From a virus (Duplodnaviria > Caudoviricetes), in IMG/VR virus record IMGVR_UViG_3300005611_000091, positions 1 to 36,188 of that record: 36,188 nucleotides of DNA; one strand, given 5' to 3'. This document shows positions 1-36,188 of this stretch, one piece after another. The position numbers and the translations under genes are program-made. A model generated the notes under the pieces. It ran no database searches, had not been told where the DNA came from, and saw only the letters and a list, made by a program, of their open reading frames with translations. Numbering within the stretch: position 1 is the first letter of the stretch; each line of letters opens with the position of its first letter.

Positions 1-1
1 T

Positions 2-475
2 CGCCGTGTAGCGAAGCCCCCCGAACCGCGCGTTGCGTTCCGGCAGGATTGCTGCGGTGCCGAACGCACCGAGGCCCATGTAGGCCTCGTGCTGCTGGCT
101 CGCGTAGTTCGCCTTCGGCGCGTAGCGATGCTTGAACAGGACGCGTGTCGCCTCCTCGAACCACAGCTTTGTTTCACGGTCCTTGTCGAGATACGGGTCC
201 GACGCTTTCAGCCGGTGCCATGTCTGGTTCCGCGGTGTGAGCATACTCTCCATCGCCGCGGCAAACCGCTCCAACCCGAGGGCGGCGGTACTGTCGAACA
301 TCTTCTCGGTGCGCTTCTCGCCCCGGGTGATCTGCTCACCGGCCGTTGCCTGCATGTACGTGGAGTAGCGGGGCATGACGCGCTCTGCCACTTCTTCCCA
401 GTGGCTCCGCCAGTTCCCTAGTTCACCATCAAGCTTGTCGTACCGTTTGATGATTTCTTCGGCGATCTTATCCAT
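2..475 (-). CDS. Portal (head-tail connector) protein, 5' part; runs off the window start
   Basis: Not in the ORF track. Manual translation MDKIAEEIIKRYDKLDGELGNWRSHWEEVAERVMP...KMFDSTAALGLERFAAAMESMLTPRNQTWHRL resembles T7/BPP-1-type portal N-termini; GAGGA upstream; downstream of terL. Confidence 0.9.
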   Translation of the reverse strand, partial: MDKIAEEIIKRYDKLDGELGNWRSHWEEVAERVMPRYSTYMQATAGEQITRGEKRTEKMFDSTAALGLERFAAAMESMLTPRNQTWHRLKASDPYLDKDRETKLWFEEATRVLFKHRYAPKANYASQQHEAYMGLGAFGTAAILPERNARFGGLRYTA

Positions 476-586
476 CTAGTTCCTCAGAAGCTGCTGTGCG
501 GTACTCATCAGCGTCGACGCCGTCTTACTTTTCCGCTTCGGTTGCGGTGCCGGCTTGGACTTCAGATCACCGAACAGACCGCCCAT
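476..586 (-). CDS. 36-aa small protein MGGLFGDLKSKPAPQPKRKSKTASTLMSTAQQLLRN, apparent paralog of the upstream gene
   Basis: Manual translation; TAATG overlap with the 586..798 stop; fills the gap to the portal ATG exactly. Confidence 0.7.
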   Translation of the reverse strand: MGGLFGDLKSKPAPQPKRKSKTASTLMSTAQQLLRN

Positions 587-798
587 TACGCGTTGCCGAG
601 AAGCTGCTTCGTCGGGGCTGCATCCTCACTCGCCACGCCTTGCGGGCTGGTCTTGATCGTGGATGCCCGTCCCTGCGCCCGCGCGCGGCGCTGGCGCTCT
701 GCCAATGCCTCGGCCCTGACATCCGCGTCTGAGCGTGTTGGTGCTTCGGGGGGTTCCACTACCGCGGGGGTGGAACCCCCGCCAAACAATCCGCCCAT
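586..798 (-). CDS. 70-aa small virion-associated protein (pre-portal position, like T7 gp6.7/7.3)
   Basis: GGAG RBS; MGGLFGGG start, Pro-rich linker, Arg-rich helix, ends QLLGNA. Confidence 0.75.
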   Translation of the reverse strand: MGGLFGGGSTPAVVEPPEAPTRSDADVRAEALAERQRRARAQGRASTIKTSPQGVASEDAAPTKQLLGNA

Positions 799-822
799 GC
801 TAGAACTCCAGAAAAATAATAA

Positions 823-2358
823 TTATATTACCGCGTAATCCATGCCCTTGGCAACAGGCATTCTTCCCAGCCTCCGGCGGGCGGTGGCGTTGTCCTTCCG
901 GGCGATCACCCGGTCGAAGGTGATTGCCAGTGCATCGCCGTTGTTCGGGCTGGCATACCCCCGCCGCTTCATCTTGTCCTTCGGCTCCAGCTTCAACTGC
1001 CCCTTGAGGCTGTAGTCGTACATCGGTGCCGCCAGGTCGTCGCACAGCGGCCCGTCGTCGGGCAGGGTGGCTGTTGGTAGCCAATCCCTCATCTTCCCCC
1101 ACAACTCGGTCCTGCGGTTCGCGTAGACGTCCTTGTTGTCCGGGCTACCGCCCGCCGTAACCTCGATCACCCGGAAACCGTATTCCTTCATGATGTCGAT
1201 CACCCCGCCGCCGACACCATCACCCTCGATGAACACCGCGTCGGGTTTGTACTTCTCGATCGCCTCGGCGCAGTGCTGTGCCAGTTCAACGATGCTACAT
1301 CGCTTGTATTTCTGCCACGGGATGATACTTGCGTCCCGGCCCTGCCGGAACGCTATCACCGCCTCGTCGTCGCCGAACCGTGCCGGGTCAACGCCCATGA
1401 CGAGGGCCGCACCTGGATCATCGGTCGGTTCGCGGGCCTTGGCGTCGTCCACCTCGCCCCGGCTGATGAACTGCGTGTCGCCCTGCCGCGGGAACATGCC
1501 GTAGACCTCGACCCGGGCCTCGTCCGAGTCCTCGCCGTACTGGTCGATGATGTCCTGGTAAATCTGCGCGTCGTTCTCGCTCACGGTGCGCGCGTCGATC
1601 GTCGCAGTGTCCCACGTACTGCGGTTGCCGTTGAAGCACTCGAAGAACGCGCCGGACGGATTACGCGGGTTGCTGATCGCGATCCAGAAGCGATGGACCG
1701 TCGAGTCGGTGAAGAAGCCCTGTGTCACAGGCCAGATGACCGAGGGTATGCCGCTGGCCTCGTCGAACAGGACGGTCATGCCCCGTTGAGAGTGAAGCCC
1801 CGCGAAAGCGTCGGGGTTCTCCTCGGACCAGAGCGATGCCTCGATGTACCAGTATGCCGGATCGAAGTCTGTTGTCTTGAGCAAGGCTTCGATCAGCCAC
1901 GGTGCCGGCTTGAGGCTCATAGCGTTGTGGTCGTACCAATGGGCGTTGATCGCCATTGTCGCCCACTTGCGAATCTCGGGGAACGTCCTCGTCCGTAGCT
2001 GGCCTTCCGTGTTCGCACTGACGATTGTCGTGCTGGAGGGTATGCATGAGAACATCCAGCCCGCGACCCATGCGAGGAATGCCGACTTGCCGATCCCGCG
2101 CCCTGACGCTCGGGCCATCTTCAACAGTTCCGGTGCGAGTTCCTGCCGCTGGCGGTTGCGGTTCTCTGCGATGTGGTCCCGCATCTTTGCGAGGGCAATT
2201 CTCTGCCACTCGCGGGGACCGTGGTCGTTTTCCAGAGGGGAGTTCGGTTTGCCCCACGGGTAGGTGTACATGACATATGCCAGTGGGTCATCGGCGAAAC
2301 CGAGCATTGTTGCCAGCAGTTGCTGGTCTTGCGCTGTAGGTTGGTACTTGTTGGACAT
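823..2358 (-). CDS. terL: Terminase large subunit
   Basis: Walker A ASGRGIGKS, Walker B VLFDEASG, ISNP coupling motif, nuclease motif GVDPARFGDD, C-terminal SPNNGDALA. Confidence 0.96.
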   Translation of the reverse strand: MSNKYQPTAQDQQLLATMLGFADDPLAYVMYTYPWGKPNSPLENDHGPREWQRIALAKMRDHIAENRNRQRQELAPELLKMARASGRGIGKSAFLAWVAGWMFSCIPSSTTIVSANTEGQLRTRTFPEIRKWATMAINAHWYDHNAMSLKPAPWLIEALLKTTDFDPAYWYIEASLWSEENPDAFAGLHSQRGMTVLFDEASGIPSVIWPVTQGFFTDSTVHRFWIAISNPRNPSGAFFECFNGNRSTWDTATIDARTVSENDAQIYQDIIDQYGEDSDEARVEVYGMFPRQGDTQFISRGEVDDAKAREPTDDPGAALVMGVDPARFGDDEAVIAFRQGRDASIIPWQKYKRCSIVELAQHCAEAIEKYKPDAVFIEGDGVGGGVIDIMKEYGFRVIEVTAGGSPDNKDVYANRRTELWGKMRDWLPTATLPDDGPLCDDLAAPMYDYSLKGQLKLEPKDKMKRRGYASPNNGDALAITFDRVIARKDNATARRRLGRMPVAKGMDYAVI

Positions 2359-2424
2359 TTTTAAAAAATTTTAAAAAATCTGGCGGCGTGACCACCACAC
2401 GTTTCACGGCGCGGCGCGAAATCC

Positions 2425-2436
2425 GGGGGTACCCCC
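2425..2436. other. GGGGGTACCCCC palindrome with adjacent C-runs; candidate packaging or terminus signal
   Basis: Perfect 12-bp palindrome in the terS-terL gap, near A/T tracts; function inferred from position only. Confidence 0.4.
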
Positions 2437-2537
2437 CGCCATACCCCCCCGTCCAAAATGCGGCAAGCGGCAGGCCGGCACCCGTTCGCGCTGCAACCAA
2501 CAAGGGAAAGCGCGCCAGATATCCAGCGCCAAAATGT

Positions 2538-2550
2538 TAAGTGTTTGATT
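2538..2550 (-). promoter_or_regulatory. IHF binding site
   Basis: Minus strand AATCAAACACTTA is an exact match to WATCAANNNNTTR, with an A/T-rich 5' flank. Confidence 0.65.
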
Positions 2551-2563
2551 TTATTGGGTTTGT

Positions 2564-2591
2564 TTGTCGCATAATGTGTATTATGGATAAA
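2564..2591 (+). other. dif: dif-like XerC/XerD recombination site
   Basis: TTGTCGCATAA-TGTGTA-TTATGGATAAA vs E. coli dif GGTGCGCATAA-TGTATA-TTATGTTAAAT; 11-6-11 layout, central 18 bp match at 17 positions; intergenic. Confidence 0.75.
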
Positions 2592-2611
2592 CAGGTACGA
2601 TAAAGCCCGGA

Positions 2612-2965
2612 TTACCGCCATTTCTTAACATCCTCTGAATCTGGCGTTATATCAATGACCTGGCTTTGCATTTTTTCGAGCCGGGCCTGTGCGGTAGCCA
2701 TAGCGTCTGACAGGTTTATGACGGCTAAGGTGTGGCTTGTGTTGACTTCGCTCGGTATCACCTTACCGATTAGCGCCGCATACGTCTTGCGGTCTTCCTG
2801 AGCCATTGTGATTAGGTAATCTTTGCCGCCAACGTCGTGGAAGCTCTCTCTTAACGCCTGCAAGACTTCTTTACCTAGCGTCATCTGATCTTTAGGCCGA
2901 CCGCTAGGATTAATTGACGGCGCGCCTTTTTTCATTGCGGGATTTCCGCGACCGCGTTTAGCCAT
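2612..2965 (-). CDS. terS: Putative terminase small subunit
   Basis: N-terminal KKGAPSINPSGRPK motif, VGGKDYL...YAALIGKVIP helices, C-terminal VIDITP; upstream of terL. Confidence 0.75.
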   Translation of the reverse strand: MAKRGRGNPAMKKGAPSINPSGRPKDQMTLGKEVLQALRESFHDVGGKDYLITMAQEDRKTYAALIGKVIPSEVNTSHTLAVINLSDAMATAQARLEKMQSQVIDITPDSEDVKKWR

Positions 2966-2995
2966 AGATCACCAATAGCTTAAATTCGATACCAA

Positions 2996-3024
2996 AAAAT
3001 GAACGCGTTCACAACTTTTTGCAA
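2996..3024 (-). promoter_or_regulatory. Putative sigma70 promoter of terS with a palindromic operator
   Basis: TTGCAA-17 nt-CATTTT; palindrome TGAACGCGTTCA (3000-3011) overlaps the spacer and -10. Confidence 0.45.
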
Positions 3025-3043
3025 GCCACATTAAAAAAAGGCT

Positions 3044-3073
3044 TTGTTTATTATTTTGGGCGTGCTATATAAT
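3044..3073 (+). promoter_or_regulatory. Putative early sigma70 promoter
   Basis: TTGTTT-18 nt-TATAAT preceded by an A-tract; GGAG RBS and ATG follow. Confidence 0.6.
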
Positions 3074-3093
3074 GGGCATCGCAAACATGGAGA

Positions 3094-3870
3094 ATGAACA
3101 TGATCACGAATATTACGGAACTGAAAAAAGCACTAAAGCGCGGCACCTGGACGGGCGTAGTTTTGTATGACGGTCCTAGCTTACTTGATGGCGCGCCTAT
3201 CGTCGCGATTGCCAATCGAATCGAAGTTTCATCCAAAAACGATAAAACGGGCGCAATGGTCCAGACTTGGATCATACCGAGAGATATAGATCCGCATGCC
3301 GCGACTAAATCCGGTGACGATTCCAGCGTATGCGGCGATTGCCCATTGCGACCGGCAAACGCTGCGAAAAATGCGCCGCGCTGTTATGTCAAAACATTTC
3401 AAGCCCCTAAATCCACTTGGAAAGCATATCATCGGAATCGGTATGCGCGCCCGGGCGTGGATTTTGATGCCGCGCTATTGCCGGAATTGTTTGCCGGTAA
3501 AACCGTTCGCATTGGCTCATATGGCGACCCCGCAGCTGTGCCGGTTGCTATCTGGCGCGACTATACCAAACACGCCAAAGCATGGACAGGTTATACTCAC
3601 CAATGGCGCGATAATGACGCATTGCGCGAGCTTGTAATGGCCAGCGCAGATAGCGCGGCGGATCATGCCAACGCGCTAGCTATGGGATGGCGCTCGTTCC
3701 GCGTTCGTTTGCCAGGCGAAAAGCTTGGGAAAGCGGAGATCGCTTGCCCGGCATCCAAAGAAGCTGGACAGCGTACGCAATGCGCCACGTGCAAGCTTTG
3801 CCAGGGCGCTAGCATCGCCGCTAAGTCAATCGCGATACGCGACCACGGGCCGGCTGCTAAGCGGGCTTGA
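3094..3870 (+). CDS. Cys-rich conserved phage protein (Gp88-like, possibly a degenerate radical-SAM fold)
   Basis: NDKTGAMVQTW, VCGDCP...CYV, VRIGSYGDP, GYTHQW, MASAD, CPAS...CATCKLC, terminal DHG. Confidence 0.7.
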   Translation: MNMITNITELKKALKRGTWTGVVLYDGPSLLDGAPIVAIANRIEVSSKNDKTGAMVQTWIIPRDIDPHAATKSGDDSSVCGDCPLRPANAAKNAPRCYVKTFQAPKSTWKAYHRNRYARPGVDFDAALLPELFAGKTVRIGSYGDPAAVPVAIWRDYTKHAKAWTGYTHQWRDNDALRELVMASADSAADHANALAMGWRSFRVRLPGEKLGKAEIACPASKEAGQRTQCATCKLCQGASIAAKSIAIRDHGPAAKRA

Positions 3871-3913
3871 TACAGCCAGCAACCGGGATGTGCCCGGTTG
3901 CTGGTATGTGTCA
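3868..3913 (+). other. About 20-bp intergenic RNA stem without U-tract (possible RNase III site)
   Basis: TGATACA-GCCAGCAACCGGG-atgtg-CCCGGTTGCTGGT-a-TGTGTCA. Confidence 0.5.
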
Positions 3914-3943
3914 ATTCTGGCGCAATTGGAGAGAGGTTAAATA

Positions 3944-4138
3944 ATGTCTTTTAAACCCGTGTTTATCATGCCCGACGGCGAGCGCGCTTCCAACGCGCAG
4001 AGGTTCGAGACGCGCGCAGAAGCTATTGCGAGTGCGCGCGCGCGCTTCATGCGTTGGACTATGCCAGCGGATTATGATGCCGAGCAAAGCGGCGACCCCA
4101 TCAATTACAAATATCAGGATGGAGATATTGCGATATGA
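3944..4138 (+). CDS. Hypothetical early protein (64 aa)
   Basis: GGAGAGAGG RBS; ATGA overlap with the next ORF. Confidence 0.8.
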   Translation: MSFKPVFIMPDGERASNAQRFETRAEAIASARARFMRWTMPADYDAEQSGDPINYKYQDGDIAI

Positions 4139-4299
4139 AAGCGACATCTGAATACCTCAACCGCCCAACACTCACAGAACGCGAACGCGCGCTAGTAGAC
4201 GCGTTGCGCGATCTTATTGAAAAGACCCCCGCACCGGCGACCAGGAAAGCTACCAAAGCTTGGGATACCGCCCGCGCCATTCTGGCGGAGTTATCCTGA
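4135..4299 (+). CDS. Hypothetical protein (54 aa, MKATSEYLNRPTLTERERALVDALRDL...ARAILAELS)
   Basis: Manual translation; GGAG RBS; overlaps both neighbours. Confidence 0.7.
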   Translation: MKATSEYLNRPTLTERERALVDALRDLIEKTPAPATRKATKAWDTARAILAELS

Positions 4300-4376
4300 T
4301 GGAGTGGCTCGCATATGGCGCAATCCACATCGGTGTAATTGTCGCGCTGGTCCTGTTCCTGACGCGTGGGACTTGA
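4299..4376 (+). CDS. 25-aa single-TM peptide MEWLAYGAIHIGVIVALVLFLTRGT
   Basis: Manual translation; TGATG overlap; GGAG RBS; hydrophobic core. Confidence 0.5.
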   Translation: MEWLAYGAIHIGVIVALVLFLTRGT

Positions 4377-4491
4377 TCGACATTGCAATTCTATAGACCG
4401 CAACACAAACACAAACCAGGAGAAAATCATACCAAAATTCATTCACGACACCGTACCAAGCTGAACCCGTTTGATCGACATTGCTACAGAC

Positions 4492-4518
4492 CGCCGGGGC
4501 AAAAACCCCGGCGTTTTT
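4492..4518 (+). terminator. Rho-independent terminator ending the early block
   Basis: CGCCGGGG-caaaaa-CCCCGGCG then TTTTT. Confidence 0.8.
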
Positions 4519-4830
4519 ACCTGTTACCTCGAAAAACGGCGGTTTCCTGCCGCATACAGGCTGAAAGGTAACAGCAGGTAACTGGTAGACCGCCGCACCT
4601 GTTACCTCGCCCGATGGCGGTTTTCTGCGGCTTACAGGCTGAAAGGTAACAGGTAACAGGTAAAATACTATTTAACGTATATAGGGTAAGTATATATTAC
4701 ATATATACGCATCCCTATAGGGGGTAATGACATTTCACCTGTTACCTGTTACCTGTTACCTTTCGGCCCGAAACCCGCAGAAAACCGCCATTTCAAAAGG
4801 TAACAGGTCTACAGTTTACCTGTTACCTTT
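4519..4830. repeat. Putative replication origin: CTGTTACC iterons, three 56-bp units, AT-rich palindromic core
   Basis: Units at 4519-4574 and 4597-4652 (direct) and 4753-4808 (inverted); tandem GGTAACA/TGTTACC heptamers flank an AT-rich hairpin at 4680-4719; next to the helicase 3' end. Confidence 0.8.
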
Positions 4831-6323
4831 TCGACCGTTTCGGCCAACATTTTTCGAATTGTAATGTTTGACATTACATTTTGCGTCCAGACGCGGTGAA
4901 CTTCACCATCCATCTTCAACGTGCAGGGGGTAACTTGATACCCCAACCGTTTTAAAACCATCGCTTTAGACCGCGTATCCAACTTGAAACCAGGATACCT
5001 GATCGACACTTCCTTCCACAAATACGCCGACGAAATACAACCTTCCGTCACATAAAGCGCACCGCGATCAATCACAGAGCGGGCCTCTTCCAACCCCTCG
5101 AATGATGCTTCCTCGGTGGCGACCATCGCCAGCTTTGCATCGGTCATCGGAGCCTGACGCATCCGGTAGAACGACGCCGGGATGTCATAATCGAGCATGA
5201 ACCGCACCACCTCCGAACGATACCGGACCAGCCCATCAAACAGCGCCGGAAAATAATCGTCCTTGTCCATCCCGACAGCGGCAGACACGTCATCCAGCCC
5301 TCGTATGGGCGACTGGATGACCCACCACCGGCGATCAGTCGCCGCCACGGGGATAGCATCCAGCGCGTTAGTAAAGGCGATATAGTTGGTGCAGTTCCGC
5401 GTCACGTAAGGAGTAACGCCCTTCGGGTTGACCTGGATATACTCGTCCGTAATCAGCGGCTTCATCGCGTTGAGTGCCTCGTACCGGTTGTGACCGGCAA
5501 TCTTCAACTCCTCCAGGACGTTGACACACTTGTCCACCGCCCACGCATTGAACTGCGAGGCGACCTGATCGGGCTTGACGACGCCGACGTTCTCGACCCC
5601 GAGACACGCCCGCAACAACGCGCCGAAAAAACTTTTACCAACCCCTTCGATCGACTGTATCAGCGGCGTCCACAATACTTTCTGCCCGTAATTCTGGACG
5701 TTATGCGCCAACCATTGCATCAACACAGCGGCCGTCTCATCCGACCCGGTGAGCAACCGGACGTGGCTCTCGATCATCGCACAATACTCCCGCCCCTCGG
5801 CGGTCAGATCACCCTCACTCGGCAGCGAGTCCGCGTTGAACGTATTGACCACCGGCGATCCGTCCAGATCGACCAGCCGGTCGTCGCAGTCCGGCATATA
5901 GGCGGGCGCATCGACCACGGCCACCCGGCTGTCGTCCATACACCACGTATGAGCGGGCGGCTTACCACCTAGCATACCGCGCGGGACGCGTGAGCCATTC
6001 ATCAGGTTGAACGTCGTGATCGACGCGAACCGACCAGACACCAGGTTGAAATAGGCACCGTGCGACGACACCCAGACCCAGTCCGCGCACCATGAATCGT
6101 CCGGCTCCTCGATGACGACAGACCCCTTCAAGTCCTTGCGGACGACGGCAATCGGCAACCGCACAGAGGTTAACTCCTCGTACCGCGCCCGGTAGGCCAC
6201 GGCCAACCGCTCCCGCTCCTCACCCGACAACGCGGTGTCAGAGATCACCTGCTTGCACTCGACAAGGTACTCCTCATCCCCGCCGGCAATCGCCGCCAGT
6301 GCTTCGTTGAGATCGAACATCAT
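4809..6323 (-). CDS. SF3 (D5/P4-like) primase-associated DNA helicase
   Basis: Walker A QSIEGVGKS, SQFNAW, Walker B VLEEL, AFTN motif C, DRRW arginine finger. Confidence 0.88.
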   Translation of the reverse strand: MMFDLNEALAAIAGGDEEYLVECKQVISDTALSGEERERLAVAYRARYEELTSVRLPIAVVRKDLKGSVVIEEPDDSWCADWVWVSSHGAYFNLVSGRFASITTFNLMNGSRVPRGMLGGKPPAHTWCMDDSRVAVVDAPAYMPDCDDRLVDLDGSPVVNTFNADSLPSEGDLTAEGREYCAMIESHVRLLTGSDETAAVLMQWLAHNVQNYGQKVLWTPLIQSIEGVGKSFFGALLRACLGVENVGVVKPDQVASQFNAWAVDKCVNVLEELKIAGHNRYEALNAMKPLITDEYIQVNPKGVTPYVTRNCTNYIAFTNALDAIPVAATDRRWWVIQSPIRGLDDVSAAVGMDKDDYFPALFDGLVRYRSEVVRFMLDYDIPASFYRMRQAPMTDAKLAMVATEEASFEGLEEARSVIDRGALYVTEGCISSAYLWKEVSIRYPGFKLDTRSKAMVLKRLGYQVTPCTLKMDGEVHRVWTQNVMSNITIRKMLAETVEKVTGKL

Positions 6324-6541
6324 CCTCTCCTTGTACGTCTGGCGAGCGTTGGTTTGCCGGTTATCACCGTGATAATGGTCTCGCCCTCGAAGACGTAACT
6401 TATACCATCGACATAAGAATACAGCGCACCGGCGCGCATGGCGGGTTCGGCCGTCGCGGCCATTTCTTTCTTCATCGCAGCGATATCCAGCTTGTACTTG
6501 CGTTCGAGATACCGCAGGACGGCGTGATCTGTTACGTGCAT
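6320..6541 (-). CDS. Small protein with VTDHAVLRYLER motif
   Basis: GGAGG RBS; overlaps primase stop and helicase start; motif recurrent in phage small proteins. Confidence 0.75.
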   Translation of the reverse strand: MHVTDHAVLRYLERKYKLDIAAMKKEMAATAEPAMRAGALYSYVDGISYVFEGETIITVITGKPTLARRTRRG

Positions 6542-7446
6542 TTAAAAAACCTCCCGGCCAATTCCCGCATATCGCCCGACGCCAACTTCATCAGATCGGC
6601 CACCCCGCGCTCCGCGCAGTGTTCGTGCAGACAGGAAAACCCCCGCACCCCCGACCAACCGCCACAACCACGCCCGATAGGTGAGTACCCGGCGGTGTTA
6701 CCGCCTGACGTGTGCTGGTCCGCCCACGGACAGATAATATCGACGAACTCGCCCCGGTCGCACACAACCAGCCCGCGGTCGACCAACCATTGCAGCAGCA
6801 GGTCTTCTTTAGCCACAACCCCCACGTCTGGCGGACCCACATCCACGATCGGCAGAGCGGCAAGGTCTAGACCGAACTCAAACGCCAACCCGGCCATTGA
6901 GTACCGTGTCTCCGACCAGTGCGCCAGCCGCGCACGATACCCGTCGCGCCCCGGCTTGAGGTTCGCCGACCCTGGCACCCGGACAACGCGATAGGCACCA
7001 CCGGCCCCCCGGTCACCGTAGCCCAGCCGGTGGATAGCCTTCACCAGCGCCTCGAACCGGCCTAACTCCTCGTGCGTCGTCCCGACCAGCGCATAACCCC
7101 ACTGGAACGACCCCGGCGACGTCTCCAGGATATACGTCGGCTCGATAGCCGGCTCGCCGGTCTTGTCGCCTATATCGTCCAGCACCAGTACATACGGCCT
7201 GACCAGGTGCGACCGCCCGCGTAGCAAGCGGCCCTTATCGTTCACGGTCCCGTCCACGGTACAGACGCAATAATACATCGCCCGTGGATCGCTCTCGGGG
7301 TTCCAGCGGCGGAACAGCCGTGAGTCCGCCGAGACATTATTGAACCACATCGCCGTCGGGTCTTCGCGCATCGGAACACCCTCCGAGATGCAGACGACCT
7401 CGTCCGGCCCCGCACCAGTGAACAAGGTTCTTATAAAATCAGTCAT
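6532..7446 (-). CDS. RepB-like (AEP superfamily) DNA primase with C-terminal Zn-binding motif
   Basis: VLVLDDIG, LETSPGSFQWGY, RVVRVPGSANLKPGR; CPWADQH...FSCLHEHC. Confidence 0.85.
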   Translation of the reverse strand: MTDFIRTLFTGAGPDEVVCISEGVPMREDPTAMWFNNVSADSRLFRRWNPESDPRAMYYCVCTVDGTVNDKGRLLRGRSHLVRPYVLVLDDIGDKTGEPAIEPTYILETSPGSFQWGYALVGTTHEELGRFEALVKAIHRLGYGDRGAGGAYRVVRVPGSANLKPGRDGYRARLAHWSETRYSMAGLAFEFGLDLAALPIVDVGPPDVGVVAKEDLLLQWLVDRGLVVCDRGEFVDIICPWADQHTSGGNTAGYSPIGRGCGGWSGVRGFSCLHEHCAERGVADLMKLASGDMRELAGRFFKCT

Positions 7447-7505
7447 ATCTCATCCTCCGCCGTAGCGCAGAAGATGCCACACGAGAACCATGATACTATT
7501 CGCAT
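7443..7505 (-). pseudogene. 20-codon mini-ORF MRIVSWFSCGIFCATAEDEI; probable deletion remnant of a PAPS-reductase-like gene
   Basis: Manual translation; purine-rich RBS (GAGGAGGAGAG); ATGA overlap with the primase start. Confidence 0.55.
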
Positions 7506-7519
7506 TTTATCTCTCCTCC

Positions 7520-7608
7520 TCTCCCGTGTTGTGAAAGTTGCGAGGCGCAGATGGCAAGGGGGAGAGACCCTGCCAACCTTAGCAGCCACAACACCGCGCG
7601 CCTCGCCC
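7520..7608 (-). ncRNA. Structured leader / candidate antisense regulatory RNA of the primase operon
   Basis: 9-bp closing stem 7540-7548/7598-7606, inner hairpin 7552-7575 with UCUCUCC loop, unpaired GUGUUGUG (7587-7594); both segments complementary to CACAACAC-GGGAGA at 7520-7533. Confidence 0.6.
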
Positions 7609-7645
7609 GAGAAACCTACACGAAAAGAAAAAATAAAAAAAGCCC

Positions 7646-7674
7646 TTGCTTTTAAAAAAACAAAGGATTATGTT
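7646..7674 (+). promoter_or_regulatory. Sigma70 promoter of the accessory/replication operon
   Basis: TTGCTT-17 nt-TATGTT with upstream A-tracts (UP element-like). Confidence 0.7.
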
Positions 7675-7699
7675 CTCACCTCAACGACGGAGATGAAAA

Positions 7700-7948
7700 A
7701 TGAACATCCAGCATAAGCTACCCCTCACCAACATCCGGGACACCGACTTGTTCGACCTGGTGCTGCACTTCAAGCAACCGTGGTTGGAAGCAATCCTGAT
7801 GGAGTTGCAGAGCGGCCGCGACGGGGGTGGTGGTGAGGAGACGGCTCTCAAGAAAGAGATCGCTGACCTGGAGGAAGAGGTTCTCGAACTCCAGAAAGAG
7901 GTTGGCAATCTGAAAGAGAGGCTGTTCAAGGCCGAGGTCATCTACTGA
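7700..7948 (+). CDS. Hypothetical coiled-coil protein (82 aa)
   Basis: GGAG RBS; C-terminal heptad pattern; TGATG overlap. Confidence 0.75.
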   Translation: MNIQHKLPLTNIRDTDLFDLVLHFKQPWLEAILMELQSGRDGGGGEETALKKEIADLEEEVLELQKEVGNLKERLFKAEVIY

Positions 7949-8160
7949 TGCCGAGAGAGCCGAAGCCCAACCACATCAACCCGCAGCACTATAAGGACCA
8001 CCCGAGCGGCGTGGAGTGCATTGCGATCACCGAGCATATGAACTTCTGCCTCGGTAATGCGGTTAAGTACATCTGGCGCGCCGGCTTGAAGGACGACCGA
8101 CTGACCGACCTGCGGAAAGCCCGCTGGTACATCGACAGAGAAATTGAGAGGCTGAAATGA
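7948..8160 (+). CDS. DUF3310 family protein
   Basis: INPQHY...GVECI...NFCLGNAVKYIWRAGLK...DLRKARWYI. Confidence 0.92.
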   Translation: MPREPKPNHINPQHYKDHPSGVECIAITEHMNFCLGNAVKYIWRAGLKDDRLTDLRKARWYIDREIERLK

Positions 8161-8360
8161 GACGCGCAGGACGACCGGGGAAGTACCCCGAACATTGGAC
8201 CGAATCCCAGAGGGTCGCCGCGCGGACGCGCGAGCGCAAGGAGCAGGGTTGGACGAACCCGCGCTTCTGGTTGGCCCCCGGCTTCGACCGCACGAAGTTG
8301 GACAAGTACATCGCCCGCGAGAACAAGCGCGCGCTCGCTGATACGGAGAAACCGGAATGA
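8157..8360 (+). CDS. Hypothetical protein (67 aa)
   Basis: ATGA overlaps on both sides. Confidence 0.65.
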   Translation: MRRAGRPGKYPEHWTESQRVAARTRERKEQGWTNPRFWLAPGFDRTKLDKYIARENKRALADTEKPE

Positions 8361-8632
8361 CGCACCGAACGCCTGAACAGTGGGATTCCGATCTTGCGTG
8401 GTTTGCTTCGCTTGAAGGAGACAATCAGCGCGGCGACCTTTTCCGCGAATTACGCGCTGATATTGCTGAACTGGCGGCGGCCATTCCAACAACGTCAAAC
8501 CACGGCCTTTCCCGCGACCACATAGGGATACGGGAAGCGGGAACGGAATACCCGAAGGGGCATGACGCGCAATTGGCCCCGCAACAACCTGGACCGGGCG
8601 GCAGGCGCGTGCTGCCCGGCTCCGCAACCTGA
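8357..8632 (+). CDS. Hypothetical protein (91 aa)
   Basis: GGAG RBS; ATGA overlap; ends in junction motif. Confidence 0.6.
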   Translation: MTHRTPEQWDSDLAWFASLEGDNQRGDLFRELRADIAELAAAIPTTSNHGLSRDHIGIREAGTEYPKGHDAQLAPQQPGPGGRRVLPGSAT

Positions 8633-8660
8633 CGAGCCAAAAGGCGGAAAGGAGAAACAG

Positions 8661-8861
8661 ATGATTTTTACATTATTTGACTGCGGCGGCGGAGCGGAAT
8701 TTGACGGCTATTGGCTGTCCGTTGCACGCCTCAGTGGTCCAAAAACAGACCGCTCGCTTCTTCACGTCGCTCGCCGCATCGGCGGTGGAACGCACGGTTG
8801 GCAATTCGACCTTTTGTTTATACGGATCGTCAGTGACGAAGCCGTTTTTGATGCCAACTGA
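8661..8861 (+). CDS. Hypothetical protein (66 aa, MIFTLFDCGGG...)
   Basis: Start moved to ATG 8661 after AAGGAG RBS. Confidence 0.65.
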   Translation: MIFTLFDCGGGAEFDGYWLSVARLSGPKTDRSLLHVARRIGGGTHGWQFDLLFIRIVSDEAVFDAN

Positions 8862-8878
8862 CGAGCGAAAGGACGGAA

Positions 8879-9346
8879 ATGATTTACATCGATATGGACG
8901 GCGTTGTTGCCGATTTTGACCAGTCAATCATCGATATCTTCGGTGAGGAATACAGCAACAAGATAGCCGATAAGTTCTGGAAACAGACATGTGTCGAGGC
9001 AGAGGTTTTTCGGCGGATGCCGCCAATCGCGGAGGGTATCGAAATGGTCGAAGCGATCCGCGCCTATCACGACATTTGTTTCATGACCTCGACAGGCGGA
9101 ATGCCGCACCACATCGACATCGCCAAGCAAAAACTCGATTGGCTTCACGCTCACGACCTGGGTCAGCACCCCGTCGCGTTCTGCATGAACACGCAGGGCA
9201 AGGGGCGATACGCACAACCGGGCGCGCCGTTGATCGATGACCGGAAGAAGGTTTGCGACGCATGGATCCAAGGCGGCGGGGTTGCCTACCTGTTTACGCG
9301 GGAAAGCGCGCTCAAGATCGTGGCTGACCTGTCCATCTACAACTAG
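8879..9346 (+). CDS. HAD-family 5'(3')-deoxyribonucleotidase-like phosphatase
   Basis: Motif I IYIDMDGVVADF, motif II MTS, KLDWL, motif IV LIDDR. Confidence 0.88.
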   Translation: MIYIDMDGVVADFDQSIIDIFGEEYSNKIADKFWKQTCVEAEVFRRMPPIAEGIEMVEAIRAYHDICFMTSTGGMPHHIDIAKQKLDWLHAHDLGQHPVAFCMNTQGKGRYAQPGAPLIDDRKKVCDAWIQGGGVAYLFTRESALKIVADLSIYN

Positions 9347-9358
9347 ACGAGTGGACAG

Positions 9359-9526
9359 ATGGAAGGTCAGGTTAGGTATCAGTGGGTCCGTTGGTCGCCC
9401 AATGAGGATTGGAAACCGGCGCAAATAGGCCCGGAGATTTTTTCGCTTCGCCTTATAGGCAGCGACCACCAATACGCGACCCGAGATTTTGAAATGGGTC
9501 CGTTTATCGAAACGCCGGATCAATAA
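9359..9526 (+). CDS. Hypothetical protein (55 aa, MEGQVRYQWVRWSPNEDWKPAQ...ETPDQ)
   Basis: Manual translation; fills the gap between junction motifs. Confidence 0.6.
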   Translation: MEGQVRYQWVRWSPNEDWKPAQIGPEIFSLRLIGSDHQYATRDFEMGPFIETPDQ

Positions 9527-9535
9527 GGAGCCGAT

Positions 9536-9694
9536 ATGCCGGAAAAAATATCATTCTCCGAGATACACGATCCGACCGACTGGACGCCGCGTTGTGCCGA
9601 CTTCGATGAAGATTGCGAGGAAGTGGCCTGCAAAATCGGCTGCTGGCTGTACGACATCAACAGGGGGTATTGCCCCTATCTGCGAACCAACTGA
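9536..9694 (+). CDS. Small Cys-rich protein (52 aa, MPEKISFSEIHDP...GYCPYLRTN)
   Basis: Manual translation; TAAGGAG RBS; five Cys. Confidence 0.65.
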   Translation: MPEKISFSEIHDPTDWTPRCADFDEDCEEVACKIGCWLYDINRGYCPYLRTN

Positions 9695-9709
9695 CGAGGG
9701 TAAAGCGAC

Positions 9710-9901
9710 ATGGCGACGAACCCCAAAATCAAGGCCTGTCCGGACTGCAAAACCGGCGATTACATGGCCGTTTACGAATACGAGAACGGCGCCCGGTATG
9801 TCGAATGCGGCAAGTGCTGGCGGCGAAGCCCCGGCGCCGGGAGCATCCGGCAGGCGATCAAACTGCACAACGCCGCCGTGACCGAAACGGCGGATCACTA
9901 G
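9710..9901 (+). CDS. Lar-like (restriction alleviation) Zn-ribbon protein
   Basis: KACPDC...YVECGKC...AIKLHN resembles the Lar pattern CPFCG...CxxC...AIxxWN. Confidence 0.7.
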   Translation: MATNPKIKACPDCKTGDYMAVYEYENGARYVECGKCWRRSPGAGSIRQAIKLHNAAVTETADH

Positions 9902-9912
9902 GAGCGTTTCAG

Positions 9913-10002
9913 ATGGAAATAGCAGGAGCGATCGCCCTGATTTTAATCACAACAATCGTCGTCGTGATCGGACGACAAATATGGAGAGTAATATGCAAGT
10001 GA
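9913..10002 (+). CDS. 29-aa single-TM peptide MEIAGAIALILITTIVVVIGRQIWRVICK
   Basis: AGGAG RBS; hydrophobic helix with basic tail. Confidence 0.5.
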   Translation: MEIAGAIALILITTIVVVIGRQIWRVICK

Positions 10003-10184
10003 GAAATATAGAGATCGAGCGCGTGGTCAACGGTTGGATCGTGACAGATATTATCGACCGCGGACCAGCGGCGTGTAACTTACGCGCACCCAGAGTTGCA
10101 GAGACAAAAGAAGACCTGCTTGACATCGTAATGCTTTGGGCAGATACTGTGCTGGAAAACGAAGAACCGAAAGCGAACACGTAA
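9993..10184 (+). CDS. Hypothetical protein (63 aa, MQVRNIEIERVVNGWIV...)
   Basis: GGAGAG RBS; IERVxNGWIV motif seen in phage small proteins; TAATG overlap. Confidence 0.7.
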   Translation: MQVRNIEIERVVNGWIVTDIIDRGPAACNLRAPRVAETKEDLLDIVMLWADTVLENEEPKANT

Positions 10185-11338
10185 TGCCAACATTTCATTT
10201 CCCCATAGGCGGGTCCACCGCCGCCAGAACCCTCAACTGTCCAGGATGGCTCAAAGCCAGTGAAGGCATCCCGCCGAAGCCCGCGGGACTAGCAGCGATC
10301 GAGGGGTCCATGCTCCATGAGATCATGGAGATGTGTTACACCACGGACACCAGCCCCGCAGACCACGTCGGCCACGTCTATGAAGAAGACGGTCAGACCC
10401 GCGAGTTCTTCAAGGAAGATTACCCTCTGGCGAAGCGGGCGTTCGGCACGATGAACACACTCCTCGACGAACTTGATATTGACGAGTTCCTGGTCGAGCC
10501 GTTGGTCACCCTGATACCCGAACTCGCGGGTGGGTCGATCGACCTGCTGGGTATCAGCGCCGATCGTAAGACGGCACTGGTAGCCGATTGGAAGTTCGGA
10601 CGTCACATTGTCTCGGCAGAGCGCAACAGCCAGGGGTTGTTCTACATCATCAGCGCGATGGAAGACCCACAAACAAAGGACCTGTTTAAAGAGGTTGACA
10701 CGGTCGTCGCGGCGATCATCCAGCCGCAGAGCAAGAACGGCCTGAGCCGCTGGACGTGCAACATGAAAACGGTCGCCGACTTCCGGGTCGACATGATGGC
10801 CGCAATCGAGAAGGGTGAGGGTCTTAACCCCGGCGACTGGTGCAAGTACTGCCCCGCGCACCCGACGTGCAAGGCCGCTCGCGCCAACGTCGGCGCACTG
10901 GCGAAGCTGTCAGCCAAGAGTGACAATGAACTGGCCGAAGCTGCGGCGCAGGTTCTCGTCGTCGAGGATTGGGTCAAGGCCGTGAAAGAGGAGATTTACA
11001 TGCACCTCAAGAACGGTCGCCCCGTCCCCGGCTGGAAGCTCATCAACAAGCGGGCGTCCCGCAAGTGGACGGACCCCAAGGCGGCGGAGGCGTTCCTCAA
11101 GCAGAAGCGCGTCCCGCAACGGGTCTACCGCAACAATTCCTTCCGCACAGCACCACAGGTCGTGGACGCGCTCAAGGCGGAAGGCAAGAAGATTGATCTC
11201 GACGAGTTCATCGAGGTCAAGTCCTCCGGCACCACCGCTGCTCCTGTCTCTGATGAGGCGGAAGGGGTGGAACTGACGACGGTACCGGTCAACCTGGCGA
11301 ACTTGGTCGCCAACAACACAGAGAAAGAAGATAAATGA
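10184..11338 (+). CDS. Cas4-like PD-(D/E)xK exonuclease (DUF2800 family)
   Basis: GGSTAARTLNCPG, EGSMLHE, GSID...ADWKFG, WCKYCPAHPTC, VPGWKL; start at ATG 10184. Confidence 0.9.
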   Translation: MPTFHFPIGGSTAARTLNCPGWLKASEGIPPKPAGLAAIEGSMLHEIMEMCYTTDTSPADHVGHVYEEDGQTREFFKEDYPLAKRAFGTMNTLLDELDIDEFLVEPLVTLIPELAGGSIDLLGISADRKTALVADWKFGRHIVSAERNSQGLFYIISAMEDPQTKDLFKEVDTVVAAIIQPQSKNGLSRWTCNMKTVADFRVDMMAAIEKGEGLNPGDWCKYCPAHPTCKAARANVGALAKLSAKSDNELAEAAAQVLVVEDWVKAVKEEIYMHLKNGRPVPGWKLINKRASRKWTDPKAAEAFLKQKRVPQRVYRNNSFRTAPQVVDALKAEGKKIDLDEFIEVKSSGTTAAPVSDEAEGVELTTVPVNLANLVANNTEKEDK

Positions 11339-12060
11339 CTGATATGAATCTCCCACAGGTCGCGGGCGTCGGATCGCTGCGTGACGCTCTCACATCCCAC
11401 GTCAAGACGAACATCACGCAGGGTGGCGGGGAACAATTCCTCGGCTACAACAGCTATTCCGGCAAGTGGACGTTCGGTAAGGACAACGAGGTGATCGAGC
11501 CGGAAGACCGTCTGCGTATCGTACCGGAAGGGCTGCGCCACGGCTGGCACCTCTGGGTCGACAAGAAGGTGATGGAGGTCATGTCGTCGGTGTTCAAGCC
11601 GATGCCGGAGGAACCGGCCGCGGTGCAGGACTCCAAGGGCAAGCTTCAGCAAGCGTCCGAAGCGCGCGGCATGATGGCCGTCCTTGTGCTTGAAGACGAG
11701 GACGACATCCAGGTCTCATGGGAACACTCGACGGACGGTTGCCGCCGTGCGATCGACGGCGTCCTCTCGGAACTGATGCTCCGCGCACAGACCGAGGCCG
11801 AGTACCTGTACCCGGTCGTCAGCCTGACCTCCGGCACACCCTACGAGAACTCGTACAAGCCGGGTGAGATGATCACTCCACCGAAGATCGATATCGTCGG
11901 GTGGTGCAACCAGGACGGCGAGGAAGCACCGGACGCACCGAAGAAGGTCGCCGCACCGAAGGCCGAGGCGGAGCCTGCGGCTGAAGAAGAAGATGCGGAA
12001 GAACCCGCTGCGGAAGAGAACGCACCTGTTCGCCGCCGCCGCCAACGCACCGCGGCCTGA
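11335..12060 (+). CDS. Putative single-stranded DNA-binding protein
   Basis: Between the nuclease and polA; GKWTFG, YPVV..L...Y; long acidic tail ending RRRRQR. Confidence 0.7.
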   Translation: MTDMNLPQVAGVGSLRDALTSHVKTNITQGGGEQFLGYNSYSGKWTFGKDNEVIEPEDRLRIVPEGLRHGWHLWVDKKVMEVMSSVFKPMPEEPAAVQDSKGKLQQASEARGMMAVLVLEDEDDIQVSWEHSTDGCRRAIDGVLSELMLRAQTEAEYLYPVVSLTSGTPYENSYKPGEMITPPKIDIVGWCNQDGEEAPDAPKKVAAPKAEAEPAAEEEDAEEPAAEENAPVRRRRQRTAA

Positions 12061-12066
12061 TACGAA

Positions 12067-12094
12067 CCCCGGCGGTTTGCGCCGCCGGGGATTT
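12067..12094 (+). terminator. GC-rich hairpin / weak terminator after the SSB gene
   Basis: CCCCGGCGG-tttgcg-CCGCCGGGG-attt. Confidence 0.6.
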
Positions 12095-12115
12095 ACACAA
12101 CACGGGAGATACAAG

Positions 12116-12613
12116 ATGGGAAAACGATCAAATTTTGAGCGGCGCGAGCGGGACTTTCACCCGACGCCATATGCGGCTGTGGTGCCGCTGTTGCCGCATC
12201 TGCCGCCACGCGCTCGCTACCATGAACCGTGCGTTGGCGACTACGATCTCGTTCGGCACTTGAGCGGACACGGACACCACGCGTCGGTAATGAGCGACAT
12301 CACAAGCGGGAAGGATGCGCTGGATATCACCTTCACCATCGCCGATATGTTCATCACGAATCCGCCGTGGAGACGTGACATTCTACACCCGGTGATTGAA
12401 CACCTCTCTGGCATTGCGCCGACGTGGCTGTTGTTCGATGCAGATTGGATGCACACGAAACAATCCGCGCCCTTTATGCCGTATTGCCAGAAGATTGTTT
12501 CCGTTGGTCGGGTCAAGTGGATTCCCGACAGCAAGATGACCGGCAAGGATAACTGCTGCTGGTACTTGTTCGACCAGAGCCGCTGCGAACCCACAGAGTT
12601 TTACGGACGGTGA
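12116..12613 (+). CDS. Small orphan DNA N6-adenine methyltransferase
   Basis: RDFHPTP, SAM-binding EPCVGD, catalytic ITNPPW; start at ATG 12116 after GGGAGA. Confidence 0.85.
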   Translation: MGKRSNFERRERDFHPTPYAAVVPLLPHLPPRARYHEPCVGDYDLVRHLSGHGHHASVMSDITSGKDALDITFTIADMFITNPPWRRDILHPVIEHLSGIAPTWLLFDADWMHTKQSAPFMPYCQKIVSVGRVKWIPDSKMTGKDNCCWYLFDQSRCEPTEFYGR

Positions 12614-14592
12614 CCCAACTCTTCCTCGACATTGAGACGCGCAGCCAGACCGACCTGCTGCTGCATGGTGTGCTGCGCTACGCCATAGACCCCTCGACGC
12701 AGTTGATCTGCGTCGGCTGGGCGTTCGATGACGATGACGTGCAGAACTGGTTCGCCGACAGCGGCGAGCCTTTTCCGCAGGAAATCATAGACCACATCAA
12801 GTCCGGCGGTATCATCTGGGCGCATAACGCGGCCTTCGAGCGACGCCTGTTTGAGTACGTGATCTGCAACGACTATGACTTCGACCCGCCGAAGCTGGAG
12901 CAGTGGCGGTGCAGCATGGTCGCGGCCACGACCAACGGCTTTCCCGGTGGTCTTGACGCAGCCGCAGTGGCGTTGGGCGCGAGCAAGCAGAAGCACAAGG
13001 ACGGCCCGCGCCTGATCCGCACCTACTGTGCGCCGGGGTTCACGACCGAGTGGATGTTCGACGACCGCAACCTGATGTCCGCGTACGTCAAGGACGATGT
13101 CGACACGATGCGCGGTATCATCCCGTGCTTCCGGCCGCTGACGGATTACGAGTGGTCGGAGTACCATCTCAACGAGCGCATTGCCGATCGTGGCATACCC
13201 GTCGACACCGAACTGTGCTTCAAGGCCCAGGCTTACGCCGAGGAACTGGCGGCGGATGCCAACAACGTGATCGCCGAGGTGACCGACGGCGCGATGCTCA
13301 AGCACACCGAGCGCAAGAGCCGCGACGCGTGGTTGTTCCCCCATCTGACCGAAGCGCAGAAGAAGTTGTTGGTCGTCTACAAGAAGGGCGAGAAGAAGCT
13401 GTCGCTCGACGCGGATCATCGGGACTACCTGCTGGCTTGCGATGATCTCGACGACAAGGCGCGGCAACTGCTGGAGGCGATGAACGACGCCGGCAGTAGC
13501 GCCCTCAAGAAATACGCGACTGCATATCACACCCACGTAAATGAACGTGTTCATAATGTGATCCAGTTCAATGGCGCACAGACGGGTCGCTTCACCGGCA
13601 GGGGTATCCAACCTCATAATTTCAAGAAGGACCGCGCCGACACGCCGAGGCACGAACTGGAGCATCTTATTGCCGCCATCAAGGCAGGAGAGCCGCTGCA
13701 TAGCCCGAACTACCAGATGGGGCAGGTCATGCGCGGCATGGTCTACCACCCTGACGGCCTTGCGTGGGTCGACTGGAGCCAGATTGAGGCCCGGGTAGCA
13801 CCGTGGTTGTCCATGAAGCCGAGCGGTGAAGACAAGATCAACATCTTCAACAGTGGCCTTGATGTGTACACCGTCGCGGCGGCAAAGATGTTCGACCGCA
13901 CTCTGGCAGAGGTCGACAAGAACTTCCGCCAGACCGGCAAGATCGCCGAGTTGTCGCTCCAGTTCGGTGGTGGTGCCGGGGCGCTACAAGGTATGGCCCG
14001 GAACTACGGGCAGCCGTTCGAGGACGACGAGGCCGACCAGATCGTCCGGCTGTGGCGCAAGGCCAACCCTTGGGCTGTAGAGATATGGGCTGACTACGAT
14101 CACGCGATCGAGTGTGCGGTGCAGAACCACGGGAGAACGTTCCATGCAGGTCGTGCGTCGTTCGCAGCGGACGAAAACTACCTGTGGTGCCGGCTCCCGA
14201 GCGAACGTCTGCTGGCCTACCCACGCCCCCGTATGGAGGAGTACGAGACACCTTGGGGTGAGGAGCGGTTTGGTCCGACCTTCCAGAGCCACTTCAAACC
14301 GGCCGTCGGAGAAGACCCCATCCGCCTGTATGCGCGCGGCGCGCTGCTGTTTCAGAACTCCGTCCAGGCGACCGCTGCGGATGTGTTGCGCGAGGCGCTG
14401 ATCGAGGCGGATGCAGATGGTCTGGAGATCGCCCTGCACGTCCATGATGAGATCGTGGTCTACGGCGGTGAGGCCGAGGGCGCACAACTGAACGAGATCA
14501 TGCTCACCCAACCGTGGTGGGCGGAAGGATTACCCATCGCAACGGGTGGCGTTGAAACTGGCGAGCGTTGGCTCGCTGAAAAGGGAGAGTGA
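12610..14592 (+). CDS. polA: Family A DNA polymerase with 3'-5' exonuclease
   Basis: ExoI LDIETRS, ExoII HNAAFER, ExoIII YVKDDV, TGRFTG, motif A DWSQIEAR, motif B RQTGKIAELSLQFG, motif C HVHDEI. Confidence 0.96.
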   Translation: MTQLFLDIETRSQTDLLLHGVLRYAIDPSTQLICVGWAFDDDDVQNWFADSGEPFPQEIIDHIKSGGIIWAHNAAFERRLFEYVICNDYDFDPPKLEQWRCSMVAATTNGFPGGLDAAAVALGASKQKHKDGPRLIRTYCAPGFTTEWMFDDRNLMSAYVKDDVDTMRGIIPCFRPLTDYEWSEYHLNERIADRGIPVDTELCFKAQAYAEELAADANNVIAEVTDGAMLKHTERKSRDAWLFPHLTEAQKKLLVVYKKGEKKLSLDADHRDYLLACDDLDDKARQLLEAMNDAGSSALKKYATAYHTHVNERVHNVIQFNGAQTGRFTGRGIQPHNFKKDRADTPRHELEHLIAAIKAGEPLHSPNYQMGQVMRGMVYHPDGLAWVDWSQIEARVAPWLSMKPSGEDKINIFNSGLDVYTVAAAKMFDRTLAEVDKNFRQTGKIAELSLQFGGGAGALQGMARNYGQPFEDDEADQIVRLWRKANPWAVEIWADYDHAIECAVQNHGRTFHAGRASFAADENYLWCRLPSERLLAYPRPRMEEYETPWGEERFGPTFQSHFKPAVGEDPIRLYARGALLFQNSVQATAADVLREALIEADADGLEIALHVHDEIVVYGGEAEGAQLNEIMLTQPWWAEGLPIATGGVETGERWLAEKGE

Positions 14593-14593
14593 A

Positions 14594-14668
14594 ATGCAGG
14601 TTCTCATATACGTGGTGTCGTTCGTCGCGGTTTTTGTTCTGTTCAAACTGCTGATCGGTGCGGCGTGA
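14594..14668 (+). CDS. 24-aa single-TM peptide MQVLIYVVSFVAVFVLFKLLIGAA
   Basis: Manual translation; GGGAGAG RBS; GTGA overlap with the VRR-NUC start. Confidence 0.55.
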   Translation: MQVLIYVVSFVAVFVLFKLLIGAA

Positions 14669-14970
14669 AGTCTGAAGCAGCCCTTGAACGCTACCTCAAG
14701 CGTGAGGCCGAGGCGCATGACATCTTCATACGCAAGGTGCAGGCGGTCGGTTACCCGGGCTTCCCTGACAGGCTGCTGGCCTGTGACGGACGGGTGATGT
14801 TCATCGAGTTGAAGTCCCCGACCGGCCGGGGTGTCCTGTCGCCGAAACAGATATACACAATCGAGAAGATGGCCGGACACGGACTCGACGTTCGTGTGAT
14901 CGCCAGCAAAGAAGGAGTGGACGATGCTATCAGAGAGTTGCTTGACCCCCGAACAGAACGCGGCGATTGA
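14665..14970 (+). CDS. VRR-NUC domain nuclease
   Basis: SEAALE, GFPDRL, FIELKSPTG..LSPKQ. Confidence 0.92.
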   Translation: MKSEAALERYLKREAEAHDIFIRKVQAVGYPGFPDRLLACDGRVMFIELKSPTGRGVLSPKQIYTIEKMAGHGLDVRVIASKEGVDDAIRELLDPRTERGD

Positions 14971-16213
14971 CTTCATCTACGAGCGGGACGCCAGCATCCT
15001 GGTCGCCCCGACCGGCGAGGGGAAGTCCGTCATCTGCCTGACGGCCATCGCCGAGCGCAAAGGCCAGACCCTCATCGTCTGCCCGCCGAAGGTCGTACCG
15101 GTCCACGCGAAAGAGGCCGTGAAGTGGGACCACCTGTCGCATCTTAAGATTGTTGAGGTGGTGGGTACACCGACGGGGCGTAGCCTCCTTTTCAATTCTA
15201 ATCCCGACGCGGATGTCTACGTCGTCAGCCTTAATAATCTTGATTGGTTGTTGGGGTGCAGTCTTCCCCCCTCAATCAACGGCGTCGTCATCGACGAGTT
15301 GTCTGTGGCCGCGGGCAAGATGACGGCGAAGCTGCGGCATAAGAAGTGGATCGAGCGGATCACCTGGCGCGTCGGGCTGACGGCCACACCGGTCGCGCAG
15401 GACTTCCTCAAGCTGTTCAACATGACCCGTCTGATCGCCGGGACGAAGGTGTTCGGGAACAACGAAGAGAAGTACCGGCTGACGTACTTCTCCCCCGATC
15501 ACAGCGGCCACAAGTGGACGATCAGGGATGGCGCGGCCGAGGTCATAATGGACAAGATCATGCCTTACATCCACCTGATTGAAGACCGGAAGGCCGAGAA
15601 GCTACCCACGCTGACCGAGCGGATAGTCCCGTTCAACATGCCGGCGCAGACGCGTGAGGTCTACGAGGAGATGGCGCGCGACATGCTCATCCAGAGCAAG
15701 GATGTCGAGGCGGCGAACGAGGCTGTGAAGTCCGGCAAGCTGCGCCAGATCGGTAGCGGTTTCGTGTACGATCGGGATGAGGTGATACGGTTCGATTACG
15801 CACGGCAGGCGGCGTTCCTCCGCGAGATCGACAGCGACCCCGCGCCGGTCCTTGTCTTTTATGAGTTCGAGGCGCAGAAGGCCGAGATCAAGTGGGCCGG
15901 CGAGAGTGTGGCGTTCTCGATGCAGGAGTACGACCCGCACGAACACAAGGTGCTGGCGGTCCAGATACGCAGCCTGTCGCACGGCGTGGACGGACTGCAA
16001 CACAAGTTCCGCCGGGTGCTGTTCTACATGCCCGTCTGGAGCCGTGACGCCTACCAGCAGGCGCGAGATCGTGTCTGGCGACAGGGTCAGAAGAACCCTG
16101 TCGACGTCGCGGTTCTGGTCTGCCACGATAGCATCGACCAGTTGACGCTGGGTCGGGTCGAAGACCGGGCGCAGTGGATGAAAACTTTCACAGACTATTT
16201 GAGGAGAGGATGA
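14924..16213 (+). CDS. SNF2-like SF2 helicase
   Basis: APTGEGKS, VIDELS, GLTATP, KLRQIGSG, HGVDGLQ, QARDRVWRQGQ. Confidence 0.92.
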   Translation: MLSESCLTPEQNAAIDFIYERDASILVAPTGEGKSVICLTAIAERKGQTLIVCPPKVVPVHAKEAVKWDHLSHLKIVEVVGTPTGRSLLFNSNPDADVYVVSLNNLDWLLGCSLPPSINGVVIDELSVAAGKMTAKLRHKKWIERITWRVGLTATPVAQDFLKLFNMTRLIAGTKVFGNNEEKYRLTYFSPDHSGHKWTIRDGAAEVIMDKIMPYIHLIEDRKAEKLPTLTERIVPFNMPAQTREVYEEMARDMLIQSKDVEAANEAVKSGKLRQIGSGFVYDRDEVIRFDYARQAAFLREIDSDPAPVLVFYEFEAQKAEIKWAGESVAFSMQEYDPHEHKVLAVQIRSLSHGVDGLQHKFRRVLFYMPVWSRDAYQQARDRVWRQGQKNPVDVAVLVCHDSIDQLTLGRVEDRAQWMKTFTDYLRRG

Positions 16214-16506
16214 TGCCCAGAGGTAGACCACGCAAATACGCCGAGCGCGCGTCCGAGGGGCCGGGTAAAAGATTATCTGTGCCGGATGTTGACTGGGGTG
16301 GGCGTTCCGAGGATGTTGATTTCGGGGTGGCTAATGATGATGTCCCAGCACTAACCGGTACGGGCGTAAAGTCAGAGGCCGCCCCGACCCCCGAGCAACT
16401 TATCGGACCCGACCGCGACCGACGTCAGGCCGAGACGGACGAGCGCCTCCGGCGAATGATCGAGGAGAACCCCGGCTACCTATCGTGGGAGCGGGGCTAC
16501 AACTAA
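16210..16506 (+). CDS. Hypothetical protein with N-terminal AT-hook-like PRGRPRK
   Basis: GAGGAG RBS; ATGA overlap; stop overlaps the convergent holin stop. Confidence 0.6.
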   Translation: MMPRGRPRKYAERASEGPGKRLSVPDVDWGGRSEDVDFGVANDDVPALTGTGVKSEAAPTPEQLIGPDRDRRQAETDERLRRMIEENPGYLSWERGYN

Positions 16507-16898
16507 CGCTTCGCGTTGATGATCTGCGGGACGATCTTCTCTGCCGAGCGCCCGACGACATACCCCCCGAGGCCGATCTTGACCAGGTCATAGACCGACA
16601 GGTACTCGGCCTCGGTCATCCCCTCGGCGCTGTAACCCAACCACCGAGCAACGATCAGACCGACGAACACCAGCATCGTGATCGGTCGCCAGTTCGCGGC
16701 CAGCCAGTGTTTGCTTGCCGCCTCGGTGTTGATGATGGACGCCGCCGCCTCCTCGATCTTCGCCGCGTTGGCAACGATCTGGGATTGGAACTGCGTCTCG
16801 ATCTCTTTACGTTTCGTCTCGTCGGCCGGATCGGGGAACAGGTTCTTCGCAATCTGCCCGCCGATGCTTCCGAGTATTCCGAGTAGAGGTAACATCAC
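16503..16898 (-). CDS. Holin, 3TM GTA-type family
   Basis: EAASKHWLAANWRP, hydrophobic helices, GLGGYVVGRSAEK. Confidence 0.88.
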   Translation of the reverse strand: MMLPLLGILGSIGGQIAKNLFPDPADETKRKEIETQFQSQIVANAAKIEEAAASIINTEAASKHWLAANWRPITMLVFVGLIVARWLGYSAEGMTEAEYLSVYDLVKIGLGGYVVGRSAEKIVPQIINAKR

Positions 16899-17290
16899 TT
16901 CACCAATTCAAAATGCCAAAGGTCGTCGAACTTGTTGTCGTTCACTTGCCAATCAGAATCCCAATCACCACCCCAACGAAGATGCACCCCGCGAGCGTGA
17001 GCCAACCCCAGAACAAACCCTGCGAACAGAGTGGCCCTCTCACGATCTTTCCAATCAATCGGATATGGCGCAGCATCCACCGCTTTAGAGGGCCGGGTGT
17101 TATGCGAACTGTTGGGGTAGCTGACCTCGCTCTTACCCGTTCGAAAGGCCTCATCCTGGTCATCCTTGTTCCGGTAGCCACAGATTATGGTCACGTCCAT
17201 ATAATCCGCCACTTCCCTGAACACGTCAACAATTCTCGGGTCGCACGTCCCAAGCTGTCTCAGGCTATTTGCCGAGTAGGGATACTTCAT
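16895..17290 (-). CDS. Endolysin, M15 L-Ala-D-Glu peptidase-like
   Basis: Start MKYPYSANS at 17290 after GAGG; CGYR..DQ, SSHN..PSKAVD, RWGGDW, DLWHFEL. Confidence 0.92.
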   Translation of the reverse strand: MKYPYSANSLRQLGTCDPRIVDVFREVADYMDVTIICGYRNKDDQDEAFRTGKSEVSYPNSSHNTRPSKAVDAAPYPIDWKDRERATLFAGFVLGLAHARGVHLRWGGDWDSDWQVNDNKFDDLWHFELVK

Positions 17291-18402
17291 CTTGACCTCT
17301 TGAATGTGAGATAGTCGCAGGCTTCTTCGAGATCGGGGTAGCACCGGACGAACCCCGGCGACTGTGGGTCGGCCTCGGGATCGATGATCGCAACCACTGT
17401 AGCGCCGTGGCTGTTCTGCCCGAACTGAAGCTTGTCTGCGTAATCGTCGATGAACTTGTAGCCGCGCGCCTTGCCGGCCCAGTACGTCATGTCGAGGTCC
17501 GCATAGACGCCCTCGGTCATGTGGTATTCGTGATGATGGCCCTGCATCAACACCCGCGGACACATCTGGCCGAACAGAGCCGCTCGCATGGCACCGTGCG
17601 CCGGGTTGTAGATCGACGTGCCTTTGAAGCTGTGCGCGGCCCAGATCGGGCAAGTGCTGCCATTTGGCATCACAAGCTGGAACTTGGCGTGCCAATCAAA
17701 TATCTGCGTCACGCCATCCGCCATCTCTCCGAGGACCGCAGCGCCGTCGTTCCAACTATCGTGGTTTCCGAGCAACCACATCAACCAGTTTATGCCGCTG
17801 TCTTTCATCAGGTATCGTGCCAGGTCGTAGCCTGTCTTTTTCGATGTCTCCTGGTCTGCGTACTTCTTGATGAGCCTGCCGACCCAGTTGTTCGTGGTGT
17901 CACCAATGTTGATCGCGTACACACCCTCGGTGGCCCGCATCAGGCCGATGTCGCGCTCCAGCAGCGGCCAGTTGCACCCGTCGTCGTCAACGTGAGGGTC
18001 TCCGACGAACGCCAGTGCGAACGGTTTGCTGTCCTTCACCTTGATCGGGAACCACTGCTTCGATTTGTGTTTCTCATGCCGCTTCGCGAAGCGTTTACTC
18101 ATTGAGGATATGAGTTCTGCGACCGGCATGTCGCCCTTCGGGAACTCCGGCATCTTCAGTACCGGCTCCGCCTCGGACACAGGCCACTGCGGGAAGGTCT
18201 CAAAAGGCCGGTACTCTTTCCGCATTTCCTCCCACCGGGGGGGTAAGAGCGATCTTTCTACCGCTGTGCGTAAGTTCCGCCGCAACGTGGTGGAGTTTAT
18301 ACCGAGAGCGCGACCGGCATGACTAAGGTTGAACTCAAAATGTTGCGCGGCTGAGACCCGCCGCCGTAACTCCTCATCGCTTATCTTCGGAGTCGCCATC
18401 AC
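17287..18402 (-). CDS. HTH plus calcineurin-like metallophosphoesterase
   Basis: N-terminal NLSHAGRALGINSTTLRRNL; GDPH, GDTTN, GNHD, AH, GHHH motifs. Confidence 0.85.
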   Translation of the reverse strand: MMATPKISDEELRRRVSAAQHFEFNLSHAGRALGINSTTLRRNLRTAVERSLLPPRWEEMRKEYRPFETFPQWPVSEAEPVLKMPEFPKGDMPVAELISSMSKRFAKRHEKHKSKQWFPIKVKDSKPFALAFVGDPHVDDDGCNWPLLERDIGLMRATEGVYAINIGDTTNNWVGRLIKKYADQETSKKTGYDLARYLMKDSGINWLMWLLGNHDSWNDGAAVLGEMADGVTQIFDWHAKFQLVMPNGSTCPIWAAHSFKGTSIYNPAHGAMRAALFGQMCPRVLMQGHHHEYHMTEGVYADLDMTYWAGKARGYKFIDDYADKLQFGQNSHGATVVAIIDPEADPQSPGFVRCYPDLEEACDYLTFKRSR

Positions 18403-18683
18403 CTGTCCGCTTTGTTGTTGAGACCGTTCGTGAGCGCCCGCAGTTCCTTGTAAATCTCTCTCAGTGTGGATTTGATTTCGGCCTGATCTTCACGTACCGA
18501 CCGCTCAACCCAGTCTGTCCTCTCGCGCTGCGACACAATGGCCTGCGCGTTCAGTTCTACATTCTTCTCGATCCGGCCAAGCCAGACGACGAGAGAAACC
18601 GCAACAACCAGCGTCGTGACGATGTGGCCAATGGATACCCGCTTGTCGATATGCCAGCCCGGTTCTTTTCTTTCGTCTGTCAC
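18399..18683 (-). CDS. Single-TM coiled-coil protein of the lysis region (holin- or spanin-like)
   Basis: GTG start 18683; WHIDKRVSIGHIVT, TM helix, coiled coil. Confidence 0.65.
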   Translation of the reverse strand: MTDERKEPGWHIDKRVSIGHIVTTLVVAVSLVVWLGRIEKNVELNAQAIVSQRERTDWVERSVREDQAEIKSTLREIYKELRALTNGLNNKADR

Positions 18684-18712
18684 GATTTCCGCCCCCGCTT
18701 CGGATCGACAAC

Positions 18713-18967
18713 CTACCACCCCTCGCCGCCGGACAGCGGACAGGCGTAAACCGTCCCGCCCTTCTCCAGCCGCACGAGCATTGTCCACCCGCCGGAGGGG
18801 GATTTGGTGAGGACAATAAGCTTCCCCCCGTTATCAACACCCACACCAACTACGCTCTCTTTCGCGTTCTGCTCCAGTTGTTTCAGCACCTTGCTGAAGG
18901 GGTAGCACTTGACATCGAGCGCGGCGGCTGGCGTTGCGAACAGAAGAAGGGGGATTAAATATTTCAT
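18713..18967 (-). CDS. Small secreted protein with signal peptide and two Cys; possibly truncated by an amber codon
   Basis: MKYLIPLLLFATPAAA signal; C...C..SGEGW; frame stays open 10 more codons to TGA at 18680. Confidence 0.7.
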   Translation of the reverse strand: MKYLIPLLLFATPAAALDVKCYPFSKVLKQLEQNAKESVVGVGVDNGGKLIVLTKSPSGGWTMLVRLEKGGTVYACPLSGGEGW

Positions 18968-19584
18968 GTTGACGGCCAGCCGGTCGTAATGTCGTAGTCG
19001 ATGATGGCTTGGCCGGTGGCCGCGTTGAGCGCGATGGTGTGAGCCATTTCAGCGCCATAGCAAGCCTGAACGTGATCGCTCACCGCATCGAAAATCGCTT
19101 CGACCTGCGCCTTCGTGAACTGCTTGAAGTCCCCGCGCCCGACCTTGAAATCGAACACATGGGACGGAGAGCGACCGGCTTTGTTCATCGCTCCCGTAAT
19201 CTTGGCTTGTGAGCCAGCATCGGTCGGAAGCTTGTCCTGGCCGAGCATCGTTCCCCCGGCTTCGATCTGATACCGCAAGCCCTCAAGTTCGACGAAACGG
19301 AGTTTCCGCAAATCCTCGTCGGATTTCAGCACCTTGTTCGGGTACGTGATCGCGACCGTCTGCCCGGTTTCCGTGAAGACCGCTGCGCCTTGATTGTAAT
19401 GCCGAGTATTGACCTTCTCCACGGAAGTGACCTCGAACACGCCGCCCGCTACCTTCTGCGCCGGTGACGCCGCGTCACTCCTGACTTCCCGCGTGACTGG
19501 CTTTCCGTCTTCATCCATCGTCACGCTGAACGAGAATGGCCGCGTCTTAAGCTGGTGCATCCCGTTGACCTTGTGGGTCTGCAT
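18964..19584 (-). CDS. Tail-fibre assembly-like protein (DUF4376-like C-terminus)
   Basis: Start MQTHKVNG at 19584; RYQIEAGG...TDAGSQAKITG...HVQACYGAE...DITTGWP. Confidence 0.75.
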   Translation of the reverse strand: MQTHKVNGMHQLKTRPFSFSVTMDEDGKPVTREVRSDAASPAQKVAGGVFEVTSVEKVNTRHYNQGAAVFTETGQTVAITYPNKVLKSDEDLRKLRFVELEGLRYQIEAGGTMLGQDKLPTDAGSQAKITGAMNKAGRSPSHVFDFKVGRGDFKQFTKAQVEAIFDAVSDHVQACYGAEMAHTIALNAATGQAIIDYDITTGWPST

Positions 19585-19589
19585 TTTCG

Positions 19590-22319
19590 TTACCTTCCGT
19601 TTGAATAGTAGGGCGACGTGCCGAACGTCGCTGTCGCGTAAGTCCCGCTGTTTACGGCGGCGTTGATCGAGCGGATTTTTATGCCTTTTGACAGATGATC
19701 GATGCGAACGTCCGCCGCCTCTGCGTCGGGCAGATCGAGTTTGAGAACACCACCATGAGGATTTTCGGTGAGGATCGACGGATAACTTTCCCATGCTTCT
19801 GTCAAACTGATCCGCTTGATTATGGGCCACAGGGGGCTAATCCCGGCGTCGTAGTAGGGACCGTCTGCGCTTCCGTTCGAAACGTATGTACCAAGGTCAA
19901 AAAACCCTTCCGTTTCGGGAATGACGAGGTACCAGTAAGTGTCGGTGGTTTCGCCGGTATCGATATCAAATGCGTTGGCGGTCACATTCTTTATGAAGCT
20001 GTCGGTCGTCTGGGCTGTGTTGGCATCAAGATACAGGAGTTTACCGGCGTCCAGATCGGGGTGATAGACAGGTCGTGTGCCGCCGAGGGCGGGGAACAGA
20101 ATAATCAAACAGCGAGCATTGCCGGCATTGTGAGTGACGGTCGTATCTGCGCCGTTCGTATGGGATGCCGATCCACCTTTGATGTTGGCGGTGCCGTCCA
20201 GCTTCAGGGACATGCCGATCCAATTGGCCGCTCCAGCCAATGTCGGAAAGGCTTCCTTTGCATCTACGCTGTCGGAGTTGAAGCAGTTCGAGCTGTCCGC
20301 GCTGAACCGCCAGTACCAGCTTTCGCTTGCCCGGTTCTTAAACACGTCGACATAAGACGACCAACCGGAACGTGCTGCGGCCAGTGTTGCGGCGATGTCC
20401 GCTTCCGTATCAATAGCTGAAACAAACTCGGTGGAAGGATCACGCAGCGCCGGTTCGCCCTCGGCCCCTAAAATTGCTGCCGCTGTCCAGCCTGTGAACC
20501 CCGTTGGCAAGTAAGAGAAAGGCTGCTGCCCGAAATTGAAAGTCGATACGCCGCTCGTCCACATGCCGTACCAAGGGGCAACCCGATTTTCACCGTCCAC
20601 CGTCATCGTCCCTGTAGCGCCTGTCCCGGCTGCCGGGTCTCCGCTGTTATACCAAGTCCCGTTGATGCCAACCCAGAACTCCATGGTGCCGATATCAATC
20701 GCCATCATTACAGTCTGGCCAGCCGTGAACAGCGTCGGCCCTGTATCTGCCGCCCCGGACCCTATATAGACGCCTCGCCCCGCCGCTGAGATGCCCCGGT
20801 AGAAGGTCGTATCGTTGTCACTTTCTTCTTCGGCATGGTCATTACCCGCGACATCGGACATCCACCCGAACTCTGCGTAAGCGCCGCTAACGGAGATTGC
20901 CTCATAATAGAGTTTGCCAGCGGTAGCGAACAAAGTGCCGCGCCCGTGACGCCAGCCGGTACTTGCCGTCGCCTCAAGCCCGCCGTCCGATATGGTTACA
21001 TCGGCGTGCTTGTCGAGGGGATTCAGCACACAAATATCATTGGTCGGCGTGTCGGTTAGCTGATCGGCGGTGCTCATGCCGCTAGCCGATAGCGTATTGT
21101 CCGCATCACCGATTGAATACCCCGGAAAAGCTATGGGCGAAGACCCAGCCGTGAGCCACATTGCCCCGACTTCTACAGACCCGAGATCGGAGTTTACAGT
21201 GGTGGTGCTTTCCGCGCTGGCGTTGTTCGCCGGGCCAAACCGCACATTAACGCCGCTTGCCCCTGCGTTCAGTTCGAATGCAAACCAGTAATGGTAGTAG
21301 CCGCCGCCAAGATCATTGACGCCGTAATATTCAGGGTCATTCGCCCCGTTAAGGCTAAGCGTCCCCGTCTCGGGATGCGGATAGATATTGATTTGCGAAT
21401 TTGTAATGCTGCCAAAAGCGTCAAAATACTGCGTCTTGGCATCGATGTACTTCAGCACAATATTTACTGTATGGTATTCACCGGCTGCCAATCCCGTCAG
21501 GGTATTCCCTACGTACGCTAAGCTGACGCCATCTGTATCTTCAAATTCAGAGGTGGCCTCGCCATAAGGATCGGTGCCATAACTGCCAGTTATTGTGCCG
21601 GTGTTTGTCCACGACCAAGAAGTAGGAGAGCTAGTTTTATTTTCAACGCCTGAGAAATCCCGGCCAAGTACGGCAGCATCGCTGAAGGGCAGGTGTACAC
21701 CATTCGTGCCGTGACTGCCGGTGTAGGCTTTGTGTTTCCAGAATGTCGGGGTGAGGATATCGAACTGGCCGAAGTCTGTCTGAGCAGTGCCGGTGCCGCT
21801 AATGAAGTTCCATTCGGATAGAATAGCGCCTAAATGATTTGCCGGGCTGCCCGCGTAGTCCGCTCCTATCCGATGCTGAACCGCGGACCCGAACAGGCTG
21901 TTGGTTGTGTCGGGCGCATCCGTCGTATCGAACGTCGATATCGTTGTGCCATTGACAGCAATAACCAGCGTCGTCCCGCTCCTGTGAATGTGTAGATGAT
22001 ACCATCCTGTATCGCGAAAAACCTGTGTCGTGATGTAATTACTGATAGTGGTCGAAGCGACAGTGAGCTTGTATTCAAGTTTATCGCCGCTGGTGAAGCG
22101 AATGTATTCCAGATCGGTGGTTGCTGTTCCGGCGCAAGCAATCCACTGTTCAGAGCCAAACTCCGAACGTTTAAGCCAACCGTCGAAGGTCCATGCAGTC
22201 AGCGTTGCATCAGGCCCCGCAAACGTCTTTTCCAAATACGCGGCACCGCTGAACCGGCCAGAGTATTCTATCTGCGGGTCAGCGCCGCCGCCGAGTTTGT
22301 ATGATCCGTTGAAAACCAT
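19590..22319 (-). CDS. Multi-domain tail/receptor-binding protein (LamG-like, central insert, SPRY-like)
   Basis: WTFDGWLKRS, VFRDTGWYH, YTGSHGTNGVHLPF, DTPTN..CVLNPL, GKLYYE, FNFGQQPF..PTGF. Confidence 0.8.
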   Translation of the reverse strand: MVFNGSYKLGGGADPQIEYSGRFSGAAYLEKTFAGPDATLTAWTFDGWLKRSEFGSEQWIACAGTATTDLEYIRFTSGDKLEYKLTVASTTISNYITTQVFRDTGWYHLHIHRSGTTLVIAVNGTTISTFDTTDAPDTTNSLFGSAVQHRIGADYAGSPANHLGAILSEWNFISGTGTAQTDFGQFDILTPTFWKHKAYTGSHGTNGVHLPFSDAAVLGRDFSGVENKTSSPTSWSWTNTGTITGSYGTDPYGEATSEFEDTDGVSLAYVGNTLTGLAAGEYHTVNIVLKYIDAKTQYFDAFGSITNSQINIYPHPETGTLSLNGANDPEYYGVNDLGGGYYHYWFAFELNAGASGVNVRFGPANNASAESTTTVNSDLGSVEVGAMWLTAGSSPIAFPGYSIGDADNTLSASGMSTADQLTDTPTNDICVLNPLDKHADVTISDGGLEATASTGWRHGRGTLFATAGKLYYEAISVSGAYAEFGWMSDVAGNDHAEEESDNDTTFYRGISAAGRGVYIGSGAADTGPTLFTAGQTVMMAIDIGTMEFWVGINGTWYNSGDPAAGTGATGTMTVDGENRVAPWYGMWTSGVSTFNFGQQPFSYLPTGFTGWTAAAILGAEGEPALRDPSTEFVSAIDTEADIAATLAAARSGWSSYVDVFKNRASESWYWRFSADSSNCFNSDSVDAKEAFPTLAGAANWIGMSLKLDGTANIKGGSASHTNGADTTVTHNAGNARCLIILFPALGGTRPVYHPDLDAGKLLYLDANTAQTTDSFIKNVTANAFDIDTGETTDTYWYLVIPETEGFFDLGTYVSNGSADGPYYDAGISPLWPIIKRISLTEAWESYPSILTENPHGGVLKLDLPDAEAADVRIDHLSKGIKIRSINAAVNSGTYATATFGTSPYYSNGR

Positions 22320-23587
22320 CAGCCAGCGTCCGCATAGAAGCCAAGATGTTCGGTCGTGCCGCCTTCGATAATGATGTTGGTGTACTTCCCAACCGTGGTG
22401 TTCATCACCGGGTCTGTGTCGTCGTCCTGCCAGACAACCGATGAAGGCCAGCCTGTCACGGTCTTGGCCGCAGACGCGTGTTGTTTCAGGCGCAGCTTGC
22501 AGGTCTTTCCAGCGTCTACCCCGTCAAGAGTAATCGACGTGATGTTCTCTGTCAGTGTGAACTCGATATAGTTCCCGCCGGTGAAATCGAACGTGATCGC
22601 CCCGGAACTCGACGTGTCATCGGTCTGCGGCGTGAAATACTGCGCCGCCGTCCAAGCCTGTTCCACATCGGTTTTGGCCGTGTCGGCGTCATACGGTTGG
22701 GCGTGGAGGCTCATGCGCGTAAGCTGTAGCGCCGTACCGTCATACACTGCTTCGTAGAACTTGTTAGCGACGATGACATTCGAGGCGTCCATCGCTGCGT
22801 CGTTCATCTCCCCGGCCAGCGCACCGACGCCACTGATGTTGATGGTGACCGCGCCCGTGCTGGGAGAAGCCCCCGACCTGAACTGATATACCTTGCCGAC
22901 TGTATATTCAGTTATGGCGAGGCTGGGAGTGAGCACAAGGGCGTCAGCCGTGCCGGTAGCAGTACCGCACCAGATAGGCGCGAAGGCGGACGCAGAGACC
23001 GCGCTGGCGGCGGCGGCAGTTTCACTGGCGGCGGCGGCGGTTGCATTGGCGGCGGCGGCGGTTGCATTGGCTCCAGCGTCCGCTATATCGGAGGTCGTCG
23101 GCCCCACCGCCCACCCGTCCCCAGCAGCGTTGACGACCAGCGCCGTGTTTACGGTATGCACTACCGGGAGCGTCGGATCGAACCCCGACGTGTCGGCTTC
23201 CGCCAGCTTGACTGACCGGGTGGTCGCGTCGAGAACCTGTTGGGCCATGATGACGGTCTTGTCCAGCGTCTCCTCGACGCTGTTCGACGGGAACTCGTCG
23301 TTCTCGACGAGATCAAGCCCCTGCGTGTAAGGTTGCGCGCGGACGATGACCAGCGTCTCACCCGTTGCAGGCGCGACCAGCATCGTGACGGTACCGCCGG
23401 AGTCCTCTCCAGCGCCGGTCACCGTGTAGTTGGTCGTGATCGTCTGCGTTGTGGCAACGCCGGTGCTATCCACCACCAGGATGACCGTCAGGTCGGTGTT
23501 GGCGAAGAACTTGAACCCGGTGGCAAATGCAGTCGTGCTGCCGTTACCCGCGAAACTCACCCGATTGTCAGTGGTGCTGATCGTCAT
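22319..23587 (-). CDS. Tail fibre protein with T7 gp17-like N-terminal attachment domain
   Basis: FAGNGSTTAFATGFKFF..TDL.V...NYTVTG...GGTVT...LDKTVIMAQQ; Ala-rich shaft. Confidence 0.88.
   Translation of the reverse strand: MTISTTDNRVSFAGNGSTTAFATGFKFFANTDLTVILVVDSTGVATTQTITTNYTVTGAGEDSGGTVTMLVAPATGETLVIVRAQPYTQGLDLVENDEFPSNSVEETLDKTVIMAQQVLDATTRSVKLAEADTSGFDPTLPVVHTVNTALVVNAAGDGWAVGPTTSDIADAGANATAAAANATAAAASETAAAASAVSASAFAPIWCGTATGTADALVLTPSLAITEYTVGKVYQFRSGASPSTGAVTINISGVGALAGEMNDAAMDASNVIVANKFYEAVYDGTALQLTRMSLHAQPYDADTAKTDVEQAWTAAQYFTPQTDDTSSSGAITFDFTGGNYIEFTLTENITSITLDGVDAGKTCKLRLKQHASAAKTVTGWPSSVVWQDDDTDPVMNTTVGKYTNIIIEGGTTEHLGFYADAG
23006..23068. repeat. Three in-frame 21-bp tandem units in the tail fibre (NATAAAA x2, SETAAAA)
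   Basis: GGCGGCGGCGGCGGTTGCATT at 23027 and 23048; variant at 23006. Confidence 0.8.
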
Positions 23588-23599
23588 AGCTTAATCCTC

Positions 23600-26110
23600 T
23601 CAGAAGGTCACTGCGTGTTGAGACGGCGGGAAGAAGTGTGTCTGCTCATTTTCTTCCAACAACCTTTTCTCCGCCCGCTTCATCGACCCCGGGTTCATCG
23701 CCTCTTGAATACCGTGAAGTATAAGATAATCCAATGCCGCCTTGGTGTAAAACAGATTGATGAACGGAGTGTTCTGTATGGTTGTGCGCCAAGCGGCTGC
23801 TGCGGCGTCATCACCATCCCTAAGCCGCTGGAATATATCGACAATATCGTCGAACACACCAGCAGTCGGTCCCGCCAAGGTTGTCAGAGCGCCGCCGCCG
23901 AAGCGGTTCTTCATATCACCAAACAGGAAGTCACCGTAAATACCCATGCCGCCGCCCTGCACCATCGCGGCCATCCACGTCTTCACGTTATCTGGATCGC
24001 GAGGCTCGCGTCCTTTGGCGAGGTCTTTCGCGCTCATGGCAAGATAACCAAACGCGGTGTTCCAGAGGATGAGGCGGGCGAGGCCGGTCATCTCTCCGTT
24101 CCCGTTCCGCATTGCCTCGCCGAGTGTATTGGCACCTTTACCATAAATCTCCCGCGCAAGCGGTTTCTGGAACACTGTCGCTGTGAAGGACTTGAACAGC
24201 GCCAGATGGCGGAGTGTCTCACCCTCCACCGTCCCCGGGCGGGTACCACGCAGGAGGTACGAGCGAGTCTTGTCGTCCGGCTCGATCACTGCCATGTTGG
24301 CACGATCGTAGAAGTATTCTCGGAACTGCCCTGCGATCTCCTCCCGAGCGTCGTCGATCCGGCGTTTTGTTACCGGCTGACCGGCGTCCCGCAGGAAGTT
24401 CGAGAACACCTCGTCAGGTAGGTTCTCAACACCCTCGGGGGTCAGCATAACCTTGTCGGCAAACGTCTCCGGGTTTGATCGGATTATGTCCCACTTCGAG
24501 GAGTCGATGCCGTAGAAACCAAACACCCTCTGCAACCCCTCATCCAACTGGTCGAACGCCCGGTTGGCTTGCAGACCGAGATCGTGTGACCGAGACGCAG
24601 CGAAACCCGTCCTGATCTGATCCGTCCACCAACGCAACCCGTTGACCTTGAAGAACAAGCTTGTGATCGCCGACACCCGTCCGGGGGTTGTGTCCGATAC
24701 GTCGAACCGCTTCGTCATCGCAGATATCATTCCATCGTGGATGACCCCGAGAGACGCCATCAGGCGCGCCCGCTCAGACTTCGGCATATTCTCTCCGAGA
24801 CTGGTGAGCGCCTCCAACACCCCGCTAAGGAATGAACCACCTTGGTATTTCACCTCCGACGCAGAGAAGCTGATGTCAGCGAAACCGGATATCATTGCAC
24901 CACCTAGCTTCGACCACTGCTGGATGGCGCGGGCGGTCTGCGATACCTGCGCTGCCATGTGACTGCCGGGGACGTTCGCCAGACCGTTTATGTGGGGCCA
25001 CAACGTCCGCATGATCTGCTCGAACTTCCTGTCGAACTTCCCGGCATTCGGGTTGTTATCCTTCTCCATCTGTTTGAGAATTTGTTCGCGAACAGTCCTG
25101 ATGTTGGCGTCTGCGTTCGGGCCGAGGTGTTTCATTATGGCAATGTCGCGGCTCATCTTCTCCATGCCGTACATCACGCTCTCGGACAGCTTCGGAGCGC
25201 CGTACTTCTTACTGTACTCGAACTCCGCCGCCCCGTTTTTAAAGTGCATCACCCGCTCATGACTCACCTTGCGCCCGATATTGGCGATCCCGAGGAACTT
25301 GCTCTCGGGGCGCGCGCGGGGCGCACCGTACTCCGATGTCAGGTGGACGCCCTGAGACAGCCGGTGGTACAACCGCTGCATCAAAGCATCCCGATCTGCG
25401 ACCGGCACGTCAGGGAACGAGCGGTCCCAGTCGACATTCTCGCGGATGAAGCCCATCCACCCTTCGCGATCCGCTTTTATCTTGGCGTCGTCATGGATTC
25501 GTTTGTGGACGTAACCATCAAGCTTGCCGATGTCCGCACCCCAACGGTTCGCCAGGACGCGCATACTCTCGTTGAATTTCTGGATGATCTCCGCTGCCTT
25601 ACGGGCGTCGGGGTTTATCCCGTCGAAGTTCTGCCCCGACTTCTTGTCCATTTCGTGCATGGCTTTGAAGATGTCCGCATCCAACTCGCCCTTCACGTAG
25701 GCGTTGTGAATACCGGCTACCTCCATCTCGTACACCACACCCATCGCATGTTTGGCAAAGAGGGAACTGTGTGTGGCGATGACACTCGATCGGGAGCCTT
25801 TCCTCGCACCTTTGGTTACGCCAGCCAGCATAGCCTCGACACCAAGTCCGGGATTATCTGCCCATGTCGTCATAACGTAGTCGTACATCTCCAGCCGGCG
25901 CATCTTGTTCAGCACCGCCTGCCGCTGCTTCTGCCACGCGGCCCGCTTCAACGGCTCCACGATACGGCGCACGGCGTCATCCGGGGTCAGGATGTCCTCC
26001 TGCTCCGAGAACTTCTGCCACAGAGAAATCAGGTTGTCCGTATCATCGTCGGTCAACTCGCGACCAGCCGCCTTCTCTATCTCCGCCATACACGCCTGGT
26101 AAGACATCAA
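23600..26110 (-). CDS. Large internal virion (ejection) protein
   Basis: 836 aa, helical, RGTRPGTVEGE..R....FKSF, QGGGMGIYGDFLF; last of the internal-protein cluster. Confidence 0.8.
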   Translation of the reverse strand: MMSYQACMAEIEKAAGRELTDDDTDNLISLWQKFSEQEDILTPDDAVRRIVEPLKRAAWQKQRQAVLNKMRRLEMYDYVMTTWADNPGLGVEAMLAGVTKGARKGSRSSVIATHSSLFAKHAMGVVYEMEVAGIHNAYVKGELDADIFKAMHEMDKKSGQNFDGINPDARKAAEIIQKFNESMRVLANRWGADIGKLDGYVHKRIHDDAKIKADREGWMGFIRENVDWDRSFPDVPVADRDALMQRLYHRLSQGVHLTSEYGAPRARPESKFLGIANIGRKVSHERVMHFKNGAAEFEYSKKYGAPKLSESVMYGMEKMSRDIAIMKHLGPNADANIRTVREQILKQMEKDNNPNAGKFDRKFEQIMRTLWPHINGLANVPGSHMAAQVSQTARAIQQWSKLGGAMISGFADISFSASEVKYQGGSFLSGVLEALTSLGENMPKSERARLMASLGVIHDGMISAMTKRFDVSDTTPGRVSAITSLFFKVNGLRWWTDQIRTGFAASRSHDLGLQANRAFDQLDEGLQRVFGFYGIDSSKWDIIRSNPETFADKVMLTPEGVENLPDEVFSNFLRDAGQPVTKRRIDDAREEIAGQFREYFYDRANMAVIEPDDKTRSYLLRGTRPGTVEGETLRHLALFKSFTATVFQKPLAREIYGKGANTLGEAMRNGNGEMTGLARLILWNTAFGYLAMSAKDLAKGREPRDPDNVKTWMAAMVQGGGMGIYGDFLFGDMKNRFGGGALTTLAGPTAGVFDDIVDIFQRLRDGDDAAAAAWRTTIQNTPFINLFYTKAALDYLILHGIQEAMNPGSMKRAEKRLLEENEQTHFFPPSQHAVTF

Positions 26111-27972
26111 CCTCTCCTGTTAAAGCAGGCCAGCGCGGCGGGGACATACTTCTCCAAATCCGCGACCTCCTGCTGCATCTGTTCGGCTTCTCTCGCGTCG
26201 GGGTCAACTCCCACGTCCTCATCCCGAAGGCCCACCGCGGCCAGTGCCTCCTCGTACTGCTTCTGGAGGTCGGTCGTGTCCGCAACGATAGCATCCAGTT
26301 CCGCTTCCTCTGAGACGCGATTCTCCTCGACCGTCCGGGTTACCTCCGCGGCACCTTCTGGGTCGGCAAGCCGCAGGTTCTCCGGCGCATATGTTGCCCG
26401 TGCCGCGACAGTCGGGTCGACGTTGGGGTCAACCTCCCACCGTTTGCGGAGGATAAACTCCGGGCGGTCTTTGACCGGAACCGCTTCTGCCTGAGCGCGC
26501 GCCTGCGCCTCACGCCTGATCTGGTTTACGCGCGGGGCAACATCGCGGAGGCTCTCATCTACCGCCACAAGCTGCTGGCGCAATCCCGCCTGCGCGGGTG
26601 TGTCGGCGCTCGTTATGCGCGCGCGTTCTGCGTCAACGCGCTTCTGCATCTCGTCGATACGCGCCTGCATCTTCTTCTGGTTGCGCTTGGTCGCGCCGCG
26701 CATACGATCGTTCAGTTGGTCGATCTGGCTTTGTAACTCTTCAACAGCGTCATCCGCCGCCGCGCGCCGCTCCGGCGCTAACTCGTCGATCTGCGCCCGC
26801 AGGTCATCACGCTTTTTTACGAGGGCGTCATAGGACCGCATCTCCTCGGGGTAGGATATGCGCGCCAGAACCTCCTCGTCCTGCGTCTCGAAGATCGGGG
26901 CGGGGTTCGGTTCCTCCCGCTCGACAAGCCGGATAGGGTGTAGAGTCGCCACCGGTTCGAGGTTCACATACCGGCCACTCGCCATATGTGATACAGACCC
27001 TTGCATGAGGGCCACACGGTCACCCTCGGTGGCGTTATCCAGCGCACGGTTCGCGGCCCCCTCCGGCTCTACCGCGCCCATAATCTCTCTCAACTCCCTG
27101 AGATCGTCTTCGAACTCTTTCTTGACTTTTCGCAATGCCAGTCTGTCGCCAAGCGCGCCAACACCGACATGAAGACCCCCGCCGATCACCGTACCGAAGG
27201 CGATGTTCAGCAAGCTGTCGGTCATATCGTAGTCGGCCTGATCCGCCTCCGCGGCACTCAGGATTATCGGCTCAACGATTGAGGCACCGACAGCACCCTC
27301 TACCGCGCCCTGTCTCAGCCGGAGCGCGGCGCGCGCGCCCGCACGGACTGGTAAAGCGGCGGCGACGGCAGTCGACGGGCCTAGTACACCTACACGGCGC
27401 AGCGCGCTCGCCCCTGCACGGGTCGCGAGGGTTCCGCCGGTTATGGGGATGAATGCAGAGGCGACGTTGATCGGGTCGAGGATACTGACACCGAGGCCCG
27501 TACCGAGACGCGCAGCACCGGTCCAGAAATCTTTGCTCGCGCGCGCGAACACCTCGTTCAGACGCTGCTCGTCCTTAGCCGCGTTGATGAGAAGGTCGAG
27601 GTAACCCTCGGTGATCCCAAACTCGGGGACACCTTTCTTCAGTTTGACACCCGCCTCTTTAACCCGCTGGTTTGCCACCTCGGGGGTCAGTATCTCGCCG
27701 ACACCCGTACCGGGTACCGGGCGTAAGTTTTTAGGGTCACGTTTAGCCCGGCCCCTCACACCCCCTTTACGGGGGAGGTCAAACACCGAAGGGTCAAGTT
27801 CCTGGTCAGCGCGGACCTCGTCCACAGCCATCAAACGACGAATGGCCGACAACGGGGAGTGCCGCCACGCGTCCTCCGCCTCGGCGGCTAGTGTATCCAT
27901 AAGCGGCGCGGTCTGGTCAGACGCCAGATCAAACACCGTCATCTGCGGGCCTTGTGTGAAAAAAGGCTTCAC
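26107..27972 (-). CDS. Internal virion protein with hydrophobic Gly/Ala segment and coiled coil
   Basis: DPINVASAFIP, GAVEGAVGA, NIAFGTVIGGGLH; position. Confidence 0.75.
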   Translation of the reverse strand: MKPFFTQGPQMTVFDLASDQTAPLMDTLAAEAEDAWRHSPLSAIRRLMAVDEVRADQELDPSVFDLPRKGGVRGRAKRDPKNLRPVPGTGVGEILTPEVANQRVKEAGVKLKKGVPEFGITEGYLDLLINAAKDEQRLNEVFARASKDFWTGAARLGTGLGVSILDPINVASAFIPITGGTLATRAGASALRRVGVLGPSTAVAAALPVRAGARAALRLRQGAVEGAVGASIVEPIILSAAEADQADYDMTDSLLNIAFGTVIGGGLHVGVGALGDRLALRKVKKEFEDDLRELREIMGAVEPEGAANRALDNATEGDRVALMQGSVSHMASGRYVNLEPVATLHPIRLVEREEPNPAPIFETQDEEVLARISYPEEMRSYDALVKKRDDLRAQIDELAPERRAAADDAVEELQSQIDQLNDRMRGATKRNQKKMQARIDEMQKRVDAERARITSADTPAQAGLRQQLVAVDESLRDVAPRVNQIRREAQARAQAEAVPVKDRPEFILRKRWEVDPNVDPTVAARATYAPENLRLADPEGAAEVTRTVEENRVSEEAELDAIVADTTDLQKQYEEALAAVGLRDEDVGVDPDAREAEQMQQEVADLEKYVPAALACFNRRG

Positions 27973-30248
27973 TGTTTGACCTGACTCGGCCCGCCCCGCA
28001 ACGGAGCCAACCTGTCTGGTGATCCTGTGCGAACACCTGATCTTTTAATTCCGACAGTTCCTGCCGTGTCGGGGCGCGCGCCCGGGGTTACTGGTATCGT
28101 GGACCCAATATGCTCTAACTCCGCCCACGTCAAGGTTAGCGGGACATACTTCGGTTCTACATCCTCACCTAGTGGGTCGTCCCCCGACAACACAGGAACC
28201 ACAACCCCTCTCTCAGAGACGAGAGTGAGACCGGAACCATCACCTGTGTTCACCCAACGGCCCCGTTCTTGCAACACAGATATGTAGGCGTCCTTATCCA
28301 TCTTACCGCCCGCCGCGCTAATATTATTCTCGGGTAACCGTATGTCATCCGCGGGGAGTTGGTTCCTCCGAAAATACAGACTTCCGTCAACAACCAAATC
28401 GAAGTTCACCCCGTCCGCCACCGGAACACGCGCGCGCCCCTCCCCGAAATACTTGAACTTATCGCCGAGCAGTGTGTCGTAGGCTTCTTTTGCTGCCTTC
28501 TCGGCGGTGCCGCCTTGCTTACTGTAGATGTCTTTCGCAAGTGCAGAGACGGCGTCAAACATATTACCGGACAACTGAATACCTCGCGCGCCGCCACTGT
28601 TCGCCATCGACTGCGCGAAGTCCGTCAAGTGGGTCACCACAGCGTCGTCAATATCTTTCTTCGCTGTGGAAACCGGACCCTTCTCCCAGTCCGATTTCGG
28701 AACCGCGAGTGCGTCTGCCAGTTTTATCCTGGCGACATGATCTTTCACAGGGTCCATCCACGCCAGTGCGACATGCCCACCGGTCATCGCCTTCTTGCGG
28801 ACAAGCTGGTCTGCCACACGCGCCCAGTGGTTCTCTGAACCCCACTTCGCCTGGAGACCATCAAGCACTTGGAGAATGCGCGCCGCGCCCTTCCCGTCTC
28901 CGGTGTCTCGCAGCGCCTCTGATATCTGAACACCATAAGCCTCGACCTCGTTCTCGGTCAGGATGTCCGGGCTTACGACACCCAGACGCGCCTGTACCGC
29001 GTCCATAGCGCCGATGTATTTATCCCGGGCGAACTGCGCCTGCGTGGCAGCGTTCTCATCTTCGAGATTTTTCTCGGCAACTTCCTGCGCGGCCTTCATC
29101 TGTTCTCGGGCGTCAGACACGATCGGGAAGTTCTTCAGAGAATACGCGATCGGGTTCTTGTCCACCTCAGTCTGCCGGCGGGACGCAGCCTGTTTGAAAG
29201 CCGACAAATTTTCTTCTGCCTCGATACGCGCGTCAGCGGAAACGGCGTCATCCACCTTCTTCTGTAGAGCAGCCGTCTGCCGCGCTATGTCAACCGTCGA
29301 CGCGGTCGAGACACCCACCATAATGGCCTGCTGCTGCCGTGCGTTTTCATACGCAGCAATTGCCCGCTGCGCTTTACGCGGGCGACCGGGGAACATGGCT
29401 TGTATGTCTTCCCGCGAATATTCCTCCATCGGACCACCGGCGCTACCCGACTGTAGGTCCTGTGCAAAATCGGCGCGGTCTTCCTCCCGGTTCTGCCGTT
29501 CAAGCGTGTCCGCGGCCGTATCCAGATCGGACAAAAGCTTATTATAACCGCCGGCGGAAAAACGCTCTTTGTTCTTTTCGAGTTCCGACTTCAGCGCCAG
29601 AACCTCTTGAGGTGTGTCCGCAGAGCGCATCAGGTATGTGTAGTTCGCGACCGCAATGCTCTCGTTCTGCTCCTGGATAAGAACCTCGCGGTCGTCGCCA
29701 CCCAGACCTGTCGCGTCCACAAGCTTGAGGCTCGCATCCTGTGCGTCCTCCACAGACATGGTGCCATCGAGAACGGATTTACGAACCGTTTCCAAGCTGT
29801 TCTCTGCGTCCCTGCGGACTTTCTTCGCGCGCGCGGTGGACTCGAACACCATCGCGCGCTCCGAGTACCAACTCCCCAAACGCGCCGCGCTCCGCTCCAA
29901 CCGAAGTTTGTTCTCCGGTGAAGCGTTAGAGAATCTCTGGCGCAGATCGCCGGCCGTCTGGTTGAACTCCTCGACCCGTGCTTCAGTAAACCCTGCCGCC
30001 CCCGCAGGGGCTTCTTTCTGGGCCTTAAGGGATCGTTGAAGGAGTTGTGTCCGAGCCTCTATGAAAGAGGTCTCGATTTCCACAGCCATCTCCCGATCAG
30101 CCTGCTGTTTGAGGTTCTCAGCGAAACTGGTAATCGCCGCGCCGGCCTGCTTCAGACCCTCACCACCGCCGAAGTCAGAGCCGGACGCGCGCTGCGTCGA
30201 GATCAGGCTGTTGACCGTAGGGGCTGCGTTGATGTCTATCTTAGGCAT
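27969..30248 (-). CDS. Internal virion protein (759 aa)
   Basis: MPKI start, helical Ala/Gln/Glu-rich; position. Confidence 0.75.
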   Translation of the reverse strand: MPKIDINAAPTVNSLISTQRASGSDFGGGEGLKQAGAAITSFAENLKQQADREMAVEIETSFIEARTQLLQRSLKAQKEAPAGAAGFTEARVEEFNQTAGDLRQRFSNASPENKLRLERSAARLGSWYSERAMVFESTARAKKVRRDAENSLETVRKSVLDGTMSVEDAQDASLKLVDATGLGGDDREVLIQEQNESIAVANYTYLMRSADTPQEVLALKSELEKNKERFSAGGYNKLLSDLDTAADTLERQNREEDRADFAQDLQSGSAGGPMEEYSREDIQAMFPGRPRKAQRAIAAYENARQQQAIMVGVSTASTVDIARQTAALQKKVDDAVSADARIEAEENLSAFKQAASRRQTEVDKNPIAYSLKNFPIVSDAREQMKAAQEVAEKNLEDENAATQAQFARDKYIGAMDAVQARLGVVSPDILTENEVEAYGVQISEALRDTGDGKGAARILQVLDGLQAKWGSENHWARVADQLVRKKAMTGGHVALAWMDPVKDHVARIKLADALAVPKSDWEKGPVSTAKKDIDDAVVTHLTDFAQSMANSGGARGIQLSGNMFDAVSALAKDIYSKQGGTAEKAAKEAYDTLLGDKFKYFGEGRARVPVADGVNFDLVVDGSLYFRRNQLPADDIRLPENNISAAGGKMDKDAYISVLQERGRWVNTGDGSGLTLVSERGVVVPVLSGDDPLGEDVEPKYVPLTLTWAELEHIGSTIPVTPGARPDTAGTVGIKRSGVRTGSPDRLAPLRGGPSQVKQ

Positions 30249-30760
30249 TAGGCATTAAGCGGCAGTGAGCCGCCCCCCGCGCCAGACTGCGCTGGCGCAA
30301 ATGATTGACCCCCGCTGCTACCGAGGCTTGTGGTGGAACCCCCAAATCTATCCCCGTAAGTACCCGCCCCCTTCAACAACGTCCCGGCTGCGCTGAAGTA
30401 CCCCGCCTGTTGCGCGCTCTTACCCCGCATCTTATCGAGGTTCGCGCCGCTCTCGAGGCCGATCGCCTTGACCTCACCCTTGTGGATGATATCCAGCGCC
30501 ATGAGTTCCCCTTCGCGCACGTTATCCTCCAACACATCGAGAGATACCGATGGCCGATTCCGTATGACCGACGCGTTCTTCCTGTTCAGCCGGCGCTGGC
30601 GGCGGGCGTTCTCCGCCGCATCCTTGCGAGCGGCCTTCGCGTTCACACGACCAACAGCCGCGTTATAATCCGCGGCCTTCTTCTGTGCGTTCCCCGCTGC
30701 GATCGCGCCCGCCGCCGATGTGGCAACGCCCGCGATCAGGGCAATTTCAACACCAGTCAT
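30248..30760 (-). CDS. Small internal virion protein (T7 gp14-like position)
   Basis: Start MTGVEIALIAG at 30760 (GAGGA RBS, ATGA overlap); hydrophobic Gly/Ala N-terminus then basic helix. Confidence 0.75.
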   Translation of the reverse strand: MTGVEIALIAGVATSAAGAIAAGNAQKKAADYNAAVGRVNAKAARKDAAENARRQRRLNRKNASVIRNRPSVSLDVLEDNVREGELMALDIIHKGEVKAIGLESGANLDKMRGKSAQQAGYFSAAGTLLKGAGTYGDRFGGSTTSLGSSGGQSFAPAQSGAGGGSLPLNA

Positions 30761-31185
30761 AAAATCCTCGCGTAGAGGCTGCAATCACCCCCGTCGGGCC
30801 GGTACGCCGTCATCCGCTCCGCTTCCATCTCGAACCCGAGAAGTTCCGCCCACCTGTGGCCGGGTTCAAAATCACAGTCCACCGTCATTTCAAGACGTTG
30901 AAGGTAACACGTCTCAAGAAAACGGGATACCGCCTTGTGAACGCCAACGAACTGGCGTGTCGATATGTTCTTCGACAGGTACGCCCAACACATCCCACGC
31001 CCCTGCCATATCGGCAAGACCCCCGCGCAGCCCACCGGCGTGTCTCCGTCCATTCCTGTATATGCCCACCCGGACGACTCCAGAGACGCCGCCAGCGCGG
31101 GGGTAACCCAGTTGGACAGATACGCTTGCCCTTCCTGGAGGTCGATCGCATGAAGATGTTCTTTCTGGTACGTGATAATGTTCAT
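30757..31185 (-). CDS. GNAT-like protein (T7 gp13-like position)
   Basis: Start MNIITYQ at 31185; VGCAGV..IWQGRG.CW, RWAELLGFEME, YARI. Confidence 0.78.
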   Translation of the reverse strand: MNIITYQKEHLHAIDLQEGQAYLSNWVTPALAASLESSGWAYTGMDGDTPVGCAGVLPIWQGRGMCWAYLSKNISTRQFVGVHKAVSRFLETCYLQRLEMTVDCDFEPGHRWAELLGFEMEAERMTAYRPDGGDCSLYARIL

Positions 31186-33476
31186 CGGCGATCCTGCGTC
31201 TCGACCTGGCCCATGATCGCAATGATCGTCGCCGGGAGCGGTTGATCCTGCCGGATGGCAATCGTCTCGTTGCTGCTGTAGCTGCCATCCCACGCCACCT
31301 CGATATCACCCTCAAACAGCGGCGGCGCGGTATCCATCAGATCGCCGCCCTGCCGATATATCAGCGGATCGAGGTTGTCGAAATCCGGGCCTACCTTCAG
31401 ACCGAGGGTCTCGTATAGCCGGAGGATGAGGCGATTGTACCGTTGAAGTTTACCCTGCGCGGTCCCGTTACGAGACCCGACATCATAGCGCAGTGTCTCA
31501 ATATCAGAGAGGTACATCAAGCCAACCTGCGCCTTGGAAGTCTCATTCACAGTGATTGCCCCGCTCGACACGATGGCGCTCGCGGCCGGCGCTCCTTCAG
31601 CCAGTATCGAGACGGTCTGCCCCTCAAGGTGGTCAAGTCCACTGATAGACGTGACGCGCTTTCGGACCTCCCCCGCGGTCTCGTAAGCTGTGAACCCCGA
31701 GGTGTCGACAGCCGTATCTGTTCGGGTGTTCAACTCGAAAGTTGTTGCCGTTTTATTGGCAACCTTGTAGACTTTTCGGTTCACATCAGTCATCCCTTTT
31801 ACCTCCGTGATCCTCACGATATCACCATCGGAAAAACCATGTGACGTCCCGGTTGTCACCACCCCGGGGGATGCCTGCGTGATACCGGTAATCGTGATCG
31901 GGCTGTCAAGTGTCAACCCACTGTCCACGAAGAAAGCGTCCTCCTGATCGTTCTCTCTTGACCAGAAGGGTTTCAAGTACTCGATATAACGCTTCGTCCC
32001 GCCGTTGATGTAGCGGTTGACGACCACGTACAACTCTGTCGATGCCCCGTCCGGGGATGGTATCGTCGCAACACTCTCGACCTTCGCCTGTGTGTTGCTG
32101 AAGGCATCACTGTAGCCGCCCAGAACGTGCTTGTGGAACCCAACCACCGACTGATCGCGGTCATACGTCATCCCGATCAGCGAACCGTCCGTGAGACACA
32201 TCCAGACGATGCTCTGGGGTTCCGCCTGGTAGGCCATCTCGACCACACCGCTCTGCGTGATATCCTCGGCCACCAGCGTCAGGTCGGGCGCGCGGAAGCC
32301 GTCATCCTCGAACACATACCCCAGTTCACGCAGCTTCCGCAGCGCCCGCTGGACAAACACAAGGATGCGGCCCACCCGGGCGGGTTTGATATTCGCGCTC
32401 CCGAACGCACTCGATCGGGTCGCCTGTATGTTATCCGGCGTCAGCGCGCCGCCGTTATCGTCCGGGCGCACAACCCACTCACCGCCAACCGTCCCCACGA
32501 CGAGGCCTTTCTCGTCATCGGCCAGCCAGCGAATCGAGTTCACCGTGTCCGCAGACAGGGTCGTCGTCGCCGCGCTGTCTGCCAGCACCGTTCCGTCAGG
32601 GTCAGTCGGCGCGAAGTTCTCGAAGTCACCCGTCCGGCTCAGATCAATACGTTGCGGGGTGTCCGTCGCACCCGCAAAAGTCAGTCGGTTCTTATGGAAC
32701 GTCGAGGTGCGCGGGTATCCCGTCGTCTCCGACCACAATCCGAGACGCCATACGGTTGTCGCGGTCCCCGCCGAGGCGTTGGGTCCGTCGATCGTCGCGG
32801 TGACGCTGGTTGTGCTGGCGTGCGCGGTAATTGTCAGGAATGTCCAGTTCCCCGCCGGGTCTTCAAAGCGTATCTGCCGTCCGACGTCTGTCGTCTGGAA
32901 CCCCGTGTCGTTGTTGATCCCGGTGACCGCCGAGGCCGTGACCGTCACTGACCCTGACGTCCCCGACAAGGTCAGGGTAGTCGCGGTGGCGTTCGTGTTG
33001 AAGAATGGCCCGTCGCTGAACGTGATATCGGTGATCGACCAGCTTGTGTCCGAGGCGCGCTCGATCTTTCGCGGAGGGTAACTCGGGTGCGTGACGTACA
33101 GCACGTCAGCACTCTGCGAGAAGTTAAGGCTGAACAGGTCGGCCTCGGTGTAGGTCGTTGTCAACTCTACAGCGGTGCCAGAGACGATCTGTGCGCGGTC
33201 CTTGATGAACCTCACATAAAGGTCGCCGAACTCCAGAATGTAAGCCTGTTCGACGTTGAACTCGAACCGGACGACGCGTGTGGCCTTGCTACTATCCTTG
33301 ACCTCAACGATGTGTCCGGTTCCGGGGCGGCGTTCAACCGGCCCCTGTACCAGCGGTACAAAATTCGTGCAGGTCTTCAGACCCTTGATATAAGCCTCGA
33401 GGTCTGGTCGCCCATAGACCAACGGGGTCATGCGACCCCCGTTGAAATTGTTCTGGATTGGTGCGACTAGCGCCAC
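31182..33476 (-). CDS. Tail tubular protein B (nozzle)
   Basis: QNNFNGGRMTP..YGRPD, QGPVERRPGT, QSADVLY, GYPRT..FHKNRL.F, SRTGDFENF. Confidence 0.9.
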   Translation of the reverse strand: MALVAPIQNNFNGGRMTPLVYGRPDLEAYIKGLKTCTNFVPLVQGPVERRPGTGHIVEVKDSSKATRVVRFEFNVEQAYILEFGDLYVRFIKDRAQIVSGTAVELTTTYTEADLFSLNFSQSADVLYVTHPSYPPRKIERASDTSWSITDITFSDGPFFNTNATATTLTLSGTSGSVTVTASAVTGINNDTGFQTTDVGRQIRFEDPAGNWTFLTITAHASTTSVTATIDGPNASAGTATTVWRLGLWSETTGYPRTSTFHKNRLTFAGATDTPQRIDLSRTGDFENFAPTDPDGTVLADSAATTTLSADTVNSIRWLADDEKGLVVGTVGGEWVVRPDDNGGALTPDNIQATRSSAFGSANIKPARVGRILVFVQRALRKLRELGYVFEDDGFRAPDLTLVAEDITQSGVVEMAYQAEPQSIVWMCLTDGSLIGMTYDRDQSVVGFHKHVLGGYSDAFSNTQAKVESVATIPSPDGASTELYVVVNRYINGGTKRYIEYLKPFWSRENDQEDAFFVDSGLTLDSPITITGITQASPGVVTTGTSHGFSDGDIVRITEVKGMTDVNRKVYKVANKTATTFELNTRTDTAVDTSGFTAYETAGEVRKRVTSISGLDHLEGQTVSILAEGAPAASAIVSSGAITVNETSKAQVGLMYLSDIETLRYDVGSRNGTAQGKLQRYNRLILRLYETLGLKVGPDFDNLDPLIYRQGGDLMDTAPPLFEGDIEVAWDGSYSSNETIAIRQDQPLPATIIAIMGQVETQDRR

Positions 33477-34034
33477 TTAGTACCTCGCCGTGATCCATGA
33501 GTCCGTCGGTGGTTCGTGAGATGGACCCTCAAAAGCATTGACCTTTCGCGCCTCTTTCTTGGCGTCCGCGTAGAGCTGCTGCGCGATCTCGATCTTGTTA
33601 TTCGATTGCGTGATCTTCTCCGCTATGTCTCGCGCAATGCGCGCCACCAACAGGTCGACGAATGTCTGATCGAACGAGTTCGGGTCCGTGATCCGCGCGA
33701 TATAGATCAGCTTGAACGCCCCGGTGTCGTCCGTGAGGATAGACCCGTTCTCGATCTGGATGTTCTCCTGATCTGCGGTCGGCAGGATGCGGAGGCAATC
33801 CGCCGGTAACGGGTACGCGGTCGTGAAGCCGAAGGCCGGAGCGGTCGACGATGCCGCAATCTGGGCGCGCTTCCGGGCGAACGCCCAAGGGTGCGCCCGC
33901 AACTCCGTGTCGCGGGCATGATCATAAACGCGATTACACTCGCGAGCGCGAGTGCTGTCGTCTGTCAACGCGGTTATGCTCTTTTCCCCGAGACGCTGGA
34001 GCGCCAGATTGCAGATATCGACTTCCGAGGCCAT
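33477..34034 (-). CDS. Tail tubular protein A (adaptor)
   Basis: SEVDICNLALQRLG...HPWAFA...YPLPADCLR...WITAR. Confidence 0.9.
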   Translation of the reverse strand: MASEVDICNLALQRLGEKSITALTDDSTRARECNRVYDHARDTELRAHPWAFARKRAQIAASSTAPAFGFTTAYPLPADCLRILPTADQENIQIENGSILTDDTGAFKLIYIARITDPNSFDQTFVDLLVARIARDIAEKITQSNNKIEIAQQLYADAKKEARKVNAFEGPSHEPPTDSWITARY

Positions 34035-34044
34035 GACAGACCCC

Positions 34045-34245
34045 CTAGTTGATTACTACCTGGTTCGCAGCGATCAGGTCTGCCAGCGCGTGAAGCGTGA
34101 ACACGACGCGGTCGCGGTCGGCGCTCTCCGCGATATCAACCGCAACAGTGCCGGCGGACGCCGACCCCGCGTCGGACCCGGCGACAGAAGTGGCCGAGTT
34201 CATGTCGAAATCGGCGAGAGTGATTGTGTAGGTTCGGTTCGCCAT
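34045..34245 (-). CDS. Small hypothetical, probably virion protein (66 aa)
   Basis: AAGGAG RBS; between capsid and tail genes. Confidence 0.7.
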   Translation of the reverse strand: MANRTYTITLADFDMNSATSVAGSDAGSASAGTVAVDIAESADRDRVVFTLHALADLIAANQVVIN

Positions 34246-34268
34246 GTCAGGCTCCTTCTGGAGAGAGG

Positions 34269-34293
34269 TGGGCGGGGGAAGAACCCCCGCCCA
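34269..34293 (-). terminator. Strong hairpin after the capsid genes (terminator or stabiliser)
   Basis: TGGGCGGGGG-ttctt-CCCCCGCCCA followed by a pyrimidine run that is not pure U. Confidence 0.6.
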
Positions 34294-34298
34294 GTAGC

Positions 34299-34757
34299 TT
34301 AGTCAAGTACCCAGTACATGACAACCTCAACCGTACCGGTGCCGTTGGCACCGGCAATCGAGGCCGTGATCGGGATACCGTCCTCGTCAGCATCAACAAC
34401 CGAGAATTTCCCGAGTGCCGTGGTCGCTGCGATATCCGCAGTCGCGATCGAGGTCGAAGCCGCAGCCACTTTGTACTCGTCCACGTCGGCGGCAACCGCC
34501 ACACCGGCGGAAGTGTTGTACGCCCCGTGGCCGACCGAAACCGTCGTGGAAGCCCCAAGGGCGTCGTGAACGAGTTCGCCGGACAGGATGCGCGCGCCAT
34601 TCGGAAGGTTGAACAACTGAATGTCGGACTGTTCCGCCGACGCCTCGTACAAGGCGTAGGACATACGAACACGACCAGCATGTTCGTTCGGTTTGATCTT
34701 GAGAGCGGGGCTGGTCTGGTCCCACTTGGTCTTCTGGACTGAATATACAGTTGCCAT
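34299..34757 (-). CDS. Capsid cement/decoration protein
   Basis: 152 aa, beta-rich (LPNGARILSG...ALGASTTVSVG); directly after the major capsid gene. Confidence 0.7.
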   Translation of the reverse strand: MATVYSVQKTKWDQTSPALKIKPNEHAGRVRMSYALYEASAEQSDIQLFNLPNGARILSGELVHDALGASTTVSVGHGAYNTSAGVAVAADVDEYKVAAASTSIATADIAATTALGKFSVVDADEDGIPITASIAGANGTGTVEVVMYWVLD

Positions 34758-34760
34758 GAT

Positions 34761-35627
34761 TTAAGCCTCCGAGCAAGTGATGGCGACAACCTTTTCTTCT
34801 TCGGTGCGCGTGGCCCCGAAGGTGCCTTTGACGTACACCTGAGTGGCATACGACTTGTCATCGCGTTCAGAAATCTTGACTTCCAGATCATTCCAGATGC
34901 CAAGGTGCAGACCGGACTTGGCCCAGCACACAACCGTGCGATCCGTCCCCGAGAGGGCGAGCCGCTGGCTGTCGATGAAGTTGAAGCCCATGAACGCGCG
35001 GATGCGCCCATCGACCAGGACCGGCTTGTTTGTGTAGTCGAGGCTGACCGCCTGGGTTTCCCCGAGCAGATCGTCGTGCTGCTGTGCGCCGATGGCACAA
35101 TACAGTTCCTCGTTGTCCACATCGACTTCCGCGGCGATGAGAAGCTGCATGGCCTCCCGAAGCTTGGCGATGGTCAGACCGCCAGCAGTCGTCGCAGCCG
35201 TCTGGCCGGCCGGAAGCGCCGTGGAGGTGCCACCGTCTTCGCCGGTTTTCGCGGTTCCGGTCAGGGCGGTGATCATCGCGTCATCCATCGCGCGCCCAAT
35301 TGCCATTGCACCATTGATGGCGTAAGGCGAGGTCGGATCGGCGATGATGCGAAGCTTGTCCTGATCGTCGATCAGGTCGGCCCATTCGTAGTCCTCCGGG
35401 TATACCCAGCGGGCGTCGTGCGGCGTCTCGATGAGCGGGGTGTCGGAGTGACGGGTTGTGCGCTTCTGCGCGGTGACGGGACCGATCTGGTTGACGGCCT
35501 TACCGGATTTACCCTGGTAGCTGTCCTCCATTGCGGCCATGCGGAATTTGGACCCGCGCTGCTGGAGCAGAGCGGAGACGGTTGACTTATAGTCAATTAC
35601 TGACCAGTCAAGGATTTCATTGGACAT
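34761..35627 (-). CDS. Major capsid protein
   Basis: LLQQRGSKFR, RHSDTP...H.ARW, DLIDDQDKLR, AIGRAMDD, FMGFNFI, FGATRTEEEKVV. Confidence 0.92.
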   Translation of the reverse strand: MSNEILDWSVIDYKSTVSALLQQRGSKFRMAAMEDSYQGKSGKAVNQIGPVTAQKRTTRHSDTPLIETPHDARWVYPEDYEWADLIDDQDKLRIIADPTSPYAINGAMAIGRAMDDAMITALTGTAKTGEDGGTSTALPAGQTAATTAGGLTIAKLREAMQLLIAAEVDVDNEELYCAIGAQQHDDLLGETQAVSLDYTNKPVLVDGRIRAFMGFNFIDSQRLALSGTDRTVVCWAKSGLHLGIWNDLEVKISERDDKSYATQVYVKGTFGATRTEEEKVVAITCSEA

Positions 35628-35633
35628 TGAGAT

Positions 35634-35760
35634 AGCCCTCCTTTTGTCCGTTACAACAAAAGCTTGAGGGCTTGTCCGGGAGCCGGGGCCACACTACTCC
35701 GGCAAAGTTGTCGGCCCTGTGGGGTTATCGACGGTATGCCGTTTCGACACCTGATGGTGC
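35634..35760 (-). promoter_or_regulatory. Structured 5' leader of the capsid mRNA
   Basis: Two hairpins with the same C/AYAA internal loop (35710-35732, 35669-35690) and an RBS-sequestering hairpin (35634-35672). Confidence 0.6.
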
Positions 35761-35770
35761 GCTTGTGATA

Positions 35771-35799
35771 ATATTGTCACAGGTGTGATTTTATTGCAA
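35771..35799 (-). promoter_or_regulatory. Putative capsid-operon promoter
   Basis: TTGCAA-17 nt-CAATAT; spacer contains the inverted repeat TCACA-cc-TGTGA. Confidence 0.6.
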
Positions 35800-36186
35800 C
35801 TACGAATTATCGTATAAATTCAGACTGAACCGGCAGGAAATACTCAGCGCCGCTCCACCGCCTGCGGACGTCGCTGTGAAATATAGTATATCGCGAGACG
35901 CCAGCCGAAACTTGATTGGGTCACGAAGATACAGATCTAGGCTCTTGGAAGTGTCGATGGTGTGCCGGAATATCTCGTACCGGGTTCCCACAAGACGGCT
36001 GAAAGAATAACCCCGGATATCAACGGTTTTTGCCTTGTTGGTTGTCGTGACATTGAAAAACAGCATCTCAGTCGCAGCGGTCTGGTTGAACCCGACATGG
36101 AATATCGCCTGCTGCGTCACCGACCCCAGCGCAGGGATCGTCGCCTGCACGGACCCACCCGTTGTGGCTGTGACTGTTATGGCGTT
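35800..36186 (-). CDS. Hypothetical protein, 3' part; start lies outside the window
   Basis: Frame open from the window end (NAITVTATTGGSVQATIP...) to TAG at 35800. Confidence 0.7.
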   Translation of the reverse strand, partial: NAITVTATTGGSVQATIPALGSVTQQAIFHVGFNQTAATEMLFFNVTTTNKAKTVDIRGYSFSRLVGTRYEIFRHTIDTSKSLDLYLRDPIKFRLASRDILYFTATSAGGGAALSISCRFSLNLYDNS

Positions 36187-36188
36187 GG

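What the first reader, a model, noticed from the sequence alone, without database searches (positions are those of the whole stretch)
2538..2591. XerCD dif-like site plus IHF site inside the terminase locus of a tailed phage with no visible integrase
Seen: TTGTCGCATAA-TGTGTA-TTATGGATAAA has the 11-6-11 dif layout and matches E. coli dif at 17 of the central 18 bp. A perfect IHF consensus lies 13 bp away, and both sit in the gap between terS and terL. No integrase is present in the window. Known: elements that exploit Xer are mainly filamentous phages (CTX, VGJ, CUS-1), TLC satellites, islands and plasmids. Inference, three options: (a) an attP for integration at host dif, which would physically separate terS from terL in the prophage; (b) host-Xer circularisation of terminally redundant DNA, analogous to P1 loxP; (c) dimer resolution of a plasmid-like prophage.
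Basis: partly seen in the sequence, partly recalled or inferred. Interest (0 to 1): 0.82.

Follow-up and report, generated by a model that had tools for sequence, protein, structure and literature searches.

The report
Host dif site at phage end
This tailed phage, like some 250 other uncultured phage sequences, carries a look-alike of the site where bacteria untangle their chromosomes, beside an IHF-type motif next to its DNA-packaging genes, where the repeated end of the virus chromosome is predicted to lie, so it likely borrows the host's XerC/XerD enzymes to join its own two ends rather than to insert into the host.

Summary
Observation confirmed: a single dif-like 28-mer (2564-2591) and an IHF consensus (2538-2550) lie 13 bp apart between terS and terL; no integrase or ParA was found. 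The pair is a widespread phage element: about 250 IMG/VR stretches match with a 6-bp centre, 1 with a 7-bp control. The arms resemble alphaproteobacterial dif, but the centres vary freely (86 among 132 sites), also among close kin, and no host junction or dif-split prophage turned up, so integration is unlikely. The site follows a G/C-run motif rather than the terS-terL gap. In 41 of 41 cases it lies on the side of the run away from terL, which is where the annotated terminal repeats of phiM5 and vRsoP-WF2 lie. Best reading (0.55): both virion ends carry the site, and host XerCD, likely helped by IHF, joins them (circle or concatemer), much as P1 Cre/loxP is recalled to do. Not shown: the termini of any site-bearing phage, XerCD binding, recombination. 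The element is patchy among kin. The scan noted this arrangement before on other DNA (at least six reports). Ten paper searches found no description.

The parts
2564..2574 (+). XerC-type arm of the dif-like site
   Evidence: the same 11 bases form the XerC-type arm in L280, L288 and phage C72C1
2575..2580 (+). 6-bp centre TGTGTA (predicted strand-exchange region)
   Evidence: 6-bp length selected across the family; sequence free to vary
2581..2591 (+). XerD-type arm of alphaproteobacterial type
   Evidence: same inner arm in mostly single-copy chromosomal sites of 57 of 151 Alphaproteobacteria
2538..2550 (-). IHF consensus match, 13 bp from the XerC-type arm (IHF binding predicted, not shown)
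   Evidence: spacing peak of 13-14 bp from an arm in the family; unchanged in a diverged relative
2359..2450 (.). Conserved cassette of A/T tract, hairpin-like stretch and G/C runs (2425-2450); predicted terminus or terminase signal; predicted repeat boundary near 2390-2400
   Evidence: present in close kin with and without the dif-like site; phiM5's annotated 357-bp repeat ends just past such a run, 35 bp before terL
2612..2965 (-). Probable small terminase subunit (117 aa)
   Evidence: position; homologues in front of terL in kin; DUF5681-like look-alike; no Pfam hit
823..2358 (-). Large terminase subunit (511 aa)
   Evidence: phrog_2 E 1e-34, phrog_5902 E 1e-43; 30% identical to phiM5 TerL

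Best explanation
The 28-mer is a dif-like site that likely lies inside a predicted short direct terminal repeat, so each virion would carry one copy at each end and host XerC/XerD, likely helped by IHF bending the DNA beside it, would join the two identical copies. The product would be a circle after injection (or head-to-tail concatemers between copies), with no phage recombinase and no match to host dif needed. Shown: the site, its geometry, its spread, its fixed place relative to the G/C run, and its free centre. Inferred: the terminal repeat, protein binding, recombination, and how the reaction is finished without FtsK (possibly an XerC-made junction resolved by replication or by a resolvase such as the window's VRR-NUC protein).
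For: (1) Selected 6-bp centre: about 250 stretches vs 1. (2) Bases outside the search pattern converge on dif: A at position 25 in 71 of 78 distinct sites, CG on one arm in at least 71 (orientation was assigned with these bases, so the side is by construction, the presence is not); PMC2731167 passages name A25 as highly conserved. (3) A relative about 85% alike has 0 changes in the 41 motif bases vs 19 in 105 flanking bases, Fisher p 0.002 (one contig, depth 4.4). (4) 86 centres among 132 sites; 15 end in ATA vs 40 of 62 alphaproteobacterial matches; six close kin have five different centres. Self-by-self recombination tolerates this. (5) The site follows the run, not gene order: 19 between terS and terL, 18 before terS, 5 before terL with no terS found, 2 after terL; of these 44, 41 have a run within 320 bp and in all 41 it lies on the terL side, median 51 bp. 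The annotated repeats of phiM5 and vRsoP-WF2 extend from the run away from terL, the side where the site sits. (6) It occurs with TerL of several PHROG families, including T7-like phrog_38. (7) The IHF-plus-dif geometry is phage-specific: 1 of 401 Pseudomonadota genomes, and that match scores low.
Against: No phage with annotated ends carries the site: 1 of 24 named records has it (C72C1, circular record, no host given). phiM5 TerL is only 30% identical, so the repeat is an analogy. The element is patchy: strong in 6 and weak in 3 of 26 close-kin loci, in at most 2 of 43 distant ones, so it is not essential. Recombination at dif needs FtsK or accessory factors (PMC3130261, PMC5357621 passages); IHF is not mentioned in that review (0 hits) and no XafT-like DUF3653 was found (0 of 31). 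IHF sits beside the XerD-type arm in 82 and the XerC-type arm in 50 of 132 sites, odd for a stereospecific accessory site, and IHF-like motifs also lie near the run in 6 of 11 kin without the site. A 392-kb record carries the element with no terminase nearby.
Confidence: 0.55

Rival explanations
1. The site resolves dimers or concatemers of replicating circles (lytic or carrier state), like plasmid cer/psi, with IHF as the accessory protein; it need not be in a terminal repeat.
For: Same self-by-self logic explains the free centre; an accessory-type motif at fixed spacing recalls cer/psi (PMC5357621 passages); most plasmid prophages encode XerCD-like resolvases (PMC8026635 passage).
Against: No ParA in 0 of 31 records; no HTH_3 repressor in the window (12 of 30 other site-bearing records have a hit); does not explain why 41 of 41 sites sit on one side of the run.
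Confidence: 0.17
2. XerC/XerD and IHF only bind there, forming a nucleoprotein cap that protects the end, helps repeat duplication or the terminase cut, or tunes terL expression, without strand exchange.
For: IHF-like motifs near the run in site-less kin and inside the phiM5 repeat; either arm can face IHF; some sites have two XerC-like arms.
Against: Strict 6-bp centre and conserved first and last centre bases fit a cleavable site, though cooperative binding could also need them.
Confidence: 0.13
3. The site is an attP for integration at host dif (IMEX), splitting terS from terL.
For: The window's XerC-side centre half TGT matches the common host centre TGTATA, which is what VGJ-type integration needs (PMC5357621 passage). 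Gokushovirus dif motifs vary in the spacer yet integrate (PMC7062461 passages). Integrase is rarer in site-bearing records: 3 of 30 vs 7 of 17, p 0.023, groups unmatched and partly incomplete.
Against: Only 24 of 132 sites have an XerC half of TGT, TAT or TTT; close kin differ in that half; 0 of 20 prophage terL loci from 401 Alphaproteobacteria carry a site; the one close prophage among 185,579 species genomes is unsplit and has no site; no host junction among metagenome hits inspected; G174 and G177 have both the site and an integrase of their own.
Confidence: 0.1
4. The site serves a phage-encoded or helper recombinase, or is a swap point between co-infecting phages.
For: Patchy, flippable cassette in unrelated TerL families; 3 of 30 site-bearing records encode a tyrosine recombinase.
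Against: 27 of 30, and the window, have none; arms track host-type dif; different centres would block exchange between different phages.
Confidence: 0.05

Closest known systems
Chromosomal dif / XerC / XerD / FtsK of Alphaproteobacteria
   Same: 11-6-11 layout, inner arms, A at position 25, non-coding, AT-rich (PMC2731167 passages)
   Different: On a phage; centre free to vary; fixed IHF-type motif beside it (1 of 401 chromosomes); no KOPS polarity in the window (3 KOPS in 36 kb)
Cre/loxP of phage P1
   Same: Works like it in this reading: site-specific joining of repeated virion ends (recalled; the abstract start of PMC2409434 confirms only dimer resolution; two searches found no passage on circularisation)
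   Different: No phage recombinase; host heterodimer; predicted short fixed repeat; no partition system
Plasmid cer / psi sites
   Same: Host XerCD acting on two copies of a mobile element's own site, with an accessory host-protein motif next to the core
   Different: Accessory motif is a single IHF consensus on either side, not about 180 bp for PepA with ArgR or ArcA (PMC5357621 passage); carried by tailed phages at the predicted terminus
IMEX (CTX, VGJ, TLC, gokushoviruses, non-tailed vibriophages)
   Same: Integrase-less phage with a dif-like site
   Different: No conserved centre half, no prophage at dif found, no XafT-like DUF3653, large tailed dsDNA genome

Membership tests
dif-like XerC/XerD site | Two 11-bp arms with dyad inner core around a 6-bp centre | tested here: met
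dif-like XerC/XerD site | Asymmetric XerC-type and XerD-type arms matching host dif | tested here: met
   host of this phage unknown, Alphaproteobacteria inferred from the arm
dif-like XerC/XerD site | Bound and recombined by XerC/XerD | not testable with these tools
   needs gel shift and recombination assay
IMEX attP | Centre half matching host dif | tested here: inconclusive
   met for this window (TGT), not conserved in kin or family
IMEX attP | Prophage found at host dif | tested here: not met
   samples only, not proof of absence
Cre/loxP-type cyclisation system | Site inside the terminal redundancy | tested here: inconclusive
   inferred from run geometry and phiM5 / vRsoP-WF2 repeats; no reads for this phage
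Cre/loxP-type cyclisation system | Phage-encoded recombinase | tested here: not met
   27 of 30 site-bearing records also lack one
Plasmid prophage with cer/psi-type site | Partition ATPase | tested here: not met
   PF13614 in 0 of 31; ParM/TubZ types not tested
Plasmid prophage with cer/psi-type site | Accessory region always on one side of the core | tested here: not met
   IHF motif beside the D arm in 82 and the C arm in 50 of 132
IHF site | Consensus match (consensus recalled) and IHF binding | tested here: inconclusive
   perfect match and conserved spacing; binding untested

The most novel reading that the evidence does not exclude
Many unrelated, mostly integrase-less tailed phages, from T7-like to phiM5-like, share a portable terminal cassette that makes the host's XerCD join the two ends of linear phage DNA through an IHF-directed, FtsK-independent route: a fourth use of Xer besides chromosome resolution, plasmid resolution and integration, and a host dependence of lytic phages that has not been described.
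Probability: 0.45. Interest if true: 0.85.

Novelty: new variant of a known kind. Interest (0 to 1): 0.68.

Why it matters
How phages with terminal repeats of only a few hundred bases circularise or build concatemers is mostly assumed, not shown. A host-Xer route would make xerC, xerD and IHF host factors for abundant aquatic and soil phages, add IHF as a new accessory protein of Xer, and show Xer acting on linear ends away from the septum. The arms also give a host-prediction and terminus-prediction marker for uncultured phages, and warn against reading every phage dif as a sign of lysogeny. It can be tested with a 60-300 bp fragment.

Tried and rejected
Overlapping ORF 2361-2621 (86 aa) as a gene: no family hit. 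Reads for termini: only one run with 0.05 of the words, contigs only; no ends can be read from it, and a contig start at 2395 is not evidence. Contig ends: 10 within 150 bp on the side away from IHF vs 3.8 expected (p 0.006, 141 loci), but confounded by G/C-run dropout and by contigs present in both collections; not used. Long metagenome contigs L421 (563 kb) and L374 (133 kb): low scores (7.5, 6.0), treated as chance. blastn of the element against named phages gave only short hits, among them small microviruses. TerL queries from L040 and L083 found no named phage at the cut-offs used. Cultured phages HTVC010P, HTVC106P, P26218, Venkman, MEP301, CRP-113, Hodr, RpY1, DU_RP_II, Syn5, ProddE, RHEph01, BcepC6B and others lack the site in the stretch fetched. 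Promoter scan: nothing above chance. KOPS polarity: none. XafT-like activator: none. The loose pattern held many chance hits (about 1100 estimated) and was replaced by the strict one. Host centres were counted by eye, with no computed test against the phage set.

Full report
Window. A 36,188-bp linear virus record, 91% complete, of a podovirus-type phage: portal, TerL, capsid, tail tubes and internal proteins, plus primases, PolA, DUF2800 exonuclease, VRR-NUC nuclease and helicase. It begins inside the portal gene and ends upstream of the capsid gene, so the missing few kb lie in the structural operon (inference). No tyrosine integrase, ParA, HTH_3 repressor or DUF3653.

Observation. The 28-mer is at 2564-2591 and the IHF consensus at 2538-2550, 13 bp apart. 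The core is unique in the window (0.01 expected); the IHF match alone is not significant (34 of 100 shuffles). The inner arms match mostly single-copy sites in 57 of 151 alphaproteobacterial genomes (62 matches vs 14 for the reversed control) and in Pannonibacter, which suggests an alphaproteobacterial host. In a relative about 85% alike, none of the 41 motif bases differ while 19 of 105 neighbours do (a single low-depth contig).

Spread. A loose scan gave 120 stretches with a peak at 13-14 bp between IHF motif and arm (35 of 121 matches). A strict pattern gave about 250 stretches in IMG/VR (119 fetched) against 1 for a 7-bp-centre control, and about 310 in metagenome contigs (118 fetched); the two sets overlap. 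The 119 viral loci hold 78 distinct sites whose outer bases converge on dif. Of 47 viral loci with at least 1.5 kb on both sides, 43 have terS or terL by tblastn and 2 of the other 4 have terS by PHROGs. Of 22 such loci's second set, 15 have them; of the other 7, three have terminase-like hits and four score low (one is the bacterial hit). TerL families include phrog_2 with 5902, 2472 or 31467, phrog_675 and T7-like phrog_38. Among the window's own kin (69 of 80 loci had usable upstream DNA) the site is strong in 6 and weak in 3 of 26 loci at 61-73% TerL identity, and present in at most 2 of 43 at 46-53%. One named record, C72C1, has it between terS and terL; 23 others checked do not; no paper on C72C1 was found.

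Against integration. Across both sets 132 distinct strong sites have 86 centres; 15 end in ATA and 24 start with TGT, TAT or TTT, whereas 40 of 62 host matches end in ATA (by eye). Six close kin with alphaproteobacterial-type arms have five centres with different XerC halves. The only close prophage in the species collection is unsplit and site-less; 20 prophage terL loci from 18 of 401 Alphaproteobacteria have no site within 1.5 kb (best score 8.3 vs 29.5 for the window). The composite pattern is in 1 of 401 Pseudomonadota genomes. No fetched locus showed host genes on one side (only 19 loci were annotated). For integration: this window's TGT half fits VGJ-type entry; gokushovirus sites vary in the spacer yet integrate (PMC7062461); integrases are rarer with the site (3 of 30 vs 7 of 17).

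Tie to the predicted end. All close kin inspected, with or without the site, share a cassette of G runs, a GC-rich stretch and an A/T tract just before terL; in the window it is 2359-2450. In phiM5 the annotated 357-bp direct repeat covers the 3' part of the terS-position gene, an IHF-like motif and the C/G run, and ends 35 bp before terL. In T7-like vRsoP-WF2 the annotated 281-bp repeat starts after an A tract, about 25 bp before a C run, 451 bp past terL. In both, the repeat runs from the run away from terL. Of 44 distinct sites with terL located, 41 have a run within 320 bp, always on the terL side; T7-like carriers show A tract, C run, site, IHF 0.8-1.2 kb past terL. By analogy the window's boundary would be near 2394 and the site 170-197 bp inside, within either repeat length. 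This is inference: no site-bearing phage with mapped ends was found, and phiM5 TerL is 30% identical.

Mechanism. Two identical copies in direct repeat on one linear molecule are a natural Xer substrate whatever the centre. XerC can make junctions at dif without FtsK, while full recombination needs FtsK (PMC3130261 passages); at cer, XerC makes the junction and a cellular resolvase finishes it under accessory-protein control (PMC5357621 passage). I infer that IHF bends the DNA to help the ends meet, and that replication, XerD or a resolvase completes the exchange. Weak points: IHF lies on either side (82 D, 50 C), IHF-like motifs also occur in 6 of 11 site-less kin (0.065 expected per 450 bp) and may serve packaging, and many kin manage without the site.

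Literature. Ten searches were seen as listings with abstract starts; none described dif-like sites at the ends of tailed phages. Passages read: 10.1101/633727 (inovirus at dif), PMC2731167, PMC5357621, PMC10386132 (phiM5 temperate; nothing on its ends), PMC8026635, PMC7062461, PMC3130261; PMC2409434 gave no hits for circularisation. P1 circularisation, E. coli dif, the IHF consensus, KOPS and DUF3653 as XafT are recalled. Supplements were not consulted, and subscription papers such as the phiM5 paper are outside the library, so prior description is not excluded.

Earlier findings. My reading (55% self-recombination) was logged. The scan reached the same idea on other genomes; these are unchecked notes and not counted as support.

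Verdict. Real, conserved, widespread element; new variant of a known kind; end joining by host Xer 0.55; interest 0.68.

Noticed in passing
L478:5870-5930 (G168, 392-kb virus record): A jumbo-size record carries the IHF motif plus dif-like site among ORFs with no PHROG hit and no terminase among those tested.
   Followed up: partly
L479 and L480 (G174); G177: Phage with the element next to terL and also its own 356-aa tyrosine integrase and an HTH repressor elsewhere, so both systems coexist.
   Followed up: partly
L077:3001-3090; L287 about 190-260 bp before terL: Sites flanked by IHF motifs on both sides in inverted orientation.
   Followed up: no
L004 about 3310; L294 about 450 bp before terL: Degenerate sites with a GAT in place of CAT in one arm; in L004 an HNH-like ORF lies between the run and terL, as in RpY1.
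   Followed up: partly
L160, L181, L188: Sites in which both arms look XerC-like, in the group related to C72C1.
   Followed up: no
L150:1509-1536 (HTVC106P): Near-palindromic 11-6-11 stretch between the terS-position gene and terL, low score on the dif profile.
   Followed up: no
L413:3122-3595: A transposase gene starts about 80 bp from the site.
   Followed up: no
window 3094-3870: 258-aa cysteine-rich protein (phrog_2554, unknown function) divergent from terS.
   Followed up: no
window 17287-18402: 371-aa protein matching a DNA repair exonuclease family at the end of the late operon.
   Followed up: no
L001 and L007, 3' end of terS: Short tandem repeats lengthen the terS tail in two kin that lack the site.
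   Followed up: no

Follow-up and report, generated by a model that had tools for sequence, protein, structure and literature searches.

A candidate two-loop antisense RNA in the primase leader of an uncultured podovirus-like phage

Could a short RNA from the leader of a phage primase gene pair with the translation starts of several genes at once? This question is raised by a 67-base element lying just ahead of the primase gene in the window, that is, the whole 36,188-nt stretch of DNA analyzed, which represents most of an uncultured podovirus-like phage (the record is 91% complete). Terminase, capsid, tail, PolA, helicase and nuclease genes and a split RepB-type primase were recognized (PHROG scan of 49 chosen ORFs; Pfam), and scans of this record for a tyrosine integrase (PF00589) and an HTH_3 domain (PF01381) found neither. 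The same phage is also represented by a longer assembly with 3,466 nt more; among the four ORFs scanned in that addition, the matches were to a head-tail connector, a protease-like protein and a family of unknown function. The leader element sits in a divergent control region, from which the primase is read leftward and an operon of small genes, exonuclease, SSB and Pol is read rightward. The features of this region and of the genes concerned are as follows.

4809-6323, minus strand: primase/helicase C-terminal gene
6532-7446, minus strand: RepB-type primase N-terminal gene (PF16793; PHROG primase)
7443-7484, minus strand: predicted hairpin (10+6 bp) hiding the primase SD and AUG
7443-7505, minus strand: 20-codon mini-ORF, its stop overlapping the primase AUG
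7540-7606, minus strand: predicted three-way-junction RNA (closing stem P1 of 9 bp, hairpin P2, hairpin P3)
7560-7567, minus strand: segment b', the P3 loop, anti-SD-like
7587-7594, minus strand: segment a' in the P2 loop, the predicted specificity loop
7613-7618, minus strand: putative -10-like hexamer 6 nt before P1, read from the sequence; same position in the relative L084, with a gap of 7 nt
7646-7674, plus strand: divergent promoter-like element (TTG-type hexamer, 17 nt, TA-type hexamer), found by eye
11335-12060, plus strand: probable SSB gene, labeled from its position and acidic tail, without a Pfam match
12116-12613, plus strand: DNA methyltransferase gene

The leader RNA and the primase start

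On the primase-sense strand, positions 7539-7606 fold at -40.1 kcal/mol (z -4.84), a stability that none of 200 shuffles equaled. The opposite strand folds at -30.2 kcal, the primase-sense strand being favored by 10 kcal. The first-pass annotation had described a closing stem, an unpaired junction strand GUGUUGUG and an inner hairpin. The closing stem was found as described, but GUGUUGUG is not an unpaired strand: six of its eight bases form the terminal loop of a second hairpin, and the RNA is therefore predicted to be a three-way junction with two terminal loops, the other loop being UCUCUCCC. The segments come in the same order in both partners (a' then b' in the RNA, a then b in the target), so that the two together do not form a plain inverted repeat. 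The -10-like hexamer, likewise proposed earlier, is present at 7613-7618, 6 nt before the stem. No -35 box was found for it, and a sigma70 scan gave no promoter-like site in 7300-7900 and none in L084 either; the divergent element at 7646-7674, which has a similar counterpart in L084, falls under the threshold of that scan. A de novo detector of three-way junctions was applied to 150 of 192 loci (909 kb, 352 folds); it put the window on top by a margin of 0.1 kcal and failed to detect L084, and was set aside as uninformative. We regard the leader element as real and as a probably selected RNA element.

Downstream of the element, the 3' part of the mini-ORF contains the predicted hairpin over the primase start (-21.7 kcal, z -4.39, 0 of 200 shuffles). 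This hairpin hides both the SD and the AUG of the primase, and translation of the primase therefore likely depends on that of the mini-ORF; the coupling suggested in the first-pass annotation thus gains a predicted structural basis. Searches did not support a derivation of the mini-ORF from a PAPS-reductase-like gene.

Relatives were sought by primase, exonuclease, SSB and Pol scans, which gave a single distinct close relative, L084, with which L083 is identical in sequence. L084 and the window form a 99/99 clade in a Pol tree of 20 rows and have the same divergent gene layout, and a homologous three-way-junction RNA lies at the same place, at L084:9886-9958 (-40.8 kcal, z -2.62, 4 of 200 shuffles). 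The two RNAs are colinear and share 38 of 68 bases, which 4 of 1000 shuffles equaled, and the main gap falls in the P3 loop. The cis target of L084 overlaps the ribosome-binding site of the primase directly, without a mini-ORF. A pattern scan for RNA plus target in viral contigs gave no match, SSB scans of viral contigs and scans of genome contigs gave no useful relatives, and blastn with the leader returned chance matches only. A two-sequence RNA model built from the window and L084 and run on 100 sources found only its own inputs below an E-value of 1. Among sequencing runs, none was listed as carrying the RNA, which speaks neither for nor against it. Cultured phages are distant, with at most 36% identity in Pol and 49% in TerL; closer relatives were seen as proteins only, namely the primases P0003 and P0004 (74%) and the SSBs P0021-P0023 (62-79%).

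Several further observations concern the gene order of the two phages. The window primase (4809-7446) is split into genes of 304 and 504 aa with a 73-aa ORF in between, unlike the single 763-aa primase gene of L084 (9989-12280). At the end of the primase/helicase gene, window 4515-4830 is rich in short copies of an 8-9 nt repeat, both direct and inverted, that surround an AT-rich center, and is likely a replication origin; a similar AT-rich stretch is found at L084 12300-12450. A possible decayed start site lies at window 4400-4425 (plus strand), where 12 nt separate an a-like 8-mer from an SD-like 5-mer and no start codon follows. Three early ORFs carry an 8-nt motif between stop and SD (window 8629, 8858 and 9691, plus strand), which may resemble the hammerhead core, and two of these three sites share a 12-nt exact repeat. 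A small ORF at window 9710-9901 (plus strand) matches Lar-like restriction alleviation proteins weakly (E 2e-4). The divergent operon of L084 opens with a pentapeptide-repeat gene (9149-9757, minus strand), and an LPD29/methyltransferase-like early gene of this phage is found at 13159-14859 (minus strand).

Start sites matched by the loops

The sites in the window that the two loops are predicted to recognize are the following.

3921-3934, plus strand: predicted target (6+7 bp) before an early-cassette ORF (3944-4138)
6324-6335, minus strand: weaker predicted target (5+7 bp) before the primase/helicase C-terminal gene
7518-7533, minus strand: cis target a+b (8+8 bp) in the ribosome-binding region of the mini-ORF, 6 nt after P1
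7684-7693, plus strand: weak target (5+5 bp) before the first gene of the divergent operon (7700)
11313-11324, plus strand: predicted target (7+5 bp) before the probable SSB gene
12096-12109, plus strand: trans target, an exact 14-mer (8+6 bp), before the DNA methyltransferase gene; best trans site genome-wide

The first-pass annotation had noted a 14-mer shared by the mini-ORF and methyltransferase starts, with the caveat that such a repeat can arise by chance. The exact copies were recovered at 7520-7533 (minus strand) and 12096-12109 (plus strand), the latter ahead of the methyltransferase start at 12116, and no other copy exists at up to two mismatches. By chance, 0.27 matches are expected at up to two mismatches, and 3 of 100 shuffles gave two or more. 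The shorter site reported before SSB was also found, at 11313-11324 (plus strand), with the SSB start at 11335. A late gene at 26107 also scores 5+7 bp with the loops of the window RNA.

Every position on both strands was scored for contiguous helices in the order a' then b', with the cis site and the RNA itself masked; this scoring replaced a loose duplexfold scoring, which was noisy and discriminated poorly. A match was defined as a top site 4-30 nt before a hand-picked start, of which there were 48 in the window and 28 in L084 (20.9 of 41.3 kb covered). With their own loops, the numbers of starts among the top 10/20/50 sites were 2/5/6 for the window and 4/5/7 for L084; with the RNAs swapped they were 1/1/1 and 0/0/0, and position alone predicts about 0.36 start sites in the top 20. 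Four shuffled-loop nulls (200 shuffles each) gave, for the top 20, P values of 0.005, 0.03, 0.01 and 0.085 in the window and 0, 0.03, 0.015 and 0.045 in L084, the window nulls being weaker at the top 10 (P 0.065-0.265) and top 50 (P 0.03-0.16). One of the five top-20 matches of the window is the late gene at 26107. Those of L084 include the gene at 8399, cassette genes and the first gene of the divergent operon, which has a 6+7 bp site where the matching window gene (7700) has 5+5 bp.

Early starts outscored late ones with the own RNA in both phages (window, 27 vs. 21 starts, p 0.028; L084, 22 vs. 6 starts, p 0.001), but not with the RNA of the other phage (p 0.29 and 0.20). Sites scoring -20 or better in the order a-then-b versus the reversed order numbered 6 vs. 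0 in the window and 5 vs. 3 in L084. The loops of the L084 RNA differ from those of the window and match different start sites. The co-variation of loop and target among relatives, suggested earlier as a check, is thus seen between the window and L084: the results fit loops and start sites of the full two-loop RNA varying together, in two phages only.

Since the loops are complementary to ribosome-binding sites and the relative makes its matches in different letters, the RNA likely turns genes down by pairing. With moderate confidence, and judging from sequence and modeled folds, we propose that 7540-7606 (minus strand) encodes a trans-acting antisense RNA lowering the translation of the primase and of other early and replication genes. 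Transcription would start at about the first base of P1 (about 7606), and the RNA would either act as a leader or be trimmed to some 67-70 nt and accumulate. Segment b' would cover the SD, while a' would pair just upstream and provide specificity. Pairing in cis would block translation of the 20-codon mini-ORF, so that the hairpin over the primase SD and AUG would stay closed; in trans, the methyltransferase, SSB, primase C-terminal and early-cassette genes would be damped. In a phage in which no protein repressor was detected, the net effect would be negative feedback, bringing the early phase to an end or keeping replication in check. The CI/C4-like regulator of different sequence envisaged in the first-pass annotation fits both the loop/start covariation between the window and L084 and the structural basis of the mini-ORF coupling.

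It is also conceivable, though in our judgment unlikely, that the element is a cis-only switch, in which the leader folds onto the site 6 nt downstream and tunes the primase alone, the distant copies being duplicated start regions of a kind habitual in this phage family. This reading has real support: the cis site is the best match to the leader RNA in the window, no terminator or processing signal delimiting a free RNA was found, and start regions share further exact repeats (12 nt in the window, 13-17 nt in L084). Furthermore, in the sister phages L191, L193 and L194 genome-specific A-rich motifs are repeated at exonuclease and SSB start sites, and no antisense copy of them was seen in the sequence examined:

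L191 5546-5561: A-rich start-site motif
L193 2541 and 3722: A-rich start-site motifs
L194 8335-8360, 9968-9986 and 4423: A-rich start-site motifs

What argues against a switch confined to the primase is that the best a' matches in L084 are the trans sites 9757 and 8399 rather than the cis site, and that the related loop of the sister phages, described below, sits after ssb and has its best matches kilobases away. As a side observation, a 71-80 aa ORF precedes the exonuclease in L191, L193 and L194; it may be Cro-like and gave no PHROGs match.

An improbable alternative is that the loops mimic the tail of 16S rRNA or bind a protein, the start-site complementarity being a by-product of strong SDs. 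C/U-rich b' loops would fit any strong SD, the window b' alone is not enriched (1 start in the top 10, with 17 of 40 shuffles as good), and most sister loops score about equally on one another's genomes. Yet both RNAs have anti-SD loops and swapping them abolishes the enrichment; a', which is not SD-like, pairs over 7-8 bp at three starts, and its replacement reduces the number of start-site matches (P 0.01-0.03 at the top 20). We likewise give little credence to translational activation or guided cleavage as the outcome of pairing at the same start sites. In favor of this, b' would open a weak hairpin (-3.5 kcal) that can form at the cis site, and some of the target genes are required in quantity when the phage replicates; on the other hand, at most targets the bases that b' covers are the SD-like ones themselves, and the sites at 12096 and 11313 are predicted to be open already. 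Finally, a single-stranded DNA structure recognized by the RepB-type primase, with translation not involved, is very improbable: RepB-type primases read DNA hairpins, and the element adjoins such a gene and folds as DNA as well (z -4.28), but in the window and L084 alike the RNA fold is about twice as stable and draws on G-U pairing in the primase-sense strand, and the loop/start-site matches would be left unexplained.

Post-ssb hairpins in sister phages

The antisense reading was followed into more distant phages, as the two-sequence model gave weak matches (E 2.7-4.1) between SSB and Pol in sister phages, which have the primase in line. At least 10 of 68 distinct post-ssb regions, picked by eye, contain a hairpin of 10-14 bp, mostly followed by a U tract, whose loop of 12-17 nt ends in an anti-SD motif.

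L145:4215-4274: post-ssb hairpin
L094:4854-4914: post-ssb hairpin
L106:5488-5548: post-ssb hairpin
L147:5480-5546: post-ssb hairpin
Six more loci: post-ssb hairpin

The stem of the ten hairpins covaries: 93.3% of the cells are paired and 5 of 12 pairs have changed on both sides, figures that are inflated by kinship. A model of the ten, run on 97 loci, matched only these phages and their duplicates, with one copy each in three of five whole records and no match in the complete genome G007. No Rfam match was obtained in the three loci tested.

Among the ten best sites of the loop, six in L094, five in L145 and five in L106 fell in automatic start windows (1, 0 and 0 of 40 shuffles, respectively), and the test was not significant in the other seven sisters, several of which are short or without an early cassette. 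The variant loop of L147 matches three variant starts, including those of the helicase and the primase C-terminal gene, at about -17 kcal versus -11 kcal for the common loop, but the cassette starts of L147 fit other loops better than its own. In the G006 record, from which the early cassette is absent, the predicted variant motif is present only as the loop's own complement. The common target core was found at 12 of 26 cassette starts in four carriers versus 2 of 22 in five loci without a model match, with kinship uncontrolled; two further loci gave no genes.

P3 of L084 aligns to all ten sister hairpins (0-45 of 1000 shuffles) and P3 of the window to none (98-632 of 1000), by a null that ignores hairpin make-up. 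The sister model ranks the L084 P3 first in its locus, loop included, at 17.1 bits, which is below the 18.2 bits of a generic window hairpin, and did not find the leader hairpin of the window. Because only the L084 P3 was aligned or listed by the model, the sequence comparison is suggestive of descent of the leader RNA from the post-ssb hairpin directly for L084, and for the window indirectly, via L084 only. L084 also has a post-ssb hairpin of its own (6195-6240, minus strand), whose 10-nt C/U loop is a second anti-SD-like loop, and the window has only a tetraloop hairpin at this position.

A wider scenario, which we offer tentatively and hold to be rather doubtful, is that a family of podoviruses without a repressor times its early phase by RNA. 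A loop resembling the 16S tail at the end of the ssb transcript would silence strong early starts in trans; in the clade of the window, the hairpin would have moved to the primase leader and gained a closing stem and a second specificity loop, resulting in a C4-like RNA of independent origin with a multi-operon replication regulon.

Comparison with C4, CI and anti-SD-loop RNAs

As proposed in the first-pass annotation, the element was compared with Rfam, and no match was obtained there; the C4 model (RF01695) has a gathering score of 45 bits, and its best score in the window genome was 13.4 bits, at 9387-9473. Membership in the C4 family was rejected in view of the missing model match, another loop layout, no upstream target and a different context. 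By analogy, the leader RNA likely acts like C4 and CI from outside the C4 family. Within c4-icd-ant, icd and ant are translationally coupled.

In the available portions of the sources, the C4 RNA of P1/P7 has three stems, a' giving specificity upstream and b' covering the ribosome-binding site (PMC5320573), and it precedes a small ORF upstream of a key gene, in the order c4-icd-ant (PMC8198154); further excerpts on C4 are PMC12197685 and PMC2864571. Compared with these accounts, the leader RNA is similar in its build (three stems, a length of about 70-77 nt, and an origin from the leader of the very operon under control; PMC5320573), in preceding a small ORF upstream of a key gene, here the primase, and, by complementarity, in dividing its pairing between an upstream specificity segment a' and a segment b' on the ribosome-binding site (8+8, 8+6 and 7+5 bp at three starts). 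In contrast to C4 as described in the same excerpts, it has two loops only, both of them antisense terminal loops, without the tetraloop hairpin. No upstream a1/b1 copy was seen in the leader, whose -10-like box lies 6 nt before P1, and the 5' end is predicted at the promoter instead of an internal cut; the leader RNA sequence starts with GGC/GCG, while RNase P processes C4 at a GGW 5' end. Moreover, C4 acts on the icd-ant antirepressor genes of a temperate phage, whereas here the downstream gene is the primase, no integrase or HTH_3 repressor was found, and predicted targets lie in other operons too.

The CI RNA of the satellite P4 appears, in the part of the source available, as a leader-derived antisense RNA limiting replication-gene expression (PMC4825925), and an excerpt of another describes it as a structural homolog of C4 (PMC3632133). 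The leader RNA is, by comparison with these excerpts, likewise a leader-derived candidate antisense RNA with replication genes (primase) downstream. CI pairs with seqA upstream and seqC downstream and causes premature termination; for the leader RNA, predicted sites were found only downstream in cis and at a distance, and unlike a C4 homolog it does not match C4.

Cuckoo, CcsR and ar14 RNAs are hairpins displaying C/U-rich anti-SD loops, as does the post-ssb hairpin of the sister phages. Unlike Cuckoo and ar14, neither the window nor the three sister loci gave an Rfam match, and unlike all three, the post-ssb hairpin occurs once per record (three records), with loops that appear tuned to the phage's own starts. 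No report of the leader RNA or of the post-ssb hairpin was found in the literature covered, most subscription papers lying outside this coverage.

As far as the available literature excerpts describe them, C4 and CI serve immunity in temperate or satellite phages, each acting inside its own operon. If the antisense reading is true, the same two-loop logic would operate where neither an integrase nor an HTH_3 repressor was detected and would reach the starts of several operons. Its origin from a simpler post-ssb anti-RBS hairpin may then be traceable, showing how such RNAs arise, and short swapped loop/target pairs make the reading directly testable. The pairing principle is already known from C4 and CI.
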